A stretch of 64,000 nucleotides of DNA from Candidatus Peregrinibacteria bacterium. GTDB taxonomy: Bacteria; Patescibacteriota; Gracilibacteria; UBA1369; UM-FILTER-53-11. The stretch lies in contig JACPMA010000017.1 in NCBI GenBank assembly GCA_016186205.1, positions 56,777-120,776 on the forward strand. The letters run 5' to 3'. The notes beneath the pieces are model-generated. The model did no database searches. It saw nothing but the letters and a program-made list of their open reading frames with translations, and had not been told where the DNA came from. Position numbers and translations under genes: made by a program. Below, one piece after another: positions 1 through 64,000 of the stretch; within the stretch, counting starts at the first letter, position 1; the number at the start of each line of letters is the position of its first letter.

Positions 1-2248
1 GACTGCCGCCTAAAATAACTACTCCGGTATCTGGAAATGACGGATATTCTCCGCTTCTTAGTCTGACATTTTTAACCGTCATCAATCTCTTTGCCGCTTC
101 TCCGCCGAGCAATTGTTCCAAGGCGCCTCTCATGAGAGGATTTGTGAAACAGTCGCCGAATTCAACAAGGGTGAGCGGCGGCTGGCCTCCTGTCCGCTCA
201 CAAATTTCTTCAAGGGTTGCAACAAGATTTCTTTGTTCATCCTGCAAATCGACTAGACGCGGAATGCGCGAATTTCTAGGCAGTTCATTTACGGGAATAC
301 GGCGTTTTTTATGAATTCCTTCGCCATCCTTTCCTCTTAGAGGGAAAGTTTCGGTGCTGAACTCCGGATCATTATTTAATAGAATGGCGCCTCCTTCCAT
401 TGCTCGCACTCGGTTTCGAACTTTCTTTATTTCCGAATTTACCAAACCGACTGCGTTCAAACGGCAAGCTTCCCATAGCGGAGCACCAACCTCTCCCGCG
501 CTGGCATTGCGCCATTGATCAGTGCCAAAAATACTTCTTTCCAAAAGATCGTCAACTTCTCGATGAACGCCTTGAAATTCAAATCTGCCGCGTCTTATTT
601 TTAGCGCCCTGTCTGCTTCAGAGTCGCCGGTAATTAAAGTCGAATCGATAAGAATTCTCCGAAGTTCTCCCATGATTTGGCTTCGAAGAACCCGTTCAGG
701 CCAAGATGTAGCATACTCATCGATAGGTACGCCGGAACACCCTGAACGCAATAATTCCGCTTTCTCGGCTGCATTGAAAAAAGCGAATGAACCATCTTCT
801 CCTGCTATGCATCGTTGCACGAGAATTGACCTTGGTCCCGCGGCAGAGCAAATCACTTCAACTCGATATTGCGGTCCGAGTTTTTGTTGAAGCCTTTGCC
901 AAATCTCTATGCGTTCGTAGCGGGTATATGACTCACGCATGCCGTCATCTAAAATAATGCCTCCCGGTTTAAGTCGGCGGCAAAAAGATTCCATGAGAGT
1001 TTCATATGCTGCATCTTCAAGATGAGAAGAAGCTCGAAAACAATTCACCATGTCCAAGAGCGGTTTTTCTTCCACTAATTGACCAAACTCTTCAAATTTT
1101 CCAAGAATGACATGGTGGGGCCAGATTGTTATGTGCTGGGCTAAATCGGTCGGTTGCTCCTTCGGTTTTTTTATTGGATCCCAGAATTCAGGCGTGAAAT
1201 ATTTTTTTACAAACTCTGCGCCGGACTTTGAAGATTCTGCCCCCTTTTTTTCGCCAGCAAAAAGCGATTGAATAAGCGCTCGGCATTCTGGCGAAATATC
1301 CATATCCGTGTCGCGAATAAATTCTCCGTCAGCCTTGATCTTTTTAAGACCGATGAGATTCGGGAGGTAGCCGGGAAGCCCGAGAAGAATACTCCTGATG
1401 TAGTTTGGATCCATTTGAAGCAGGCATAGTCTTTGCAGCAATTTCGATGGATCGTTATTGAACTCTTTTGAATAATGGAGGCGCCGCAGTAAGAGGGTGC
1501 AGATAATATGAATTAATTCATGAACAGCTCCGTCCTTTTTATATTCATCCTTCAGAAAGGTTGTCATGAGATCTTCCAACGTATAATAAATTCGATCGGC
1601 ATAGCCGATTTCCGTAAAGTAATCAATAAGTCTTCTTCCGTTTCCAAAAGGGTCAGTGCGGTCTCTGCGCAAACGTTCCAGCATTACGCCGGTGCCACAA
1701 CCGGCGTGGAGATGAACGAGCTTTCCTTCGCGGATAGGAGCTGTCGTAGCAAGCTGGCCGTTTCGACGATGAAATCTTAATAAAATAGCCTCTGCCTGTG
1801 CGAGAGAAGCGACCCCAAAACCTTCTGAAATTTCATCCTCTCGATTTACGCTCCAGTCTCCCTGGGTTAGCATTTCTGCTATTCCGAGTTTTAAATAAAG
1901 CGCCTTTATTCCCATTTGATTTGATGAATTCCGGAGGTACGCTTCACGTTCTTCATAATGCGCGCCGTCATATCTCATTTGTCCTAAAGCTCTGCGTTCG
2001 TCATCAAGAAGACGCATAAGAGCTTTTGCGGTCGGTTTTCCTCTGTGTTTTATTTTTCCGGTCCTTTCATCGGTATAACTTTCACCCGGATCAGCTGCGG
2101 TAGCTATTGCTTTTATACGATGATATTCGATATCAGTTAAATCGCGCGGATTTGCGAACAGTCGAACATCAGGAGTTCTTTCGTGTCCCCCTAAATCTTT
2201 TAATTCAACCGTGCGTATATGGTCTGGTTGGTCTGGCCGATCTGGCAT
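1..2248 (-). CDS. Large protein (>749 aa, runs off the window edge): split class I SAM-methyltransferase-like region followed by the start of a type-1 glutamine amidotransferase-like domain
   Basis: Translated by hand: open frame from ATG 2248 (MPDRPDQPDH...) to the window edge with no stop. Motifs: HAGCGTG, LDMVNCFRASSHL...RLKPGG, LVEFGDCFTNPL, GVVILGGS. Not in the ORF track because it has no stop in the window. Confidence 0.7.
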   Translation of the reverse strand, partial: MPDRPDQPDHIRTVELKDLGGHERTPDVRLFANPRDLTDIEYHRIKAIATAADPGESYTDERTGKIKHRGKPTAKALMRLLDDERRALGQMRYDGAHYEEREAYLRNSSNQMGIKALYLKLGIAEMLTQGDWSVNREDEISEGFGVASLAQAEAILLRFHRRNGQLATTAPIREGKLVHLHAGCGTGVMLERLRRDRTDPFGNGRRLIDYFTEIGYADRIYYTLEDLMTTFLKDEYKKDGAVHELIHIICTLLLRRLHYSKEFNNDPSKLLQRLCLLQMDPNYIRSILLGLPGYLPNLIGLKKIKADGEFIRDTDMDISPECRALIQSLFAGEKKGAESSKSGAEFVKKYFTPEFWDPIKKPKEQPTDLAQHITIWPHHVILGKFEEFGQLVEEKPLLDMVNCFRASSHLEDAAYETLMESFCRRLKPGGIILDDGMRESYTRYERIEIWQRLQQKLGPQYRVEVICSAAGPRSILVQRCIAGEDGSFAFFNAAEKAELLRSGCSGVPIDEYATSWPERVLRSQIMGELRRILIDSTLITGDSEADRALKIRRGRFEFQGVHREVDDLLERSIFGTDQWRNASAGEVGAPLWEACRLNAVGLVNSEIKKVRNRVRAMEGGAILLNNDPEFSTETFPLRGKDGEGIHKKRRIPVNELPRNSRIPRLVDLQDEQRNLVATLEEICERTGGQPPLTLVEFGDCFTNPLMRGALEQLLGGEAAKRLMTVKNVRLRSGEYPSFPDTGVVILGGS

Positions 2249-2345
2249 GGAGGCGTAAAATACACCACAAACATGAATATGTCAAAGAGGGCCTTTATCC
2301 TAATCTGTAAGCCCTCTTTTTAATCTTGCCGATAGAAGAGTTAGT

Positions 2346-3026
2346 TTACCCCGCGTGCCTCTTCAAAAACCCAAAATGGTACACAAATCCTGCTACTAGC
2401 GCGCCGATCACCGGGCCGACCCAGTAAATGTAGTGCGTTCCCCAGTGAGAGCTCACGAGCGCCGGTCCGAAAGATCTTGCCGGATTTAAAGCTGCCATCG
2501 TGAAACTGCCGCCGATCATAACTCCAACCGCAAATACAAGTCCGACGCAAAGTCCGCCGAATCCTCCGGTAGCTCTTTTATCAACGAGCGTTGCAAATAC
2601 TGTCCAGACTAGGAAGAATGTGAGAATCGCTTCCACTAAAATTCCCATGCCCGGCGTAGTTCCTGGAAGGAGCATTGTGTCGCCAAGAAAATATTGCGGC
2701 GAGACGCCGACAAAAACCACTTTCAAAAAAAGCGCCGCTACGACCGATCCGACGAGCTGCGCCAGAATGTATCCGACTGCCATGAGCGTTTTTACATGGC
2801 CGGTAGCCCATAAAGCTACAGTCACCGCCGGATTTACATGAGCGCCGGAAATATGCCATGCGCTATAAATTATTGCCGTGAGCGCAAGGCCGTGCGCGAG
2901 CGCAATGCCGACAGTGCCTAGCCCGCCAGCAGTTTTCCAGTTAGCCAGAACGGATCCGGCTGCTATGAAGACGAACGCAAAAGTCGCGAACGCTTCCGTG
3001 AGATATTTTTGCCAATTATCCTGCAT
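2346..3026 (-). CDS. Aquaporin / MIP family channel
   Basis: Two NPA motifs (SGAHVNPAVT, LNPARSFGPA) and six hydrophobic helices. Confidence 0.95.
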   Translation of the reverse strand: MQDNWQKYLTEAFATFAFVFIAAGSVLANWKTAGGLGTVGIALAHGLALTAIIYSAWHISGAHVNPAVTVALWATGHVKTLMAVGYILAQLVGSVVAALFLKVVFVGVSPQYFLGDTMLLPGTTPGMGILVEAILTFFLVWTVFATLVDKRATGGFGGLCVGLVFAVGVMIGGSFTMAALNPARSFGPALVSSHWGTHYIYWVGPVIGALVAGFVYHFGFLKRHAG

Positions 3027-3117
3027 AGGAATATTTGGTTAGGAAATAAAAATAAGCATTTCAAAAATTACTCACAGAATATAACTTTTATGTTTTTTTG
3101 TCAAAAGACGTGAGACA

Positions 3118-4431
3118 TCAAAAGACGCGTCGGCCGGCGATGTATGTTTTTCGGACAATTGCTTCTAAATCCGCCTGGCTGCCTGCAAAAATTTCCGCCA
3201 AGAGATGATTGGGGTTTGCATATGCGCGCGTTCCAGGACTTCCTAGAACAGCAAAAGTTGCTTCTTTATCGCGATTGAGATTTCCGGCAACACGATCAAC
3301 GCCGAGAATTTCTGCGCCTGCGAGCGTTCCGCGGTAAAGGGCTTCGGTTTCAGAAACATCAGCGTGGCCAGCATGCACGCGGTTATATGCTTGCATAACA
3401 TGAAGCATACTTAAACTCGGACCGGCGCCGACATCGGAACCAAGCGCATACAAAATGCCGCGTTCGCGAATTCGTTCAACCGGCATGCGTCCGCTGCCAA
3501 GCGCTTCATTTGAAGTCGGGCAGTGCGCAACGCATGTGCCGGTTTGCGCAAGTACATCAAGTTCTTCGTCCGAAGCATGAATAACATGCGCCATTATTGT
3601 GTGGCGTCCAAGCAATCCAGCGCGCGCATAGACATCGGTATAACTTTTTGCATCCGGAAAGAGCCGCCGTACCAATTCCACTTCATCGTGTTCAGTTCCG
3701 TCATGATTTTCGCTTAAGTGGGTTTGAACCCATACATTTCTCTGTTTTGCAATTCTACCAGCTGCCTTTAGCACTTCTGCGCTGCACGAAGGCGCAAAAC
3801 GCGGAGTAACGGCGTAACTTCCGCCGAATTCTTCCGCAAATCTATCCGTCATAGCCAAAGCTTCTTCCGGATCCTGTTTTAGGTATGGAGGAAAATCGCT
3901 CGTCATGATCACGTTTCCAATAACCATGCGTCCCGCAGCGTGTTGAAATGCCGCGCGTAAAGCGCTTTCATGAACAGAAGAATAAACAGCAGCTACTGTT
4001 GTGCCATGCCTTGCAAGTTCATCAAAAAAAGTTTGTGCCCGCGCATCGGCTAACTGGGCATCTGCATAACGGTGTTCTTCCGGCCAAATATGTTCTTCAA
4101 GCCATGGCATGAGAGAATTGCGAAATCTTCCACGCACTTCATTTTGCACCCAGTGAACATGAAGATCGTTCATGCCTGGAATAATAGTAGGCCGTTCGCC
4201 ATGTTTAGTTTCATCTATTACCTCATAGCGATCGGCAAAAGCTACTGCAAGAAGTGTGAAATCGCCGACTGCCGCTACAGTGCCATCCGCGCGTACTGCC
4301 AGTCCGCCGTCTTCATGGTAATCGCAATCATTCGGACCTTGCGGGTTAACTATTCTGGCGCGATGAACAGCTTTTATCGGCGGAGGAAATGCTTCCATTC
4401 CCCGCAGCTGCGGTGCATTCGGAAAATTCAT
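3118..4431 (-). CDS. guaD: Guanine deaminase (amidohydrolase superfamily); start uncertain
   Basis: DLHVHWVQ, VTPRFAPSCS, QTHLSEN, HCPTSN..LGSG and GSDVGAG motifs. Confidence 0.85.
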   Translation of the reverse strand: MNFPNAPQLRGMEAFPPPIKAVHRARIVNPQGPNDCDYHEDGGLAVRADGTVAAVGDFTLLAVAFADRYEVIDETKHGERPTIIPGMNDLHVHWVQNEVRGRFRNSLMPWLEEHIWPEEHRYADAQLADARAQTFFDELARHGTTVAAVYSSVHESALRAAFQHAAGRMVIGNVIMTSDFPPYLKQDPEEALAMTDRFAEEFGGSYAVTPRFAPSCSAEVLKAAGRIAKQRNVWVQTHLSENHDGTEHDEVELVRRLFPDAKSYTDVYARAGLLGRHTIMAHVIHASDEELDVLAQTGTCVAHCPTSNEALGSGRMPVERIRERGILYALGSDVGAGPSLSMLHVMQAYNRVHAGHADVSETEALYRGTLAGAEILGVDRVAGNLNRDKEATFAVLGSPGTRAYANPNHLLAEIFAGSQADLEAIVRKTYIAGRRVF

Positions 4432-4453
4432 TGGCCAGCAATGTACCAAAAAC

Positions 4454-5566
4454 CTACAACCCGAGCAATACCGCCGCAATCCACGGAAATGCCACGGTTA
4501 CGTCGCTCTGGATAATTTGGTAGTAACTTTTTGTCGAGAGTTTGTCCCAGGTGATTTTTTCTTTTCCGCCGGCGCCGGAATAGGAGCCGTATGACATTGG
4601 GGAGGAGCCGATTTCAATGAAGCCGGCCCAGTCGCGCACCTTAGGGAATTGGAGGTCGTGTTTGAGCGACGGTACGATACAAATTGGAAAATCGGCCGCA
4701 ATGCCGCCGCCAAGCTGCAGAAAAGCGATCGAATGATTTTTTGCTGTTTCCATATACCAATCGTACATGTATGTGAAGTATTCGAGGCCGCTTTTCATAA
4801 TATTTTGGTCGAGCACCGGCCCCCCGCCTGTGCGATATTTGCCGCTGTATGTGTAGCTCGCAAAAATATTTCCCATAGTTGAGTCTTCAAACCCCGGAAT
4901 CACCACTGGAATATTTTTTTTGTATGCCGCGTATGCCCAGCAGTCATTTTCGTTCGCAGCCGGATCCGGCTTTATGAGTTTTTCTTTAAAAAGCCGCCTG
5001 AAATATTCATGCGGAAAATAGCGTTCGCCTTTTTTCTGCGCTTGCTGCCACATTTTGAGCAAGTGCGGCTCCATAATTCGGACGCTTTCATCTTCCGGCA
5101 AAAATGTGTCTGTGATGCGGCGCAGCCCTGCATCGCGAAGCTCGGCTTCTTGCTCCGGAGTTAGTTCGGTATAGCGCGGGATGTATGCGTAGTGGGAGTG
5201 GGCGACGTATCGGTAATAGGATTCTTCGTGGTTCGCGGCAGTTGCGGAAATCAAATGCACTTTATTTTTTCGGATGAGTTCGGCGAGCATCACGCCGACT
5301 TGAAATGAGCTTAAGGCGCCCGCGATCGTGACTGCCAATTTTCCTCCGCGGTCTAAATGATTTTTTAGCCAGAGCGCGGCCTGATAGGTTGCTCCGCCGT
5401 TGCAATGATTGAGGGTGCGCTCGGCAAACGCTGATACAGGCGTTTTACTTTTTGCCACATACGCGCCGAGCGTGCCGCTCGCTCCTTTTCCAGCGCCGGC
5501 ACCGTTATGAATTACAATATGTTTTTTGAGGCCCGGCGAGAGTCGGCTGAATTTCGTCTTTTGCAT
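4454..5566 (-). CDS. Deoxyhypusine synthase-like protein (SpeY-type, putative homospermidine synthase)
   Basis: ISATAANHEE, PGFEDSTMGN, GGGIAADFPIC, SYGSYSGA and EKITWDK (catalytic-Lys segment). Start reassigned to MQKTKF at 5566. Confidence 0.85.
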   Translation of the reverse strand: MQKTKFSRLSPGLKKHIVIHNGAGAGKGASGTLGAYVAKSKTPVSAFAERTLNHCNGGATYQAALWLKNHLDRGGKLAVTIAGALSSFQVGVMLAELIRKNKVHLISATAANHEESYYRYVAHSHYAYIPRYTELTPEQEAELRDAGLRRITDTFLPEDESVRIMEPHLLKMWQQAQKKGERYFPHEYFRRLFKEKLIKPDPAANENDCWAYAAYKKNIPVVIPGFEDSTMGNIFASYTYSGKYRTGGGPVLDQNIMKSGLEYFTYMYDWYMETAKNHSIAFLQLGGGIAADFPICIVPSLKHDLQFPKVRDWAGFIEIGSSPMSYGSYSGAGGKEKITWDKLSTKSYYQIIQSDVTVAFPWIAAVLLGL

Positions 5567-5640
5567 GTGTATATAGTAATATCTGTATGCAGAATGAACA
5601 ACCTTTAATAAAAAGGCTCGCCCGCAGCGGGCTCGCCTAT

Positions 5641-6489
5641 ATGAAAAAAATTGTAAAAATCGGCCTAGTTCAAATGGCTTGCAGTAAAGATGCGGATGCA
5701 AATCTTAAAAAAGCTGTTGCCGGAATTGAAGATTGCGCTTCGCGCGGCGCGCAAATCATCTGCCTGCCGGAACTTTTTTTGAATCCTTATTTTTGCCAAG
5801 GACCGAAAGACGATCATTATTTTGATTTGGCGGAAAAGATTCCCGGCCCAACTACGGATGCGCTCGCTAAACTCGCTCAAAAAACAAAAACCGTAATTCT
5901 ATGCCCTTTATTTGAAAAAACAGCTGCAGGAAAATTTTTCAATTCCATTGCAGTGTTGAATACAGACGGAAAATTTCTCGGCACATACCGCAAAATGCAT
6001 ATTCCGTCGTTGCCGCCGGATTTTTATGCAGAAGATTATTATTTTGAAAAAGGGGAGGAGGGTTTTAAAGTTTTCGATACGGCCTACGCAAAAATTGGGC
6101 CTATGATTTGTTATGATCAATGGTTTCCGGAAGGGGCAAGAATCGCTGCAGCAAAAGGCGCGCAGATTTTATTTTATCCGACAGCCATCGGATGGCCGGT
6201 AAATCAATCGCAGGAAAAAAGCTCTGCTGAACATGAAGCATGGCAAATCACGCAGCGCAGTCACGGCATCGATAATAATGTATTTGTTTGCGCCGCGAAT
6301 CGAGTTGGCCGCGAAGGAGATTTAAAATTCTGGGGTACTTCTTTTGTGAGTGATCCCTATGGTCGGGTTTTAGCAAAAGCTTCGATTGACCACGAAGAAA
6401 ATCTCGTAGTTGCGTGCGATCTTTCGCTTATTGATGAGATGCGCAAGGAGTGGCCGTTTTTGGAAGAGAGACGCATTAAGTTAGCCTGA
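5641..6489 (+). CDS. aguB: N-carbamoylputrescine amidase (nitrilase / C-N hydrolase family)
   Basis: E-K-C triad context (LPELF, YRKMHIP, ICYDQWFPE), YPTAIGW, and proximity to agmatine deiminase. Start taken at MKKIVKIG. Confidence 0.85.
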   Translation: MKKIVKIGLVQMACSKDADANLKKAVAGIEDCASRGAQIICLPELFLNPYFCQGPKDDHYFDLAEKIPGPTTDALAKLAQKTKTVILCPLFEKTAAGKFFNSIAVLNTDGKFLGTYRKMHIPSLPPDFYAEDYYFEKGEEGFKVFDTAYAKIGPMICYDQWFPEGARIAAAKGAQILFYPTAIGWPVNQSQEKSSAEHEAWQITQRSHGIDNNVFVCAANRVGREGDLKFWGTSFVSDPYGRVLAKASIDHEENLVVACDLSLIDEMRKEWPFLEERRIKLA

Positions 6490-7012
6490 ATCCGATTGAC
6501 TGTTTCGGTTTTTCTTCGACCGCCAATAATTTTTTAATGACGTCAAAGATTATACGAAACTGTTTATCGTATCTTTTTTCTAGCTTCTCAATTTTTTCCT
6601 TGAGTTCTCGGTGGGTTGCGAGCATTTCCCTAAGTTTTGTAAAAGTGCGCATAATTTGGATATTAACTTGGATCGCGCGTTCGCTATTGAGTACGCTAGA
6701 TAACATAGCTACACCCTGTTCAGTAAATGCGTAGGCATGATATCTTCTGCCTCCGTAACTTGAGGTCACAATTTGTGACCTCAAGTTTGAGGTCGCCATA
6801 TATAATGACCAAATTTTCATTTCTCTATTATTTAGCCGAAACATAAAATCGGCCGGGAATCGTTTTATATTCCTCCGAACAGCCTGGTTTAACGCCTTTG
6901 TCTTGACGTCATATAAAGCGGCTAGATGATTGTCGAGTATTACTTTCTTTCCCCGAATCAAAAATATCTTCCTCTCTATTCTTGCATGCGGTAGTGTTAT
7001 GGCGCGCGTCAT
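6476..7012 (-). CDS. ORF6N-domain DNA-binding protein
   Basis: IRGKKVILD..LAALY.V.TK.LNQAVRRN..RFP.DFMF; AFTEQGVAMLSSVLNS.RAI.VNIQIMRTF; C-terminal IGF. Confidence 0.9.
   Translation of the reverse strand: MTRAITLPHARIERKIFLIRGKKVILDNHLAALYDVKTKALNQAVRRNIKRFPADFMFRLNNREMKIWSLYMATSNLRSQIVTSSYGGRRYHAYAFTEQGVAMLSSVLNSERAIQVNIQIMRTFTKLREMLATHRELKEKIEKLEKRYDKQFRIIFDVIKKLLAVEEKPKQSIGFRLT
6757..6787. repeat. Perfect 15-bp inverted repeat (1-nt spacer) inside the ORF6N gene
   Basis: AACTTGAGGTCACAA-T-TTGTGACCTCAAGTT. Confidence 0.9.
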
Positions 7013-7073
7013 AGAATACCAGGCAGTATATCAAAACAAGATGAAATTTCTCTAAACTTTTCATGAACTTTTT

Positions 7074-8090
7074 ATGACATATCAGATGCCCGCCGAGCGG
7101 GAGCCGCATATCGGTACGTGGCTCGCATGGCCGCATAATAAGGAACATTGGCCTGGAAAATTTGAACCAATTCCGCGCGTTTATTGTGAAATTGTTCGTG
7201 CGCTTCTGCAGGGCGGCGAGCGCGTTTTTATATGCGTGAATGATGAAAAAATGGGACGTGAGGCACGCGATATTTTGGCTTTGTCCAAGGAAGAACAAGA
7301 AGCCGTGCAATTTTTTCATATACCAACTGATGCAAGCTGGTCGCGCGACCACGGTCCGATTTTTGTACGCGATGCATCCGGCAAACTTGTTATCACCAAC
7401 TGGATTTTTAACGCGTGGGGAGGGAAGTATCCGCCTTGGGATAAAGACGACACAGTTCCGCAGAAAATTTCAGAGCAGTTAAAAATTCCAGTAATTCAGC
7501 CTGGCATTGTTTTGGAAGGAGGTTCGATTGACGTGAATGGAAGGGGGACGCTTCTCACCACCGAACAATGTCTTCTTAATAAAAATCGAAACCCCGATTT
7601 GAGCCGCGAGCAAATTGAAAAATATCTTCACGATTTTCTCGGCGCCAGTCATATTTTATGGCTACGCGAAGGCATTATCGGAGATGATACTGACGGTCAC
7701 ATTGATGATATTGCGCGTTTTGTAGATGAAAAAATCGTTGTGTGCGCCGTGGAGCAAAATCCAGAAGATGAAAATTATACAATCCTTCAGAAAAATTTTG
7801 AGGATCTAAAAAAAATGAAAGACCAAGACGGCGCGCCGTTACACATCGTTCAAATTCCCATGCCGGACCCAGTAATATATGAAGGCCAGCGCCTTCCTGC
7901 AAGCTATGCTAATTTTTACATAGCCAACAAAGCCGTGCTCGTACCGACGTTCAACTGTAAAAAAGACGAAGAAGCGCTTAAAATTTTCACCAAACTTTTT
8001 CCAACGCGAAAAATAATCGGCATCAACTGCATCGATTTAGTTTGGGGACTCGGAACTATCCATTGTTCAACTCAGCAGCAGCCCATCTAA
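7074..8090 (+). CDS. aguA: Agmatine deiminase
   Basis: WSRDHGP, LEGGSIDVNG.GT, DDTDGHIDD, PASYANF, GLGTIHCSTQQQP. Confidence 0.95.
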   Translation: MTYQMPAEREPHIGTWLAWPHNKEHWPGKFEPIPRVYCEIVRALLQGGERVFICVNDEKMGREARDILALSKEEQEAVQFFHIPTDASWSRDHGPIFVRDASGKLVITNWIFNAWGGKYPPWDKDDTVPQKISEQLKIPVIQPGIVLEGGSIDVNGRGTLLTTEQCLLNKNRNPDLSREQIEKYLHDFLGASHILWLREGIIGDDTDGHIDDIARFVDEKIVVCAVEQNPEDENYTILQKNFEDLKKMKDQDGAPLHIVQIPMPDPVIYEGQRLPASYANFYIANKAVLVPTFNCKKDEEALKIFTKLFPTRKIIGINCIDLVWGLGTIHCSTQQQPI

Positions 8091-8722
8091 TTTGATGTCA
8101 GCACAGCATCCGGAGATTGTAACGCAACACGGCCTGCAGCATCCTCGACTCCTAGAGAATTCATAACAAGTGCGCGAAAGTTTTTGAGGAAAGCGGCGAT
8201 ACCGGGTGATCGTTGAATGGGTTTTGGCTTAATGCTCCGCGCTTTTAGTAAGTCCTGCAACGCTCGCAGTAATACATCAGCATCTCCTGTGAGCGCCGCT
8301 TGCACAAGAGAAAAAAGCGGCGATTGTCGAGTCACATGCGGCACAACATGCATTGTTACATTAAAAATACGCTGCGCCGGTTCATCGCTCCTGTCGAACG
8401 CGCTTAGCAAAATGGTGAAGAGTTGCCGCTCTTCCCCGGAAAAAAGATCCGCAACATTATCAGCTATGGTTTCTGTTGCAAGCATTTCATCAACTTCGTG
8501 GAGCATGGCTAAAAGCATTTCCGGCATAACTTCCATATCAGGCGGAAGATTTAATCCTGCAGGCGCATCTGGAAAAAGTTCATGGTGACGTCTGTTCATT
8601 GCACTCCAGATTGCATTAGAAACACCGGCTAAAATTCTTGCAGTATAATCGTCCTGCACATTACAGTGGCGATCTTTCCATTCGTCGCAAGCGTCGATCA
8701 ATTCGCCATACCGAAGAACCAT
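8087..8722 (-). CDS. Hypothetical helical protein
   Basis: 211-aa ORF filling the gap between aguA and the helicase; no motif recognised. Confidence 0.6.
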   Translation of the reverse strand: MVLRYGELIDACDEWKDRHCNVQDDYTARILAGVSNAIWSAMNRRHHELFPDAPAGLNLPPDMEVMPEMLLAMLHEVDEMLATETIADNVADLFSGEERQLFTILLSAFDRSDEPAQRIFNVTMHVVPHVTRQSPLFSLVQAALTGDADVLLRALQDLLKARSIKPKPIQRSPGIAAFLKNFRALVMNSLGVEDAAGRVALQSPDAVLTSN

Positions 8723-8782
8723 AGCTTATATTATATATTTTCTTGTCCTCTTGGCAACTTCTGATATTATGTTCCTGTTTTT

Positions 8783-10942
8783 ATGGGAGATTTTTTACGC
8801 CCGCGTGATAGCACAGCAACTGTTATTGAAGAAGCGCTCGCTTCGCTCGCGCCTTTAGCGCAAGCTTGCCTAGATCGTCACGGTGAAGCCGCCGCAGGAG
8901 AACTCCGAGCGATATTTGGAAAAAGACTGCGCGATATAGCCCCAAGCAATGGAAATGGTAAAGTTGAACCAGAAACGGCATCCGAAACAGAACCGGAATT
9001 TGATGAAGACGAAGTTGTAGTTGCTGAACCGGATGAAACAGGTGAACCGGTAGAGCCGATTTTTGTAGAACGCAAGACAAAACGTCGGCGCAGAGATTTT
9101 GCGCGCGAGCTAATTCCGTATGAAGCTCGAGACGATACCGATCACATCATTATTGAACTCGAAAAGTCATTAATACGCCATGGCGTTCACGATATAAATG
9201 ATGTGTTTTTATATCTCCGCGGAATTTCCAGCATGAACACTCTATTCGGACTTTTTGAAAAAAGGCTCGGTGATGAAAAAAATGAAGAGCGCGAAACAAC
9301 ATCAACAATACGCCGCATACTGCGTACGGCGAAAATAATACTTGAAGCCTCGTGCAGCATCGAGGAGCAGGATTTTATACCGACAGGAGCGCTGCTCGCT
9401 TTGAAAAAATTATGCGAAGAATATTCCGTAAATTTTCTTGAGCTTGTTCCAACCATGTCTGTGCTTTCAGAAGCGAAGCGGAGCGGACATGATCGTTTCG
9501 AAGACACAAGTTTGCCCGAGGAATTTCGCGGAGCGGAAACCATGGGCTACGATCGTGATCCGCGCACCGCCCAGGGTTATATTTATAATCTTGCTGTTCG
9601 CATGTCGCAACGCGGGATTATATATCTTCTCATGCAAGGAATTTTGAAAGAGCATGAAACAAACGGCGGTAATTCTTCAGAGCTACGTGGGATTTATGCC
9701 GCCGGGCTCAAACAAATTTCACGGCAAATGAATCCGCGTGAAATTCGAAAAGCGCCGGCCATACTTCATTCCGGCAGCCTTGATAAAGATGGATTTAATA
9801 TGGCGGTAGAAAAAAGAGAATTGCCCGAAGGAATGTGGCGCCAGCAGACAGAAGTGCTGCAAGCTGTTTCCCGCGGACTCAAACAAGGCGAAAAACGGCT
9901 TTATTTTGAACTGCCTGCCGGTACCGGAAAAACGCTTATTCTCGCACTGCTTACAAAACTTCTCAATCCCGACGGCAATACTCTTGTGCTTGTTCCAAGC
10001 ACGCACCTTTCGCTCCAAGATCAGAGAGCTTTTGAGGAAACGCTCGAACGTAAAGATACTGGTCTCGTTTCGGGTTTCACCGCGGTTTTTGATCAGCCGA
10101 TAACAATCGGTACGTATGCTTCTTTTCAGAATTATGTACGGCGGAAAATGTTTCCTCGGGATAAATACGGTTTAGTTTTGTTTGATGAAGCGCATCGCTC
10201 GCTTTCACAGCAGCGGCAAGATATTGGCGAGTATTTTGATCAGGCTACGCTTATTGGAGCTACCGCCTCGAGTGAAGACATCAGCGGCAGAAGCGTTTCG
10301 GATATTTTGAAATGCGCGTATTTTATGTCTTTTCTTGACGGTATAAAAGCGGGAGTCGTTAATTCTATGCGCGTTCACCGTGTTCCAATGCCGATCCCTG
10401 CCGGAGATGAGCATGAACGCGCGGTGAAGAAAGATTTAGAAAATCGAAAAGCAACCATAACGAGCCTTTATCAAAGACACTGCAAGGGCAAACAAGCTGT
10501 TGTCATGATGGATAGCGTGGCTCGAACCGAAGCGGTTGCGGAAGCATTGAGGGGTGAAGGTATTAATGCGCAAGCGCTTCATTCAAAAATGCCGCGGCAT
10601 CTGACCATTTCTCGAGATGCGGAATTTCGGCAAGGCAGATTTTCCGTGCTTTGCGTTTGTGAAATGCTTACTGAAGGATGGGATTATCCCGAGCTGCGAT
10701 TTCAGATTCTCGGCGATCAAATCGGAACAGAGTGGGAAGTTTTGCAGCGCATCGGTCGTGTCGGCCGCAGACTGGAGGGAAAAGACGAGTCGCATATTTT
10801 TGAGCTCCGAGGAGGAGTTATTCGGCGCAGGGACAGCTTGGTTGAACTTCCGATGCAAACGCCGCTTGATAATGTTTTTCAAAATGCTTCTTTTGCCGGG
10901 CCGAAACAAGGGTTCTGGCCAAAAAATGTCTTTAAAATTTAA
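8783..10942 (+). CDS. SF2 DEAH-box helicase (ResIII/SSL2-like) with a long N-terminal extension
   Basis: Walker A LPAGTGKT, LVP, FDEAH, GATAS, LTEGWDYP, QRIGRVGR. Confidence 0.85.
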   Translation: MGDFLRPRDSTATVIEEALASLAPLAQACLDRHGEAAAGELRAIFGKRLRDIAPSNGNGKVEPETASETEPEFDEDEVVVAEPDETGEPVEPIFVERKTKRRRRDFARELIPYEARDDTDHIIIELEKSLIRHGVHDINDVFLYLRGISSMNTLFGLFEKRLGDEKNEERETTSTIRRILRTAKIILEASCSIEEQDFIPTGALLALKKLCEEYSVNFLELVPTMSVLSEAKRSGHDRFEDTSLPEEFRGAETMGYDRDPRTAQGYIYNLAVRMSQRGIIYLLMQGILKEHETNGGNSSELRGIYAAGLKQISRQMNPREIRKAPAILHSGSLDKDGFNMAVEKRELPEGMWRQQTEVLQAVSRGLKQGEKRLYFELPAGTGKTLILALLTKLLNPDGNTLVLVPSTHLSLQDQRAFEETLERKDTGLVSGFTAVFDQPITIGTYASFQNYVRRKMFPRDKYGLVLFDEAHRSLSQQRQDIGEYFDQATLIGATASSEDISGRSVSDILKCAYFMSFLDGIKAGVVNSMRVHRVPMPIPAGDEHERAVKKDLENRKATITSLYQRHCKGKQAVVMMDSVARTEAVAEALRGEGINAQALHSKMPRHLTISRDAEFRQGRFSVLCVCEMLTEGWDYPELRFQILGDQIGTEWEVLQRIGRVGRRLEGKDESHIFELRGGVIRRRDSLVELPMQTPLDNVFQNASFAGPKQGFWPKNVFKI

Positions 10943-10987
10943 AAATTTCCAGTACAATCAGATTAATTTATATAATTTATTTGAAAT

Positions 10988-11755
10988 ATGCCAAGAAATG
11001 CTCCTAGAGTCAGTCCGGACGTTAAGCGAGTGATTGCAGCCGCATATGAAGGCGCGCGTAAAGATCTTAAAGTACGTTTAGCGCAAGAAGAAGTTGATCA
11101 TCAGGCGCTTCAGGACGGTGCAGCAAAAGTGCGCAGAGCGATTGCCGTTATGCTTGGGCAGGATCAGCCGGATCATCCGGTTTTGGAAATAAAAGATGAT
11201 GAAGAATTTTTTGCCCGTATGCACAGAGCGTTTACGCTGCGGGATAAATTTTTGAATAAAGACGTTCTTGCGCTTCTTGAGCGTGTTGATGCAGCGGTGC
11301 GAAATGTAGGTATTTTACGCGAAGCCCTTGCGCCGCTTGATGGACGGGCTATGGATTTGAAGCGTCATCCTTCGCGTTCTGTGGTTAGTCATGCAACGAG
11401 AGAAAGAAAAAGAAACGGAGCCGCTAAGGACGTTGATAGCGATAGTGGCGATACTTTAACAGCAGGTCGTTATGGAAGACGCCGCGGAGAAGTTCGAGAT
11501 GCAATTTGGAAAGAATTGAAAAGGTGGGTTGATGGCGGCGAATCGGGACGATTTACCAATTCAGCAGCATTTCATGAAAGTATAGGATGTGACGACAGAA
11601 CCGGTCGTAGAGTTTTGGATTGGCTTGTTGAACAGAAGTTTTTGGAACAGCAGGGTGAACGTGCCGGAACCCATTACGTTCTTACTGCAAAAGGCAGAAG
11701 AGAATTATTACAACAGCATTCCGGCGGCCAAACCCGCGAGGCAGCAAGAGCCTAA
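10988..11755 (+). CDS. Hypothetical protein with a probable C-terminal winged helix
   Basis: C-terminal RTGRRVLDWLVEQKFLEQQGERAGTHYVLT resembles wHTH helix 3 plus wing. Confidence 0.55.
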   Translation: MPRNAPRVSPDVKRVIAAAYEGARKDLKVRLAQEEVDHQALQDGAAKVRRAIAVMLGQDQPDHPVLEIKDDEEFFARMHRAFTLRDKFLNKDVLALLERVDAAVRNVGILREALAPLDGRAMDLKRHPSRSVVSHATRERKRNGAAKDVDSDSGDTLTAGRYGRRRGEVRDAIWKELKRWVDGGESGRFTNSAAFHESIGCDDRTGRRVLDWLVEQKFLEQQGERAGTHYVLTAKGRRELLQQHSGGQTREAARA

Positions 11756-11781
11756 AAACCTAAGGAACCTAAATTCGTATC

Positions 11782-12297
11782 ATGAATTCTCTTCACTGGA
11801 TTATCGCCGCTGTCATTGCCCCGATTCCGCTTTTCCACCTTTGGCTCCACGCGCTCTTGCCTTTTTGGCGAAAGCGACCGCTGCTCATTTACTTTGTTAG
11901 TATTTTTGTATGGGCAGCCGCGCTTGCTTATTTTTATTGGCTGAATCTACGTTCCGAATACATTTTTGAATTTAATGCAGTGTGGCGGATCATCCTTGGA
12001 TATTTATTGATGGCTATCGGCACTGTAGGAATTTTTGCGAGCATCATCACCCTCGGCCCAAAACGGTTTTTTGTATGGGCTGTGCTCAAACCGCATTCAG
12101 TATCTGCGGCGCGCATCGAAAAAGGTCCATTCCGTTTTATTCCTCATCCGGCATATATCGGTTACCTTTTCGTCGCAGTAGGCAGCTTTATGAGCCGCGG
12201 ACAATTTTATTTGCTTTATCTCGTAATCTACCTTTTTATCCTCACGCCCATTGTCATTTATTTTGAAGAAGAAGAATTGCGTCGGCGTGTGCTATAA
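11782..12297 (+). CDS. Isoprenylcysteine-carboxyl / phospholipid methyltransferase family membrane protein
   Basis: Multiple TM helices; GPFRFIPHPAY.G and EEEEL motifs. Confidence 0.8.
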   Translation: MNSLHWIIAAVIAPIPLFHLWLHALLPFWRKRPLLIYFVSIFVWAAALAYFYWLNLRSEYIFEFNAVWRIILGYLLMAIGTVGIFASIITLGPKRFFVWAVLKPHSVSAARIEKGPFRFIPHPAYIGYLFVAVGSFMSRGQFYLLYLVIYLFILTPIVIYFEEEELRRRVL

Positions 12298-12304
12298 TAG
12301 ACAT

Positions 12305-12562
12305 GTGAAAAAGAACAAAAAGTTTATCTGGGATTATGATGTAAAGACGCTTAATTTAAAGGATAAAAAGACGATGCGATGGTATCTCGTCCGCAAGATT
12401 GAGTTCGGTGACTGGGCATCTCTCGACCGTGAGACTTTGGAGCGTTTTTTGCCGTCACTTCAGATACATCAAACAATGAAAAATCTTCTTCAGCTTTTTT
12501 TACATGAAAACCCTCCTCGACGCCACACAGAAAAAGTTTCTCGCCGCGTTTCAAAAAAGTGA
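12305..12562 (+). CDS. Small putative antitoxin partner of the AbiEii toxin
   Basis: FIWDYD...IEFGD motif; overlaps the AbiEii gene; GTG start 6 nt after TGCTATAAT. Confidence 0.65.
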   Translation: MKKNKKFIWDYDVKTLNLKDKKTMRWYLVRKIEFGDWASLDRETLERFLPSLQIHQTMKNLLQLFLHENPPRRHTEKVSRRVSKK

Positions 12563-13175
12563 ACTGGCAAAGTACTTTTACTGGACCGGCGGTACCCTCC
12601 TCGCAGAGGAATATCTGCACCATCGCTTTTCAGAGGATCTTGATTTTTTCTCCGACCGGCTTTTTTTTGACGAGTATATAGCTGCACAAATCGCCGAACT
12701 CCGCCGGAAAACCGGAGCAAAGAGCGTGCAAGAGGTGAAGCGGCTTAATCGCCGGCAGTTTGTTTTTGAATATGGGAAACGACAGCTTAAAGTAGAATTT
12801 GTTTATTTCCCGTTCCCGCGATTCGATAAACGGCAACATTCGAAGTGCTGGAAAATCAATATTGATTCATTACGTGACATTGCGGCAAATAAAACGCACG
12901 CGGCCTTTGAACGAAACGAACCGAAGGACGTTTTTGATTTTTATTGGATTATTCAAAGAGGGCGATTTTCGCTTTTGCAGTGCGTAAAATTCGTCGAAAA
13001 AAAACTTGGCGTCAAGATTGACCCAGTGACCCTGATTGCAAAATTAATTGATGCGCTGCCTTCCCTTCAGAATTTAACTCCGCTCATTACCGATAAAAAT
13101 CTTCTTCAACCGGAAAAAATGAAAAAGTATTTTGAGAAAAAAGCGCTTGCTTATCTCAAAAAAGAAATTCGGTAG
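12504..13175 (+). CDS. AbiEii/AbiGii-family nucleotidyltransferase toxin
   Basis: YWTGGTLL..YL.HRFSEDLDFF; IAANK..A...R..PKD.FD. Confidence 0.9.
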   Translation: MKTLLDATQKKFLAAFQKSELAKYFYWTGGTLLAEEYLHHRFSEDLDFFSDRLFFDEYIAAQIAELRRKTGAKSVQEVKRLNRRQFVFEYGKRQLKVEFVYFPFPRFDKRQHSKCWKINIDSLRDIAANKTHAAFERNEPKDVFDFYWIIQRGRFSLLQCVKFVEKKLGVKIDPVTLIAKLIDALPSLQNLTPLITDKNLLQPEKMKKYFEKKALAYLKKEIR

Positions 13176-13181
13176 CTTATA

Positions 13182-14030
13182 TTAGCTATGTTTAAAATCT
13201 AAACACGCCGAATTGATACAGAATCGTTTTCCGGTTTTTTCCTTTGGGCCGTCATCGAACACATGCCCAAGATGGCCTCCGCAATTTGCGCATGTGGCTT
13301 CAACGCGCAACATGCCGTGACTGCTATCATCGTGTAATTTTACTGCATCTGCTTTTACTGCATCCCAAAAACTCGGCCATCCGCTTCCGGAGTCATACTT
13401 CGTGTCCGATGAAAAAAGATTTGCACCGCAGCCGGCACATACATACATTCCTTTTTCGTGATGTTTATAAAATTTGCCGGTAAAAGCAGTTTCCGTGCCT
13501 TTCTCTCGGAGTATGCGGTATTGCTCCGGCGTAAGTTTTTCTTTCCAGTATTTTTCGTCTTGCGGCATACCTCCGCGTTTTATCAAATACTTTTGGTGAT
13601 ATTCTTCGGCTCGATAAAATTGAGCAACAGGCGTAATTTCCGTAACAATCGGCAATTTCCACTTTCCTAATTTTTCTAAAGCGGCTTTCGATTCTTCCGC
13701 AGCCGTCTTTTGCTCCGGCGTGTGATAAAAAATCACAGAGCGATATTGATCGCCGATGTCCGGCCCTTGCCTGTTTTTTGTAGTCGGGTTATGGGAATTC
13801 CAAAAAACATCCAGAAGTTTTTCGTAGGAAATTTTTGCGGGATCATATTGAATTTGTACCGTCTCTGCATGGCCAGTTGTATGACTGCACACATCTTCAT
13901 AGGTAGGATTTTGCAGAATGCCGCCCATGTAGCCGACAGCAGTTTCTTTTATGCCGGGCAATTTGCGAAACACCTCTTCAACTCCCCAGAAACATCCAGC
14001 GCCAAATGTTGCATATGATATATTATACAT
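13182..14030 (-). CDS. msrAB: Peptide methionine sulfoxide reductase MsrA-MsrB fusion
   Basis: MsrA motifs [17 protein letters not shown]; MsrB motifs GWPSF, HLGHVF.DGP, RFCINS. Confidence 0.95.
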
Positions 14031-14062
14031 GTGAAGAGTATAATTACCGTTTGAAAACAATT

Positions 14063-14680
14063 ATGCAATACGATGTCCTCGCATCGCAAGATGCAATTGA
14101 TAAAACAATGAAGGCGCTCACTGGGCGCGGTTTGCTTCCAGAATCAGCCGCGTCCAGGACTGAAGCGCTTTCGAAAATCAAAGAACTTATTCCTGCAGGA
14201 GCGTCGATCTTGAACGGTTCCTCGCGTACGCTGGAGGAAATCGGTTTAGTTCAATATCTAAAAGATGGAAAGCACGGCTGGAATAATCTACATGAAGCCA
14301 TTCTTGCAGAGAAGGATTCGGCCAAACAGGCAATTCTGCGCAAACAATCGGTACTGTCCGATTTTTATTTAGGAAGTGCACATGCCGTAGCGGAAACAGG
14401 GGAAATCGTAATTGCATCCAATTCGGGCAGCCAATTACCTCACCTTGTATTTACTTCGCCAAATATTATTCTTGTCATAGGCGCTCAAAAAATCACGCCA
14501 GATATTAATACGGCAATAGCTCGTGTCCGTGAGTATGTCTTACCGCTTGAAGATCAGCGTATGAAAAGCGTCGGTATGGGCGGAAGCTTCATTTCTAAGC
14601 TCCTGATCTTCGAGAAGGAACAGCCGTTCATGAATAGAAAAGTTCACATTCTGTTTGTGAATGAACGATTAGGATTCTAA
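14063..14680 (+). CDS. LUD-domain (lactate utilisation / YkgG-like) protein
   Basis: GSS.TL.EIG, D.YLGS.HA..E.GE, GAQKI, ..E.LGF C-terminus. Confidence 0.75.
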   Translation: MQYDVLASQDAIDKTMKALTGRGLLPESAASRTEALSKIKELIPAGASILNGSSRTLEEIGLVQYLKDGKHGWNNLHEAILAEKDSAKQAILRKQSVLSDFYLGSAHAVAETGEIVIASNSGSQLPHLVFTSPNIILVIGAQKITPDINTAIARVREYVLPLEDQRMKSVGMGGSFISKLLIFEKEQPFMNRKVHILFVNERLGF

Positions 14681-14781
14681 TTATTCCTCGCGCCTTAGCG
14701 TTTGCGCGCGACAGACTGTTTTTTACGCCTCGCTAAACTCGCTCGGCGGCGCAAAATATGATTTCATCCTGTTTTGCGTGT

Positions 14782-14871
14782 TGGCGGAGGGAGAGGGATT
14801 CGAACCCTCGAGACTATTGCTAGCCTACGCGCTTTCCAAGCGCGCGCACTCGGCCACTATGCGATCCCTCC
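14782..14871 (-). tRNA. tRNA-Ser (GGA)
   Basis: Reverse complement GGAGGGATCGCATAGTGG...CGCGC-TTGGAAA-GCGCG, long variable arm, GGTTCGAATCC, ending CCA. Confidence 0.95.
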
Positions 14872-14972
14872 AATTTATAAGCTCAACTTCGTTCAGAACT
14901 GGCTGAGCCAGATTCTTCACTCGTTTCGCGCTCGCGCCGTGCGCTCGCAATAATGAAGAACCTATTTATAGC
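14872..14972 (+). repeat. ~100-bp tRNA-associated repeat, copy A
   Basis: AATTTATAAGCTCAACTTCGTTCAGAACTGGCTGAGCCAGATT... matches the reverse complement of ~52913-53012. Confidence 0.85.
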
Positions 14973-15101
14973 TGGAAATTTAAATAACGCCGCTATTATA
15001 GCGGTTAGACGGTGAAAATTACAGGTTAGAATTCACTCTTAAGAGTGATGGATTCGATAATGCATCCATATTGCAAGACAGCACTTTTAACCGGTTTTGT
15101 T

Positions 15102-15296
15102 TTATCTCGGTGCCTTCACCATAGTTCGCAAACACCCTGTGCAGATTTTTTTCAGCACGAGCTTTCCGGTCGCCGAGTCAAACACGCGTTTTTTCATGAT
15201 ATTCGGTTCAAACCGCCGGAGCGTCTTTATATTCGAGTGGCTCACACGATGCCCGACTGATGGTTTTTTTCCGCATTGTTCGCACACTTTGGCCAT
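15102..15296 (-). CDS. rpmB: 50S ribosomal protein L28
   Basis: MAKVCEQCGK...VSHSNIKT.RRF.PN...ICTGCLRT. Confidence 0.95.
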   Translation of the reverse strand: MAKVCEQCGKKPSVGHRVSHSNIKTLRRFEPNIMKKRVFDSATGKLVLKKICTGCLRTMVKAPR

Positions 15297-15336
15297 AGCC
15301 AACCTACCTTAATATAGAGTTTATCTAAACGCAAGA

Positions 15337-16101
15337 TTAAGTGAGGAATCTTGCACGATGCTCTTCTGCAAATTGTCTATTTCCTATGATAATTTTCCTA
15401 CTTTCTTGATCAAATATAATTACCCACGGTCCTACTCTATAAGAATCTTTTTCTTTAAGTTTATCTATTTTGCCGCCTTCGTCTCCTGCCCTAAGTGTTT
15501 TTTCTAACAAAGCCGTCACAGCTGGTCCGCATACGCCGGGCACTTCGCGTGAATCTAATTTAAAATCCATAACCGAAAAACCGGCTTCTGCTACGAGTTC
15601 TATATATTCATCCATAACATCCGGACCTCGCAAAAATGCAAAAGTCCGTTCATCAGGGCTATATATCAATTTATGATTCGAAAAAGCATGCGTAAGTCTT
15701 GCGGTTAGATCTCTCTGCGCTTCTGCCCTATCCGGCTCGCGCTCAAAATCTCCGTAACGCCCTACATCTCTCTCCGATTGATCATCGCCATGATCTGTTC
15801 TTGCAGTCGCAAGCGCTTCTTTTCTTACAGTATCCCTATATATTGTAAGACTTGGTTCATCAAGCCTAAAACGTTTTGGATGAAGTGGAACTGCAAATCT
15901 ATTAACGCCAAATTGCGTTTGCAAAGTATTATTGGCACCAATCATTAAACGACCGTCTTCCATATCGCCACTCGCCAATACTTGAGTGGTATCGACGACT
16001 TGCAGCCTTACCCCGGGATGACTTTTTAAAAATTGAATCAGGCAATTTGCATCCTGCGGAGAAAGAGATTCATTCGGTCCTTCAGCATCATTAATTGGCA
16101 T
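15337..16101 (-). CDS. Hypothetical protein
   Basis: 254-aa ORF; no motif recognised. Confidence 0.6.
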   Translation of the reverse strand: MPINDAEGPNESLSPQDANCLIQFLKSHPGVRLQVVDTTQVLASGDMEDGRLMIGANNTLQTQFGVNRFAVPLHPKRFRLDEPSLTIYRDTVRKEALATARTDHGDDQSERDVGRYGDFEREPDRAEAQRDLTARLTHAFSNHKLIYSPDERTFAFLRGPDVMDEYIELVAEAGFSVMDFKLDSREVPGVCGPAVTALLEKTLRAGDEGGKIDKLKEKDSYRVGPWVIIFDQESRKIIIGNRQFAEEHRARFLT

Positions 16102-16160
16102 ACAGTCTTCATATTAATAAAATAAAAAAGATTTTGTCAACAGTATGATATACTCCGGCC

Positions 16161-16790
16161 GTGATCGATCTTCTTTCCATTATCATCGCCATCGTATTTT
16201 GCGTAACAATTCACGAATTTTGCCATGCGTGGATGGCGAATCGTTTGGGAGATCCGACCGCGCGCGTTTTCGGGCGTTTGAGCCTCAATCCTTTGCGGCA
16301 TTTTGACCTTGTCGGAACGCTTTCGCTCATTTTTTTCGGCATCGGTTGGGGCAAGCCGGTGCCGTATAATGAAGAAAATTTACGTTCACCCAAGCGCGAT
16401 GGCGCTTTGATTGCTCTTGCCGGACCGATTTCGAATTTGCTCACTGCGATTGTTTTTGCAATTCCTTTAAAATATTTGAGCGATACCGGTTTTCGCACAT
16501 TCCCGCTCTATAACCTCATATATTTTTTGTTTAATTTCAGCGTAGTTCTTTTTGCGCTGAATGTGCTTCCGTTTCCGCCGTTTGACGGCTCGAAAATCAT
16601 CGGTCTTTTTGTGCCGCGGCGTTTTCACCGCGCCTACGAAATTTATTTGAAAGAAGGCGTAAAATACATCATTATTTTTATTCTTTTTGATGTGTTTGTG
16701 CTGGAGAGGTCATTTAATTTTTCAGTTTTAGGCTCGGTTTTAGGCAAGATGGTTTTTTGGATCAAGGCGATTATTTACGCTGGGACGTGA
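16161..16790 (+). CDS. Site-2 protease (M50 family)
   Basis: HEFCH, GDPT, AGP.SN, NVLPFPPFDG. Confidence 0.92.
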   Translation: MIDLLSIIIAIVFCVTIHEFCHAWMANRLGDPTARVFGRLSLNPLRHFDLVGTLSLIFFGIGWGKPVPYNEENLRSPKRDGALIALAGPISNLLTAIVFAIPLKYLSDTGFRTFPLYNLIYFLFNFSVVLFALNVLPFPPFDGSKIIGLFVPRRFHRAYEIYLKEGVKYIIIFILFDVFVLERSFNFSVLGSVLGKMVFWIKAIIYAGT

Positions 16791-17325
16791 CTTGTATTTG
16801 ATAGCCGAAATAATACAAAAATATCCGCGCCCATTTTCTACGTATCTCAAGCCGATGGGTATGTACAAATTGCTCGATGTCCCTTTGTGTGATTGTGTTT
16901 GGCGGATGTGAAGCTAAACCGCATAAGTTTGTAAGCTTTACCATGAAGCGATAAGGTTCAGATAATAAAATAAGTCCACCTGGCTTTGTGCATCTTAAAG
17001 CCTCTTCCAGCGCTCGTCGAAAATCATTAATGTGGTGCAAAACTCTCAAAAATACAACTACATCAAATTCATCGTTACCAAATGGCAAATCCGTAGCCGA
17101 TGCTAACAAGTCTAAATTCGGGAAGTGCTCAATATCTACATTAACAATTTCTCCTGCTGGCTGTCCGAGCAATTCATCAGTGAGATTTGTACGGCCAGCC
17201 CCGACGTTTAATATCCTTTTATCCCGTAAGTCGAGACCTGATACCAAAGCGCCTACTTCTTTTTTTCTTTGAGTAGCCCAGTATCGTGATTCTATAACAG
17301 TTCTTTCCAGTGCTTTTAGCGGCAT
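16771..17325 (-). CDS. Class I SAM-dependent methyltransferase
   Basis: ILNVGAG, LPF....FD.V....VLHH, KPGG. Confidence 0.85.
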   Translation of the reverse strand: MPLKALERTVIESRYWATQRKKEVGALVSGLDLRDKRILNVGAGRTNLTDELLGQPAGEIVNVDIEHFPNLDLLASATDLPFGNDEFDVVVFLRVLHHINDFRRALEEALRCTKPGGLILLSEPYRFMVKLTNLCGLASHPPNTITQRDIEQFVHTHRLEIRRKWARIFLYYFGYQIQVTSQRK

Positions 17326-17363
17326 AAGAAGCGATTATAGCAGTAAAGCGCGATTGCTCCCAC

Positions 17364-17480
17364 GTCCGTACGTACAGACATAAATTGTCACATTATTTCA
17401 TCAAGTCAAAAACCATCCTGGGACGGCATAGGTTTTTTAGCGAAAACAGTTCGCATAAGAATCTGTGCACGTGCACACTT
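17364..17480. repeat. Pair of short palindromes (GTCCGTACGTACAGAC; TGTGCACGTGCACA)
   Basis: At 17364-17379 and 17464-17477; related to 38051-38068 and 29441-29460. Confidence 0.6.
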
Positions 17481-17861
17481 TTGCTATCGTTTTTTGGCTT
17501 AAGAAAGCCGTTTTGATTTCGAAAATCGCATAATCTAGAGTCGATCAAAGCAACTTTCTTAAGACTCTGCAATACATCTTTCTTGAATCACGCAGAAAAA
17601 AAGTTCATCATCTGAAGCCCAATAGAAAACTCTGTGGTGTTCGTTGGCCCACTGCATACGAACTCTTCCTATCACACTAAGGGAGTCTGAATATTCACCC
17701 ACTTTGGTGGCTGGATGAAGACACCCACCTGCAGTTACAGAGATTCCGTATCTCCTGGGCTCACACGACATTATGGAGTTTTTTCGTATTACTAAACTCG
17801 ATTTCGCACAAATTTAGTTTTCTGTTAAAATTCCACCCGCTTTGTTCTTTAAAGTAAGCAT

Positions 17862-17937
17862 GCCGCGATAGCTCAGCTGGTAGAGCACGTCCATGGTAAG
17901 GACGGGGTCACGGGTTCAATTCCCGTTCGCGGCTCCA
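17862..17937 (+). tRNA. tRNA-Thr (GGT)
   Basis: GCCGCGATAGCTCAGCTGGTAGAGC-A-CGTCC-ATGGTAA-GGACG...GGTTCAATTCC...CCA. Confidence 0.95.
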
Positions 17938-17953
17938 TTCGATATTGTCCATT

Positions 17954-18586
17954 CTATTTGTTTTTATAATAAGCGATTTGATCCATGCCCGGCGCTTTAC
18001 CGGCGGCAATTTTTATAATAAGATCGGCAACTTGTTCCGCAGTCGGTTCGCCGCCGTTTGTTCCATAATGCTCGAGGTCATGCGGCAACGGAATTCCAAA
18101 TTGTTCTTCTAGCGCATCTCGCACTTGAGTCCAAGTTACATCGGCATCCTGTATAAGCGCATCGGCATAAATAATGACATTGTCTCGCGTTGTTTTCTTC
18201 CCATTTATTTCTATGATGCCTTTCGTTAAAATCCGCATTTCCGTAGGGGCGGTTTCCGGCAGCGGCCGTAAAGGCATGCGCCATAATTTTGCAGCTTCCG
18301 GTTCTTGAGTGAAATCCACCGGTGGTGTTTTGCCTGCAGTAGCAGCTCTGTCCATAGCGCGTGTGCCGGTTTTCGCCTGCTGTGCGCCCTTAGCGCGCAG
18401 CGCATCAAGTTCTTTTTGCATGTCCGGAGTTAAAAGCCCGACTGCTTCAATGGACTCTAATTTTAAAAGCGCATCTCGATCCGCATCCGAATTTTGGCCA
18501 CCGCTACCTTGACGATCTTTTTCAGGAGTTTCTGTTTTAAAAATAAATCGCGTTTCACCGATAATAAAATTGAATTTTTGTATCAT
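17954..18586 (-). CDS. Hypothetical protein
   Basis: 210-aa ORF with an extended -10 upstream. Confidence 0.6.
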   Translation of the reverse strand: MIQKFNFIIGETRFIFKTETPEKDRQGSGGQNSDADRDALLKLESIEAVGLLTPDMQKELDALRAKGAQQAKTGTRAMDRAATAGKTPPVDFTQEPEAAKLWRMPLRPLPETAPTEMRILTKGIIEINGKKTTRDNVIIYADALIQDADVTWTQVRDALEEQFGIPLPHDLEHYGTNGGEPTAEQVADLIIKIAAGKAPGMDQIAYYKNK

Positions 18587-18702
18587 AATATTTATTTATT
18601 AATTTTTAGGCTGTATGTATTATTTTAACATAAAAATATCTAATAGGCAAATTAAATATTTTGATTTCATTTGTTATTTAACAATATAATTTGCTTCCTT
18701 TT

Positions 18703-19425
18703 ATGGAAGCATTGCGAGAAACAACTCATCTGGACGCAAAAACATTTAAACGGCTCGTAATTAAAGCTTGCGGTCCGGAAGCAAAAAGGTTTAAAGCTTT
18801 GGGCGAATTAAGAATTGGCGAAAAACGTACATTTCTTATTTGCGATAGAACTAGAGGAGATCATTGCAGAATCGAAGGAACTGTTGTTGGTTTTCAAGAT
18901 GCAGGAGCTTCGACGGACGTTGGAGATTTTGGCATGCAGGTCCGCGATCCGGTTTTTGATTTTACTATTTTTCATCCGGATGGAACTACAGAGTCATTGA
19001 AGAATGCGTTAATAAGTGACCAGAAAATTTTTGAAGTAAAAGTTTTTCGGAAGCCGACGGAAGCAGATTGGGAGGCCCGTAGCAGGCGCATAGAATCTAT
19101 GTGCGATGAGGATGACGACGAGGAAGACGAAGAAATGGTGGCTATGACAGTGCCGTTTCCAAAAGGAACTTTGGTGGCCACGCGGACATTTATGCCAGGC
19201 GGCATGCAACAGAATATTATGATGGCGTACGACGGAGCTATTGAAGACCGTGTCGTTTTAAGAAATCTTCCAAAAGGTCAGCAGCCATCTGAAGAGATAC
19301 GGCAAATGGCAGACGCTTTATGCTTATCTCTTGACGCAATCGTTCCTGGCAAAGGAAAGGGGAGAGCCGTGAAAGCTTTACGTACTATTACAGGACGTAG
19401 AGTCCGAACCGCGCTTGCGGGATAA
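18703..19425 (+). CDS. Hypothetical protein with an acidic tract
   Basis: ORF from MEALRE; DEDDDEEDEE tract. Confidence 0.6.
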   Translation: MEALRETTHLDAKTFKRLVIKACGPEAKRFKALGELRIGEKRTFLICDRTRGDHCRIEGTVVGFQDAGASTDVGDFGMQVRDPVFDFTIFHPDGTTESLKNALISDQKIFEVKVFRKPTEADWEARSRRIESMCDEDDDEEDEEMVAMTVPFPKGTLVATRTFMPGGMQQNIMMAYDGAIEDRVVLRNLPKGQQPSEEIRQMADALCLSLDAIVPGKGKGRAVKALRTITGRRVRTALAG

Positions 19426-19491
19426 AAATTACACGGAGGCGCGCGGGCTCTTGCTACCGATAGTTTTTGTGCTACACTTGGCAAGCAATTT

Positions 19492-19665
19492 ATGGCCAAA
19501 GCAAAATTTATCATCGCGCACTTTCGTTGCACCGTCTGCCGCACGCCGAGCAAAACCACTAAACACGGCAAAAAACCGCTTAAAGAAATGAAAAAGTTTT
19601 GCCGGAAGTGTCGGAAACATACTCTTCAAAAGCCGAAGGATATTAAGAAGCCGGCGAAGCAGTGA
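19492..19665 (+). CDS. rpmG: 50S ribosomal protein L33 (Zn-binding type)
   Basis: Hand translation MAKAKFIIAHFRCTVC...KKFCRKCRKHTLQK; 57 aa, below the ORF-track cutoff. Confidence 0.88.
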   Translation: MAKAKFIIAHFRCTVCRTPSKTTKHGKKPLKEMKKFCRKCRKHTLQKPKDIKKPAKQ

Positions 19666-19703
19666 GTGGTTTATTGTTAGTAGTTTGTAGATATTAGAAG
19701 AAC

Positions 19704-21401
19704 ATGAATTTTTCAAGATATAAAAAATGGATTTTTGGAATTGGCATCTGGGTTATCGTGCTAGCCGTCGCGGGATTTTTTTATTGGAAAAGTTCGGCAA
19801 TTAAACTTCCGTGGCAGCCAACTTCGCAGGGAATATTTTTTGAAGAACTTCTTCCGCCGGATGTTTCTTTTGCCATGAGTTTTAATCCAACCGACGATGC
19901 GCAGCGCCAAAGTTTTGAAAAGCTCTGGGCAACGATTTTGCAAGATAAAAAAGATGTTATTCTGCCGTTTATTGCCACTAATTTTGCCAAGAGCAGCCAA
20001 ACGCCATTGCCATTAGCGGATTTATTGACGCTGTTTGGTAATAATCTGCAATTTACGCTCGCACTCGGCAGCGGTTCTTCTATAAAAACTCCGGATGCAT
20101 TTTTTCTTTTCCGCACAGAAGATCCGTTAAAAGCGCGCGCCATTTTTCAGCGCGTAAAACAAGCTGACGATCAATTGCTCCGCGACACGCCTGATGCATT
20201 TGCATTCAGCCGCGGAAAGGCTGCAAAAGCGCATATCGGCCTAATAGGCGACACGGGATTTTTCGCTTTAACTTCAAAAGAAAAAACGCAGCAGCTAATT
20301 GCGCATTTTGAAAAACGCAATTCTTTTTTCCGCATGGCCTCGCTTGCGAACTCCAAAAAATTCCGCAGCGCAGCAAAATTTTTAGAAGGCGCTATGAGCG
20401 GTTATATCTTCTTTTTTCCAGGCGTAACCGGAAAAGGCATCGAAGCATCCGTTGTGCGTTATGTCGCACAAGAAAACGGTTTTTCATTTGATGGCATTAC
20501 ACTTTCTGGAACCGGCAAAGACAGCGACATTTTGCGCAGTAAGGTTTTTCAGCCGTTTGTCCCTTCGCTTTCAGCAAAAATCCCGCTTTCAAAAGCGCTT
20601 TTGTTTGAAGAAGTCGGGAATGCAGGCAGTCTTTTGTTAAGCCAGCTTGATGCGCTGCGCACGGATTTCAAAAAATGGACTGATTTTGATTTTGCAACCG
20701 ATATCCTTCCATTTTTAGATAAAGACGCAGTATTGGCTGTTGAAGATACGGGACGGATTTTGCCGGCAGTGTCCGTATGGCTGGATGCAAGCGTGCCGGG
20801 CGCTTCAGAAAAAGCAAAAACCGCGTTCGAAAAACTCGATGCAAAAGTAAAATCGTGGGTAACTCTGGGCAATATTGCTCTTCCTGCAAATGAAGCCGGA
20901 CAAAATAAGCCGGTATTTAATATGCAGCCGCTTGCCGCGCCGTTTACCGGAAGCAAAGTGATTTTATGTTTAGATTGCGTCAGCAAAAAATTGATCAACG
21001 TCCCGCTTCTTTTTGAGCTCATTCGCGATCCGCTCGAAATTTCATACGGCATGACGTCCGATAATATTTTGTTTGTTTCTACGCTGCCGAATTTTGAGAA
21101 AACTTTTTCCGATACTGCTAAGGCGGAGGATCATCCTTTGTTCAAGCGCGCGCAATCGTTAGAACCAAAACCCGGGAACACGGTTTTTATTGACGGTGAA
21201 GTCATCGGTGCGTCTATCGAACGAATCATAAATCTCGCACGTTCAAATAAAAAATTCTCCGAGTCCGAAGAACAAAGTTACGCGCTTTTGAAAAAACATT
21301 TCTCGCCGATTAAAAGCTTTATCCAAACAAGCCAAGGTGACGGGAAAAGCATGTTTGGAAAAGCGTTTCTTGAAATACGCGGTTCCTCTACTCAACAGTA
21401 A
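19704..21401 (+). CDS. Membrane-anchored protein, DUF3352-like
   Basis: N-terminal TM helix; D...DILP.L motif and mixed alpha/beta pattern. Confidence 0.55.
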   Translation: MNFSRYKKWIFGIGIWVIVLAVAGFFYWKSSAIKLPWQPTSQGIFFEELLPPDVSFAMSFNPTDDAQRQSFEKLWATILQDKKDVILPFIATNFAKSSQTPLPLADLLTLFGNNLQFTLALGSGSSIKTPDAFFLFRTEDPLKARAIFQRVKQADDQLLRDTPDAFAFSRGKAAKAHIGLIGDTGFFALTSKEKTQQLIAHFEKRNSFFRMASLANSKKFRSAAKFLEGAMSGYIFFFPGVTGKGIEASVVRYVAQENGFSFDGITLSGTGKDSDILRSKVFQPFVPSLSAKIPLSKALLFEEVGNAGSLLLSQLDALRTDFKKWTDFDFATDILPFLDKDAVLAVEDTGRILPAVSVWLDASVPGASEKAKTAFEKLDAKVKSWVTLGNIALPANEAGQNKPVFNMQPLAAPFTGSKVILCLDCVSKKLINVPLLFELIRDPLEISYGMTSDNILFVSTLPNFEKTFSDTAKAEDHPLFKRAQSLEPKPGNTVFIDGEVIGASIERIINLARSNKKFSESEEQSYALLKKHFSPIKSFIQTSQGDGKSMFGKAFLEIRGSSTQQ

Positions 21402-22335
21402 TTGTTCCCTGCAGCGATGAATTTAAATGGTCGTGATAATGCCACGTCCCTTTTTGATTGAACGTGAAGGAAAAAGTTTCGCTTTGCGCAAGCCCTGTGC
21501 ATGCATCAAACTTGCTTCCGATACATCCGCCTGTTTCCGGATATGCTGTGTGGCTTGGATGTACCGCGGAAGCAGGCCAATGAACTCCCGAATCATTATT
21601 TTGGAAAACGACCGTGTCTCCGGCGTTAATCGTCAGCGATAAAGGGTTGAATCCGGCTGAAGTTATGCTGACCATTTTTGTCATTGGACCGCTTGCGCCA
21701 TCCGCATCATTCATTGTGCCTGCATCAATGCGGAATTTTCCTTTCAGTTTTCCTTTGGCAACCGTTTTTCCTTTAAAAAGTTTTTGCAGCGCATCGGCCT
21801 TGAATTCTTTATGCATTGCATCATCTTTACTCAAGCCGATATCAGCTACCTTCAAGCCATAGACCGTAATGTCATAAACATGATCGCCGGTTCCTTCAGG
21901 CGGAAAAGGACCGCCATACCCCAAACTGCCGAAGCAATTCACCAATGATTGCGTTCCCTCCGGCAGCGATGCAAAACCGGAGAACGCTCCTTCTTCAATT
22001 GCCCGCGTATTTGCCGGAATATTTATTGCTGCAAGATGCACACATTTTTCCGCAACCGGATGGAGATCGATAATGGTTATGGCAAAGGATTTAATTTTCT
22101 TTGCGGTTTTTTTGCTTACTTTCCATGTAAGAGGAGGAGATTTATTTTCGCTTCCCGGGATAGACGGATCTGCAAAAGCGTATTTCGCCGCCATATTTCC
22201 ACCGTTTTTAAACGCCGAAGAAGTGACCTTTATTTTTTTTGATGCGCTTGCGGCATACACCGGCGCGCTCGCGATAAATAAACCGGTTAAAAGAACCGTG
22301 ATAGAAAATATCGCGCTGATTTTTTTAGCATTCAT
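21388..22335 (-). CDS. Secreted YbhB/YbcL (PEBP-family) protein fused to a C-terminal cupredoxin-like domain
   Basis: Signal peptide; SPPLTW, D.HP, GYGGPFPP.G.G.H.Y; then GF.P..LTI..GDTV.F.N, HWPAS..HP.H, W.YHDHL. Confidence 0.8.
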   Translation of the reverse strand: MNAKKISAIFSITVLLTGLFIASAPVYAASASKKIKVTSSAFKNGGNMAAKYAFADPSIPGSENKSPPLTWKVSKKTAKKIKSFAITIIDLHPVAEKCVHLAAINIPANTRAIEEGAFSGFASLPEGTQSLVNCFGSLGYGGPFPPEGTGDHVYDITVYGLKVADIGLSKDDAMHKEFKADALQKLFKGKTVAKGKLKGKFRIDAGTMNDADGASGPMTKMVSITSAGFNPLSLTINAGDTVVFQNNDSGVHWPASAVHPSHTAYPETGGCIGSKFDACTGLAQSETFSFTFNQKGTWHYHDHLNSSLQGTITVE

Positions 22336-22484
22336 AGAATATGGTGTTAAAAAAATAATTACAGATTGATAGTAATATCGTTACCTTGCCGGAGGCAAGA
22401 CATATTATGCAACATAAATCCGCCTTTCCCGTATTTTATAAATGTAGAATAATGATTCTGCATGTATTTTTTAACCGATTTCGT

Positions 22485-25100
22485 ATGAATATTTTTAAAC
22501 GCGCATCCCTCTCGGTGATCATTTTTGGACTCTTAGGTTTGCCGATTTTGGCTACCGCTTCCCAAACGCTACCATATAATCCCGATACCGGCATGCAATA
22601 CGGTCGTTATTTTAAGGACGTCCCGGACAATCATCCGTTTGCAGAGACGATAAATAATTTGAAAATGAAGGGACTCGTAAAAGGATATCCAGACCAGACA
22701 TTTGCGCCGGATTCGACGATCTCTCGAGCGGAATTTATCACCATGGTTATGGCATCTATCAGTAAAAATCCACAAGGCGCCAATTGTTTTAAAGATGTGA
22801 AGAATGAGTGGTACGCGAGATTTATCTGTGCCGCAAAGGCAAAAAAGCTCGTGAGGGGTTATGCCGATGGTACTTTTAAACCCGGCAGCAATATCAATTT
22901 TGCAGAGGCCAGCGCGATTTTGGTGCAAGCGAATAAATTGAAGCCGAAAAAACTTGCTGCCGGCGAGTTATGGTATAAGCCGGCCGTCAAAAAGCTTGAG
23001 GCAAAAGCCGCCATTCCAATGACGGTTGATTATCCGGACAAGAAATTGAGCCGCGCCGAAGTCGCGGAGATGATTTGGCGCTTGAAAAATAAAGTGACTA
23101 ATAAATCCACAAAAACATTTGAGTCGCTCACCGCGCCGTTTCCTGTTCTTGCGTCATGCGATGAGCTGAAAGAGAAAATTTCGATTTACCAATATAAAAA
23201 CAGTTCTCGGCGATACGGAATTTTAGAAGAATCCATAATGCCTCTTTCGGCTGCGCCGTCGATGGGTCTGCAAAAATCAGAAGCCGTTAGTTCAGATGAT
23301 TATTCAGCTACTAATGTGCAAGTCGAAGGCGTGGATGAAGCCGATATCATAAAAAATGACGGTGAATTCATTTATATGATGAGCGGGAACAAAGTACGGA
23401 TTATAAAAGCGTTTCCGCCCGAGGAAATGCAAGAAGTTTCAAAACTTGAATTCTCGGACAAAAATTTCAATCCCGGCGATATATATGTTTCTGGAAATAA
23501 GCTTGTAGTAATCGGTTCAACATATCTCGAAAGTCCGACTCCGAATACAGAGCCGTCCGCGCATGTTCCGGTTTATTACAATAGAAGTAAAACAGAGGTT
23601 TTTATCGTTGATATTGCAGACAAAACTGCTCCAAAAGAAGAACGTTTTCTCTATTTTGACGGCAACCAACTTTCTTCGCGGCGCATTGGAAATAGGCTGT
23701 ATCTCGTTCTTCATCACTCGCCGTCTTATTACGGAATTCAGCCGCTTGCCGATGAGCCTTCTATCCAAGCCATTCTCCCGCATATGTATGATTCGCAGGA
23801 CAAGGAATATGCCGAGCCAATCGCACCATGTTCTGCAATTCATTTTCTTCCGAAATATGATGCGCCGGATTTTCTTGCTGTTGTGAGCGTTGATATTGAA
23901 AATGCCGATGTGCCTCTTGGAAAAGAAGTCATTATGGGATCCGGAGGGACCGTGTATGCTTCGCCGGAAAGCCTTTATATCGCCGCGACGCGCTACGAAT
24001 ATCCGGAAATAGAAAAATTCAACGTTTGGATGCCGCCTGCGCAAAATGAAAGCACGATGATATATCGTTTTAGTTTAGAAAATGGCGATGCAAAATATGT
24101 CGGACAAGGGCAAGTAAAAGGCCATCTCCTCAATCAATTTTCAATGGATGAATCCGGCGATGCGTTCCGGCTTGCGACTACGACCGGTCAAGTTTGGAAT
24201 ACGAAAGATCCATCAAAGAATCACCTTTTTATTCTGAACCGAAATAATCTCGCGACTGTTTTGGGAAAAATCGAGGATATAGCGCCGGGCGAAAAGATTT
24301 ACTCTGTGCGGTTTTTAGGCAAGCGCGCTTATATGGTGACGTTTAAAAAAGTGGATCCGTTTTTTGTGATTGACGTTGAAGATCCGGCAAATCCGCGAAT
24401 TCTCGGAGCTCTGAAAATTCCGGGTTTCAGCGATTACCTCCATCCTTTTGACGAAAATCACATAATCGGTTTTGGGAAAGAAGCGGTTGATCCGCAAAAC
24501 GTTGGGAATGAATGGCCCGGACGCGATTTTGATTTTGCGTGGTATCAAGGCATGAAGATCGCGCTGTTTGATGTTACGGATGTTTCTGCGCCGAAAATGC
24601 TATTTAAAGAAATTATCGGCGATCGCGGGACTGACAGTGAAGTGCTTTCGAATCACAAAGCTCTTTTATATGATAAGGCGCGTAACTTATTTGCATTTCC
24701 AATAACGGTGCATGAAATTAAGCCTGAAATAAAAGCAAAATCAGGCGGTTACACCGGCAGCACTTATGGTGATCCGGTGTTTCAAGGCGCCTATATTTAC
24801 ACGCTTGATTTAGAAAATGGGTTTCAGCTAAAAGGGCAGGTGACGCACTACGACAACGGTCTGCCAAAGCGGTGTTATCCGAATTATGACGAAAGCGGCG
24901 AGCAGAGTGAGCAATGTTACTTTAATCCGCAGCCTGCGAATACGGTTAACCGCATCATATATATAGGCGATTATCTCTACACGATTTCGCTTGGCAAAGT
25001 GAAGGCGGTTAAACGCGAGGATATTTCAGAGGTGAAAAAACTGGTGATCCCGACAGATGATGTGAGTATTCCGGGTTTTCTTGAAGATCTTTTGCAGTGA
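22485..25100 (+). CDS. SLH-domain surface protein with a beta-propeller domain
   Basis: SLH repeats (F.DV...GY.D.TF.P...I.RAE); YS.TNVQV.GVDEADI.K.DG, LNQFSMDE, VDPFFVID, LKIPGFS.YLHP. Confidence 0.88.
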   Translation: MNIFKRASLSVIIFGLLGLPILATASQTLPYNPDTGMQYGRYFKDVPDNHPFAETINNLKMKGLVKGYPDQTFAPDSTISRAEFITMVMASISKNPQGANCFKDVKNEWYARFICAAKAKKLVRGYADGTFKPGSNINFAEASAILVQANKLKPKKLAAGELWYKPAVKKLEAKAAIPMTVDYPDKKLSRAEVAEMIWRLKNKVTNKSTKTFESLTAPFPVLASCDELKEKISIYQYKNSSRRYGILEESIMPLSAAPSMGLQKSEAVSSDDYSATNVQVEGVDEADIIKNDGEFIYMMSGNKVRIIKAFPPEEMQEVSKLEFSDKNFNPGDIYVSGNKLVVIGSTYLESPTPNTEPSAHVPVYYNRSKTEVFIVDIADKTAPKEERFLYFDGNQLSSRRIGNRLYLVLHHSPSYYGIQPLADEPSIQAILPHMYDSQDKEYAEPIAPCSAIHFLPKYDAPDFLAVVSVDIENADVPLGKEVIMGSGGTVYASPESLYIAATRYEYPEIEKFNVWMPPAQNESTMIYRFSLENGDAKYVGQGQVKGHLLNQFSMDESGDAFRLATTTGQVWNTKDPSKNHLFILNRNNLATVLGKIEDIAPGEKIYSVRFLGKRAYMVTFKKVDPFFVIDVEDPANPRILGALKIPGFSDYLHPFDENHIIGFGKEAVDPQNVGNEWPGRDFDFAWYQGMKIALFDVTDVSAPKMLFKEIIGDRGTDSEVLSNHKALLYDKARNLFAFPITVHEIKPEIKAKSGGYTGSTYGDPVFQGAYIYTLDLENGFQLKGQVTHYDNGLPKRCYPNYDESGEQSEQCYFNPQPANTVNRIIYIGDYLYTISLGKVKAVKREDISEVKKLVIPTDDVSIPGFLEDLLQ

Positions 25101-25376
25101 TTATAAAAATCGTATGTGAAGACGTTTGCCGAGCAAAAAACCAATTTTTACAAGGAGGCCGAGAGAACAATTTTGTTTTCCGGCCTCCATTCGTGCTATT
25201 GCGCTTTGTGAAGTTTTCAATTTTTTGGCGAGCGCCGACTGTTTGAGTCCTAACTTTTTGCGGAGTTTTTTTATTTGGTAGCCAAGCGCAAGCCGTTCGT
25301 ATTGTTCTAAGGCGTGTGGTGACTTCAAGCTTTCCGCTAAAAGTTTTTCGTCGGGGAAGCGCGGTAGTTTTTCCAT
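25101..25376 (-). CDS. XRE-family HTH regulator (orphan HigA-like antitoxin)
   Basis: LRKKLGLKQSALAKKLKTSQSAIARMEAG. Confidence 0.85.
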   Translation of the reverse strand: MEKLPRFPDEKLLAESLKSPHALEQYERLALGYQIKKLRKKLGLKQSALAKKLKTSQSAIARMEAGKQNCSLGLLVKIGFLLGKRLHIRFL

Positions 25377-25382
25377 AGTTTA

Positions 25383-25401
25383 ATTATATCATATATGATA
25401 T
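25383..25401 (-). promoter_or_regulatory. Extended -10 (TGATATAAT) overlapped by a perfect 16-bp palindrome, putative autoregulatory operator
   Basis: ATATCATATATGATAT at 25386-25401, about 10 nt upstream of the HTH start. Confidence 0.6.
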
Positions 25402-25416
25402 TTTAGCTCAAAAAGT

Positions 25417-25446
25417 TTGATTTTCATATAACAGGTATGGTATAAT
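25417..25446 (+). promoter_or_regulatory. Sigma70-type promoter
   Basis: TTGATT, 18-nt spacer ending in TGG, then TATAAT. Confidence 0.55.
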
Positions 25447-25474
25447 ATTTATGTCGTTGTGTTTTTGAAATTTG

Positions 25475-25498
25475 CCGCCGCTCACTGGCGGTTTTTTT
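25475..25498 (+). terminator. Intrinsic terminator
   Basis: CCGCC-GCTCACT-GGCGG followed by a T run. Confidence 0.65.
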
Positions 25499-25507
25499 GT
25501 GCTTTGT

Positions 25508-25630
25508 TGTGGGGGCAAACTACGTTTTCCCCCACTTACGCTCGATCCAGCTCATAGCGACGAGCTGGATACTCGCGCCCCCTTTCCTTAGTATGCTCCG
25601 GCTTGGGACCCACAAGACCCAAGCCTTCGC
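25508..25630 (-). repeat. GC-rich palindromic element (family P), intergenic copy
   Basis: Reverse complement CTTGGGTCTTGTGGGTCCCAAG...AAGGAAAGGGGGCGCGAGT...GTGGGGGAAAACGTAGTTTGCCCCCAC aligns with 34771-34871. Confidence 0.8.
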
Positions 25631-25679
25631 TTAGCGCAAAGATTTGCGGTTTCGTTATATCTTTGGTATAAATTAGCGT

Positions 25680-26084
25680 ATGAAAAAAGCCCATGCCCAT
25701 TGCGATGTGCCATGTGGAGTTTACGAAACCGATTCCGCGCTCTGGGCAGTTGAAACCTGCCAGAAATTGGTCGAAAAACTTCTCGCGCTTGAGGCGCCTG
25801 CTGCCAACAATAAACAAGCTTCACTCGAGTATCAGAATACAGTTACCCGCACCGTGCTCGTAAAAGAAGAATACGCGCAGATCTGCAAAAATCAGCTCCT
25901 TATTTTATGGACGGATTACTTCAAAGCGGAGCATATTGCAAAATGGCCGGATCTTCACGAGAAAATTTGGAAAGCTGCAAAACAATGTTCGGTTGTGAAA
26001 CGAACCGTGAATCTTGATGAAGTAAAAAAATTGCGAACTTTGGTTGAAGAAATCGCAGGAATCTTTAAGGCTTCAAAGGCGTAA
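25680..26084 (+). CDS. sodN: Nickel superoxide dismutase precursor
   Basis: Ni-hook AHA-HCDVPCGVY; LWTDYFK. Confidence 0.95.
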   Translation: MKKAHAHCDVPCGVYETDSALWAVETCQKLVEKLLALEAPAANNKQASLEYQNTVTRTVLVKEEYAQICKNQLLILWTDYFKAEHIAKWPDLHEKIWKAAKQCSVVKRTVNLDEVKKLRTLVEEIAGIFKASKA

Positions 26085-26093
26085 ATTGTTCCT

Positions 26094-26369
26094 ATGTTTC
26101 CATTTGCTCGGTATGAAATTGAGGGCGAGAGCATGATTCCGGCATATCAACCCGGCGATCGCGTACTCGTTTTTCGCTGGGGAACGGTAAAATCAGGCGA
26201 TACGGTTATTTTCTGTAAAAACGGAATGACGATGGTAAAGCGAGCCGTAGCAAAAGAAGGCGATCGCTGGATTATGAAAGGCGATAATTGGAAACGCAGC
26301 TGCGACAGCGAAGATTTTGGCGGCGTGGCGGATGAAGAAATTATCGGCAAGGTGGTAGCTACGTATTAA
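26094..26369 (+). CDS. sodX: Ni-SOD maturation protease (S26-like)
   Basis: G.SM.P, VKR, GDN...S.DS..FG; immediately after sodN. Confidence 0.9.
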   Translation: MFPFARYEIEGESMIPAYQPGDRVLVFRWGTVKSGDTVIFCKNGMTMVKRAVAKEGDRWIMKGDNWKRSCDSEDFGGVADEEIIGKVVATY

Positions 26370-26377
26370 ACTTTAAT

Positions 26378-26980
26378 ATGGCTCAAATCATTTCACTTTT
26401 AGCGATCGGGTTTTTCTTTGGCTTGCGACACGCATTTGATGCGGATCATATTGCCGCGGTTTCCATTTTCAGCGCGCAATCTTTGAATAAAAAAGCCTCT
26501 CTTCTTAAAGGAATTTTCTGGGGGCTCGGACATACGCTCGTCCTTTTTATCGTAGGAATTTTTGTGCTGTTTTTAGGATTTAAAATTCCGGAAAGAATGA
26601 GCGCTTTTTTCGAAACAGGCGTTTCGTTCCTACTTATTGGCCTCGGCGGTTATTCTCTTTATAAAACACGAGGCCAAACCCACAGTCATCCTCCGCTGGG
26701 AATGCATACGCATAACTCCTCATCGTTTTTGGTGGGTATTATCCACGGCCTTGCAGGTTCCGCAGCCATTTTTGTTCTTATTATTTCTACAATTCGCTCC
26801 GCTATACTCGGGCTTTTATATATTCTCGTTTTTGGCTTAGGAACGATTGCCGGTATGGTTTTTGTGAGTTTTTTCATCGGTATCGCTACTCTCCGCGTAA
26901 AAAAATACGCCGGTTTTGCGGCCGGCGTATTTTCGCTAAGCCTGGGAATCTTCTTACTATTTTCCTCCAAGTTTTTCTAG
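26378..26980 (+). CDS. Nickel transporter (NicO/UreH/HoxN-like)
   Basis: GLRHAFDADHIAAV, WGLGH, His loop, HGLAGSAA. Confidence 0.88.
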   Translation: MAQIISLLAIGFFFGLRHAFDADHIAAVSIFSAQSLNKKASLLKGIFWGLGHTLVLFIVGIFVLFLGFKIPERMSAFFETGVSFLLIGLGGYSLYKTRGQTHSHPPLGMHTHNSSSFLVGIIHGLAGSAAIFVLIISTIRSAILGLLYILVFGLGTIAGMVFVSFFIGIATLRVKKYAGFAAGVFSLSLGIFLLFSSKFF

Positions 26981-27637
26981 AAGGTGGTTTGCTTTTTCCT
27001 TTCCGCCAAGACCAAAAGCAAGACCGAGCGCCAGCGCGAGCATGGCTACAAAGCCCGTGAAGAGAATTTGAATAAGTTGAGTCGCGATACTTAGTTGCGT
27101 GAGGCTTGCCATTAAGGCAAAAATCACAATGGCCCATTTTGCAATAGCGGCAAGAACATCGCCAGAACGAGCTGTGAGGTGTGAAGCTTTTGAAGTTTTT
27201 TCAACAACTTGATATGCAAATTGACCTATGACAAGACCGATCACGAGAATGACAACCGCTACGACGACATTCGGGATATAAAGCGCCACGTCCTGAAGGA
27301 ATTTTGTAACCTGTTGGAGTTTTAAAATATCCACTGCTGCAATAAGAGCGACGATAATGAAAAACCATTTTACGATCCATCCGATAATGCCCGAAATGGA
27401 AAATTTCATCCCCATATCCTCAAATTTTTGTGTTGCTCCGAGTTTGTGCGCCAGAGCGTCAACATGAGTAAGATGGACAAGTTTTTTCGCGAGTTTGCCT
27501 AGCGCGGCGGCCACAATGAGGCCGACGACGAGAATTAGGAGCGCGCCTATTACTTCCGGAACGAGCGAAACGATTTTTGCCCAAATGTTTTGGAGCGAAG
27601 CGACAATCGCTTCATTCCAAGTCTTGAAATAGTTCAT
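26957..27637 (-). CDS. CmpX/MscS-associated TM-helix membrane protein
   Basis: Repeated P.I.GA..IL..G..I helices; LAFGLGGK. Confidence 0.75.
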   Translation of the reverse strand: MNYFKTWNEAIVASLQNIWAKIVSLVPEVIGALLILVVGLIVAAALGKLAKKLVHLTHVDALAHKLGATQKFEDMGMKFSISGIIGWIVKWFFIIVALIAAVDILKLQQVTKFLQDVALYIPNVVVAVVILVIGLVIGQFAYQVVEKTSKASHLTARSGDVLAAIAKWAIVIFALMASLTQLSIATQLIQILFTGFVAMLALALGLAFGLGGKEKANHLLEKLGGK

Positions 27638-27729
27638 AGCGGTTTGGTTAAGAAATATGCCACTTATCTATTACTGTACTGAAGACTGCAATACTTTGTC
27701 AAACATGTTAATATGCAACAGTTCCTAGC

Positions 27730-28554
27730 ATGTTTGAATCTTTTCTTATTACGTTTCGTGAAACACTTGAGGCTTCACTCGTTGTTTTTATTATACTTTC
27801 TTATCTCAAGAAAACCGGTCAGTCCAGAAATAATTTTATTGTTTACGCCGGTGTTATCGGTGCAGTTATCGTGAGCGCCATTGCAGCCTGGTTTTTTCAA
27901 ACCATCGCCGGCGGCTTAACCGGTGAGGTTGAAGAAATTTTTGAAGGCACCACCATGATTCTTGCAGCGATATTGCTCACCACAATGATTATTTGGATGG
28001 CGCATGCAAAACATGTGCAGCACCAAATTGAAGCGCGCGTGGCCGTGGAATTATCCGATCGTCATCGTCTTGGCTTATTTGCCGTCGTCTTTATTGCCGT
28101 TTTACGCGAAGGAGTGGAAACAGTGATTTTCTTGGGCGCTATAGCGATGCGCGGAGCCAATCAAGGTTTTTTGGGTGCGCTCCTCGGTATTTTTACGGCA
28201 GCTTTTCTGGGATATTTTCTTTTTGCCGGTGCGAAACGCATGGGGTTAAAAACTTTTTTCCGCGTCACATCAGCCCTTCTTATCTTTTTTGCCGCTGGCC
28301 TTATTGCTCACGGAATTCATGAATTCCAGGAGGTTGGATGGATACCATTTTGGTCGCAAGAAGCCTGGAATACAGCTGCATTTTTATCTGAAAAATCCGT
28401 TATCGGGAGTATTTTTAAAGGGGTTTTTGGCTATAATGAAAATCCGAGCATTCTCGAAGTCGCCGCTTACATAGGATATCTGCTTTTGATGTTATTGTAT
28501 TCCGTGGTCAGTCGACATCGCGATCTTTCTAAGCGTTCTGCTTTGGCGAAATAG
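27730..28554 (+). CDS. FTR1/EfeU iron permease
   Basis: Two RExxE motifs (FRETLEA, LREGVET); HEFQE. Confidence 0.9.
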   Translation: MFESFLITFRETLEASLVVFIILSYLKKTGQSRNNFIVYAGVIGAVIVSAIAAWFFQTIAGGLTGEVEEIFEGTTMILAAILLTTMIIWMAHAKHVQHQIEARVAVELSDRHRLGLFAVVFIAVLREGVETVIFLGAIAMRGANQGFLGALLGIFTAAFLGYFLFAGAKRMGLKTFFRVTSALLIFFAAGLIAHGIHEFQEVGWIPFWSQEAWNTAAFLSEKSVIGSIFKGVFGYNENPSILEVAAYIGYLLLMLLYSVVSRHRDLSKRSALAK

Positions 28555-29418
28555 ACGGATTTCCCAATCAAGTCGAATGCCGACTATATATCGTGAATCT
28601 GAAGTGAGCTCGATTTCAACCCGATCTTTTTTTTCAACCTCGAGCGGTTCGATGAGAGGAAGAAAAATTTGATCCCAATGTGTCCGAGGCGAATAAGGGC
28701 TTATCGAAAGCGTAATTCCGGGAGCGAGCGTGCAAGTCCACCAAACAGCGAAGCCATATATTATGGTGCGTTCATTTAGCGTCCATTGGACTTTTCCGCC
28801 ACGAATACTTTTTTCATTTTTATAAAAATTTATTTCGTCCCATTTTTTTGCGCCGGCTTTTCTAAGAAGTAAATCCTCCCCGCGCATTTTGGAAACATAC
28901 ATATTGTTGAGCGCCGCGCGTTTTGCATCCGACAAATTCATGCCAAATCCTATGCGGTCCCAAGGGTTTATCTCGTCAAAAACGCGTTTCGCTGTAACAG
29001 GTGCAACCCACTGTTCTAAAGATGAAGGTATAATAATGCCACCCGGTTTTAAAAATCGCCGCCCGTCGCGGATGTTTTCAATAATATTTTCTTCAAGCGC
29101 GTAATTGCCTAGCGTTTCTGAAATAATGACATCGACTTTCTCCGGCTGTTTTACGCGCGCAGAGTGAAAAGGGATGAAACGGCAATTCGTGATTTTATTT
29201 GCGCGCGCAATAGTGCGGCTCAATTCCAAAAGCGCTTCGTCTTCTTCGTAAAGGTAGCACGTTTTTGCACCGAGCCGACTCGCAAGCAAGCTCAAAAACC
29301 CAGTTCCAGAGCCAATATCCGCCACTGTCGTCCGGCCGGGACGGATTATTTTTTTAAGTGCATCAAAAAAAGCTTGATTTCGAATCTTATCTCCCAGAAG
29401 TTTCATTTGTAACTCCAT
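28492..29418 (-). CDS. Protein arginine methyltransferase (PRMT)-like enzyme
   Basis: D..RN.AF, VADIGSGTGFLS, VDVIISETLGNYALEE (double-E loop), LKPGG, THW loop (PRTHWDQ). Confidence 0.8.
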   Translation of the reverse strand: MELQMKLLGDKIRNQAFFDALKKIIRPGRTTVADIGSGTGFLSLLASRLGAKTCYLYEEDEALLELSRTIARANKITNCRFIPFHSARVKQPEKVDVIISETLGNYALEENIIENIRDGRRFLKPGGIIIPSSLEQWVAPVTAKRVFDEINPWDRIGFGMNLSDAKRAALNNMYVSKMRGEDLLLRKAGAKKWDEINFYKNEKSIRGGKVQWTLNERTIIYGFAVWWTCTLAPGITLSISPYSPRTHWDQIFLPLIEPLEVEKKDRVEIELTSDSRYIVGIRLDWEIRLFRQSRTLRKIAMSTDHGIQ

Positions 29419-29487
29419 GCTTCAATCTGTGCAGTATCAATTTGTACACATGCACACTTTTTATATAAAACCTGCTTCGCAGGTGAT

Positions 29488-29561
29488 TGGCAGGGGCGGA
29501 AGGAATTGAACCCTCACTCTCCGCTTTGGAGGCGGATGTTCTGCCGTTGAACTACGCCCCT
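29488..29561 (-). tRNA. tRNA-Trp (CCA)
   Basis: Reverse complement AGGGGCGTAGTTCAACGGCAGAAC-A-TCCGC-CTCCAAA-GCGGA...GGTTCAATTCC...GCCA. Confidence 0.95.
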
Positions 29562-29567
29562 ATATTT

Positions 29568-31814
29568 CTATGTGTTCGGTGGGATATTGTAATACTTAAA
29601 TAGAAATTGCGCGATCTCTTGAAAAAGGGGAGCGGCTGTTACGTCCGCCCAAATGGAGCTGCGCGGCCGATCGAGTTTTACAAGAAGCGTGAATTTCGGA
29701 TCTTCAAGCGGCGCGAATCCGATAAATGAAGCAATAGTTGTGCCTGGTCCCTCGAGGGGTTTACCGTGTTTATAAGTCTGTGCGGTGCCGGTTTTGCCGG
29801 CAATATGATAACCGGGCACAGCGCCGCGCCGCGCCACGCCGCTTTCCACCGCGCTTGTCATCATTGCGCCGATCGTAGCCGCAGTTTTTTCTGAAATTAC
29901 GCGGCGCACAGATTCGGGTTCGTATTCCGTCACGCGGCCATCAAGGCTTTCGGTTTTCGATACGATATGAGGCTTCATTAAAATTCCTTTGTTGGCAAGC
30001 GCCGATACGGCCGTAATAAGCTGAATCGGCGTTACGGCGATTCCTTGGCCGAAAGCATACGTTACAAGTTCGCTTTCCGCCCAATTGGCGCCTTCTTTAA
30101 ATCTTCCTTCCTCTTCTCCTTCAAATTCAATATCCGTGCGTTCGCCGAAGCCGAATTTTTTCAAATACCTCGAAAAAAGCTCGCGGCCGATTTTTCTCGA
30201 CACGAAAGCCATGCCGGTGTTGAGCGATTTTTCAAGAACTTCGCGCATGGTTGTAATTCCGTAGTAGGTATTCAAAGCATTATGAATTTCGTATTCATCG
30301 ACTTTAATCGGACCGGTGTCGTTGTACGTGGTTTGCGGCGTGACGTCGCCGTCATCGAGCGCGATCGACATTGCGATTGCTTTAAATACGGAACCCGGTT
30401 CGTAAATGTCAGAAACGACGCGGTTGCGGTATGCACCGGGCCCAAGAATATTTTTGTATTTTGAGACGATCGTTTTTCCGTTTTCCATGGTTTCTTTAAA
30501 AACTTGAATGCGATAGTTGGAGTCGCGGTCGATATAAAGATAATGAGTTTCTTCGCCCGGCGGCCCGACCGAGACGATGTTATTTTTTTCCGCTTCCGTA
30601 AGGCCGATGTCTTCCGTATCCAGCGCTTTGCCGAATTCATTCGGATCAAAAGTGGGATAATGCGCCAGAGCCACGATGCGGCCGGTTTTTGGCTCCATCA
30701 CGACCGCAAGTCCGGAATCGGATTTTGTATCTTGCACGGTTTTCGCGAGCCGTTTTTCGATTTCCATTTGAATTGAACGGTCGATTGTAAGAGTGATGTT
30801 ATCGCCGTCTATGGCCGGTTGAATAATCAAATCATTGCCGACAATAACCTGTTGGCCTGTTGCATCAAGCTGCGTTTTAAAAATTCCTTTTTTTCCGCGC
30901 AGCTGGGCATCGAAACTTTGTTCAATGCCATATAAGCCGCCGCGATCAGAAATAAATCCGATTATCTGCGCTGCCAATGAACCTTCCGGATAATACCTAT
31001 ATGTTTTTTCCTGAAAGTTTATGCCTGCAAATAAATCGCGCTTCGATTTTTTATCTTCTTCGATAAGTTTGCGAATTTCTTGTTCGATATTCGGCGGAAC
31101 TTTTTGCCGGAGCACGACATAGCGGTTTCGTCCTACGAGCAATTCGCGCAAACGTTCAACTGGAATATCTATAATAGGCGAGAGGATTTGTGCGGCATAA
31201 TCCGGATCGCTGATTTGAGCGGGATACGCCATAATGGCTTCTAGATTTGCTTCCACGCCAGTGACTTTTTGCTTTGCAAAAAATTTCAGCATTTCTTCGC
31301 CGGGTTCTTTATAAAGGATGATCGATTGACGCGTTTTCTGGCTTATTTTCTCAAAGAGTTCGCTGCGAAAATCTTGCCTTAATTCTTCCTCTGGTTTTGG
31401 CGTAATCCGCGCAAGCTCTTCTTTAGAAGGATTATCCGGCAAAAGCCGTTTGAGATTGCGAATCCGCCGTTGATCCTTTTCATCCGCCAGTTTTTTATCA
31501 AAAAGAAGAGACGCCAATTTATCCGTGAGGTAACTCGGGTCTTTAATAAGCGTCGGATCTGCAAAAAGAAGAGGAAATGATGTATTTGTAGCAAGACGAA
31601 AAACTTCTTTAGATTGGTAGTCCTGAATGAGAATTTCGCCGCGGCGCGGCTTCACTTCATTATAACCAAGATGGCCTTGCTGGGCCTTCGCTGCATAGTC
31701 GCCATAGTTTATAACTTGAAGCTGAAATAATTTTCCTAAAATAACCGCTGAAAAAAGAAGGCTTATAAAAAGAAGGAAAAAGACGCGATTGAGTTTAAAG
31801 CGGCGGAGCGACAT
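29568..31814 (-). CDS. Class B penicillin-binding protein (FtsI/PBP2-like)
   Basis: N-terminal TM, RG.I, RYYP, EPGSVFK, SLN, KTGT. Confidence 0.92.
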   Translation of the reverse strand: MSLRRFKLNRVFFLLFISLLFSAVILGKLFQLQVINYGDYAAKAQQGHLGYNEVKPRRGEILIQDYQSKEVFRLATNTSFPLLFADPTLIKDPSYLTDKLASLLFDKKLADEKDQRRIRNLKRLLPDNPSKEELARITPKPEEELRQDFRSELFEKISQKTRQSIILYKEPGEEMLKFFAKQKVTGVEANLEAIMAYPAQISDPDYAAQILSPIIDIPVERLRELLVGRNRYVVLRQKVPPNIEQEIRKLIEEDKKSKRDLFAGINFQEKTYRYYPEGSLAAQIIGFISDRGGLYGIEQSFDAQLRGKKGIFKTQLDATGQQVIVGNDLIIQPAIDGDNITLTIDRSIQMEIEKRLAKTVQDTKSDSGLAVVMEPKTGRIVALAHYPTFDPNEFGKALDTEDIGLTEAEKNNIVSVGPPGEETHYLYIDRDSNYRIQVFKETMENGKTIVSKYKNILGPGAYRNRVVSDIYEPGSVFKAIAMSIALDDGDVTPQTTYNDTGPIKVDEYEIHNALNTYYGITTMREVLEKSLNTGMAFVSRKIGRELFSRYLKKFGFGERTDIEFEGEEEGRFKEGANWAESELVTYAFGQGIAVTPIQLITAVSALANKGILMKPHIVSKTESLDGRVTEYEPESVRRVISEKTAATIGAMMTSAVESGVARRGAVPGYHIAGKTGTAQTYKHGKPLEGPGTTIASFIGFAPLEDPKFTLLVKLDRPRSSIWADVTAAPLFQEIAQFLFKYYNIPPNT

Positions 31815-31853
31815 GGGATTTTATTATAGCGTAATTTATGATATGAAAGGTGC

Positions 31854-33116
31854 ATGCAAAAAGAGGTTTTCAAAAACGGTCTTCGGGTGGTGACTAAAAA
31901 ACTTGCCAACACGCAGTCGGTTACGGTTTTGATTTTGGCAGGCGCCGGCTCGCGATACGAGACGAAAAAACTCAACGGCATTTCGCATTTCCTCGAGCAC
32001 ATGTTTTTTAAAGGCGCGAAGAAATATAAAACAGCCAAAGATGTTTCCGGCGCGATTGACGGAGTTGGCGGCGATTTCAACGCATTTACCGGAAAAGAAT
32101 ATGTCGGATATTACGTGAAACTCGCGGCTAAGCATGTTGATACGGCCATGGATGTGCTTTCCGACATGCTAGTTCATTCGCGATTCGATACTCATGAAAT
32201 CGATAAAGAACGGGGCGTCATCATGGAAGAGTACAATATGTATCAAGACACGCCGATGTACCAAGTCGGGTGGGATTTTGAAAAGCTTATGTACGGCGAT
32301 CAGCCTATGGGGTGGGATCAAGTCGGCACAAAGGAGCTTATAAATACTGTGACGCGCGAGGATTTTACGGCTTATAAAAAAGCTCTCTACACGCCGGAAA
32401 ATATCGTAATCAGCGTGGCTGGAAACGTGTCGCACGAAGACGCATGCGGTCTTGTGAAAAAATATTTCAAGTTTGAATCCGGAAAAAAAGCCTATTCGTA
32501 TGCCGCGCTGGAGCCGAATCCTAGCCTTGAGCGCGTTTATCTTCAGCACAAAAAAACCGAACAGGCGCATGTCGTGGTAGGATTTCCGGGTTATCCGGAA
32601 GAGCATAAAGATCATTATGCGGAGAAAGTTTTAGCCGTGATTTTGGGCGGCAACATGAGTTCGCGGATGTTTTTGGCTGTGCGCGAAGCCAAGGGGCTTG
32701 CGTATTACGTGCAGACTTCGACGGATGATTATTTGGACACCGGAATTATTTCCACCCGCGCCGGCGTTGACACAAAACGCGCACCGCTCGCTGTTGAAGC
32801 GATTTGTGCGGAATATAAAAAAATCCGCGGCGAAAAAGTGCCGGCCGCAGAACTCAAAAAAGCAAAGGAATATTTAAAAGGAAAGTTGATTTTACGGCTT
32901 GAAGACAGCGAGGAATATGCTCATCTAATCGGAAAAACCGAACTCCTCCATTGTAAAATGGAAACCCCGGAACATATTATGGAGGAGATTGATAAAGTCA
33001 CGGCGTCCGATATCGCGCGCGTTTCCGAAGATTTATTCCGGCCCGACCGTCTCCGTCTTGCCGCAATCGGACCGTATGAGAAAAAAGAGGAGTTTGAAGA
33101 ATTATTGAAGATATAA
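31854..33116 (+). CDS. M16 (pitrilysin-family) zinc peptidase
   Basis: HFLEH.FKG, NAFT, E..V..EE, SR....RE..GLAY. Confidence 0.93.
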   Translation: MQKEVFKNGLRVVTKKLANTQSVTVLILAGAGSRYETKKLNGISHFLEHMFFKGAKKYKTAKDVSGAIDGVGGDFNAFTGKEYVGYYVKLAAKHVDTAMDVLSDMLVHSRFDTHEIDKERGVIMEEYNMYQDTPMYQVGWDFEKLMYGDQPMGWDQVGTKELINTVTREDFTAYKKALYTPENIVISVAGNVSHEDACGLVKKYFKFESGKKAYSYAALEPNPSLERVYLQHKKTEQAHVVVGFPGYPEEHKDHYAEKVLAVILGGNMSSRMFLAVREAKGLAYYVQTSTDDYLDTGIISTRAGVDTKRAPLAVEAICAEYKKIRGEKVPAAELKKAKEYLKGKLILRLEDSEEYAHLIGKTELLHCKMETPEHIMEEIDKVTASDIARVSEDLFRPDRLRLAAIGPYEKKEEFEELLKI

Positions 33117-33461
33117 TCAGCTCCTAAATTCTTGCAACAAAATTTCAAGCGCAAGAAAAAATCCGGGTAAGATAAAAATCAAAATGGCCAAAACAATCAT
33201 TAGAACAGAAACGGACTGAGCCTTTTTGCCCTTAATTTCTCCTTCGGCAACTGCCGGAAACATTTCAACAACCACGTAATCAAATTCAGCAGTGCGGATT
33301 CCGATGAAGCCTTTTAGTAAAAGTGCCACTCCGAAAATAAACCAAGCTACATAAAGTCCAAATTCATTCCAGGGTTCGGGCAGAAAAAAAGCAGTGACTA
33401 AAACGACAACACCCAGCCACAGAATGCGATTGTATATAGCGACAAAGTATCGTATCTGCAT
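33117..33461 (-). CDS. Small membrane protein
   Basis: Three hydrophobic helices; upstream extended -10. Confidence 0.6.
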   Translation of the reverse strand: MQIRYFVAIYNRILWLGVVVLVTAFFLPEPWNEFGLYVAWFIFGVALLLKGFIGIRTAEFDYVVVEMFPAVAEGEIKGKKAQSVSVLMIVLAILIFILPGFFLALEILLQEFRS

Positions 33462-33584
33462 TGGGTTTTGTTTTTATATTAACTACGATAATGTTATTTT
33501 AACATAAAAATAATTCTTTATCAAGTGATACCCTGTATACTCTACTGGCAGATTTGTGAGTTTGTCTTACAATCAATCAGGTAT

Positions 33585-34058
33585 ATGGAACGTACACTTA
33601 TTCTTATCAAGCCGGACGGCATTCAGCGCGGACTCATTGGAGAAGTTATTAAGCGCTTTGAACGGAAAGGACTCAAGCTAATCGGCATTAAAATGATGAC
33701 GCTTGATGAGGCGGTTTTGCGCGAGCACTATGCGCATATTGCGAGCAAGTCGTTTTATCCCGGCGTGGAAAATTTTATGAAATCAACGCCTGTGATCGCT
33801 ATGTGTTGGGAAGGCGTCGAAGCGGTTGAAACCGTAAGGATGCTGGCTGGCATAACGAAAGCGCGTGCCGCAGCGCCCGGAACCGTGCGCGGAGATTTTG
33901 CAATGAGCGTGGCGTGCAATGTGATTCATGCATCGGATTCCTATGATACGGCCGTAAAAGAAGTTAAGCGTTTCTTTAAGCCCGATGAACTTTTTGAATA
34001 CGACAAAACCGAATACCTCCACGTCTATTTGGAGGACGAAATCGCCGGAAATAGATAA
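33585..34058 (+). CDS. ndk: Nucleoside-diphosphate kinase
   Basis: MERTLILIKPDG, PGTVRGDF, NVIHASDS. Confidence 0.97.
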   Translation: MERTLILIKPDGIQRGLIGEVIKRFERKGLKLIGIKMMTLDEAVLREHYAHIASKSFYPGVENFMKSTPVIAMCWEGVEAVETVRMLAGITKARAAAPGTVRGDFAMSVACNVIHASDSYDTAVKEVKRFFKPDELFEYDKTEYLHVYLEDEIAGNR

Positions 34059-34065
34059 GCTGGAT

Positions 34066-34160
34066 AGGCCGCCGAGGAGCGGGTCTCGTGGGTTCCCGCT
34101 CCGAGGTCATACGCGGGCGGCCTCAAGTAGCGCACAGCGCGGTAGGCCGCCCGCGAAAGA
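34066..34160. repeat. GC-rich double-hairpin element between ndk and the pabB core
   Basis: GGAGCGGG..CCCGCTCC and CGCGGGCGGCCT..AGGCCGCCCGCG; shares GGGTCTYGTGGGTTYCCGCTCCGAGG with the copy at ~54209-54237. Confidence 0.7.
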
Positions 34161-34164
34161 GTGG

Positions 34165-35454
34165 GTGTTTTTCGGGCCATATATTTGTCATGTTGATAAA
34201 AGTGTGAAGGTGTCAAAAGGTGAAGCCGGTTTGTTATTCATGCGCGAATTTTTGAGGAAAAATTTTCGTCCGCGACGGGCCGATGATCCGCCGTTTGTGT
34301 CGGGTTTTGTTGGTTTTGTAAGTTATGATTTGGGTGCGAAATGGTCAGCCGAGCAGTCTTTGTTAAAGGTTCCTGTTAAGGTTCCTGTTTACGAGGCAAT
34401 CTGTCCTGATGCGCATTTTGTTTTTGTAGATAGGGTATTTACAAATTTTGAAAAAACCGATCAATTTATGCCCGGGCATCAATCACAAAATATCCAACAA
34501 AATTGGCAAGTGCCGAGCGGTCGCGAAGAATATTTTGAAAAAATCTCGCGGATCAAAGAATATCTTTACGCCGGCGAAACATACCAAGTGAATTTTTCGC
34601 AGAAATTTGAAGCGCCGTATAACGGAAATGCATTTGAGCTTTACCAAAAACTTTCCGCCATCAATCCATCGCCATTCCAATTTTTTATGGAAACTTCCGA
34701 TTGGGCGATTATTTCTAATTCGCCGGAGAGACTGTTTAAGATACGCAAGCAAGATGGTTTGATGCCGCCGCAGCTCGGGTCTTGTGGGTCCCGAGCGGAG
34801 GCGGCCAAAGGAAGGGGGGCGAGTCCGAAGCGAAGCGAGGCGAGCTCGTGGGGGAAACGTAGTTTCCCCCAGATTATCTCCACGCGTCCCATAAAAGGGA
34901 CGATGCCGCGCGGCCGTACGCCGGAAGAAGACGCTATCAATATCCAAAAACTCCTCGCGAGCCCGAAAGAAGCTGCTGAACTCGCCATGATTGTCGACCT
35001 TGAACGCAATGATCTTGGAAAATTGTGCAAGCCCGGTACCGTCGAGGTAAACGAGGATCGCGTAATCGAAAAATATTCCCATGTTATTCATACGGTTTCA
35101 AATATCCGCGGCGTACTGATGCAGCAGTACGATTGGTACGATGCTTTAAAAGCTCTTTTCCCTGGCGGATCCGTTACCGGCGCGCCAAAAAAGCGAACCA
35201 TAGAAATCATTTCGAAGCTTGAAGGAGAACCTCGCGGCATTTATTGCGGAAGCGCCGGCTGGATTGATCTTTCCGGCGAGTGCGATTTTAATATTATGAT
35301 CCGCACTTTATGGCTTGAAAAAAACAAAAACGGTGGTACACTTATATTCCGTTCCGGCGGAGGAATTGTGGTGGATTCCGACCCGCAGAAGGAATACGAA
35401 GAAACCATCCATAAAGCAGAAGCCTTATTTTCCGCCATGAACGTGTTAAAATAG
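34165..35454 (+). CDS. pabB: Aminodeoxychorismate synthase component I (start uncertain; carries an in-frame palindromic insertion)
   Basis: G.VG..SYD, GETYQVN, SPER, TRPIKGT, MIVDLERND, FPGGSVTGAPK, GGGIV.DS. Confidence 0.85.
   Translation: MFFGPYICHVDKSVKVSKGEAGLLFMREFLRKNFRPRRADDPPFVSGFVGFVSYDLGAKWSAEQSLLKVPVKVPVYEAICPDAHFVFVDRVFTNFEKTDQFMPGHQSQNIQQNWQVPSGREEYFEKISRIKEYLYAGETYQVNFSQKFEAPYNGNAFELYQKLSAINPSPFQFFMETSDWAIISNSPERLFKIRKQDGLMPPQLGSCGSRAEAAKGRGASPKRSEASSWGKRSFPQIISTRPIKGTMPRGRTPEEDAINIQKLLASPKEAAELAMIVDLERNDLGKLCKPGTVEVNEDRVIEKYSHVIHTVSNIRGVLMQQYDWYDALKALFPGGSVTGAPKKRTIEIISKLEGEPRGIYCGSAGWIDLSGECDFNIMIRTLWLEKNKNGGTLIFRSGGGIVVDSDPQKEYEETIHKAEALFSAMNVLK
34764..34871 (+). mobile_element. 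Family-P palindromic element inserted in frame in pabB
   Basis: Adds ~36 aa between SPERLF and TRPIKGT; homologous to 25508-25630 and 59578-59645. Confidence 0.8.
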
Positions 35455-35458
35455 CGGT

Positions 35459-36262
35459 ATGGTGGTCTACCTTAATGGAAAATTCGTGAATGCGCGTGAT
35501 GCCAAAATATCCATTTTTGATCCTGGTTTTTTGTACGGCGACGGCATTTTTGAAACTTTGCGCACATACCGAGGAAAAATTTGGCAAATGGAGGAGCATT
35601 TGCAGCGGTTGTACGAATCGGCGCGGATGAGAGGCTGGAAATTATCATGGTCTGAAAAAGAGCTCGCGGAAGTTGTGGAAAAATCCGTGCTCAAAAATAA
35701 TTTTCCAGAATCGCGCGTGCGCGTCACCATCACGCCGGGCGTTAAACAGCCGACGCTTTTTATTTGGGTGGCTCCGCTTGAACATATTCCTGCGAGAGCT
35801 TATACAGAGGGCGTTTCGGTAATTACGTTCCCGCTGGAACGTCCATTTCCGCAAATGAAAACGACGAGCATTCAGCCGCTTTTGATCGCCCGTTCCGAAA
35901 TGGCGAAAAAACGCGTTTTTGAAGCGCTTCTCATTAATCGAAAAGGAAATATTACGGAAGGAACGTGGACGAATGTGTTTATTATAAAACGAAAAACTCT
36001 TATTACCCCGCGGCTCGGCGTTCTGCTCGGCACTACGCGCGACACGGTTTTAAAACTTGCAAAATCGCTCTTTCGGATAAAACTCCGCGACATTTCACGG
36101 CAGCAATTGATGCGCGCAGACGAATGTTTTCTCACAAACGCGCCGAAAGGAATTATTCCGGTTGTGCGCGTTGATGGAGAAAAAATCAGAACCGGCCGCG
36201 TGGGACCGATCACCAAGCATCTCCAAAAAGAATTTGAAAAACGCGTATGGAAAAACGAGTGA
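35459..36262 (+). CDS. pabC: Class IV PLP aminotransferase / 4-amino-4-deoxychorismate lyase
   Basis: D.GFLYGDG.FET, H..RL, EG...N.F, L.G.TR, ADE.FLTN; located between pabB and folP. Confidence 0.8.
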   Translation: MVVYLNGKFVNARDAKISIFDPGFLYGDGIFETLRTYRGKIWQMEEHLQRLYESARMRGWKLSWSEKELAEVVEKSVLKNNFPESRVRVTITPGVKQPTLFIWVAPLEHIPARAYTEGVSVITFPLERPFPQMKTTSIQPLLIARSEMAKKRVFEALLINRKGNITEGTWTNVFIIKRKTLITPRLGVLLGTTRDTVLKLAKSLFRIKLRDISRQQLMRADECFLTNAPKGIIPVVRVDGEKIRTGRVGPITKHLQKEFEKRVWKNE

Positions 36263-37053
36263 AAATCATGGGGATACTTAATGTGACGCCGGATTCTTTT
36301 TCCGATGGCGGAAAATATATGAATTCTCGTCACGCGGTCGAGCGTGCCACTGAACTCATGTATGAAGGCGCGGATATTATTGATATCGGCGGGGAATCAA
36401 GCGGACCTGGAAGCATATATGTTCCGGTCGAGGAAGAACTTCGACGGGTGCTTTTGGTAATTCATAGGGTTCACAGAAGAGCGCGAGGCAAAGCCCTTAT
36501 TTCCATCGATACGTATAAGGCCGAAGTAGCCATGCAATGCATTTTAAATGGCGCTGATATGATTAATGATGTTACCGCTCTCCGCGGCGATCCGGAAATG
36601 GCGCATATTGTTGCCGAAACCGGCGTGCCGATCATTCTCATGTATTCAAAAGATCCAACTGCGCGAACCACGCGTATTAAAAAACGCTATCGCGATGTTA
36701 TAAAAACCGTCAGTGATTTTTTTGAGGAACGGATTGATTTTGCCCTTCGCGCCGGCATCAGGCGCGGGCAGATTATTATTGATCCGGGCATGGGCGCTTT
36801 TATCAGCATGGAGCCGAAATACAGTTATGAAATTTTGCATAGGCTTGGTGAATTTAAGAAGTTCTGTATGCCGATTTTGGTCGGCACATCGCGCAAATCT
36901 TTTTTGCCGGGAACCATTGAACAGCGCCTCGAACCCACGCTTGCCGCAAATCTTCTAGCGATCCAAAACGGCGCTGATATTATTCGCGTTCATGATGTCG
37001 CTGCGCATCGGCGGCTCGTCGAAACTTTAGAATGTTATACTCAAGCCGCATGA
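36247..37053 (+). CDS. folP: Dihydropteroate synthase
   Basis: MGILNVTPDSFSDGG, IDIGGES, SIDT, IDPG, SRKSF, RVHDV. Confidence 0.97.
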   Translation: MEKRVKIMGILNVTPDSFSDGGKYMNSRHAVERATELMYEGADIIDIGGESSGPGSIYVPVEEELRRVLLVIHRVHRRARGKALISIDTYKAEVAMQCILNGADMINDVTALRGDPEMAHIVAETGVPIILMYSKDPTARTTRIKKRYRDVIKTVSDFFEERIDFALRAGIRRGQIIIDPGMGAFISMEPKYSYEILHRLGEFKKFCMPILVGTSRKSFLPGTIEQRLEPTLAANLLAIQNGADIIRVHDVAAHRRLVETLECYTQAA

Positions 37054-37412
37054 AAGTCACCCGTCAATTTTCTTTTTCCGCAGCCCACCATCTTACCGAT
37101 TATTATGGTGAATGTGAGAGACCGCACGGCCATACATATCGGTTGGCGGTAACGGTGGAAGGATCTGTTGCCGCCAATGGACTTGTTGTTGATTTTGCAG
37201 CGCTCAAAAAAATTGTTGAGAAAAAAGTGATTTCAAAAGTCGATCATCATGATTTGAATGATTTTTTCAAAAATCCTTCTGCGGAAAATATCGCTATTTG
37301 GGTTTGGAAACAGCTCAAAAATATCGGTAAAGACACGAAAACGAAAGTACAACTTATATCCATCCAACTTTGGGAAGGGGATAATACTTCTGTTATTTAT
37401 GAAGGAGATTGA
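37050..37412 (+). CDS. queD: 6-carboxytetrahydropterin synthase, dual PTPS-I/III type
   Basis: FSAAH, CERPHGH, DH..LN, PSAEN. Confidence 0.92.
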   Translation: MKVTRQFSFSAAHHLTDYYGECERPHGHTYRLAVTVEGSVAANGLVVDFAALKKIVEKKVISKVDHHDLNDFFKNPSAENIAIWVWKQLKNIGKDTKTKVQLISIQLWEGDNTSVIYEGD

Positions 37413-37968
37413 GCGCAAAATTTTGGAGATCGATAAACGTAAGCTGTTTTCACGTATTAAAACGCTAAAACCGCGGCCGCGTAAAATTTTCGAAGGCAAA
37501 GTAACAATCCGCTATTTTGATTTTCCTGATGGCCGAATTCGGAAAAAGCGTGACCTTCTGCGCCTTCGCGTTATTTCGCCGAAAGGAGCCAAGCCGTTTA
37601 CTGAACTTGTTTACAAAACGTATCTTGGGATTAAAAAAGGCTGCAAGTATTTCGACGAACTCGAGTTTCCGATTCCCGGCAGCCAGGATTTCGAAAGACT
37701 TACTAAATTTTTCGCGCAGCTCGGACTAAAAAAAACCGTTGAATATGAAAAAAAGCGCACCCTCTACGCGCAAGGCAAAGTTCATTTTGAAATTGATGAA
37801 CACCCAAAAATTCCAGCATTCCTCGAAATTGAAGCGCCATCACCGCAGCATATCGAAAAAGCAATCCGCCAGCTCGGCCTCGAAAATCACGAACAAACTG
37901 CAGAATCCATCGGTGAGCTTTTGAAGCGAAAATATCCGAAGATTTCACTTAACGGACTGAAATTTTAA
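37399..37968 (+). CDS. CYTH / triphosphate tunnel metalloenzyme
   Basis: N-terminal EIERK, LRLR, EK.R, FLEIE; start reassigned to MKEIERK. Confidence 0.85.
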   Translation: MKEIERKILEIDKRKLFSRIKTLKPRPRKIFEGKVTIRYFDFPDGRIRKKRDLLRLRVISPKGAKPFTELVYKTYLGIKKGCKYFDELEFPIPGSQDFERLTKFFAQLGLKKTVEYEKKRTLYAQGKVHFEIDEHPKIPAFLEIEAPSPQHIEKAIRQLGLENHEQTAESIGELLKRKYPKISLNGLKF

Positions 37969-37976
37969 TAGAGCAA

Positions 37977-38636
37977 ATGGCTTCCTCTAGGCCGAGCCAC
38001 AGCGAGGTTAAGCAAATAGTGCATCTCCACAGCCAAAAAATAGGCAAGAAAGTCTGTACGTACAGACTCTGGGCTAATGTTTTCATCGCTCTGGGATCAA
38101 ATTTGGGAGATCGCCATATAAACCTTCAGCGCGCGATACGACAGCTTAAACTGCAGGCCGGAAAAGCGTTTACTGCATCGGCAGTTTTTGAAACAGAACC
38201 AGTGGGACCCAAAAACCAAAATTGGTATTTGAATCAATGCATTAAATTCAAAACCAAACTTTCTCCGTCAGAACTTCTTGCTTTCTGTCAGGCTGTTGAA
38301 AAAAACATGGGACGTATCAGACGAAAACATTGGGGGCCTAGGATAATCGACATTGATATTCTTTTTTATGATGATCAAATTTGCCGCACCAAAAATCTTA
38401 CCATTCCTCATCCGGAGATTTCAAAACGGCGTTTTGTACTTGTTCCTTTAGCGGAGATTGCGCCGGATTTTATCCATCCAATCCTCAAAAAAAGCATTAA
38501 AGAGTTATTGAAGGAATGTGCTGATACCTCTATAGTAAGGCCGCATATAAGGCAAGCCAAAAGTCCGCATGGATACTCATCAACTCAAAAAACTCGCAAC
38601 GCAGTTCCGAATCGACATTCTTTGGGCCGTTCATAA
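37977..38636 (+). CDS. folK: HPPK (hydroxymethyl-dihydropterin pyrophosphokinase) with an N-terminal insertion
   Basis: IALGSNLG, ET.P, WGPRIIDIDIL, L.IPHP, R.FVL.PL. Confidence 0.93.
   Translation: MASSRPSHSEVKQIVHLHSQKIGKKVCTYRLWANVFIALGSNLGDRHINLQRAIRQLKLQAGKAFTASAVFETEPVGPKNQNWYLNQCIKFKTKLSPSELLAFCQAVEKNMGRIRRKHWGPRIIDIDILFYDDQICRTKNLTIPHPEISKRRFVLVPLAEIAPDFIHPILKKSIKELLKECADTSIVRPHIRQAKSPHGYSSTQKTRNAVPNRHSLGRS
37983..38075 (+). mobile_element. 93-nt in-frame insertion at the 5' end of folK containing an 18-bp perfect palindrome
   Basis: Flanked by a GGCT duplication; AGTCTGTACGTACAGACT at 38051-38068; removal restores MANVFIALGSN. Confidence 0.6.
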
Positions 38637-39414
38637 AGCCAATTCCGGCCACGCGACCACATCGCTTTCGTGCATCGATATAATTACAACCCTTTATTTC
38701 GGCGACATAGATGGAGAGCCGATTATGCGTTATGATCCGAAAAAACCGCAATGGGACGGACGCGATTATTTTATTTTGAGCAAAGGCCACGGATGCCCGG
38801 CGCTCTACACGGTGCTCGCGCATCTCGGATTTTTTCCGAAAGAGGAACTCAATCATCTGCGGCAAATCAACTCGCTTTTAGAAGGTCACCCCGTTAATAA
38901 AATTCCAGGCATTGAAGCAACCACTGGTCCGCTTGGCCAAGGACTTTCGTTTGGAAACGGTATTGCGCTTGCGCTGAAAATGGATAAAAAATCGAACCGC
39001 GTATACGTGCTTCTTGGTGATGGGGAGCTGCAAGAAGGCCAAATTTGGGAAGCTGCCATGACTTCGTCGCAATATAAACTCGATAATGTTACGGTTTTTG
39101 TGGACAATAATAAATTACAGCAAACAAACTTCGTGCGTTCAATAAAACCGGTTGAACCGATCGGTCCAAAGTTCGCGGCATTTGGATGGAACGTGATTAA
39201 TGTTGCCAACGGCCACGATTTTGATGAAATCCGCGATGCCATCCGCCGCGCGCGGAAAACCAAACTCAAACCGACTGTACTCGTTTGCGAGACCGTAAAG
39301 GGCAAAGGTGTGCCGTTTGCAGAACATAAAGCCAGCTATCACGGCGTGGCTTTATCTAAAGAAGAAATGGCCGAAGCGATTCCGATTTTGGAAAAGGAGT
39401 TGCATCAACTATGA
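38569..39414 (+). CDS. Transketolase, N-terminal (ThDP-binding) subunit
   Basis: SGH, LSKGH, GHP, TGPLGQG, GDGELQEG..WE, T.KGKG. Confidence 0.93.
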   Translation: MDTHQLKKLATQFRIDILWAVHKANSGHATTSLSCIDIITTLYFGDIDGEPIMRYDPKKPQWDGRDYFILSKGHGCPALYTVLAHLGFFPKEELNHLRQINSLLEGHPVNKIPGIEATTGPLGQGLSFGNGIALALKMDKKSNRVYVLLGDGELQEGQIWEAAMTSSQYKLDNVTVFVDNNKLQQTNFVRSIKPVEPIGPKFAAFGWNVINVANGHDFDEIRDAIRRARKTKLKPTVLVCETVKGKGVPFAEHKASYHGVALSKEEMAEAIPILEKELHQL

Positions 39415-39848
39415 GCACGCCGCAAAAACTATATCGTGAAGGAAAAGATTATCAGCAGATTAATTTTGCAAAACTTCGCGCATGGCTAAAAAAAACCGCG
39501 CCGCTTGTTGTCTTTGCATACGAAAAAGCCGCACCAGGCGAGCAGTGGATTTCTATTTCTACGCCGGAGCTCACGTGTATTTGTCCCTTTTCCGATTTTC
39601 CCGATTTTGGGCGAGTAGAAATTCACTATGTGCCGTCGCGCCGTTGCCTTGAACTTAAATCTTTTAAGCTTTATATAAACGCCTTCCGCGACATCAAGAT
39701 TTTTCACGAAGCGATCACCGAGGTGATTTTTGCGGATTTTTTAGCAGCGGTGAAGCCCAAAAAAGCGTGGATGAAGGTTGATATGAATGCAAGAGGTAAT
39801 GTGAAAACAGTGTGCCGGAAGTACTGGAAAACGTCCGCTAGGAGCTAG
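39411..39848 (+). CDS. queF: NADPH-dependent preQ0 reductase (type I)
   Basis: PELTCICP..D.PDFG, ELKSFKLY...FR....HE, RG. Confidence 0.88.
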   Translation: MSTPQKLYREGKDYQQINFAKLRAWLKKTAPLVVFAYEKAAPGEQWISISTPELTCICPFSDFPDFGRVEIHYVPSRRCLELKSFKLYINAFRDIKIFHEAITEVIFADFLAAVKPKKAWMKVDMNARGNVKTVCRKYWKTSARS

Positions 39849-39851
39849 ACA

Positions 39852-40589
39852 TTAGGTGCTATTGACCATGGAATTTTTCAGTAGCATAAGCGTTTCTTGT
39901 TTTAAAATTTTCCTGACACGTTGGAATTCTTGAGGAAGAAGTAAAACGTTTAAATCCTCATCTATAAGCGTCTGCGTAACATGCCGGTTGATAAAATCAC
40001 ATAGTTCCGCTAAGAATACCGATGCCTCCACGCCCCGCAGTTCCCGAATAATATTTTCGTCGTATTCGTACCCTTTTATAAAAAATGTATGTATATCAAA
40101 TAGATCGCGCGAAGCAAATGTTCCAGTTCGTTCCCATCTTCCGATTAGCGCAATAAGCTTGTGCGCAAACATCGTTGGAATAGTATGGCAGTGAAGAATC
40201 CGGTCGATTTCAGAAAAACGCACGGGTTCATAACGATCATGTTTTGCAGGCGGAAACGCCACATCGATTTTTATGATATTTCTGGGATTTTCATCAGTTT
40301 TTGGGTAACGAAGGAAATATTGAGGCGCCAGCCGGCTTTTATCTTTGATTTCCAGCCTCAACTTTTTGAAAATATTTTCAAGATGTTTTGATAATTCCGA
40401 TTTCCCTTTTTCATCAATAAGATCAAAATCAAGATCTACCGAAAAGCGATTGATAATACCGCGCATGGCGGCACAGGTGCCTCCTTTGAAGCGCAAGAGT
40501 GAGCTCACAAAAGCATCATCGGCTATGGCGCCGAGCAAACGATACATCCATGCAAGATGCAGAGCGTCGATTTTTTTCGGAAGAATCAT
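39852..40589 (-). CDS. AbiEii-family nucleotidyltransferase toxin (type IV TA)
   Basis: FKGGT, RFSVDLDFD, K..A, RD.FD; ATGA overlap with the antitoxin gene. Confidence 0.9.
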   Translation of the reverse strand: MILPKKIDALHLAWMYRLLGAIADDAFVSSLLRFKGGTCAAMRGIINRFSVDLDFDLIDEKGKSELSKHLENIFKKLRLEIKDKSRLAPQYFLRYPKTDENPRNIIKIDVAFPPAKHDRYEPVRFSEIDRILHCHTIPTMFAHKLIALIGRWERTGTFASRDLFDIHTFFIKGYEYDENIIRELRGVEASVFLAELCDFINRHVTQTLIDEDLNVLLLPQEFQRVRKILKQETLMLLKNSMVNST

Positions 40590-41158
40590 AACGATTTTGC
40601 TGTTATAGAATAGCCAATTTCCTTTTGTATTTTTTTTATTTTCTTCCATGGAACGGGATGATCAAAATGAAACCGCGGATTAAAATAGAGCATGTCGGCA
40701 ATGGCCCGCTCCGCCGTCGCCTGTTTTACGCCGTTTTGCATTATAAGTTGCGTCGGTTGATACAAATAGCGGTCATGAAGTTTGCGGCTTTTATAGCGAT
40801 GCGGTCCGATGCGGAATTGTTTCGATAGCGTACTTATAAAAGTGTATACGGATGGAGTTTGAGAAATGAATCCATTCCTCCAGAGAATAGTTTCGGTGCT
40901 TAGATAACAAAATTGATGAAGCGCTTTTGCCCCGAGCAAGACGGGATCAAGTTCCGAAACGGGAGAGAGCGAATAAAATCCCCGATAAATCCGATACAGT
41001 AGTTTATTGTCGGTGTAGCGTTTGAGGGTAACCCTTAAAGTATTCCGGTCCGTGATTCTCCACAGATTGGCAAGATCATCTATGTGAAAAATCATCTCCT
41101 GCTTTTTGGCAAGAAGAGCGATTCTCTGTGCGGATATGTTATTTCTTAATGTACTCAT
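40586..41158 (-). CDS. AbiEi-family antitoxin
   Basis: N-terminal wHTH (L.RI.RG.Y), Y.S.ET.L...G.I.Q, A..ERA..D.LY. Confidence 0.85.
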   Translation of the reverse strand: MSTLRNNISAQRIALLAKKQEMIFHIDDLANLWRITDRNTLRVTLKRYTDNKLLYRIYRGFYSLSPVSELDPVLLGAKALHQFCYLSTETILWRNGFISQTPSVYTFISTLSKQFRIGPHRYKSRKLHDRYLYQPTQLIMQNGVKQATAERAIADMLYFNPRFHFDHPVPWKKIKKIQKEIGYSITAKSL

Positions 41159-41229
41159 CTGTACATTATAATATAGCAAAAAGGCAGTATTTGCAATAGC
41201 ATTGTAAACAGATTACGATTCGCGAGTAC

Positions 41230-41877
41230 ATGGTCCTTAATGAAATTTTTTATTCCATTCAGGGCGAGGGTTTGAATGCCGGCGTGCCGGCGATTTTTGT
41301 ACGTTTTGGAAATTGTAATTTGAAGTGCACGTGGTGCGATACCAAGTACACGTGGCATCCGGATGTGCAGGATAATTTTGAGGCTACTGCGAAGCAGCTT
41401 TTTGAAGATATCCATGCGTTAGGCGTATACGAAAAATGCCGCCATTTCGTAATCACTGGCGGAGAGCCGATGCTTCAGCAGCCGGTTATTTTGGCTTTAC
41501 GAAAAGAATTTCCAGATTCATATATAGAAGTCGAAACCAACGGCAGTCAGACGGTGCGCTGTTTTGATGACGTCGATTTATTTACCGTTTCCTATAAAAC
41601 TAGCAATTCCGGCAATCCGCCGTATGAATTAAAAACGCGCAATGAAAAATGCGTTTATAAATTTGTTGTGTGCTGCGAAGGTGATTTTGATGAAATTGAA
41701 AAAATCATTCGTCAATACCGCCTTCCCGCCGATAAAATTTTCCTCATGCCCGAAGGCGCGACGCGCGAGGAAGTTCTCAAGAAACATCCGTGGATTCTCG
41801 ACCGTTGCGACCAAAAAGGGTATAGATTTACGACGCGTCTCCATATTCTTACCTGGGGAAACGAGCGGCAGCGATAA
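41230..41877 (+). CDS. queE: 7-carboxy-7-deazaguanine synthase (radical SAM)
   Basis: EIF.SIQGEG...G.P..FVR..CNL.C.WCDT, TGGEP, ETNG, RLH. Confidence 0.95.
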   Translation: MVLNEIFYSIQGEGLNAGVPAIFVRFGNCNLKCTWCDTKYTWHPDVQDNFEATAKQLFEDIHALGVYEKCRHFVITGGEPMLQQPVILALRKEFPDSYIEVETNGSQTVRCFDDVDLFTVSYKTSNSGNPPYELKTRNEKCVYKFVVCCEGDFDEIEKIIRQYRLPADKIFLMPEGATREEVLKKHPWILDRCDQKGYRFTTRLHILTWGNERQR

Positions 41878-41955
41878 AGTATTGTGCGTGTTGACTTTTG
41901 TCAGGCGGACAGGTATTCTATAAGTAGAAATTCTTATTTTCTAATTTTCCGAAAG

Positions 41956-42174
41956 ATGCAAACCGTAGTTCTTACGCTTCAGAGCAAAGGTCAAATAATG
42001 CTGCCTAAAGAGTGGAGGGATGAATTGGGAGCTTCCGTTTATCAGGCGGTAAAAGAGAATGAGGTCATTATTTTAACCCCGGTTCATATTGCTTCCGATA
42101 AAGAAGTCTTGAAGGTAGCAAATCGAGTGATAAAAAAGAATAAAACTCTCTTAAAATCTCTAGCGGATAAATAA
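41956..42174 (+). CDS. AbrB/MazE-type antitoxin
   Basis: KGQI.LPKEWR..LG; C-terminal LLKSLAD; directly upstream of Doc. Confidence 0.8.
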   Translation: MQTVVLTLQSKGQIMLPKEWRDELGASVYQAVKENEVIILTPVHIASDKEVLKVANRVIKKNKTLLKSLADK

Positions 42175-42564
42175 ATGTTCTTTTATCTTTCCGTTCAACA
42201 AGTTGAGCAAATTCACGATGTTTCGATTCGACAATTTGGGGGTTCTCACGGCGTAAGATCAAAAGAGCTACTCGAATCAGCCGTGTTTCGGATGCAAGCA
42301 ACATTTGGAGGCGAGGATCTCTATAAGGATATTTTTGATAAAGCAGCTGCATTGCTCGAATCGCTGTGTAAAAATCATCCTTTTATTGACGGCAATAAGA
42401 GGGCCGCTTTTACCTGTGCCGTTACTTTTTTGGAATTGAATAATTACGACATAAAGTTTGATAAAGAAGAAACCGAAAAAATGATGGTTAAAGTAGCCGC
42501 GAGTAAATTTTCTTTTGAAGAAATAGCAAAATTTTTGAAAGAAAATTATCAAAAATACAGATAA
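42175..42564 (+). CDS. doc: Death-on-curing (Fic/Doc) toxin
   Basis: FGG..G.R...LESA, HPFIDGNKR. Confidence 0.92.
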   Translation: MFFYLSVQQVEQIHDVSIRQFGGSHGVRSKELLESAVFRMQATFGGEDLYKDIFDKAAALLESLCKNHPFIDGNKRAAFTCAVTFLELNNYDIKFDKEETEKMMVKVAASKFSFEEIAKFLKENYQKYR

Positions 42565-42568
42565 TTTT

Positions 42569-43189
42569 ATGAAAACAATTCTTATTTACTCCGGCGGCAT
42601 GGATTCTACGACGCTTCTCTATAAACTGCGCGCCGAAGGCGACCTATTGCACGCGCTTTCTTTTGATTACGGCCAGCGGCATAAAAAGGAGCTTAAAGCT
42701 GCTGCAAAAATATGCAAAAAACTCAACGTGCCGCATAAAATTGTTGATATTACGGCTGTGAAAAATCTTATGGAGGGTTCAGCGCTTACGAGCGGCCGCA
42801 TAAAGGTTCCGGAAGGCCATTATCAAGATAAAACAATGCGCGCCACTGTCGTTCCGAACCGCAACATGATTTTTATCGCGCTCGCGATTGCGCAAGCGGT
42901 TTCCATGAAATTTGATCGTGTGGCGATCGCAGTTCATGCCGGCGATCATGCCATTTATCCGGATTGTCGGCCGGCTTTTATAAAAGCCATGCACACCGCA
43001 TCAAAAATCGCCAATTACGAAAAAATCGCCATTTCTGCGCCGTTTCTTAACATTACTAAACGGGATATCGCAAAAATCGGACACCAACTCGGCGTGCCTT
43101 ATGAATTAACATGGACCTGTTATAAAGGTTTACATAAGCCCTGCGGTAAGTGCGGCGCTTGCGTTGAAAGGCAAGAAGCTTTGTGCTAA
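42569..43189 (+). CDS. queC: 7-cyano-7-deazaguanine synthase
   Basis: SGGMDS, YGQRH, VPNRN, YPDCR, CY......CG.CG.C..R. Confidence 0.96.
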   Translation: MKTILIYSGGMDSTTLLYKLRAEGDLLHALSFDYGQRHKKELKAAAKICKKLNVPHKIVDITAVKNLMEGSALTSGRIKVPEGHYQDKTMRATVVPNRNMIFIALAIAQAVSMKFDRVAIAVHAGDHAIYPDCRPAFIKAMHTASKIANYEKIAISAPFLNITKRDIAKIGHQLGVPYELTWTCYKGLHKPCGKCGACVERQEALC

Positions 43190-43218
43190 TATCGGTTCCA
43201 TTCTTTAACTCATCTTGT

Positions 43219-44322
43219 ATGCCAGAAGCCAGACGCGAATCGGAACTCATAATGACAGAGCGTGATGACGCAAAAGCGCGTGGCGACGGGCGGCGAACAA
43301 AGCAGGCCTACCATACTGCCCTTGCGCATAGAGACGGCGTTCCACAGAAGATGCTTTTGGTTGGCGAGTCGGAGCGCGCCAAAGTGGTAACGGAATTTTT
43401 CGATCGCGGCATAGAAGGTTCTGCAGCGCACCGCGAATTTGCCACGTTTTGGGGAATTTATCACGGTGTCCGCGTTGCAGTTATGTGTACGGGAATCGGA
43501 ACCGATAACAGCGAAATTGCTTCTGTGGAACTTCATGCGGTCCACGAATATGATGATGAAAAAGATCAATGGGATGAAGAGCCTGCAAAGCGAACCATTA
43601 TTCGAGTCGGTACTTCAGCATCGCCGCAAGCTGATGTTCCGCTCGGCAGCCTTGGCATAACGAGCCATGCGATCGGTTTGGATAATACCGGTCTCTCATA
43701 TCTCCATCCGGGCAAAAGAACCCTTGATGATTATGAAGATCCGTTCGGCGTTTACTACACGCCGGATAATCCTCTTGCAAAAGCCATTTTTGACCAAGTG
43801 CGCCGGGAAATTTGGGATGCAACGCATGGAGTAATTCGTCCTTATGTTTCTACCGCAACGCCGCAAGTTGTCGAAGCTCTTAAAAATTCCGCAGGCCAAA
43901 ATGGCATGCCGCTTGATTGCGGCGTCGGCGCGTATACGGGAATCACAACCAGCGCTCCGGGATTTTTTGGGCCGCAAGGAAGACAAATCGGCCGTTTAAG
44001 TAATGTTATTCTGCCGGATTTGCAAGATCGATTGGCAAGAATAAGAATTCCTCTTCCAAGCGGCGGAGTTATGAGAGTTACCGATGTTGATGAACCGGTA
44101 AGGCTTGAAGATGAACAAGTTGTGCGCGCCGTTAACAATGAAATGGAAGCGAGCGTGCTTAACCGTCTCAACGGTGAAATTCTCGGCCATCAGGTTGGCG
44201 CCGTATGTCTTGTAATCGCCAATCGCAACAAAGGAGAATTTATTACAGAAGACGGCTATAAAGAAGGCGTGCGCCGCGCATGCCAAGTTGCACTCGATGC
44301 CATTGTCCAATTGGCGGCGTAA
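43219..44322 (+). CDS. Nucleoside (uridine) phosphorylase family protein; start uncertain
   Basis: VG...R, HREF, TGIGTDN, IIRVGT, GF.GPQGR, EMEAS, ANR. Confidence 0.8.
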   Translation: MPEARRESELIMTERDDAKARGDGRRTKQAYHTALAHRDGVPQKMLLVGESERAKVVTEFFDRGIEGSAAHREFATFWGIYHGVRVAVMCTGIGTDNSEIASVELHAVHEYDDEKDQWDEEPAKRTIIRVGTSASPQADVPLGSLGITSHAIGLDNTGLSYLHPGKRTLDDYEDPFGVYYTPDNPLAKAIFDQVRREIWDATHGVIRPYVSTATPQVVEALKNSAGQNGMPLDCGVGAYTGITTSAPGFFGPQGRQIGRLSNVILPDLQDRLARIRIPLPSGGVMRVTDVDEPVRLEDEQVVRAVNNEMEASVLNRLNGEILGHQVGAVCLVIANRNKGEFITEDGYKEGVRRACQVALDAIVQLAA

Positions 44323-44325
44323 AAT

Positions 44326-44826
44326 TTACTGTTTTTTGTAGAGGATAAAATTATTCAAAATTTTAATTCGATCCTCTGGAATAGACCCCGAACCGCCAAA
44401 AACGGCGTCATTTCGAAATCCGTGGCCAAAACGGAGGGTATTTCCTTCAACTGCATAAATATCATAAAGCGGTACGCCTTGATCTAGATCCATAAACATA
44501 ATTTTTCCGCCATCCTCAACTCCGTAACTATACCGATTAGTATCATCCATATCGGCAGTGCCATCGCAACCGGCTTTGAAAAACGCTTTGCGATTATGTG
44601 TGGCCGTACCGTCGTCAGCGAAAATAAAGCTGTGAAGTTCCGCCCACTGATCCGAAGGTTTTGGAATCAGGCAGTCCGTTTTCCAATTGCCAACTAACGC
44701 GTTGTTTATTTCTTTATTTGTTTCACTCTTTGCTGCGCTCGAACCAACATCTTTGCTTGATTTTCCGCATGCTCCTAGAATAAAAACCAACATAATAAAA
44801 CCGAAGATGTATTTTTTGCGCTTCAT
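44326..44826 (-). CDS. Lipoprotein of unknown function
   Basis: Lipobox LGAC after a basic/hydrophobic leader. Confidence 0.7.
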   Translation of the reverse strand: MKRKKYIFGFIMLVFILGACGKSSKDVGSSAAKSETNKEINNALVGNWKTDCLIPKPSDQWAELHSFIFADDGTATHNRKAFFKAGCDGTADMDDTNRYSYGVEDGGKIMFMDLDQGVPLYDIYAVEGNTLRFGHGFRNDAVFGGSGSIPEDRIKILNNFILYKKQ

Positions 44827-44876
44827 AAGAAGATGATTAAATGATATAATTGTATGATAAATTAAAACGCATTTTT

Positions 44877-46217
44877 ATGAAACAAATAAAAAAGATTTAT
44901 TTAGGTTTAGGCGTCGGTCTGTTTTTTGCAACTGTTTTTGTGGCGCAGGCACAGTCCTTAACTCCGGACAAACTTCAGCAACTTCAAGATCTCAAGAAAT
45001 TATATAAAGAGGCGGAAGCAAAAAATCCTGCACTTTCTCCTTATACAAAACAAAGCCTGGAAATGATAGAAAAAATCGAGTCGGCGAATAAGCTCAATAA
45101 AAATCCTATAGCTGCTCCGAAAATTCCAATTAAGCCTTCCGCTCCAATCCTAAAGCCGGCACTAAAATCACCAGACCACGAGGTTATAAAAGAAAATTTC
45201 CCTGAAACGAAAAAGAAAATTTCCCTGGAAAAACGCGCAGCCATTCATAAAGAGGCGCAGCAAAAATTCAGCGTCGTCATTAAAGAAAATACGCAAGATA
45301 CGAACCGCGACGGAGTTTCCGATGAAGTGGAAACGCTTTTGGGAATAGATCCGAAAAAACCTCAATCCGGCCATTTTTCCGGATTTGAGAAAAAATTATA
45401 CGGGCTCGACACGCCACAAAAAGCAGCGCGCGTTGAAAAACAATGCAACATTGGTGTTTTATCCGGCGCGAAACTTTCTTTAGAAGGGTTTACCGTTCTT
45501 GCGGCATGTCCAAAGGGTCAGCAGTTCGCGCTTTATGCAATGGATGAGCAAGGATTTACAACGGCTCTTGGAACCCAAACGGCTTCCGATAATTACAAAA
45601 TTGTTTTCGTGGTAGATAAGAATAAGCTCTCGCCGGGAAAATATACGTTTCAGCTTGAAGCAGCATCGCCGTTAACTCTGAATTCCAAAAATGGACAAGC
45701 AGACGTAGTCGGAATAGTTGGAGCCGGCGCAAATGAGCCTTCCAAACCGGTGGCAGTGGAAATTGTTCCGTCCACGGCTATTCCGCAGCCGCAAGCGCAA
45801 AAGATTGAGAATGTCGATATCGCCGCGCTCAAAAATATTAAAGTTTTTAAAACTGGCGATGGGAGAATTCATGTTTCCGGCGTCGCCGATATTTCCGCTA
45901 TGGTCGTCGGCACTTTTTCAAGCGCCATTTTTACTTCTGCGCTTTTAGCCAATGTTGAGACAGGCGCTTTTGAAATAATTTCCGCGCAGCCGCTTGAAAC
46001 AGGGGATCATGAAGTGGTGCTTTATGCCACTGAACTTGATCAGCGCGTCCAAAGCAAGCCGGTGCAATTGAAATTTTCAATTGTGGATGTAAATCAAAAG
46101 CGTGGCGCAGCGCCGCAGCAAAATTTTCCTTGGCGAGGTTGGTGGGGTGTAGCGCTTGGTATTACAGCGGCCATCATCGCAGGATTCCTTATTTTCAGGA
46201 AGAAAAAGGCGCATTAG
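44877..46217 (+). CDS. Exported protein with a Ca-binding DxDxDG-like motif, Ig-like beta region and C-terminal membrane anchor
   Basis: Signal peptide (AQA), DTNRDGVSD.VE...G.DP, C-terminal TM plus RKKK. Confidence 0.65.
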   Translation: MKQIKKIYLGLGVGLFFATVFVAQAQSLTPDKLQQLQDLKKLYKEAEAKNPALSPYTKQSLEMIEKIESANKLNKNPIAAPKIPIKPSAPILKPALKSPDHEVIKENFPETKKKISLEKRAAIHKEAQQKFSVVIKENTQDTNRDGVSDEVETLLGIDPKKPQSGHFSGFEKKLYGLDTPQKAARVEKQCNIGVLSGAKLSLEGFTVLAACPKGQQFALYAMDEQGFTTALGTQTASDNYKIVFVVDKNKLSPGKYTFQLEAASPLTLNSKNGQADVVGIVGAGANEPSKPVAVEIVPSTAIPQPQAQKIENVDIAALKNIKVFKTGDGRIHVSGVADISAMVVGTFSSAIFTSALLANVETGAFEIISAQPLETGDHEVVLYATELDQRVQSKPVQLKFSIVDVNQKRGAAPQQNFPWRGWWGVALGITAAIIAGFLIFRKKKAH

Positions 46218-46277
46218 TCGGTATTAGAGCCATAAACTGGACATTTTTTGCGGTTTCGCTATAATGCGCTCCAACTT

Positions 46278-46766
46278 ATGAAGCGTCTTTTTATCATCAG
46301 CATTCTAGCGGTTTTTCTTCTCTCCGGCTGCAAATTCAGCTTTGGGAATATGTTTTTTGATGTGATGCTGAAAGTGCGCGGAGGAAAATTTTCTACAAAG
46401 AAAATAACGCTTGAAACGGATAAAGAACAAATCCAGCTCACCGCGGAAGTCGCTGACAGCGAACGTGAGCGTGAGCGCGGCTATATGGAGCGCGAAAAAG
46501 TGGAAGAGGGGAAAGGCATGCTGTTTATTTTTGAGGATGAAGCGCCGCGGAATTTTTGGATGAAAAATACGCTCATTCCGCTGGATATTCTTTATTTGAA
46601 CAATCAAAAAGAAGTTGTGACCATTGTAGAAAATATGGAGCCGTGCAAAGTGTCGCAATGTCCGTCGTATTCCTCGCGGCAACCAGCCATGTATGCTTTG
46701 GAATTGCCGGCCGGTTTTGTAAAAGCGCATGGCGTTATGGTGGGGGATAAAATAAGCGAAGAGTAA
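46278..46766 (+). CDS. DUF192 lipoprotein
   Basis: LSGC lipobox; E.A.....R..G.M.R, GMLF.F, FWMKNT.IPLD, LE..AG. Confidence 0.88.
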   Translation: MKRLFIISILAVFLLSGCKFSFGNMFFDVMLKVRGGKFSTKKITLETDKEQIQLTAEVADSERERERGYMEREKVEEGKGMLFIFEDEAPRNFWMKNTLIPLDILYLNNQKEVVTIVENMEPCKVSQCPSYSSRQPAMYALELPAGFVKAHGVMVGDKISEE

Positions 46767-46797
46767 TAGGTAATAAGTTGTGTTATATTAAGCCTTG

Positions 46798-47766
46798 ATG
46801 GGAGCTCCAGTTTCTGTAACACCGACCGATGCTATCGCCACGCGAAAAGCCTTTGGCGAAGCCCTCGCGCTGGCCGGTGAAAAATACAAAAATATCGTGG
46901 TGCTCGATGCGGATCTCACGACTTCCGTGATGACTCATTTTTTCGAAAAGAAATTTCCTGACAGGCATTTTAATATAGGCATTTCAGAGCAGGATTTGGT
47001 TGATACATCAGCCGGACTCGCCATGGCGGGCAAACTGCCGATTGCTTGTTCATTTGCCATTTTTTTGACCGGCATCGGATGGCAGCAAATTCGTAACGGC
47101 GTGTGTTATCCGAATTTGAATGTAAAATTTTTCGGCTCGCACGGCGGCATTCAAATCGGCGAAGACGGCGCAACGCACCAAGCGCTTGAAGATTTTGCGG
47201 TTATGCGCGTAATTCCGAACATGAAAGTTTTTTGTCCGGCAGACGCTATTGAAATGAAAAAAATGCTGCCTGTGATTTTAGCGGATTACGGTCCGACCTA
47301 CGTTCGCCTTGGCCGGCAACCCGTGCAGGTCATTTATGATGATAAATACGAATTTCACATCGGAAAAGGAAGCGTGATTACGGATGGTGATGATATCGGC
47401 ATTATCGCGGTGGGAAGTTTAGTTGGGAGCTGTCTCCAAGCTGCAAAGAAATTGCGCGAGGAAGGTATTTCTGTGCGCGTGGTGAATATGAGTTCCATAA
47501 AACCGATCGATGGCGTGTTGGTTGAAGAGACCGCGCGAAAAGTAAAAATGCTTGTTACGGCCGAAGATCATCAAATTACAGGAGGATTAGCCGGCGCCGT
47601 AGCAGAAACCCTTTGTCAGACAAAACCGCGAACCTTTCATCGCATCGGAATGAAGGACGCTTTTGGAGAATCTGGAAAGACGGCGGATCTCTACAAAAAA
47701 TATAAATTCGATGCAGCCGGAGTTTACGAACAGATAAAAGAATGGTGGAATGAGTACAAAAAATGA
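46798..47766 (+). CDS. Transketolase, C-terminal subunit
   Basis: ATR..FG..L, GISEQ, GEDG.THQ, ED.A..R, S.KP.D, AEDH. Confidence 0.93.
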   Translation: MGAPVSVTPTDAIATRKAFGEALALAGEKYKNIVVLDADLTTSVMTHFFEKKFPDRHFNIGISEQDLVDTSAGLAMAGKLPIACSFAIFLTGIGWQQIRNGVCYPNLNVKFFGSHGGIQIGEDGATHQALEDFAVMRVIPNMKVFCPADAIEMKKMLPVILADYGPTYVRLGRQPVQVIYDDKYEFHIGKGSVITDGDDIGIIAVGSLVGSCLQAAKKLREEGISVRVVNMSSIKPIDGVLVEETARKVKMLVTAEDHQITGGLAGAVAETLCQTKPRTFHRIGMKDAFGESGKTADLYKKYKFDAAGVYEQIKEWWNEYKK

Positions 47767-47787
47767 TATAATTAGGCCTAAGCTTAT

Positions 47788-48735
47788 ATGATAGAGCCTA
47801 AAATAAAACTTTTCGCCGGATCTTCTCATCCGCAGTTGACAGCCGCGATTTCAAAATTGCTGAAAGTGCCGGTTTCGCCGCTCGATATTCGGCGTTTTGC
47901 TTCAAACGAAATTTATGCAAAACCAGGAGAGACCGTTCGTAACGCCGATGTATTTGTCATACAAACCGGTACGCAAAACGTGAATGAAGACTTGATTGAG
48001 CTTTTTATCATGCTGGACAGCTTTAAGCGTTCATTTGCCGCAAAAGTGCACGTTGTAATGCCGTATTTTCCGTATGCGCGCCAAGATCGCGTGGCTGCTC
48101 CGCGCGAACCTATTTCCGCAAAACTCATGGCTGATTTGGTTTCAAAAGCCGGCGCAGATCACGTTATTACATTCACGCTTCACAGCGATCAAGAGCAGGG
48201 ATTTTTTGACTTTCCGGTGGACAATCTCACGGCGCGGATGCTTTTTGCGGATTATCTTAAAAAGAAAAAACTGAAGGATCTCACCGTTGTAGCGCCGGAC
48301 GTGGGGAGCGCGAAGGAAGCCCAGCGCTTAGCCAAAATTTTAAACGCAGAACTTGCGATTATTAATAAAACCCGACCGGCTGCAAATGTTTCGGAAGTGA
48401 CGCATGTGGTTGGTAACGTTACAGGCCGCACGTGCATTCTTTATGATGATTTGGTTGATACGGCAGGGTCTGTGGCAAACGCCGTTGCCGCTTTAAGAAA
48501 GCAGCACGCGAATAAAGATTTTTATCTTGCTGCAACCCATGCGGTGCTTTCGCAAAATGCGCACAAAAAACTCCGCGCTGCGAAATTTAAAGAAATCATT
48601 TTCACCGACACTATCCCGATTTCAAAACAGAAACGCCTTCCAAATATGAAAATTATTTCCGTTGCTCCTTTGCTCGCCGCGGTTATTCATAACGTGCATG
48701 AGGGCAAGCCTTTAACTCCACTTGTTAATTCATGA
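47788..48735 (+). CDS. prs: Ribose-phosphate pyrophosphokinase
   Basis: PYFPYARQDR, APD.G, DDLVDTAGS, TH. Confidence 0.96.
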   Translation: MIEPKIKLFAGSSHPQLTAAISKLLKVPVSPLDIRRFASNEIYAKPGETVRNADVFVIQTGTQNVNEDLIELFIMLDSFKRSFAAKVHVVMPYFPYARQDRVAAPREPISAKLMADLVSKAGADHVITFTLHSDQEQGFFDFPVDNLTARMLFADYLKKKKLKDLTVVAPDVGSAKEAQRLAKILNAELAIINKTRPAANVSEVTHVVGNVTGRTCILYDDLVDTAGSVANAVAALRKQHANKDFYLAATHAVLSQNAHKKLRAAKFKEIIFTDTIPISKQKRLPNMKIISVAPLLAAVIHNVHEGKPLTPLVNS

Positions 48736-49181
48736 AAGAAACATTTGTTTATATCGGCTCCGACCACGCGGGTTTTGATTTAAAGCAGGCGCTCCAAAAA
48801 CATCTTCAAAGCCAGAATTATAAAGTAGTCGATCTCGGCGTTTTTGCGGTAGAACCGCCTGCGGATTATCCTGATATCGCTCACGAAGTGGCAGAAAAAG
48901 TTCGAGAAAATCACGGCGGACGCGGAATACTTGTCTGCGGAACCGGCGTTGGAATGTGCATGGCTGCAAATAAAAGCCCCGGCATCCGCGCCGCGGTTTG
49001 TGAAAGCGCGCAAACCGTGGAAATGTCGCGCCGCCATAACGACGCCAATATTCTTTGTCTCGGCGGCCGCGTTTTAAAGCCAGAAATCGCCGTGCAATTT
49101 GTAGATATTTTTATGAAAACGCCGTTTGAAGGCGAAGAACGGCATGTGAGGCGCGTTAATAAAATAGATAAAAAATCATGA
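48732..49181 (+). CDS. rpiB: Ribose-5-phosphate isomerase B
   Basis: GSDHAG, DYPD, CGTGVG, HNDAN, RH.RR. Confidence 0.96.
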   Translation: MKETFVYIGSDHAGFDLKQALQKHLQSQNYKVVDLGVFAVEPPADYPDIAHEVAEKVRENHGGRGILVCGTGVGMCMAANKSPGIRAAVCESAQTVEMSRRHNDANILCLGGRVLKPEIAVQFVDIFMKTPFEGEERHVRRVNKIDKKS

Positions 49182-49834
49182 TACCAAAAATCCTTATTGC
49201 TCCATCAATCCTTTCCGCTGACTTCGGACGGCTAAACGAAGACATAAAAACCGTTGAGCCTTACAGCGACATGATCCATGTGGACATTATGGATGGCCAC
49301 TTTGTGCCTAACATTACGTTTGGCCCGCCTGTTGTCGCCAAGCTGAAATGCGGACGGCCGATCGATGTGCATTTGATGATTGAAAATCCGCAGGATTATT
49401 TGGAAGATTTTGCAAAAGCAGTGAGCAAGGCCCATGGAAAGCGCGGTGATTGTTATCTTACTGTTCATCAAGAAACATGCACTCATCTTCATCGCGCGGT
49501 TCAACAAATTAAAAAATTAGGCATGAAGGCTGCCGTGGCTTTAAATCCAGCCACGCCGCTATACACAATCGAGCCTATTTTGAAGGATTTTGACATGGTG
49601 CTTTTGATGACTGTAAACCCGGGTTTTGGAGGACAAGAATTTATCGATTCCGTGTTGCCAAAAATTCAGACGCTTCGCAATAAAGCTCCAAAATTAAATA
49701 TTCAAGTTGACGGCGGCATTAATGATAAAACGGCAAAACTTGCTGTTCGTGCAGGAGCCAACATTTTAGTGGCCGGTTCTTATATTTTTGGAGCAAAAGA
49801 TCAAAAAAAGGCCATAGAAAGCCTTAGAGTCTAG
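49178..49834 (+). CDS. rpe: Ribulose-phosphate 3-epimerase
   Basis: APSILSADF, HVDIMDGHFVPN, MTVNPGFGGQ, VDGGI. Confidence 0.97.
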   Translation: MIPKILIAPSILSADFGRLNEDIKTVEPYSDMIHVDIMDGHFVPNITFGPPVVAKLKCGRPIDVHLMIENPQDYLEDFAKAVSKAHGKRGDCYLTVHQETCTHLHRAVQQIKKLGMKAAVALNPATPLYTIEPILKDFDMVLLMTVNPGFGGQEFIDSVLPKIQTLRNKAPKLNIQVDGGINDKTAKLAVRAGANILVAGSYIFGAKDQKKAIESLRV

Positions 49835-49835
49835 G

Positions 49836-49878
49836 TTGCATATTACACAAAAATATGTTACTATAGAACTAGTACTAG
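49836..49878 (+). promoter_or_regulatory. Sigma70 promoter for the repeat-peptide gene, with a palindrome at the predicted +1
   Basis: TTGCAT (49836-41), 17-nt spacer ending TGT, TACTAT (49859-64); CTAGTACTAG at 49869-78. Confidence 0.6.
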
Positions 49879-49902
49879 GCTGAACCATTAACAGAAATAA
49901 AT

Positions 49903-50157
49903 ATGCCACATGCAATTTCTCAATATAAGCAAAAGATTTTTTGGATTGTAATCGCCATACTTGCGGCCGTATCGCTTGCCGTGTTGTTTTCGTTTGTGAA
50001 TAATAAGCAAATAGCCGATCAAGCAAAAACATCCGTCATTAATGGCGTCGGGATTTCTCCGGAACCATTTGGCCGGAGAGGTATTTCTCCAGAACCCTTC
50101 GGCAGACGCGGAATAAGCCCAGAACCATTTGGCCGGAACGCGCGTCGATATCGTTAA
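49903..50157 (+). CDS. 84-aa exported precursor peptide with 3x GISPEPFGR(R/N) repeats
   Basis: Basic N-region plus ~20-aa hydrophobic helix; repeats differ only at synonymous sites over 9 codons; has its own promoter. Confidence 0.85.
   Translation: MPHAISQYKQKIFWIVIAILAAVSLAVLFSFVNNKQIADQAKTSVINGVGISPEPFGRRGISPEPFGRRGISPEPFGRNARRYR
50050..50139 (+). repeat. Three tandem 30-nt coding repeats
   Basis: GGGATTTCTCCGGAACCATTTGGCCGGAGA / GGTATTTCTCCAGAACCCTTCGGCAGACGC / GGAATAAGCCCAGAACCATTTGGCCGGAAC. Confidence 0.95.
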
Positions 50158-50158
50158 T

Positions 50159-51544
50159 TTACGCTGATGCAAAAAGAGTCGCCTTCGGTCTTTTAACAAT
50201 GATCCCGACTTGCTTTGCCAAATTGCGCAGCGATTCTTCAGCCCAGCGCACCACGCGCAAATCAGCACGCTCAAAAAATAATTCCGTGGCTTGTTCAATA
50301 TACGGTTTAGCTTGCTCCGGTCCCGCCAAAGCAAGAAGAATTCCTCCGCTGTTGATAAGCACTGAAAGCAAAAGCTCAATATTGCCGGATCCGGCCTCAA
50401 GAGCTTTTTGATTCGAAGCAAGAGCCATTTTGAGTTCATCCTCGCCGGCAGGATCATGCCATCCAAACCGCAAAAGTTCTCCATAGAGAATATCCACCAT
50501 GCCCCTCATAAGAGGATTTTTCGCTTGTTCGCTTAGAATTTGCATATGGCCGATAGCCTGCGAAGCATCGGAAAACATTCTTGAATTTCCAGGAACCGCC
50601 GCCGCTTTCAAGCAAAGAATCTTTGCAAGATTGTAAGCCGTTCTCAATAATTCGCCGCCTTCAGTTTCTAGCCCAGACGTTTTTTCGAGCAAAGCCATAG
50701 CGCGCCTCGTATGAGCTTCCGCTGTTTCTAAAAGGTTAAGCTGCTCTTTGCGTAGCCGCATTATGCCTCCCTCGTCGCAATATGGTTTTGCTTTTACGAA
50801 AAAATCGCGCCGCTCCTCGGCTTTCTTAAGATAAGAAGCGCCGATAAGCCTTCGATGATCAGCCTCAACCCTTGGTTTCTCAAATTCCGGCAAAGCTTCG
50901 CCAAGCTGAATGGTTTCATCATAGCCGGAAAGAGCAGAGCCTTCATTATCGCCAACAGCATTGTAGCCGCGTCGAAAAGCAAGTGCGAGTTCAGTGATGC
51001 GGAGAATGTCATCATAGGAAATACCTAAGCGTTGCTGTATATCCAAAAGTAGACGCACATTATCTTGGAATAAATCTTGTGTTGCTTGGGTAATTTCCCG
51101 AACGCGAAGAGTTTTGAAAAGAAACCAAAGAACTTCATGCGTTTGCTCCGGCGTGAGCCGCGAGTCATTTTCAGCAAGCGTCCGAAAAGTTTCATACGCC
51201 TTCATCGTGTTTCCTATAAGAAAGTAGAGCTTTCCTTGTTCGATAGAAAGCTGCGGTGTGTATTTCATTTTATGAGCCCACTCGAGCAATACGATTGCAG
51301 CAGGAAAATTTTTGGCATGCAGCTCGCGTTCATACGCCAGCATGGCGACAGCAAACTTTTTTTCAGAATCAGTTTCGCCATCTATGACTGCCGCAACTTC
51401 ACGGTTTACGGCTGTTGCTTCAAGCTCAACTGTGCCGCCAGTTTGTGTTTCTTCATGCTGTGCAAGCTCACGGATGCGGGCAAGCACTGCCTGTCCTCGT
51501 TCATGGGGAGCAAGGTCATGATCTGGAGATTGAGGAGCGTCCAT
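50159..51544 (-). CDS. All-helical TPR-like protein
   Basis: TPR-type helix pairs (QGKLYFLIGNTMKAYETF; AYNLAKIL; NSGGILLALAGPEQAKPYIEQATEL); no signal peptide. Confidence 0.65.
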   Translation of the reverse strand: MDAPQSPDHDLAPHERGQAVLARIRELAQHEETQTGGTVELEATAVNREVAAVIDGETDSEKKFAVAMLAYERELHAKNFPAAIVLLEWAHKMKYTPQLSIEQGKLYFLIGNTMKAYETFRTLAENDSRLTPEQTHEVLWFLFKTLRVREITQATQDLFQDNVRLLLDIQQRLGISYDDILRITELALAFRRGYNAVGDNEGSALSGYDETIQLGEALPEFEKPRVEADHRRLIGASYLKKAEERRDFFVKAKPYCDEGGIMRLRKEQLNLLETAEAHTRRAMALLEKTSGLETEGGELLRTAYNLAKILCLKAAAVPGNSRMFSDASQAIGHMQILSEQAKNPLMRGMVDILYGELLRFGWHDPAGEDELKMALASNQKALEAGSGNIELLLSVLINSGGILLALAGPEQAKPYIEQATELFFERADLRVVRWAEESLRNLAKQVGIIVKRPKATLFASA

Positions 51545-51653
51545 AGGCTTTTAAAAAGGCATTCAGTATAGCATTTTAGACCATCTTGCCAAAGATCAAT
51601 TTTGTCTGTAAATTTTGGGCCAATGAGGCCTTATTTATTAACTTTGTATTTGT

Positions 51654-52883
51654 ATGATTATCGCCACGCTCCGCGAAGTAAAGGACAACGAGAACCGGGT
51701 CGGCTTAACGCCGCATGGCGTAAAGGCATTGGTTGATGCCGGACACACCGTGATCGTGGAGCGTCAGGCTGGCTGGGGGTCGGGTTTTCCAGACAGTATG
51801 TATGAAGAAGTAGGCGCAAATCTTCGCGATAGCGCGTATGACATTGTGCAGCGTGCGGAATTGATTGTAAAAATAAAAGAACCGGTGCCTGCAGAGTATT
51901 ATTGGCTTGATCTTTTTAGAGGCAAGACGCTTTTTACATATCTCCATCTTTCCGGCGTAGATCCGAAGCTTACCGATAAACTTATTGAAAATAATATTAC
52001 GGCGATTGCGTATGAAACTGTGGCAAAAGACGGCGGGTTGCCTTTGCTCGCTCCAATGAGCCAAGTTGCAGGCGTACTTGCGTGTCAGTACGGCGCCCAT
52101 TATTTGCAAAAGAAACATGGAGGAGTCGGCGTATCGCTCGGCCACATTGACGGTGCGGATCACGCTTTAACACTTATTATGGGAGCAGGATTTGTAGGAA
52201 GAACCGCGGCTGTTACTGCCGGAGGAATGGGCGGCGATGTTGTTCTTTTGGATATTAATCCGCAAGCCATCGAGCGCGCCAAGGATGAAATCCATGCCTG
52301 TCTAGGCCCGAAACTTTCTCGCAATGTGACCGTACAGGTTTCCAACCAAAAAATCCTGGAGCAATGGGTCAAGAAAGCCGATTTGCTCATCGGCGCCGTG
52401 CTCATCCCGGGGGCTAAAGCTCCGCAAGTTGTTAGCGAAAAAATGATTCATTCCATGAAACGCGGGGCGGTGATTGTGGATGTGGCGATCGATCAAGGGG
52501 GATGCATTTGGGGCTCGCAGCCGACATCGCACCGGCATCCGATTTACGATTTGGACGGAAAGATTTACTGCTGTATTCCGAATATGCCCGGGCAAGTGGC
52601 GCATCAGTCTACGCAGGCGCTGACGAGCGCAACGCTTCCATATATTCTTGAAATTGCAGAAGTAGGATCCACCGCAGCGCTGAAGAAAAATCAGAATTTG
52701 AGAAAGGGCCTTAATGCGTTTGGCGGAAAGATTACTTATGAATCCGTGGCCCGCGACCTCAAACTTGAACGTCTTTATGTTCCGCCGGAAAAATTATTAA
52801 GTGTTGGCGCGGATACCGGCCGCGCCCAGCGTTCTATACGGAAAACAAAGCTGGTTCAAAGAAAGTCTGTAAAAAGAGCGTAG
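51654..52883 (+). CDS. ald: Alanine dehydrogenase
   Basis: E.K..E.RVGLTP, K.KEP, FTYLHL, LLAPMS.VAG, DVAIDQGG, NMPG. Confidence 0.95.
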   Translation: MIIATLREVKDNENRVGLTPHGVKALVDAGHTVIVERQAGWGSGFPDSMYEEVGANLRDSAYDIVQRAELIVKIKEPVPAEYYWLDLFRGKTLFTYLHLSGVDPKLTDKLIENNITAIAYETVAKDGGLPLLAPMSQVAGVLACQYGAHYLQKKHGGVGVSLGHIDGADHALTLIMGAGFVGRTAAVTAGGMGGDVVLLDINPQAIERAKDEIHACLGPKLSRNVTVQVSNQKILEQWVKKADLLIGAVLIPGAKAPQVVSEKMIHSMKRGAVIVDVAIDQGGCIWGSQPTSHRHPIYDLDGKIYCCIPNMPGQVAHQSTQALTSATLPYILEIAEVGSTAALKKNQNLRKGLNAFGGKITYESVARDLKLERLYVPPEKLLSVGADTGRAQRSIRKTKLVQRKSVKRA

Positions 52884-52912
52884 GTTTGTGTTTTGTGAGT
52901 CTCCATGTCGGA

Positions 52913-53012
52913 GCGTAATAAGTTCTTCCTTGCTGCGAGGCCACGGGCCGAGCGCGAATCGAGCGAAAAAATCTGGCTCTGCCAGTTTTTGAGCGAAGTT
53001 GAGCTTATAAAT
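52913..53012 (-). repeat. ~100-bp tRNA-associated repeat, copy B (directly after the CCA of tRNA-Arg)
   Basis: Reverse complement ATTTATAAGCTCAACTTCGCTCAAAAACTGGCAGAGCCAGATT... aligns to 14872-14972. Confidence 0.85.
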
Positions 53013-53087
53013 TGGTGCGCCCGCCAGGAATCGAACCTGGATCAGAAGCTCCGCAAGCTTCCATTCTATCCGTTGAACTACGGGCGC
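53013..53087 (-). tRNA. tRNA-Arg (GCG)
   Basis: Reverse complement GCGCCCGTAGTTCAACGGATAGAAT-G-GAAGC-TTGCGGA-GCTTC...GGTTCGATTCC...ACCA. Confidence 0.93.
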
Positions 53088-53145
53088 TCGAGATACGCAT
53101 TCTATTTTATACACAAGCCATTGGAATTGGTATAGTGGATGTACC

Positions 53146-54195
53146 ATGGCGCTTTTTCAGTTTTTTGCCCTCATTCCATTTACGGTTTTTAGCGTTCAGG
53201 CAGCGCCGGTGCCGGATTTTCAAGCGCCGCTCCACGGTATTTATCTCACGAGCTATACGGTTGCGAATAAGCAGGGAGAAAATATAATGGCACAGTTTGC
53301 GAAACTCGGCGGCAATATGATTGTGTTTGATGTTCAGGATTCCGGCGGCCGCCTGTCATATCCTTCAAATCTTCCTCTTTCTATTGAGCTCGACAATCGG
53401 AATAATAAAATTCCAGATCTTGCCGCAACGGTCAAAAAAATTCACGATCAAGGTTTTTATGCCACTGCGCGTTTTGTACTTTTTAAAAATACATATCTTG
53501 CTGCGCGAAAACCGGCCTGGACCCTCAAGCAGCGAAAAACCGGAAAAACTTTTTTCAGCCGCGATGGGCCGATTTGGCTTGATCCAGGCAATGCCGAGCT
53601 TAAAGAATATCTTATTGATATCGGGCGCGAACTCGCTGCGGCAGGCGTGGATGAAATTCAATTTGATTATGTGCGTTTTCCGGAAGGCGGACGTGGCGGA
53701 TATGTCGGCTACCGTTTTACAGGTGATGAAACGTTTTCTCGCGACCAAGCCCTGACCAATTTTGTTTCCGAAATTGCCACCGAGCTCCATTATTTGGGAA
53801 TAAAGGTAAGCGTGGATGTTTTTGGGATTGTCGTTTGGGATAACGTGAGCTGGAAAGTCATCGGTCAAAATGTCGGCGAGCTGGCGAAACATGTTGATGC
53901 GATTTATCCGATGCCATACCCTTCGCATTTTGGATACGGTTGGGGAGGCCATCGAAATCCTGCGGATGAGCCGTATTTTTTTGTGAAGGAAACCACGAAG
54001 AAATTTGTAGAGCAGACAAAAGGAACAGATGCTCAAATTCGTCCGTGGCTTCAAGGGTTTGCCATGCGGGTTACAAAATACGGTCCAGGTTATGTGCGCG
54101 AGCAAATCCGCGCTTTGCGCGACATCGGCATAGAAGAATTTTCGATTTGGAATGCGGCGAATAATTACGGCATTGTCTTTAAAGGTTTGGAATAA
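53146..54195 (+). CDS. Putative glycoside hydrolase (DUF4015-like TIM barrel), exported
   Basis: GIY, W.DP, G.DEIQFDY.RFP, S.DVFG, IGQ, PM.YPSH, RPWLQ.F, WNA.N.Y. Confidence 0.85.
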   Translation: MALFQFFALIPFTVFSVQAAPVPDFQAPLHGIYLTSYTVANKQGENIMAQFAKLGGNMIVFDVQDSGGRLSYPSNLPLSIELDNRNNKIPDLAATVKKIHDQGFYATARFVLFKNTYLAARKPAWTLKQRKTGKTFFSRDGPIWLDPGNAELKEYLIDIGRELAAAGVDEIQFDYVRFPEGGRGGYVGYRFTGDETFSRDQALTNFVSEIATELHYLGIKVSVDVFGIVVWDNVSWKVIGQNVGELAKHVDAIYPMPYPSHFGYGWGGHRNPADEPYFFVKETTKKFVEQTKGTDAQIRPWLQGFAMRVTKYGPGYVREQIRALRDIGIEEFSIWNAANNYGIVFKGLE

Positions 54196-54198
54196 AAA

Positions 54199-54245
54199 GA
54201 GCGGAGGTTTGGGTCTTGTGGGTTTCCGCTCCGAGGCGGACTGAA
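54199..54245 (+). repeat. Partial family-P element
   Basis: GGGTCTTGTGGGTTTCCGCTCCGAGG. Confidence 0.6.
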
Positions 54246-54253
54246 ATAACTGC

Positions 54254-54297
54254 AAAAAACCCGCCCTTTTCATCTCGATCGTATGGGCGGATTTTTT
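54254..54297. terminator. Probable bidirectional terminator between convergent genes
   Basis: AAAAAACCCGCCC...GGGCGGATTTTTT. Confidence 0.55.
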
Positions 54298-54320
54298 ACG
54301 CTTGATTTTCAGAATTTCTA

Positions 54321-55202
54321 TTAAGCTGGCGGAGGCACAGAATCTGCTGGCGGAGTCGGCATAGATCCGCTGTCAGCCGGAGGTGCCGGAGGCGTTTCAT
54401 CTTCATCATCATTATCTCGATCTTGCATTTTCACGAGTACGACACCGACAAGAGAATGATCATTTGGATTTCTTCGCACAAGTCCGAAAATCCTATCACC
54501 TGTCTGGAAATCAGCAAGCGTTCCTGCGCGCGCACCATCATCTTCGATAACGGCAAGTACAGTTTTTGCAGTGACTAAAACTTTTGCTTGCGCTCCATGT
54601 TTTTTCAAGAGTATCACGCCATTTACCGTATCCACAGAGGCAACCCACGCTTGGAGAACTTTTGGTTTTGAGAATCGGCGAGCTTGAGCTTCCGCGCGTT
54701 TAGCTTTCATTATCTTTATCCGCTCTTCTTTTTCCTGCATTCTCCGAGCGCGTTCCATGGCATCCTTTTTCTCACGCATGAGTTTTGCAAATTGAGCATC
54801 CACTTTAGCTTCAAATTTTGCTTTCTGTTTTGCTTCCCATTGCGCCTGATTTTCCATTTTTTCCTTTTGTTCCTCAAGCCGTTTATTTAACCATTCCTGA
54901 ATTTCTTTCACTTTTTTCTCTAAGACATCCCCGCTTAAAGCGCTTAATTTTGCCGTGAGCGTTGCTTGTTCTTCAAGAGAGAGAAGCGATAATTGTTCTA
55001 CAGAGAAATATGTAGAAAGATTAAATTCAACCGACGCTGAAGTGTCATTAGATGTATCTCCAGATGGAGGCGGCGTAGAACTATCTGCAGGCGGAGTAGA
55101 AGTATCCGCAGGAGGCGTAGCCCCAGCATCTTGAGCAAAAGCCGTTGCCGAGAACGCCATCAAGAGTAATCCTGCGAGGAGCGAAGTAAGAAAACGTTTC
55201 AT
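54321..55202 (-). CDS. Secreted protein with Pro-rich (TPPAD) termini, a coiled coil and a small beta domain
   Basis: Signal peptide AFA; TPPAD repeats at both ends; E/K-rich middle. Confidence 0.75.
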   Translation of the reverse strand: MKRFLTSLLAGLLLMAFSATAFAQDAGATPPADTSTPPADSSTPPPSGDTSNDTSASVEFNLSTYFSVEQLSLLSLEEQATLTAKLSALSGDVLEKKVKEIQEWLNKRLEEQKEKMENQAQWEAKQKAKFEAKVDAQFAKLMREKKDAMERARRMQEKEERIKIMKAKRAEAQARRFSKPKVLQAWVASVDTVNGVILLKKHGAQAKVLVTAKTVLAVIEDDGARAGTLADFQTGDRIFGLVRRNPNDHSLVGVVLVKMQDRDNDDEDETPPAPPADSGSMPTPPADSVPPPA

Positions 55203-55341
55203 AAAATAAAAAGGTTAGAAAATAAAATTTGAATAGAAACGAACCAGGTTCGTCAGATAGTACAAATATGCAAAATAACCGTTACATACTGGGGTTGGGA
55301 TAGCGCGAAATAGTCGGTTCTGATAGACTTATTCGGTCTTT

Positions 55342-57309
55342 ATGTCTCAAAAGTTCCAGCTTGTTGCGCCTTTCAAGCCGACCGGCGATCAGCCGCAGGC
55401 CATTGAAAAATTGGTGTCTGGGTTAAAATCCGGAAAAAAACATCAAACTTTACTCGGCGTAACTGGATCCGGTAAAACTTTTTCTGTCGCTTCAGTAATA
55501 GAACAGGTGCAAAAACCGACGCTAATCATTTCGCATAATAAAACGCTTGCCGCGCAGCTTTTTGGCGAATTCAAAGAATTTTTTCCAAAGAATGCGGTTG
55601 ATTATTTTGTTTCTTATTATGATTACTATCAGCCCGAAGCATATCTTCCGGCAACAGACACCTATATCGAAAAAGATGCGGCGATTAATGAAGAAATAAA
55701 TAAATTCCGCCATGCTGCGACCATGCATCTTTTGACGCGACGCGACGTCATTATTGTGGCTTCTGTATCATGTATTTATGGCCTCGGTTCGGTCTCAAAG
55801 TATGAGGCGCTTGCGATCACTTTGAAAAAAGGCGAACAATTTCAGCGCGATAAATTGCTTCGCAGGCTCACCGATATTCAATACACGCGCAGTCAAATGG
55901 AGTTCAAGCAGGGCATGTTTCATGTGCTTGGCGATACGGTTGAAATTTTTCCGCCAGGCCAAGATACGATTTTCCGCTTGGAATTTTTCGGCGATGAAAT
56001 CGAAAATATTGCGGAGGCGGATTCTTTTACCGGCGAAGTTATTCGCGAGATGGAAGAGGTGACGATTTTTCCCGCAAAGCATGATGTGACCACCGAAGAC
56101 CGCATTAAAAAAGCCGTAGATGGAATTCGCATAGATCTTGATGAACGCGTGAAGCAACTCCAAAAAATGGGGAAGAATTTGGAAGCTGAGCGCATAAAAA
56201 CGCGCACGGAATATGACATCGAAATTTTACTTGAAACCGGTTATTGCACAGGAATTGAAAATTATACGCGCTACTTGAATCTGCGCGAACCCGGCGTGGA
56301 GCCGGACACGCTGCTTGATTATTTTCCAGATGATTTTTTGCTTATTATCGACGAGTCGCATATGACTGTTCCGCAAATCGGCGGAATGCACAATGGGAAT
56401 TTTTCGCGCAAGCAGACGCTCATAAATTACGGTTTTCGGCTTCCATCAGCCCACGATAATCGGCCGCTAAAGTTTGAGGAGTTTGAAAAGCACATGAAGC
56501 AGACGATTTATATTTCCGCGACGCCGGCTGAATTTGAAATGAAAAAATCGAAAGGAAATATTGCCGAGCAGATTGTGAGGCCGACAGGCTTGATTGATCC
56601 GCAAGTGGAAGTGCGTCCTTCAAAAGGACAGATTCAGGATCTTATTGAGGAAATTAAAAAGCGCGTGAAGTCGAAAGAAAGAACGCTTATCACGACGCTT
56701 ACAAAACGTTCGGCTGAAGATCTTACTGATTATCTTGTTGACGCCGGATTTAAAGTGAAATATCTGCATTCTGACATTGAAACGCTTGAGCGCGTGGAAA
56801 TTCTGCGCGATCTGCGTTTGGGAAAAATAGACGTGCTCGTCGGTATTAATCTGCTTCGCGAAGGACTTGATCTTCCAGAAGTTTCTTTCATCGCCATTCT
56901 TGATGCTGATAAGCAGGGATTTTTGCGTTCTACTCCGGCGCTCATCCAAACCATCGGTCGTTGCGCGCGCAATGTGAACGGTTTTGTCGTGATGTACGGG
57001 GATAAAATGACAGATGCCATGAAAGGCGCTCTTAATGAGACCGAGCGCCGCCGCAAGATCCAAATGGAATACAATAAAAAGCACGGTATTACGCCGCAAA
57101 CGATCGTGAAGGCAATACGCGAAATTCAACTGCCGAAGAAAAAAGAGAAAAAACATATCGATACGAAAAAAATCCCGCGCGAAGAGATGGGACGGTTTAT
57201 CAAAATGCTTGAAGATCAGATGGAAATAGCATCGCAGAATATGGAATTCGAAAAAGCCGCTGAACTGCGTGATGAAATCGACGAAATCCGGAGAAAAATG
57301 AAAATCTAA
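55342..57309 (+). CDS. uvrB: Excinuclease ABC subunit B
   Basis: GDQP.AI, LLGVTGSGKT, YYDYYQPEAY, IDESH, GINLLREGLD.PEV, C-terminal UVR motif. Confidence 0.98.
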   Translation: MSQKFQLVAPFKPTGDQPQAIEKLVSGLKSGKKHQTLLGVTGSGKTFSVASVIEQVQKPTLIISHNKTLAAQLFGEFKEFFPKNAVDYFVSYYDYYQPEAYLPATDTYIEKDAAINEEINKFRHAATMHLLTRRDVIIVASVSCIYGLGSVSKYEALAITLKKGEQFQRDKLLRRLTDIQYTRSQMEFKQGMFHVLGDTVEIFPPGQDTIFRLEFFGDEIENIAEADSFTGEVIREMEEVTIFPAKHDVTTEDRIKKAVDGIRIDLDERVKQLQKMGKNLEAERIKTRTEYDIEILLETGYCTGIENYTRYLNLREPGVEPDTLLDYFPDDFLLIIDESHMTVPQIGGMHNGNFSRKQTLINYGFRLPSAHDNRPLKFEEFEKHMKQTIYISATPAEFEMKKSKGNIAEQIVRPTGLIDPQVEVRPSKGQIQDLIEEIKKRVKSKERTLITTLTKRSAEDLTDYLVDAGFKVKYLHSDIETLERVEILRDLRLGKIDVLVGINLLREGLDLPEVSFIAILDADKQGFLRSTPALIQTIGRCARNVNGFVVMYGDKMTDAMKGALNETERRRKIQMEYNKKHGITPQTIVKAIREIQLPKKKEKKHIDTKKIPREEMGRFIKMLEDQMEIASQNMEFEKAAELRDEIDEIRRKMKI

Positions 57310-58691
57310 AAGAAAACAGGGGAGAGATCAGGCTGTTCCCCTGGGCGTGGCTTTTTCTGCGGCGGTTGCGGGAGAAATCCGTTTTGCGCCAAGCTAGAAA
57401 ATATAAGCTCAAAATGAGCAATGGCATCAGCGAGTTTTTGCAGCTCTGAACGGAGCCTTTCCGGCGTGCCGCCATAAAGATATGTCTCCACGCTTACTTC
57501 TGTTTGAGCAACGGCTGTCAAAAGTTCATCAATTACTTCCGGTGGAAAGAATTCATGCGCTTTCAGGCGTCCGAAAAGATCAACAATGCTTGTATAGCCT
57601 ATAACTTTTCCAAGACTCCGTTTATTCATTTTTTCTTTTCCTTCCAAAAGTCTGGTGATATGCGCATGCGCATCCGAAAACATAATCAGTATCTGCATGA
57701 AATCCTCGCAGCGCTGTTTGCGCGCAGGACTTTGATTTTCATTTTCGCGATAGCGGCGCAATCCTTCCGCTAAACAGTCGCCAAGAAATATAAACATTCG
57801 TTCTTCCGGCGTGGTTTCACCGCTGTCGTTTACAAACGGCAAATCCATAAGCGTACGGCCAAGTTCTTCTTCCAGGCGCTGTATAGCAACGTTTTTTTCA
57901 TAGGTGAATTCGCCGGAGCGCTGGAATGTTCTTTGCACCTCGCGAACTGCAGATGCGACTGCATTCATGCGTTCTTGTGGGTTTGTTTCAGAGCAAATTA
58001 TGACGGCAAGCTGCGGAGCGATTCGCATAAAATACTTAATAAACAGTTCGGCTTTACGCTGGATGTCTTTTCTAAAATCGGCATTCCCTTGATGCAGGAG
58101 CGCTAGTGCATCAGGTAATTCCATATCGCCGTTAATTTGAGTAATTTTTGTAATAATTCTCAACGCCGCTGAAAGTTTTTTCATGCTCCGCAAAAAAGTT
58201 TGGAAAAAATATTTTACGTCTTTGTTTCTGTCGAAAGCAAAAAGACATTCTTGCACCGCAGCAAGGAGGTCGAAGTAGAGCGATTCACCAATGCGTTTTA
58301 TGATCGGATTTTGGAACGTTTGAAGATGCCCCATAAAAGGTCTGAAAAGTTGAGTCTCAAGGTCGCGCGCAGTATCCTCAAATTCTTTTTGTTGATCAGG
58401 ATCGCCAAGAATTTTTCTGTCGTGAAATACGTTGCCGCCAGCAAGCACTTCGTGGACTTTGAGGCCGACTTCTTTTGCAACCGTGAGATGCGGGCCAAAA
58501 CGGACTTCACTTAATCTTACAAGGTCGCCTAAATTTCTTCCTATGTCCGTTGCTGATTGTGGCGTCTGCAGAAGATTTCTCTGGAATCCGGTATTTTGCA
58601 TTCTTCGGATGCGCGTAAGCTCTTCCGGAGGTATTTCTGTCGGAGTTGATCTATTCCGTTGTCTATCTAAAGATAAGATATTGTTAACCAT
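57306..58691 (-). CDS. Hypothetical all-helical protein
   Basis: 461-aa ORF; no motif recognised. Confidence 0.65.
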   Translation of the reverse strand: MVNNILSLDRQRNRSTPTEIPPEELTRIRRMQNTGFQRNLLQTPQSATDIGRNLGDLVRLSEVRFGPHLTVAKEVGLKVHEVLAGGNVFHDRKILGDPDQQKEFEDTARDLETQLFRPFMGHLQTFQNPIIKRIGESLYFDLLAAVQECLFAFDRNKDVKYFFQTFLRSMKKLSAALRIITKITQINGDMELPDALALLHQGNADFRKDIQRKAELFIKYFMRIAPQLAVIICSETNPQERMNAVASAVREVQRTFQRSGEFTYEKNVAIQRLEEELGRTLMDLPFVNDSGETTPEERMFIFLGDCLAEGLRRYRENENQSPARKQRCEDFMQILIMFSDAHAHITRLLEGKEKMNKRSLGKVIGYTSIVDLFGRLKAHEFFPPEVIDELLTAVAQTEVSVETYLYGGTPERLRSELQKLADAIAHFELIFSSLAQNGFLPQPPQKKPRPGEQPDLSPVFF

Positions 58692-58772
58692 ATAGTCATA
58701 ATTTGTATACCAAACAAGATATATCTTATAACAGATTGATATTCATATGTCAATATGATAGTATGGCGCCGC

Positions 58773-59618
58773 ATGAAAACTGCCACGAAAACTGTGCTAA
58801 AAAGTTTTTTGCCTCGAAGAGTGCGCACTTTTTTAAAAACAGGTTTTTATAGCTTTTTGGATGCAGTAGATCTTATACGTGGAGCCGACCCAATGATTCC
58901 TCCGCGGCGTTTTTATTATATCGGCAGCGGTGATTTTAAAAAAATCGGCGAGGATTATCTAACGCGCTTTATTCGAGATTGCGGACTTACACATGCCTCA
59001 AAAGTTCTCGATATTGGCTGCGGCAGCGGCCGTTTAGCAGTACCGTTAACTAAATATTTGAATGAGCAAGGAAGCTATGACGGATTTGATATTGATCCCA
59101 GAGGAATATTGTGGTGCACAAAAAACATAACTGCCAAATACCCGAATTTTCGTTTCTGCGTAAGCGATATTTATAATAAAGAATACAACACGTTCGGAAA
59201 ATATTCGGCAAAAGAATATCGATTTCCTTATAAGGATTCTTCGTTTGATTTGGTTGCATTAACTTCAGTCTTCACGCATATGCTTCCGGACGATATAGCT
59301 CATTATCTTGCGGAAATCGCCCGCGTGCTAAAGCCAGGAGGAAAAGTACTCGCCACCTATTTTCTTTTTAATAAAAAAAGCGGCTATCTTAATACAATCC
59401 GCGGCACGCTGAATTTTGCTTATGACTGCGATATATATCGCACTATAAGCGATGAAATTCCTGAAGCAGCGATAAGTTTTGATGAGGAATATATTTTGGG
59501 TTTATATAAAGATGCAGGCTTATCGATGGCTGGGCCTATTGAATACGGCGCGGAGACGGGAAGGCAAGATATTATTCTGGGGGAAACCAAGGTTTCCCCC
59601 ACGAGCTCGCCTCGCTGA
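58773..59618 (+). CDS. Class I SAM-dependent methyltransferase (C-terminus supplied by a repeat element)
   Basis: VLDIGCGSGR, Y.GFDI, FD.V...SVFTHM, RVLKPGG. Confidence 0.88.
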   Translation: MKTATKTVLKSFLPRRVRTFLKTGFYSFLDAVDLIRGADPMIPPRRFYYIGSGDFKKIGEDYLTRFIRDCGLTHASKVLDIGCGSGRLAVPLTKYLNEQGSYDGFDIDPRGILWCTKNITAKYPNFRFCVSDIYNKEYNTFGKYSAKEYRFPYKDSSFDLVALTSVFTHMLPDDIAHYLAEIARVLKPGGKVLATYFLFNKKSGYLNTIRGTLNFAYDCDIYRTISDEIPEAAISFDEEYILGLYKDAGLSMAGPIEYGAETGRQDIILGETKVSPTSSPR

Positions 59619-59700
59619 GCGAGGACTCGCCCCCCTTCCTTTTGCTCGCTCGGACTGGCAGAGCCAGATCCTCGCTCATGAGGAGGCGAGATCGTGGTGC
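59578..59700 (-). repeat. Composite palindromic element (family-P core plus a tRNA-repeat submotif)
   Basis: Reverse complement of 59578-59645 is near-identical to 34806-34871; ACTGGCAGAGCCAGAT at ~59654-59669 is shared with the tRNA-linked repeat. Confidence 0.8.
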
Positions 59701-59713
59701 GAAAATCCAAGGT

Positions 59714-62101
59714 TTACCCCAGAATAAAAAGCTTGCCGTAGTCCCTGTTTTTAAGGCGGCTGTCTAAAAGGTAGCAGGTTTTTGATTTATTTTGTGCGCT
59801 TTTGCCGAGCTCTGCGAGGATTTCGCGAAAGCGTGTTATGGCGCGCGGAAGAGTGTATTGCTCGAAACCGTTTTCAAATTGTTTTGAGCGATTGGCGAGA
59901 ATCGGATCATTCGGCGGATCAAAAGGAATTTTTTGAAACACGGCTATGTCGATGTCGTTTTCGATTTCCTGGAGATTTGGAAGAATTTGGTTTGTGGAAA
60001 GCAGCGCGGATTTTTCAGGATTTTCTTTGAAGAGAGCAAGCGATTTTCCTTTGCCGCCGGACGGACCCATGGCGAGAAGCCGGATTCCAATCGGCTGGAT
60101 TTTCGGAAGGAGCGCTTGATACATTGCTGCAACGGTTTTTTTGGAGCTTAAAAGGAAAAGTACACGGCCCCTTTTTTCACAAATAATTTCAGTGAAGAGT
60201 TTTATGCAGCGTTTGAAATAGCCTTCGGAATACGGTTCCGGAAAATCATCGGGGATTTTAATATTGAGATTTCCGTAGCCCGTATTTTGTATTTCGCGTT
60301 CCATTTTTATTTCTTTCCATTCCGAACCAAATTCAAAAAGTTCTCGTATGAGTCGAAAACTTCCGTCACCGCTCAATGCTTCGCTTTGAAGGATTATTTT
60401 CTGGAATGACTGTGTGCATTTTTGAAAATATTCAGCAATGAGAATTGGAGCTTGATGAAAAACGAGTTCGTTGGCGGAAGCCCGGATCCAATTTGCGGTA
60501 TTTGGCTGCGGTTTAAATACTTCAGCGAGTTTTTCTTTTGTTGGATGATCCGGGAGGTTTGCAAGGGCGATTAACACGCGTTTCCATTCATGAGTTTGCC
60601 GTAATTCATCATCAAGAATCACATTTCCTTTAAAGCCGGCTTCATCTTCGCTGACAAAACGTTCATAAAAAATTCCCATGAGTCCGAATAGCATGGCTGC
60701 TTTTTCTCCAAAAATCGGACGAAGGTTGATTTCGGTAAACCGTTTAAAAAAAGCATTTGTAAAAGAATCTTCCAGACGGGAAGCTTCCGCGATGATGAGG
60801 CTGCGGCGCTGTTGTTGGTGCTGTATGCCGTCCGTGAGTTTTTCCGCAATGCCGCGGGCCAAAGCGTATTGATGTATTAATACGATAAAACAATGGGAAG
60901 CGGTTTTAAGCGCTTTTTTCCAGAAAATATCTTGCCCTTCTTCATCGGCGAGAAGATCAAAGAGCGGGAATTCTTCACGATCGAGCGAAAGTTCGTCGCG
61001 ATCGCCGGTTTCGGTTGTTTCATTCCACAGAATCATTTTGAGGAGAAAAGGCGTTTCTTCGGCCGGGAAATTGTGTTGTTTTAATTTTGACGCGAGTTTT
61101 TTCGGCGAAATATAAAAATTCGGTTCTTTAAGCGTAGCTGTGGAGAGATTTAATGACGCGGCAGCGCGGAGGATTTCATCGCGCTTGCGCGTCGTATTGT
61201 AGGCAACGAGGATAGGTTGCTCTTTGAGTTTTTGAAATGGAATTTCAGCAGCAGATTCCAGTAAAATTTTTTGACCGGAGAGAAATTGCGTAATTATTTC
61301 ATCATTCCATAATTGATTAGGCGCGGCGGTTCTGATCCATCCCTCGCTCGGTACGGCGTTCTCGCGGCCAGCGCCGCGAGCCGCCATAAGGCGCATCCGC
61401 CCGCTCCGCTTTCGCGTATGCGCCTCGCACTCGGCCTTGCCGCCCCGACGTACGTCGGGGACCTTGCCGGCAAGGCCTCCGTGAGCCTCGCTCGGAATGG
61501 ACACAGAACCGCCGCGCCTAGAAAATAATTCTTTTCCAGTCCACCCCGATTTTTCCAACACAGCCTGAATTTTTCCCATAGCCGCCTGCGGAATTTCGGC
61601 AATTCGGCCAAGCAAAAATTCAAAAAATTCCACCGTAGTCTCGCAATCCACCATCGCGCGGTGGCTATCGCGGAGCGTCAATCCATATTTTTTCATTAAA
61701 ACCTCCAATGCATACGATGATTCTTTCAAAAGTAAAATCCGCGCCAGTGCGACAGTGTCTATTTCCGGATTTTTCACTTCCGCGTGATGCGAGCGCAGAA
61801 AAGCCGTATCAAAAGCAATATTATGTCCGACGATCGGCAAGCCACCGGCAAATTCCAGCACATTCTTTTTTATATCGGCAAAAAGCGGCGCAGTTTTGAC
61901 ATCCTCATTTTTAATTCCCGTCAGCAACGTTATTTCATATGGCAAAGGAACGCGCGGATTTACGAGCGATTCCCATTGTTTGATAATTTTGCCATTTTCC
62001 CATTGAATTGCCGCTACTTCAATAATATGGTCTCGGCTTGGATCTATACCTGTTGTTTCTGTATCAAGAAAAATGAACGGTCCCATAGCAGTCCGTTTCA
62101 C
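59714..62101 (-). CDS. DnaQ-type 3'-5' exonuclease fused to a degenerate DinG-like helicase
   Basis: DTETTG, GHN..FD, HRA..D; DinG-like C-terminus (K.PF..P.DP, LP.A, LDSR); Walker A and DEAH motifs degenerate. Confidence 0.85.
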   Translation of the reverse strand: MKRTAMGPFIFLDTETTGIDPSRDHIIEVAAIQWENGKIIKQWESLVNPRVPLPYEITLLTGIKNEDVKTAPLFADIKKNVLEFAGGLPIVGHNIAFDTAFLRSHHAEVKNPEIDTVALARILLLKESSYALEVLMKKYGLTLRDSHRAMVDCETTVEFFEFLLGRIAEIPQAAMGKIQAVLEKSGWTGKELFSRRGGSVSIPSEAHGGLAGKVPDVRRGGKAECEAHTRKRSGRMRLMAARGAGRENAVPSEGWIRTAAPNQLWNDEIITQFLSGQKILLESAAEIPFQKLKEQPILVAYNTTRKRDEILRAAASLNLSTATLKEPNFYISPKKLASKLKQHNFPAEETPFLLKMILWNETTETGDRDELSLDREEFPLFDLLADEEGQDIFWKKALKTASHCFIVLIHQYALARGIAEKLTDGIQHQQQRRSLIIAEASRLEDSFTNAFFKRFTEINLRPIFGEKAAMLFGLMGIFYERFVSEDEAGFKGNVILDDELRQTHEWKRVLIALANLPDHPTKEKLAEVFKPQPNTANWIRASANELVFHQAPILIAEYFQKCTQSFQKIILQSEALSGDGSFRLIRELFEFGSEWKEIKMEREIQNTGYGNLNIKIPDDFPEPYSEGYFKRCIKLFTEIICEKRGRVLFLLSSKKTVAAMYQALLPKIQPIGIRLLAMGPSGGKGKSLALFKENPEKSALLSTNQILPNLQEIENDIDIAVFQKIPFDPPNDPILANRSKQFENGFEQYTLPRAITRFREILAELGKSAQNKSKTCYLLDSRLKNRDYGKLFILG
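61318..61520. mobile_element. MITE-like element with terminal inverted repeats, inserted in frame in the exonuclease-DinG gene
   Basis: TA-GGCGCGGCGGTTCTG ... CAGAACCGCCGCGCC-TA; 199 nt plus one TA = 201 nt (67 codons); internal palindromes. Confidence 0.85.
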
Positions 62102-62155
62102 TTTATCTGAAACTTCGATTTAGTGTAAGATAAATTCCTCCACCTGCGCAATCTT

Positions 62156-63775
62156 ATGAAGCAAATTTTACAAACAACGTTTTCTGTTTTTCTTTTCGTA
62201 TTACTCGTATTTTTCTCTCTCGGCGTTGAAACTGTTTTTGCCCATCATGAGACGCCTTTTTCTGACGTTTCGTCATCGCACCCGAATTATACTGCGATCG
62301 AATATTTCCGCGTGCGGAATATGGCGAAAGGATATAACGATGGGGATTTTCATCCGGGCCGGCGAATTAATCGCGCGGAATTTATTGCCATGATTACAAG
62401 AATAATTGCAGTCGATCCTGACGAAGATGAATTTAAAAATTGTTTCTCTGATGTAAAAAAACAGTGGTTTGCGGATGAGGTTTGTTATGCAAAATCGGAA
62501 GGTTGGCTTGACGGATTGATTTCCGGACGCTTGTTCCGGCCTTCAAAAAAAGTCAGCGCTTCGGAAGCTAATAAAATCGCAACACGAGCTTTTGATATTT
62601 ATAACATTAATGCCGATAACAATTTTATCGGTTCGCTCACGCGCGGCGATGCTGCGCAAATGCTCTATCAAGTTATGTTGGCAGCTATACAAAAAGGAAC
62701 CTATGCCGCGCAGAGCCAATATTACACTCCGACTGTCGGCGCTATAAATCCTTATACGGTAAGTCTTCCGCCGGGCTATGGGACGCCGTGGGTTCCATCC
62801 GGCGTTTCAACGCAGCAATATACGCCTCCAGTTTCTTCTTATTCATATTCGCCACCATACTCGCCTCCCTATTTGCCTCCGTCACCGCAATCACGGGTCT
62901 ATGCTCCATATGCCGATATGGGACTTTGGCCAACATTTAATATGACCCAGACAGCGAATGCCACAGGAGTAAAATTTTACACCATGGCTTTTATCAACAG
63001 CCGAGGATGCGATGCCGCATGGTTTGGCATCGTGTCTTTGAATGATTCTCTCGCAAATCAAATCGGAACCGATATAAATTCCCTGCGCATGCTTGGCGGC
63101 GATGTAATTGTTTCCTTTGGCGGCGCCACAGGAATCGAATTAGCCAATGCGTGTTCGACCGTTACGGAACTCCAAGCGCAATATCAGCGAGTTATAACGA
63201 AGTATGCGCTCCGCCGAATTGATTTTGATATTGAAGGAGCTGCCATTGCCGATACAGCGGCAAATGACAGACGAGCGCAAGCCATCGCCGGCTTGCAAGC
63301 GGCAAATAGTAATCTTGATGTTTCTTTTACGCTTCCGGTTTTGCCTACCGGTTTGACGCAGCACGGCATTGATTTTTTAAAGAATGCGGCACAACGAGGC
63401 GTTGCTTTCAGCACGGTAAATATCATGACGTTTGATTATGGTTCCGCATACCCCGGCGATATGGGCGACCTTGCAATTGCAGCCGCCCACGCCACAGCCG
63501 ATCAACTTGCATCTGTATATCCGAACCGAACGCTTTCCCAAAGGAGAGCCATGATCGGTGTTACGCCGATGTTTGGCAAAGACGATCAGCAAAGAGAATT
63601 TACTCAAACTGATGCGCAGGAAGTGCTTGTTGCAGCAAAAGCTGAAAATTGGGCGAGGCTTTCAGGCTGGGGGATTCACAGGGATCATTTCTGTACTAGC
63701 GCTAATAGCCTCGTATGCAGCGGTATTGCTCAACAGGATTTTGCATTTTCGAATATCTTCAAACAGTTTCCGTAA
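62156..63775 (+). CDS. SLH-domain surface protein with a Pro/Ser/Tyr linker and a C-terminal GH18 chitinase-like domain
   Basis: Signal peptide, SLH repeats, APY.D, SFGG, IDFDIEG (DxDxE), TLPVLP.GL, VNIM.FDYG. Confidence 0.88.
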   Translation: MKQILQTTFSVFLFVLLVFFSLGVETVFAHHETPFSDVSSSHPNYTAIEYFRVRNMAKGYNDGDFHPGRRINRAEFIAMITRIIAVDPDEDEFKNCFSDVKKQWFADEVCYAKSEGWLDGLISGRLFRPSKKVSASEANKIATRAFDIYNINADNNFIGSLTRGDAAQMLYQVMLAAIQKGTYAAQSQYYTPTVGAINPYTVSLPPGYGTPWVPSGVSTQQYTPPVSSYSYSPPYSPPYLPPSPQSRVYAPYADMGLWPTFNMTQTANATGVKFYTMAFINSRGCDAAWFGIVSLNDSLANQIGTDINSLRMLGGDVIVSFGGATGIELANACSTVTELQAQYQRVITKYALRRIDFDIEGAAIADTAANDRRAQAIAGLQAANSNLDVSFTLPVLPTGLTQHGIDFLKNAAQRGVAFSTVNIMTFDYGSAYPGDMGDLAIAAAHATADQLASVYPNRTLSQRRAMIGVTPMFGKDDQQREFTQTDAQEVLVAAKAENWARLSGWGIHRDHFCTSANSLVCSGIAQQDFAFSNIFKQFP

Positions 63776-63781
63776 GGCCTT

Positions 63782-64000
63782 TTATAAATTTATTTCAAGA
63801 AGAGCGATTTCCGGCGGAACGAGGAGCCGCGCGCGAGGGCCGGTTTCACCGAGACCGCTTGTAATGAACATTTGCGTTTCGCCGAATTGAAAAAGTCCGC
63901 GATCGTATTTTCGCCCGAGTTTATCAGGAATAGGCGGAACAGAACCGAGCCATGGAAGCCGTATTTGTCCTCCGTGGGTATGTGCTGCGAGTACTAAATC
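63782..64000 (-). CDS. Metallophosphoesterase (3' end only; start lies outside the window)
   Basis: Hand translation DLVLAAHTHGGQIRLP...ITSGLG...R...PPEI...*. Confidence 0.85.
   Translation of the reverse strand, partial: DLVLAAHTHGGQIRLPWLGSVPPIPDKLGRKYDRGLFQFGETQMFITSGLGETGPRARLLVPPEIALLEINL

What the first reader, a model, noticed from the sequence alone, without database searches (positions are those of the whole stretch)
49836..51544. Prohormone-like repeat-peptide precursor (3x GISPEPF-GR[R]) tail-to-tail with a TPR-like protein: candidate peptide signalling or multicore peptide system
Seen: an 84-aa ORF with a basic N-region and hydrophobic helix, then three 10-codon repeats (GISPEPFGRR, GISPEPFGRR, GISPEPFGRN) and a basic tail. 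The nine shared codons differ only synonymously, including a TCT->AGC Ser switch and CGG/AGA for Arg. This indicates selection on the peptide rather than slippage. The gene has its own TTGCAT-17-TACTAT promoter with a CTAGTACTAG palindrome at about +1. Its stop lies 1 nt from the stop of a 461-aa cytoplasmic TPR-like gene. Established: core-Gly-dibasic repeats behind a signal peptide are the layout of eukaryotic amidated neuropeptide and Kex2-processed precursors. An exported short peptide beside a TPR receptor is the layout of RRNPP/arbitrium systems (Rap-Phr, NprR-NprX, AimR-AimP). Inference: the precursor is cut at RR to release several copies of GISPEPF(G), which act as a signal sensed by the TPR protein or by a host cell. 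Caveats: RRNPP pairs are normally co-oriented, the first repeat lacks an upstream RR, and no amidating or RiPP enzyme is adjacent. An M16 peptidase and an M50 protease occur elsewhere in the window but are not linked.
Basis: partly seen in the sequence, partly recalled or inferred. Interest (0 to 1): 0.85.

Follow-up and report, generated by a model that had tools for sequence, protein, structure and literature searches.

The report
Tri-repeat exported peptide beside orphan TPR protein
A tiny groundwater bacterium carries a conserved gene for a small membrane-anchored protein that displays three copies of one short peptide, paired tail-to-tail with an otherwise orphan peptide-binding-type (TPR) protein; it looks like a peptide-and-receptor pair of the kind Gram-positive bacteria use to talk to each other, but its function is untested.

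Summary
Window 49903-50157 (+) encodes an 84-aa protein with a short basic N-tail, a 21-residue hydrophobic helix, a linker and 3x GISPEPFGR[RN]. The repeats differ only by synonymous codons. Its stop lies 1 nt from the stop of a convergent 461-aa ORF, 50159-51544 (-).

The small gene is real. Four relatives of 79-83 aa keep three repeats, and the repeat block has pN 0.08 while synonymous sites are saturated. The 461-aa protein has no Pfam hit but folds confidently into a TPR superhelix (pLDDT 84). Peptide-bound LGN, phage Rap and NprR are among its top structural matches, alongside generic TPR proteins.

Both genes are orphans, absent from the other 204 genomes of the order searched. They stay adjacent in all 3 contexts that could be resolved. 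A sister genus (G007) carries an analogous cassette at the same site after rpe. It has a TM helix, 3x [QS]LDDGKG[YF] and an overlapping convergent 423-aa all-alpha ORF with no detectable sequence similarity.

My best reading (about 0.35) is a Rap-Phr-like multi-copy propeptide with a cytoplasmic TPR receptor, in a CPR-like lineage. Evidence against it:
- no homology to RRNPP receptors
- no HTH domain
- no Opp system
- no S8/Kex2 protease
- an OPT importer in G000 but not in G007

The function is untested.

The parts
49836..49864 (+). Putative promoter of the small gene: TTGCAT (49836-41), 17-nt spacer, TGT-TACTAT (extended -10, 49856-64)
   Evidence: Read. Below the scanner's threshold. The -35 TTGC and the TGTTAnnAT -10 are conserved in position in L010. 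G007 has TTGCCA-17-TATAAT at the same place.
49869..49878 (.). CTAGTACTAG palindrome near the predicted +1
   Evidence: Present. Not conserved in the L010 ortholog, so probably not an operator.
49903..50157 (+). 84-aa small protein gene (stop included): N-tail aa 1-11, hydrophobic helix aa 12-32 (49936-49998), linker aa 33-49, repeats, basic tail
   Evidence: Orthologs at 71-85% identity. pN 0.158 against saturated pS versus L010. Charge difference C-flank minus N-flank is -1 to -2 in all 6 proteins, which predicts N-in/C-out (the rule is recalled).
50050..50139 (+). Three tandem 10-codon units: GISPEPFGRR / GISPEPFGRR / GISPEPFGRN
   Evidence: Codon table. In the alignment of the window protein and 3 database orthologs, I51-G57 is invariant in unit 1, and G60-G67 and G70-G77 are invariant in units 2 and 3. 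L010 has E to D in units 2 and 3. pN 0.081 for this block.
50159..51544 (-). 461-aa cytoplasmic TPR-superhelix protein (stop included); no signal peptide, no Pfam domain
   Evidence: AF2 model with pLDDT 84.3 and pTM 0.83, 20 helices. Foldseek and VIA matches to peptide-binding TPR proteins. Relatives at 66-70% identity and 9 hits at E<=1e-3 in 1.84 billion representatives.
51565..51592 (-). Putative promoter of the TPR gene: TTGGCA, 16-nt spacer, TG-TATACT (10 of 12 matches)

Best explanation
This is a lineage-restricted two-gene module.

Gene 1 encodes a small type-II (N-in/C-out) membrane pro-protein. Its extracytoplasmic tail carries three copies of a 9-10-residue peptide, each followed by a basic residue and then Gly.

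Gene 2 is convergent, with its stop 1 nt away. It encodes a cytoplasmic TPR superhelix that is the cognate binder of that peptide.

The most likely mechanism is that of Rap-Phr and other RRNPP pairs:
1. The precursor is inserted by Sec/YidC.
2. An extracellular or membrane protease cuts at the basic-Gly junctions and releases several copies of roughly GISPEPFGR(R).
3. The peptide accumulates outside and is taken up. An OPT-family transporter is the only candidate importer seen in this genome.
4. The peptide binds in the concave groove of the TPR protein.
5. Binding changes the TPR protein's interaction with an unknown target. There is no DNA-binding domain, so the output would be Rap-like, through protein-protein contact.

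Shown:
- the gene is real and under selection on the peptide
- the predicted topology
- the TPR fold
- both genes are orphans, and their adjacency is conserved
- a second peptide/partner variant exists at the same locus

Inferred:
- cleavage
- release
- uptake
- binding
- output
For: (1) Coding and selection. There are 5 orthologs of 79-84 aa with three repeats each. Against L010, synonymous sites are saturated (pS 0.82-0.94) while the repeat block has pN 0.081, similar to rpe (0.067) and rpiB (0.116). Repeats within one gene differ only synonymously.

(2) Export. A basic N-tail, a 21-residue hydrophobic helix and a charge difference of -1 to -2 in 6 of 6 proteins predict a C-terminus outside the cell. 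Signal peptidase I is present.

(3) Partner fold. The AF2 model has pLDDT 84.3. VIA-align gives LGN TPR+peptide Z 19.3, phage phi105 Rap+peptide Z 19.2 (rmsd 4.3, 278 aligned), NprR+NprX Z 17.6, pLS20 Rap Z 16.0, RapI 15.4, AimR 14.6 and PlcR+PapR 14.3.

(4) Genetic coupling.
- Both genes were found in 1 of 205 genomes of the order (for the TPR). The small ORF had no significant hit in 60 relatives; the best non-self E-value was 0.026.
- They are adjacent and convergent in the window and in L010 (0-nt gap).
- P0002 and P0008 both sit on a contig of 6,787 bp.

(5) A second variant. In G007 (same family, other genus), directly after rpe, an 86-aa ORF has a basic N-tail, a TM helix and 3x [QS]LDDGKG[YF]. 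Its repeats again differ mostly by synonymous codons. It overlaps by 7 nt a convergent 423-aa all-alpha ORF that is also an orphan, found in 1 of 205 genomes. No such small ORF lies downstream of rpe in the other 8 family loci or in 40 loci from other families of the order. Peptide and partner changing together is what receptor/ligand pairs do.

(6) Precedent. Propeptides with 1-4 pheromone copies are known for Rap-Phr (PMC11343458, Introduction). Convergent overlapping shp/rgg pairs are known (PMC13361665, passages).

(7) An OPT oligopeptide transporter is present in G000.
Against: - No sequence relation to any RRNPP receptor. A profile of the family against all PDB sequences gives 6 hits at E<=10, none of them RRNPP.
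- No Pfam TPR or HTH hit for the window protein at E<=0.1.
- The structural matches are those of any long TPR solenoid. LGN, APC subunits, Tom70 and OGT score alike.
- No Opp system was found in G000: BPD_transp_1 0 and oligo_HPY 0. PTR2 is also 0.
- G007 has neither OPT nor BPD_transp_1 at 90% completeness. OPT also occurs in G004, which lacks the cassette at rpe.
- No conserved signal-peptidase site follows the helix, so the protein may simply stay anchored (by eye).
- No S8 protease was found.
- The G007 partner shows no detectable homology to the TPR family (hhalign probability 0.2%; phmmer best E 0.14). Its single-sequence model is poor (pLDDT 54), so 'same system' rests on architecture and position only.
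- Only a handful of genomes carry either cassette, so co-occurrence counts are small and the carriers are related.
Confidence: 0.35

Rival explanations
1. The small protein stays anchored in the membrane and displays a short, disordered, trivalent repeat on the cell surface, as an adhesin-like, matrix-binding or host-binding tag of an episymbiont. The cytoplasmic TPR protein is functionally linked in another way. It could hold the extended repeat tail before export as a client-specific chaperone or targeting factor, or it could bind the 11-residue cytoplasmic N-tail.
For: - The 21-residue helix has mean hydrophobicity 2.7-3.4 and no conserved cleavage motif.
- No importer is shared by G000 and G007.
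- The top structural match, LGN, comes from structures of its TPR domain in complex with partner peptides (titles).
- A 30-residue tri-repeat matches the length scale of a solenoid of about 9 repeats (inference).
- Co-variation of tail and partner fits a dedicated chaperone as well as it fits a receptor.
- The sample is groundwater, and the genome is CPR-like (1.39 Mb, L30 not found).
Against: - A 50-residue tail should not need a 461-aa dedicated chaperone.
- The strict invariance of the 8-residue core in three copies is more typical of a specific ligand than of a surface spacer.
- No cell-wall anchoring or adhesin domain was found.
Confidence: 0.25
2. The two genes are unrelated neighbours. 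They are two fast-evolving orphan genes that landed in a variable spot downstream of rpe and are inherited together only because they are adjacent.
For: - The region after rpe is variable within the family. G005 has a DUF4256-like gene and then ald. G003, G006 and G009 have DUF4015. G004 has orphan ORFs of 314 and 518 aa.
- The carriers are few and closely related.
- Each gene has its own promoter-like site.
Against: - The same unusual pairing (TM helix plus tri-repeat small ORF, convergent with a 420-460-aa all-alpha ORF, stops touching or overlapping) recurs with unrelated sequences in G007.
- It is not seen at the 48 other rpe loci examined.
- At the genome-wide rate of 5 per 7,446 ORFs, about 0.1 repeat-bearing small ORFs would be expected among the 176 ORFs of the 9 family loci (my arithmetic).
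- Composition is native: GC 0.46-0.47 and GC3 0.39-0.41, like the neighbouring genes.
Confidence: 0.15
3. The small ORF is a multicore precursor of a secreted bioactive peptide, either RiPP-like or antimicrobial. The TPR protein would be a scaffold or immunity factor.
For: The layout is a leader followed by repeated cores separated by a conserved junction. Such layouts exist in multicore RiPPs (recalled, not checked here).
Against: - No modifying enzyme, dedicated protease or ABC exporter is adjacent. The neighbours are rpiB, rpe, alanine dehydrogenase and DUF4015, and the order is the same in L010.
- The 'leader' is a membrane helix, not a recognition sequence.
- The cores are hydrophilic and lack Cys, and the Ser residues have no partner enzyme nearby.
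Confidence: 0.07
4. The peptide mimics a eukaryote-type amidated or Kex2-processed hormone and acts on a host cell.
For: The window clade has a core-Gly-Arg-Arg layout.
Against: - No Peptidase_S8 (the Kex2/subtilisin family) was found in the genome.
- The G007 variant has Gly-Lys-Gly, not Gly-dibasic.
- The habitat is groundwater. The hosts of CPR bacteria are prokaryotes (recalled).
- The amidating enzyme was not searched for.
Confidence: 0.03

Closest known systems
Rap-Phr systems with tandemly duplicated propeptides (phages phi3T and phi105; RRNPPA family)
   Same: - A small exported precursor carries several copies of one short peptide, next to a cytoplasmic TPR protein of about 350-460 aa that lacks a DNA-binding domain.
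- The phi105 Rap-peptide structure is the second-best structural match (Z 19.2).
- 1-4 pheromone copies per propeptide are reported (PMC11343458, abstract and Introduction).
   Different: - No sequence homology.
- Convergent rather than co-directional arrangement.
- A 21-residue anchor-like helix instead of a clear Sec signal peptide.
- No Opp system.
- No subtilisin-type protease.
- The host is a CPR-like bacterium with a 1.4-Mb genome, not Bacillota.
- The model has about 95 extra N-terminal residues relative to the Rap alignment.
Group III Rgg/SHP pairs of streptococci
   Same: The peptide gene is convergent with the receptor gene and overlaps or abuts its 3' end (PMC13361665, passages). 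The receptor is a cytoplasmic repeat protein.
   Different: - Rgg proteins have an HTH domain and degenerate TPRs.
- SHPs are single, short, hydrophobic peptides exported by PptAB and cut by Eep.
- Here the peptide is hydrophilic, present in three copies, and sits behind a membrane helix.
LGN/Pins TPR domain with extended partner peptides (NuMA, Inscuteable, Frmpd4)
   Same: Best structural matches: Foldseek E 7.9e-6 and VIA Z 19.3 with 313 residues aligned. A long superhelix of about 8-9 TPRs whose solved structures are complexes with partner peptides (entry titles).
   Different: LGN is a eukaryotic cell-polarity protein. Identity is 15-16% and there is no evolutionary link. The similarity is of fold class only.
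Kex2-processed multi-copy precursors (yeast alpha-factor, fungal dikaritins) and amidated neuropeptide precursors
   Same: A signal-like N-terminus is followed by tandem identical cores separated by basic residues, with Gly before the basic pair.
   Different: - No S8 protease in the genome.
- A single Lys separates units in the G007 variant.
- The organism is a bacterium.
- A membrane-anchor-grade helix.
- The knowledge of these families is recalled, not checked in a paper here.

Membership tests
RRNPP(A) quorum-sensing pairs | Receptor of 250-500 aa with TPR-type repeats | tested here: met
   461 aa. The AF2 model is an all-helical superhelix. TPR proteins fill the Foldseek and VIA lists. 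Distant relatives carry weak Pfam TPR hits. However, the HMM criterion used by RRNPP_detector (TPR HMM E<1e-5; PMC10075063, section 17) is not met by Pfam for the window protein: 0 families at E<=0.1.
RRNPP(A) quorum-sensing pairs | Sequence homology of the receptor to Rap, Rgg, NprR, PlcR, PrgX or AimR | tested here: not met
   A profile of 11 family members against 177,635 PDB sequences gives 6 hits at E<=10, none of them an RRNPP receptor.
RRNPP(A) quorum-sensing pairs | N-terminal effector domain (HTH, or the Rap three-helix bundle) | tested here: inconclusive
   No HTH family in Pfam. The first 60 residues are poorly conserved and partly low-confidence. A Rap-like bundle cannot be told apart from ordinary TPR helices with these tools.
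RRNPP(A) quorum-sensing pairs | Adjacent small ORF (10-100 aa; 50-120 aa in PMC11343458) encoding the propeptide | tested here: met
   An 84-aa ORF lies 1 nt from the receptor's stop. The arrangement is conserved in L010.
RRNPP(A) quorum-sensing pairs | Propeptide has a Sec/SPI signal sequence and is secreted | tested here: inconclusive
   A basic N-region, a hydrophobic helix and a predicted C-out topology are present. A weak KxYKxGKxW signal-peptide hit was seen (E 0.069, below cut-off). No conserved cleavage motif is visible. SignalP was not available.
RRNPP(A) quorum-sensing pairs | Re-import of the mature peptide by the oligopeptide permease Opp | tested here: not met
   BPD_transp_1, oligo_HPY and PTR2 were not found in G000 at 92% completeness. 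Two orphan SBP_bac_5 proteins and one OPT transporter are present. G007 has neither OPT nor BPD_transp_1.
RRNPP(A) quorum-sensing pairs | Conserved groove asparagine that holds the peptide backbone (Asn227 of RapF; PMC3601957, passages) | tested here: inconclusive
   N398 is invariant across the 11-member alignment, and N305, N343 and N378 are nearly invariant. N305 and N398 fall in A-type helices of the model.
RRNPP(A) quorum-sensing pairs | Occurrence in Bacillota or their mobile elements | tested here: not met
   1.39-Mb genome from groundwater runs. Relatives listed in the order and class have genomes of 0.7-2.0 Mb. Ribosomal protein L30 was not found. This fits CPR/Patescibacteria (the L30 criterion is recalled), but the phylum name was not given by any tool. 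No match in viral contigs.
Kex2/prohormone-convertase-processed multi-copy precursors | Dibasic sites flanking each core, and an S8 convertase to cut them | tested here: not met
   RR follows units 1 and 2 in the window, but there is no basic pair before unit 1. The G007 variant has a single K. Peptidase_S8 was not found in G000.
Multicore RiPP precursors | Adjacent modifying enzyme, protease or transporter genes | tested here: not met
   The neighbours are rpiB, rpe, alanine dehydrogenase and DUF4015 in the window, in the same order in L010.

The most novel reading that the evidence does not exclude
CPR-type ultra-small bacteria have evolved their own peptide-and-TPR communication cassette, independent of the Bacillota RRNPP family. 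It would sit at a hypervariable 'pherotype' locus after rpe, where the tri-repeat peptide and its cytoplasmic TPR partner are swapped or co-diversify between genera (GISPEPFGRR in one, SLDDGKGY in another). Recognition could be repeat-on-repeat, with the three peptide units lying along successive TPRs of the superhelix. It could mediate kin recognition or density sensing among episymbionts.
Probability: 0.2. Interest if true: 0.85.

Novelty: new variant of a known kind. Interest (0 to 1): 0.6.

Why it matters
Peptide/TPR (RRNPP) communication is known only from Bacillota and their phages and plasmids. I found no paper containing both 'Candidate Phyla Radiation' and 'RRNPP'. The one paper with both 'Patescibacteria' and 'RRNPP' is a plasmid review, seen only as a search listing.

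If this cassette is a signalling pair, it would show three things:
- Ultra-small, host-dependent groundwater bacteria use genetically encoded peptide signals.
- The exported multi-copy propeptide plus cytoplasmic TPR receptor design arose more than once.
- It can work without Opp.

The two sequence-unrelated variants at one locus give a ready-made specificity test: each TPR protein against its own peptide and the other's. Even if the signalling reading is wrong, the pair is a clean example of a small protein under strong selection on a 10-residue motif repeated three times, which standard annotation would miss.

Tried and rejected
- Complex prediction of the TPR protein (alignment A3) with residues 36-84 of the small protein (alignment A5) gave the verdict 'no answer', score 0.01 against a mark of 0.32. 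Controls were not run. It is not used as evidence either way.
- Expression: the look-up of sequencing runs listed 4 DNA runs of one groundwater study and no RNA holder. In read laying, each run has one contig covering 49700-51700 with 0 differences. There was no indel and no repeat-number variant. The runs may be the source of this DNA and are not independent.
- Tandem Repeats Finder found nothing at DNA level.
- A search for longer proteins with the small ORF found none at E<=1 among 50 candidates. The tool notes this is weak evidence.
- Genome-contig scan with the TPR alignment: 69 pattern matches, none a relative.
- Genome-contig scan with Rpe: only distant hits (at most 58% identity, mostly Bacillota and others) that gave no taxonomic placement.
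- Viral-contig scans with both alignments: none.
- Phylum sample: 2 of 401 genomes, namely G000 and one weak partial hit.
- Class sample: 7 of 401 genomes at E<=0.01. The six non-self hits cover only query residues about 30-134 in 253-293-aa membrane-anchored generic TPR proteins, most of them beside a conserved ~310-350-aa ORF (the same gene in 5 of the 6 loci) that I did not annotate. I do not count them as family members.
- Homology of the G007 423-aa partner to the TPR family: hhalign probability 0.2% and phmmer best E 0.14. Pfam gives only sub-threshold TetR_C_11 and TPR_19. The single-sequence AF2 model has pLDDT 54, too poor for a fold search.
- ESM Atlas: no usable feature hit for the small protein, and its structure hits are single-helix look-alikes. 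For the TPR protein, only generic TPR clusters.
- 'Asparagine ladder' idea: the conserved Asn residues exist, but I could not map them to the groove.
- OPT as a marker of the system was rejected. It is present in G000 and G004 but not in G007.
- Horizontal acquisition was rejected on composition.
As a result, the genomic contexts of the Logan-only orthologs and of the distant TPR relatives P0010-P0016 could not be read.
- Supplements of the papers were not opened. Supplementary tables of PMC10075063 could list non-Firmicutes candidates that I did not see.
Full report
**1. What is there**

Window 49903-50157 (+) is an 84-aa ORF. Its parts are:
- an 11-residue N-tail with two lysines next to the helix
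- a 21-residue hydrophobic segment (aa 12-32, mean Kyte-Doolittle 2.82)
- a 17-residue linker
- three 10-residue units GISPEPFGRR, GISPEPFGRR, GISPEPFGRN (aa 50-79, nt 50050-50139)
- a tail ARRYR

The codon table shows that the nine shared residues of the three units are written with different synonymous codons: GGG/GGT/GGA, ATT/ATT/ATA, TCT/TCT/AGC, CCG/CCA/CCA, CCA/CCC/CCA, TTT/TTC/TTT, and CGG AGA versus AGA CGC. Tandem Repeats Finder sees no DNA repeat. Pairwise synonymous differences between units are 0.55-1.0 per site, with no amino-acid change. The triplication is therefore old and is kept at the protein level.

The stop (50155-57) is 1 nt from the stop (50159-61) of a convergent 461-aa ORF at 50159-51544 (-).

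It is too weak for the scanner. Its -35 TTGC and extended -10 are conserved in position in an ortholog. The palindrome at +1 is not conserved.

A Shine-Dalgarno sequence is absent, but that is normal here. Only 73 of 722 long ORFs have even a 4-mer SD-like word upstream.

**2. The small gene is real**

The 5.8-billion-cluster search found three relatives (81, 83 and 81 aa; 85, 81 and 71% identity), all from assembled public runs. A fourth (79 aa) lies on a 100-kb metagenome contig, locus L010.

All keep the same plan. In the alignment of the window protein and the three database relatives, I51-G57 of unit 1 and all of G60-G67 and G70-G77 (units 2 and 3) are invariant, as is the stretch from N33 to G50 except positions 39 and 41. 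The helix and N-tail vary. L010 has Glu to Asp in units 2 and 3 and lacks two linker residues.

Between the window and L010, synonymous sites are saturated in every gene compared (pS 0.70-0.94). The repeat block has pN 0.081, compared with rpe 0.067, rpiB 0.116 and ald 0.124. The helix and linker have pN 0.19-0.21.

No longer protein shares the motif. In the whole genome the core SP[ED]PF occurs in frame only here, apart from two chance hits in frames with a stop next to them.

**3. Topology**

In all six small proteins (five orthologs plus the G007 variant), the charge of the 15 residues after the helix, minus that of the N-flank with the N-terminus counted, is -1 to -2. By the charge-difference / positive-inside rule (recalled), this puts the N-tail in the cytoplasm and the repeats outside.

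Signal peptidase I is encoded. I see no conserved small-x-small site close to the helix, and the helix is of membrane-anchor length. I therefore treat 'anchored' and 'cleaved' as both open. SignalP was not available.

**4. The neighbour**

The 461-aa protein has no Pfam family at E<=0.1. It has four close relatives (66-70% identity). It has only 9 hits at E<=1e-3 among 1.84 billion representatives. The more distant ones (29-35% identity, 419-473 aa) carry weak TPR hits.

With an 11-sequence alignment, AlphaFold2 gives a confident model (pLDDT 84.3, pTM 0.83) of 20 helices.

Foldseek puts LGN/Pins TPR complexes first (E 7.9e-6). VIA-align against 48,161 chains gives:

| Chain | Z |
|---|---|
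| LGN + Frmpd4 | 19.3 |
| phage phi105 Rap + peptide | 19.2 (rmsd 4.3, 278 aligned) |
| Pins:Insc | 18.5 |
| APPBP2 + degron | 18.2 |
| NprR + NprX | 17.6 |
| pLS20 Rap | 16.0 |
| RapI | 15.4 |
| AimR | 14.6 |
| PlcR + PapR | 14.3 |

APC subunits, Tom70 and OGT score in the same range, and the tool warns that helical repeats reach Z 13-14 by arrangement alone. The safe statement is that this is a long peptide-binding-type TPR superhelix. RRNPP receptors are among the best matches, but the list does not single them out.

A family profile finds no RRNPP receptor among PDB sequences. There is no signal peptide and no HTH domain.

**5. Are the two genes a pair?**

Both are orphans with the same narrow distribution:
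- The TPR family was found in 1 of 205 genomes of the order (G000 only).
- It was found in 2 of 401 genomes sampled across the phylum. The second is a weak 100-residue generic TPR hit.
- In 401 genomes of the class, the six non-self hits are generic membrane-anchored TPR proteins.
- The small ORF has no significant match in 60 relatives (best non-self E 0.026).

Where context can be read they are together:
- the window
- L010, with the same order rpiB-rpe-small ORF-TPR-ald, convergent with a 0-nt gap
- a 6,787-bp contig that is the longest contig of both P0002 and P0008

The other relatives sit on contigs of 1.3-3.2 kb, too short to tell.

**6. A second variant at the same site**

I looked downstream of rpe in the nine other family genomes that have rpe. 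One of them, G007 (another genus), has an 86-aa ORF starting 76 nt after the rpe stop. It has:
- a basic N-tail
- a TM helix
- a linker
- three 9-residue units QLDDGKGYS, SLDDGKGFT, SLDDGKGYA

The units again differ largely by synonymous codons: TTA/CTC/TTG, GAT/GAC, GGC/GGG, AAG/AAA, TCG/AGT. The ORF sits behind a TTGCCA-17-TATAAT promoter. It overlaps by 7 nt the end of a convergent 423-aa ORF. That ORF is predicted all-alpha and is itself an orphan, found in 1 of 205 genomes.

The two large proteins show no detectable sequence similarity, and the G007 model is too poor to compare folds.

Nothing of the kind lies after rpe in the other 8 family loci or in 40 loci (102 kb, 533 small ORFs) from other families of the order. 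There, the only two filter hits are low-complexity GV and LV runs.

In G000 itself, 5 of 7,446 small ORFs pass the repeat filter, and only the one under study is a credible gene.

Both variants have a basic residue followed by Gly at each unit boundary (R-R-G and K-G). A common cut after the basic residue is therefore possible. This is inference.

The recurrence of the design with unrelated peptide and partner sequences at one locus is the strongest argument that the two genes work together. It resembles the way receptor/peptide specificities diversify in RRNPP families.

**7. Can the RRNPP cycle run here?**

Partly.
- Export machinery and signal peptidase are present.
- The canonical importer is not. 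Two SBP_bac_5 proteins exist, but no BPD_transp_1 permease, no oligo_HPY ATPase domain and no PTR2 were found. The genome is 92% complete.
- One OPT-family transporter lies on the same contig, about 60 kb away.
- G007 has neither OPT nor BPD_transp_1. OPT also occurs in G004, which lacks the cassette at rpe.
- No S8 protease was found.
- M50 proteases exist but are not linked.

Uptake and processing therefore remain unsupported steps.

**8. Comparison with what is known**

- Tandemly duplicated pheromone propeptides (1-4 copies) are described for Rap-Phr, with extracellular proteolysis yielding several active peptides (PMC11343458; abstract and Introduction read).
- Convergent, overlapping peptide/receptor genes define Group III Rgg/SHP (PMC13361665; passages).
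- RRNPP_detector's operational signature is a 250-500-aa TPR protein next to a 10-100-aa ORF with a secretion signal (PMC10075063; section 17). This pair fits the geometry. It would fail the HMM step because Pfam sees no TPR.
- RRNPPA systems are described as a Bacilli/Bacillota family (PMC9765709; passages).

The pair therefore works like, or at least is built like, a Rap-Phr pair. It fails membership on homology, importer and taxon.

The organism is CPR-like:
- a 1.39-Mb genome
- relatives listed in its order and class of 0.7-2.0 Mb
- L30 not found (the criterion is recalled)
- groundwater origin

No tool gave the phylum name.

**9. Verdict**

A peptide plus TPR-partner module is likely. RRNPP-like signalling is the best single mechanism, at about 0.35. 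A surface-anchored repeat with a TPR chaperone or adaptor is the main rival, at about 0.25. The prohormone/amidation analogy is not supported.

The finding is novel as a variant of a known kind, in a lineage where nothing of the sort is described.

Noticed in passing
L100 (G007:C53:30900-33249): 789-1049 (+) and 1043-2314 (-): Analogous cassette in another genus of the family. An 86-aa ORF with a TM helix and 3x [QS]LDDGKG[YF] overlaps by 7 nt a convergent orphan 423-aa all-alpha ORF, directly after rpe. The contig ends 36 nt beyond the large ORF's start.
   Followed up: partly
L097, L098, L099, L101, L102 (family relatives, downstream of rpe): The site after rpe is variable in the family. G005 has a DUF4256-like 117-aa gene and then ald. 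G003, G006 and G009 go straight to DUF4015. G004 has two orphan ORFs (314 and 518 aa, no Pfam) followed by a convergent 379-aa orphan.
   Followed up: partly
L013 (G000:C18:94705-98721): 1234-2769 and 2810-4015: An SBP_bac_5 peptide-binding protein sits directly upstream of a HAMP-SpoIIE (PP2C phosphatase) membrane protein, in a genome where no ABC permease (BPD_transp_1) was found. This could be an extracellular-peptide sensor that signals through a phosphatase rather than a transporter.
   Followed up: no
G000:C16:45674-47452 (about 11 kb before the window start): OPT-family oligopeptide transporter (620-aa frame, 200 bits). It is the only peptide importer family found in the genome. In the family it is present in G000 and G004 only.
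   Followed up: partly
window 26079-26285 (+): A second, short Peptidase_S26 match (34 bits, 94-aa frame) with an in-frame TAA. It may be a signal-peptidase fragment or pseudogene.
   Followed up: no
window 16179-16688 (+): A small (213-aa frame) Peptidase_M50 protein matched in two pieces. A full-length 540-aa M50 lies on contig C14.
   Followed up: no
window 53013-53087 (-): tRNA-Arg (anticodon GCG) between alanine dehydrogenase and the DUF4015 gene.
   Followed up: yes
whole genome G000: Ribosomal protein L30 was not found. Only 73 of 722 long ORFs have a 4-mer Shine-Dalgarno-like word at -20 to -4, so translation initiation here is largely SD-independent.
   Followed up: partly
L012, L147-L150 (other families of the class): A conserved 253-293-aa protein with an N-terminal TM helix and TPRs lies beside a conserved ~310-350-aa ORF (the same gene in all five loci; not annotated here) and, in three of the loci, a conserved 306-aa ORF. 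It gives weak hits to residues about 30-134 of the 461-aa protein.
   Followed up: no

Follow-up and report, generated by a model that had tools for sequence, protein, structure and literature searches.

A multi-hairpin repeat in the linker of an ExoDinG-type gene of Candidatus Peregrinibacteria, with an outer stem that was likely copied from the host gene

The locus and its host gene

The DNA stretch analysed here, referred to as the window, comprises 64,000 nt from the genome of a tiny groundwater bacterium belonging to Candidatus Peregrinibacteria (genome G000; 1.39 Mb in 18 contigs, 92% complete). Its minus strand carries a gene of the ExoDinG type (Table 1; for background see PMC11981726), in which Pfam detects an RNase_T exonuclease and a Helicase_C_2 domain; the nearest solved structure is 8zef, a 3'-5' exonuclease DinG. 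The type was assigned on the basis of an N-terminal DEDDh exonuclease, for which a sequence check found all catalytic residues, together with a DinG-like part, with NCBIfam scores under the curated cut-offs and degenerate helicase motifs. The Walker A and B regions are degenerate, and since the former reads KILLESA instead of the EAGTGTGK of longer homologs, helicase activity appears doubtful. ExoDinG orthologs are present in 40 of the 41 genomes searched and 38 proteins passed E 1e-60. The window also encodes (62156-63775, plus strand) a 539-aa protein with an S-layer homology domain, SLH being its only Pfam match; we take its C-terminal part to resemble a chitinase fold.

Within the 790-aa open reading frame an element lies in frame at the ExoDinG linker (residues 189-256), in agreement with the initial annotation, which also described perfect 15-bp inverted repeats, flanking TA dinucleotides and three internal palindromes. 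The 15-mer matches exactly at 61320-61334 (plus strand) and 61504-61518 (minus strand), and all three palindromes were found. TA is present at both ends; it constitutes the outer two pairs of the inverted repeat, without demonstrating a target duplication. With TA counted in, the repeat is a perfect 17 bp, and the stem runs on to approximately 26 bp with a one-base bulge. The peptide (S)RRGGS of the upstream arm is the antisense reading of the downstream arm, and the core contains one hairpin at 61443-61460 and another, with a GCTG loop, at 61361-61380. The predicted fold is much more stable than expected by chance (z = -7.9 for DNA and -10.6 for RNA of the coding strand; none of 200 shuffles equally stable), and the GC content of the element is 71% vs 43-46% across the contigs of the genome. 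The single Rfam match, at 10.6 bits (E = 1.9), gave no known structured RNA or intron.

Table 1. Features of the ExoDinG locus; positions refer to the window.
Feature	Position	Strand	Description
ExoDinG-type host gene	59714..62086	(-)	790 aa; DEDDh exonuclease fused to a DinG-like part
Whole element, 203 nt	61318..61520	(-)	Family-A multi-hairpin core inside a copy-specific outer stem; ExoDinG residues ~189-256
Downstream outer-stem arm (3' in the mRNA; stem perfect over 17 bp)	61318..61334	(-)	Encodes R-T-A-A-P; probably host-derived
Upstream arm of the outer stem	61504..61520	(-)	Begins 2 nt past the F188 codon; encodes (S)RRGGS; putative inverted copy
Conserved family-A core	61335..61503	(-)	62-68% identity to three intergenic G005 copies, with compensatory changes
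Extra ~39-nt hairpin, 13 codons	61386..61425	(-)	Window copy only; gap in the four other family-A rows; limits approximate

Replacement of the host linker

The initial annotation regarded the element as a net insertion of exactly 67 codons and expected a clean 67-aa gap upon alignment with orthologs; neither expectation held. The span from F188 to KILLES is 84 residues in the window protein and 17 once the 67 codons (201 nt) are removed, vs 39-76 residues (median 46) in all 21 element-free homologs, as measured on 28 of the first 29 proteins (P0023 is without the region). Removal thus leaves about 29 host codons missing, and judged from these lengths the element has replaced most of the ExoDinG linker rather than interrupted it. 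No homologous linker of the same length, which would have spoken against an insertion, is present in the orthologs; element-free orthologs have shorter, unrelated linkers and the linker sequence varies freely among them.

Some ortholog linkers (L102, the dinG linker of G031, as well as P0015 and P0028) appear to be made of short tandem repeats. The dinG linker seems, from the sequences at hand, to collect several kinds of repeats.

The element belongs to a rare repeat family

BLASTN searches with the element found no second copy in its own genome and only 17-22-nt matches in 61 genomes. In the dinG ortholog of G005 the corresponding position is occupied by a 158-nt element, of which three intergenic copies are also present in G005. 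We refer to this group as family A (family letters A, B, C, H, I and K are labels of this analysis); it has one copy in the window's genome, four in G005 and one half-copy in G003. The five full sequences align along the core, and at 20 of 55 predicted pairs one or more of them differ on both sides of the pair. When a profile made solely from the intergenic G005 copies (three sequences) was run against the window's genome, the window element was its top match (E = 1.6e-6; next 0.91). By these sequence comparisons the window element belongs, as a diverged copy, to a family of multi-hairpin repeats.

As far as sequence-based searches reach (structure-only homologs may be missed), family A is rare. 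Only three of 205 genomes of the order matched a family-A copy, G132 with two partial matches, and a degenerate core pattern run over all GTDB contigs, a collection to which the window's genome possibly does not belong, matched four stretches, all in one Patescibacteria assembly. The lack of a second copy of the inverted repeat, which the initial annotation would have counted against the element, thus holds for the 15-bp repeat; it does not hold for the core.

The element is short and transposase-less, with a long stem-loop and dispersed copies, and is in this broad sense a MITE. Family A is found in frame in dinG twice and as a remnant in the unrelated gene PabB, as is characteristic of the palindromic elements of Rickettsia (RPEs). 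The suggestion of a non-autonomous palindromic element tolerated in coding sequence, similar to RPEs, was borne out by the dispersed family and by the position of the peptide in a long low-confidence segment of the predicted protein model (see below).

The same dinG slot in related genera

Long-stem elements from three families are present in 4 of 12 close dinG loci, one of which is a duplicate linker (z between -6.7 and -15). None of 29 dinG loci from other taxonomic families folds below -52 kcal/mol, the lowest z values, each based on 12 shuffles only, being -5.0, -4.6 and -4.0. In the closest ortholog, L046 (67% identical), the slot holds family B. Five full intergenic copies of this repeat family lie in the window's genome; 6 of the 11 genomes of the taxonomic family have matches to it, and a sample of 300 other genomes from the phylum gave none. 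The slot in G003 holds family C, with matches in 4 of the 11. In related genera, two or more further repeat families thus occupy this ExoDinG slot.

On a dinG tree built without the linker, 7 of 37 rows are element-bearing, among them P0003, P0006 and P0008, whose linker peptides look element-derived by peptide appearance alone. Five changes are needed, at least three of them on well-supported branches; the tree is the product of a quick search and 38 of 500 label shuffles did equally well, such that the enrichment is weak. The two family-A dinG copies (window and G005) are not sisters on the tree, and the window core is 58% identical to the G005 dinG copy vs 62-68% to the intergenic copies of G005, while four-fold sites of the dinG gene are saturated (35/114). 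Independent arrivals in the slot fit better than one conserved insertion.

Repeats in other genes and between genes

We examined 52 matches in relatives, of which 8 are at contig edges. Six lie inside an open frame and three of these in real genes with homology on both sides, i.e. a UvrD/PcrA helicase gene (L166, G003), PrmC (L175, G005) and a PabB/TrpE-like gene (L183, G005). These contain in-frame family-C and family-B elements, and some host codons have been lost in each; for UvrD and PrmC the origin of the arms is ambiguous. The PabB linker holds family B in G005 and a family-A remnant in G003 and probably in G009. As PabB, UvrD and PrmC follow the same pattern, we do not regard dinG as a special target.

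The window itself contains a different repeat type in a PabB/TrpE-like gene (34753-34872, plus strand), ending in a GGGGGAAAC-type hairpin and inserted in frame (~38 residues) in a loop other than the PabB linker slot; orthologs have little or nothing at this position. A second GC-rich hairpin element (34067-34150, plus strand) lies at the 5' end of the PabB-like frame, where it perhaps replaces the N-terminus or precedes the real start.

In total, the window's genome contains 43 long elements or fragments from ten families. All except the dinG element appear to be intergenic, including two that overlap open frames judged spurious, and many are located at gene ends. Six adjacent pairs of different families occur among the 43, and several intergenic slots are occupied by different families in different genera.

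Some individual loci in this genome are of separate interest. A perfect 118-nt palindrome (C14:80789-80906) consists of two right-hand family-B ends and fills the gap between two convergent genes. The ends of family-H elements at C9:99626-99793 and C14:45543-45710 reach up to or into the ends of the convergent genes on either side, and at the latter the terminal TAG/CTA appear to be two stop codons. Four GC-rich stretches (C3:11453-11655, C3:21080-21267, C16:24353-24567 and C18:117235-117408) resemble duplicated tRNA 3' ends with multi-hairpin inserts.

Origin of the outer stem

The outer stems are copy-specific. The four other full family-A copies have different perfect stems without TA and do not share the 15-bp repeat, and the outer-arm columns differ among the five copies, the cores of which are 58-89% alike. 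The same applies to family B (12 copies), where four pairs with cores 91-93% alike have outer arms that are 23-46% alike, no more than distant pairs. Elsewhere in the genome the best matches to the 15-mer have two mismatches and are without element context.

The clearest indication of where the arms come from is provided by PabB. The family-B copy in G005 PabB has a perfect 17-bp stem, the right arm of which encodes R-T-A-A-P before K-S-N and the left arm the antisense R-R-G-S; the element-free PabB of G001 reads R-G-S-A-P-K-S-N, and approximately 16 host codons are gone in the G005 gene. The window gene parallels this arrangement, with R-T-A-A-P on the right and R-R-G-G on the left. Although the cores differ, R-T-A-A-P of the window arm is in register with S-A-A-P of L046, and the right flanks of these two genes are identical at 15 of 24 nt (5-10 of 24 in the other five pairs). 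The stem in L003 extends into the host F-E codons, and one family-B copy in the window's genome has an arm continuous with a family-K remnant. In the clearest in-gene cases host residues are encoded by one of the arms, and the stem has therefore likely arisen by inverted copying of the flank. For the window element, comparison with distant orthologs suggests that the outer stem ends were likely copied from the host gene and are not transposon ends.

Some observations point the other way. The half-copy of family A in G003 PabB starts with the first 9 nt of the window arm in the same register, and these could be an inherited element end, even though x-A-P is encoded in both flanks and is host-conserved in PabB. 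Families K, I and partly H share ends, as ordinary MITEs do.

Stems that creep gradually outwards were also considered and rejected. Complementarity of flanks past the stems was 2.62 vs 2.33 +/- 0.48 in shuffled pairs (n = 40), i.e. without excess. The test was weak, as the outer run was misassigned in several cases, among them the window element. As no general flank complementarity is left over, one step fits slightly better than slow creep.

Mobiliser, translation and excision

The initial annotation proposed looking for a transposase with the same ends. Searches of G000 for six transposase and reverse transcriptase families (Y1_Tnp, DDE_Tnp_1, DDE_3, DUF772, RVT_1 and Transposase_20) detected none of them. 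Phage_integrase gave two matches of Xer size and GIY-YIG only a 749-aa frame, with no small stand-alone GIY-YIG gene found. Genes adjoining the elements in G000 are mostly housekeeping genes, and no recurrent mobility gene was seen as judged by clustering and sequence reading. In relatives, 15 small GIY-YIG loci were checked, and these repeat families flank none of them. Several stand-alone small GIY-YIG genes there (L198, L202, L203, L219, L211 and L221) have tRNA-derived repeats or short hairpins of the GTCAT type next to them.

The frame is kept in all four dinG elements that were checked at the DNA level; in intergenic copies, 60 of 234 frames are open. An AlphaFold2 model based on 36 sequences has a mean pLDDT of 86.8, and its sole long segment below 50 is residues 192-256, the peptide of the element. 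Frame and model suggest that the peptide is likely translated as a disordered loop, and together with the freely varying linker the model places the peptide in an exposed, dispensable position. Excision at the DNA level, which had also been proposed, found no counterpart in our data: the assembled contigs of four DNA sequencing runs, all from a single study that is possibly the source of the genome, contain no skipped joint, with the proviso that contigs drop rare variants. Three of the four assemblies span the stretch of the element in one piece.

Weighing the explanations

We consider it probable that the element is one copy of a dispersed family of repeats with multiple hairpins (160-200 nt), which are likely selfish and mobile, and that it replaced most of the linker in frame, forms a disordered loop in the protein and owes its outer stem to an inverted copy of the flank. 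A selfish element in the form of a single-stranded hairpin would join a nick or break in the linker. During or shortly after insertion, a fold-back template switch would copy 10-17 nt of one flank to the other side. Host DNA would be dropped during insertion or during the template switch, and selection would keep only those events that preserve frame and linker length. The slot would recur since any sequence is acceptable in the linker as long as length and frame are kept. A further, more tentative proposal is that these are transposase-less mobile hairpins with terminal repeats of their own making, whose single-strand integration deletes the target and writes an inverted (not direct) 10-17-base copy of it, possibly by means of a so far undescribed enzyme.

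Alternatively, elements might target existing hairpins or older elements, such that the outer stem would be left over from a previous occupant and the slot would be a landing pad that arose a single time. The six adjacent pairs of different families among the 43 elements, the family-B copies that abut family-K remnants, the intergenic slots shared by different families in different genera and the PabB linker with its family-A remnants (G003, probably G009) and family B (G005) all agree with such serial replacement. It is unlikely nonetheless: arms that encode conserved host residues (A-P in PabB and F-E in L003) are left unexplained, an inverted copy is still needed once, and element-free sister linkers are without a hairpin. 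We find it rather improbable that a functional RNA or DNA structure (e.g. for ribosome pausing or an RNase III site) has been conserved in the ExoDinG linker since one ancestral insertion. Long-stem folds at one position in several genera, the same orientation of family A in two non-sister lineages and the enrichment of intragenic REPs in DNA-repair genes (reported in PMC3733652) would agree with a function, but the cores come from different families that also lie between genes, 30 of 37 tree rows are without an element, and PabB, UvrD and PrmC behave alike.

The IS630/Tc1-mariner MITE with 15-bp terminal repeats and TA duplication, as originally proposed, is largely refuted and in our judgement very improbable. 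TA is found on both sides, and 5 of 23 long-stem elements in the genome start with TA. However, the ends are absent from the four other full copies, which are without TA, the best other matches to the 15-mer lack element context, host codons of the linker were lost, and neither DDE_3 nor DDE_Tnp_1 was found in the 92%-complete genome. It is scarcely conceivable that the element is precisely removed from RNA or DNA. The stem would bring both junctions together, but the resulting linker would be 22 residues shorter than any of 21 homologs; in addition, the four DNA-checked copies are all in frame, the DNA contigs are without a joint, and the Rfam match was uninformative.

Comparison with known systems

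In-frame palindromes of ~150 bp in ten families are known as RPEs (PMC10969869 and PMC3184786), and different RPE groups have been described at one site in orthologs, where the choice between a hotspot and divergence was left undecided (PMC3767692). Intragenic REPs are frequent in repair genes (PMC3733652), and template switches from one inverted arm to the other are an established process in bacteria (PMC5941160). Our literature search, which covered few subscription journals, turned up no account of these repeats in Patescibacteria and none of inverted ends derived from the target. We thus found no earlier description of host-derived ends with flanking loss, and in-frame palindromes and shared slots are already known from Rickettsia.

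The locus on its own is one more RPE-like coding palindrome, and the element is of that kind and not an IS630/Tc1 MITE. A perfect terminal repeat together with TA is insufficient to call a MITE. Resemblance to TA-flanked MITEs (ERIC, Correia and RUP; PMC3184786) comprises size, a long stem-loop, the lack of an internal transposase and a preference for gene ends; in contrast to these, there is no family-wide terminal repeat, no demonstrated TA duplication and, in the searches of G000, no cognate transposase. Two other systems, RAYT-associated GTAG/CGTC REPs and NTS/SRM repeats with their SsnA nucleases (PMC3733652 and PMC11893778), are similar in that hairpins are probably handled as single-stranded DNA and that repeats are sometimes in frame in repair genes, and small GIY-YIG genes exist in genomes related to ours. 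Compared with REP/RAYT, however, the present elements are much longer, have no GTAG, and occur in a genome where no Y1_Tnp was found. They also differ from SRM/Ssn (PMC11893778), since the SRM pattern matched none of the four dinG elements and the families flank none of the 15 small GIY-YIG loci.

Like quasi-palindrome template switching, a replication route to perfect inverted repeats in bacteria (PMC5941160), the proposed mechanism would generate a perfect stem; unlike the case presented there, in which mismatches between existing arms are corrected, it would create a new arm of 10-17 nt with loss of host DNA. If terminal repeats are indeed made from target DNA, ordinary cut-and-paste would be excluded and a single-strand or template-switch route would be indicated for RPE-like elements, with a sequence signature that is testable in strain pairs.

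RPE-1 to RPE-10 are likewise dispersed palindromes of similar size, with several families per genome; some copies lie in frame in housekeeping and DNA-repair genes, where they encode parts of the protein that are exposed at the surface (PMC10969869, PMC3733652 and PMC3767692). The present repeats, likened to RPEs by description and not by sequence, differ in their Patescibacteria host, in that most copies are intergenic, in cores with several side hairpins, in copy-specific outer stems that are likely host-derived, and in the replacement of host codons. Finally, the presence in one linker of different families, each with its own intergenic copies, favours the hotspot reading posed for Rickettsia in PMC3767692.
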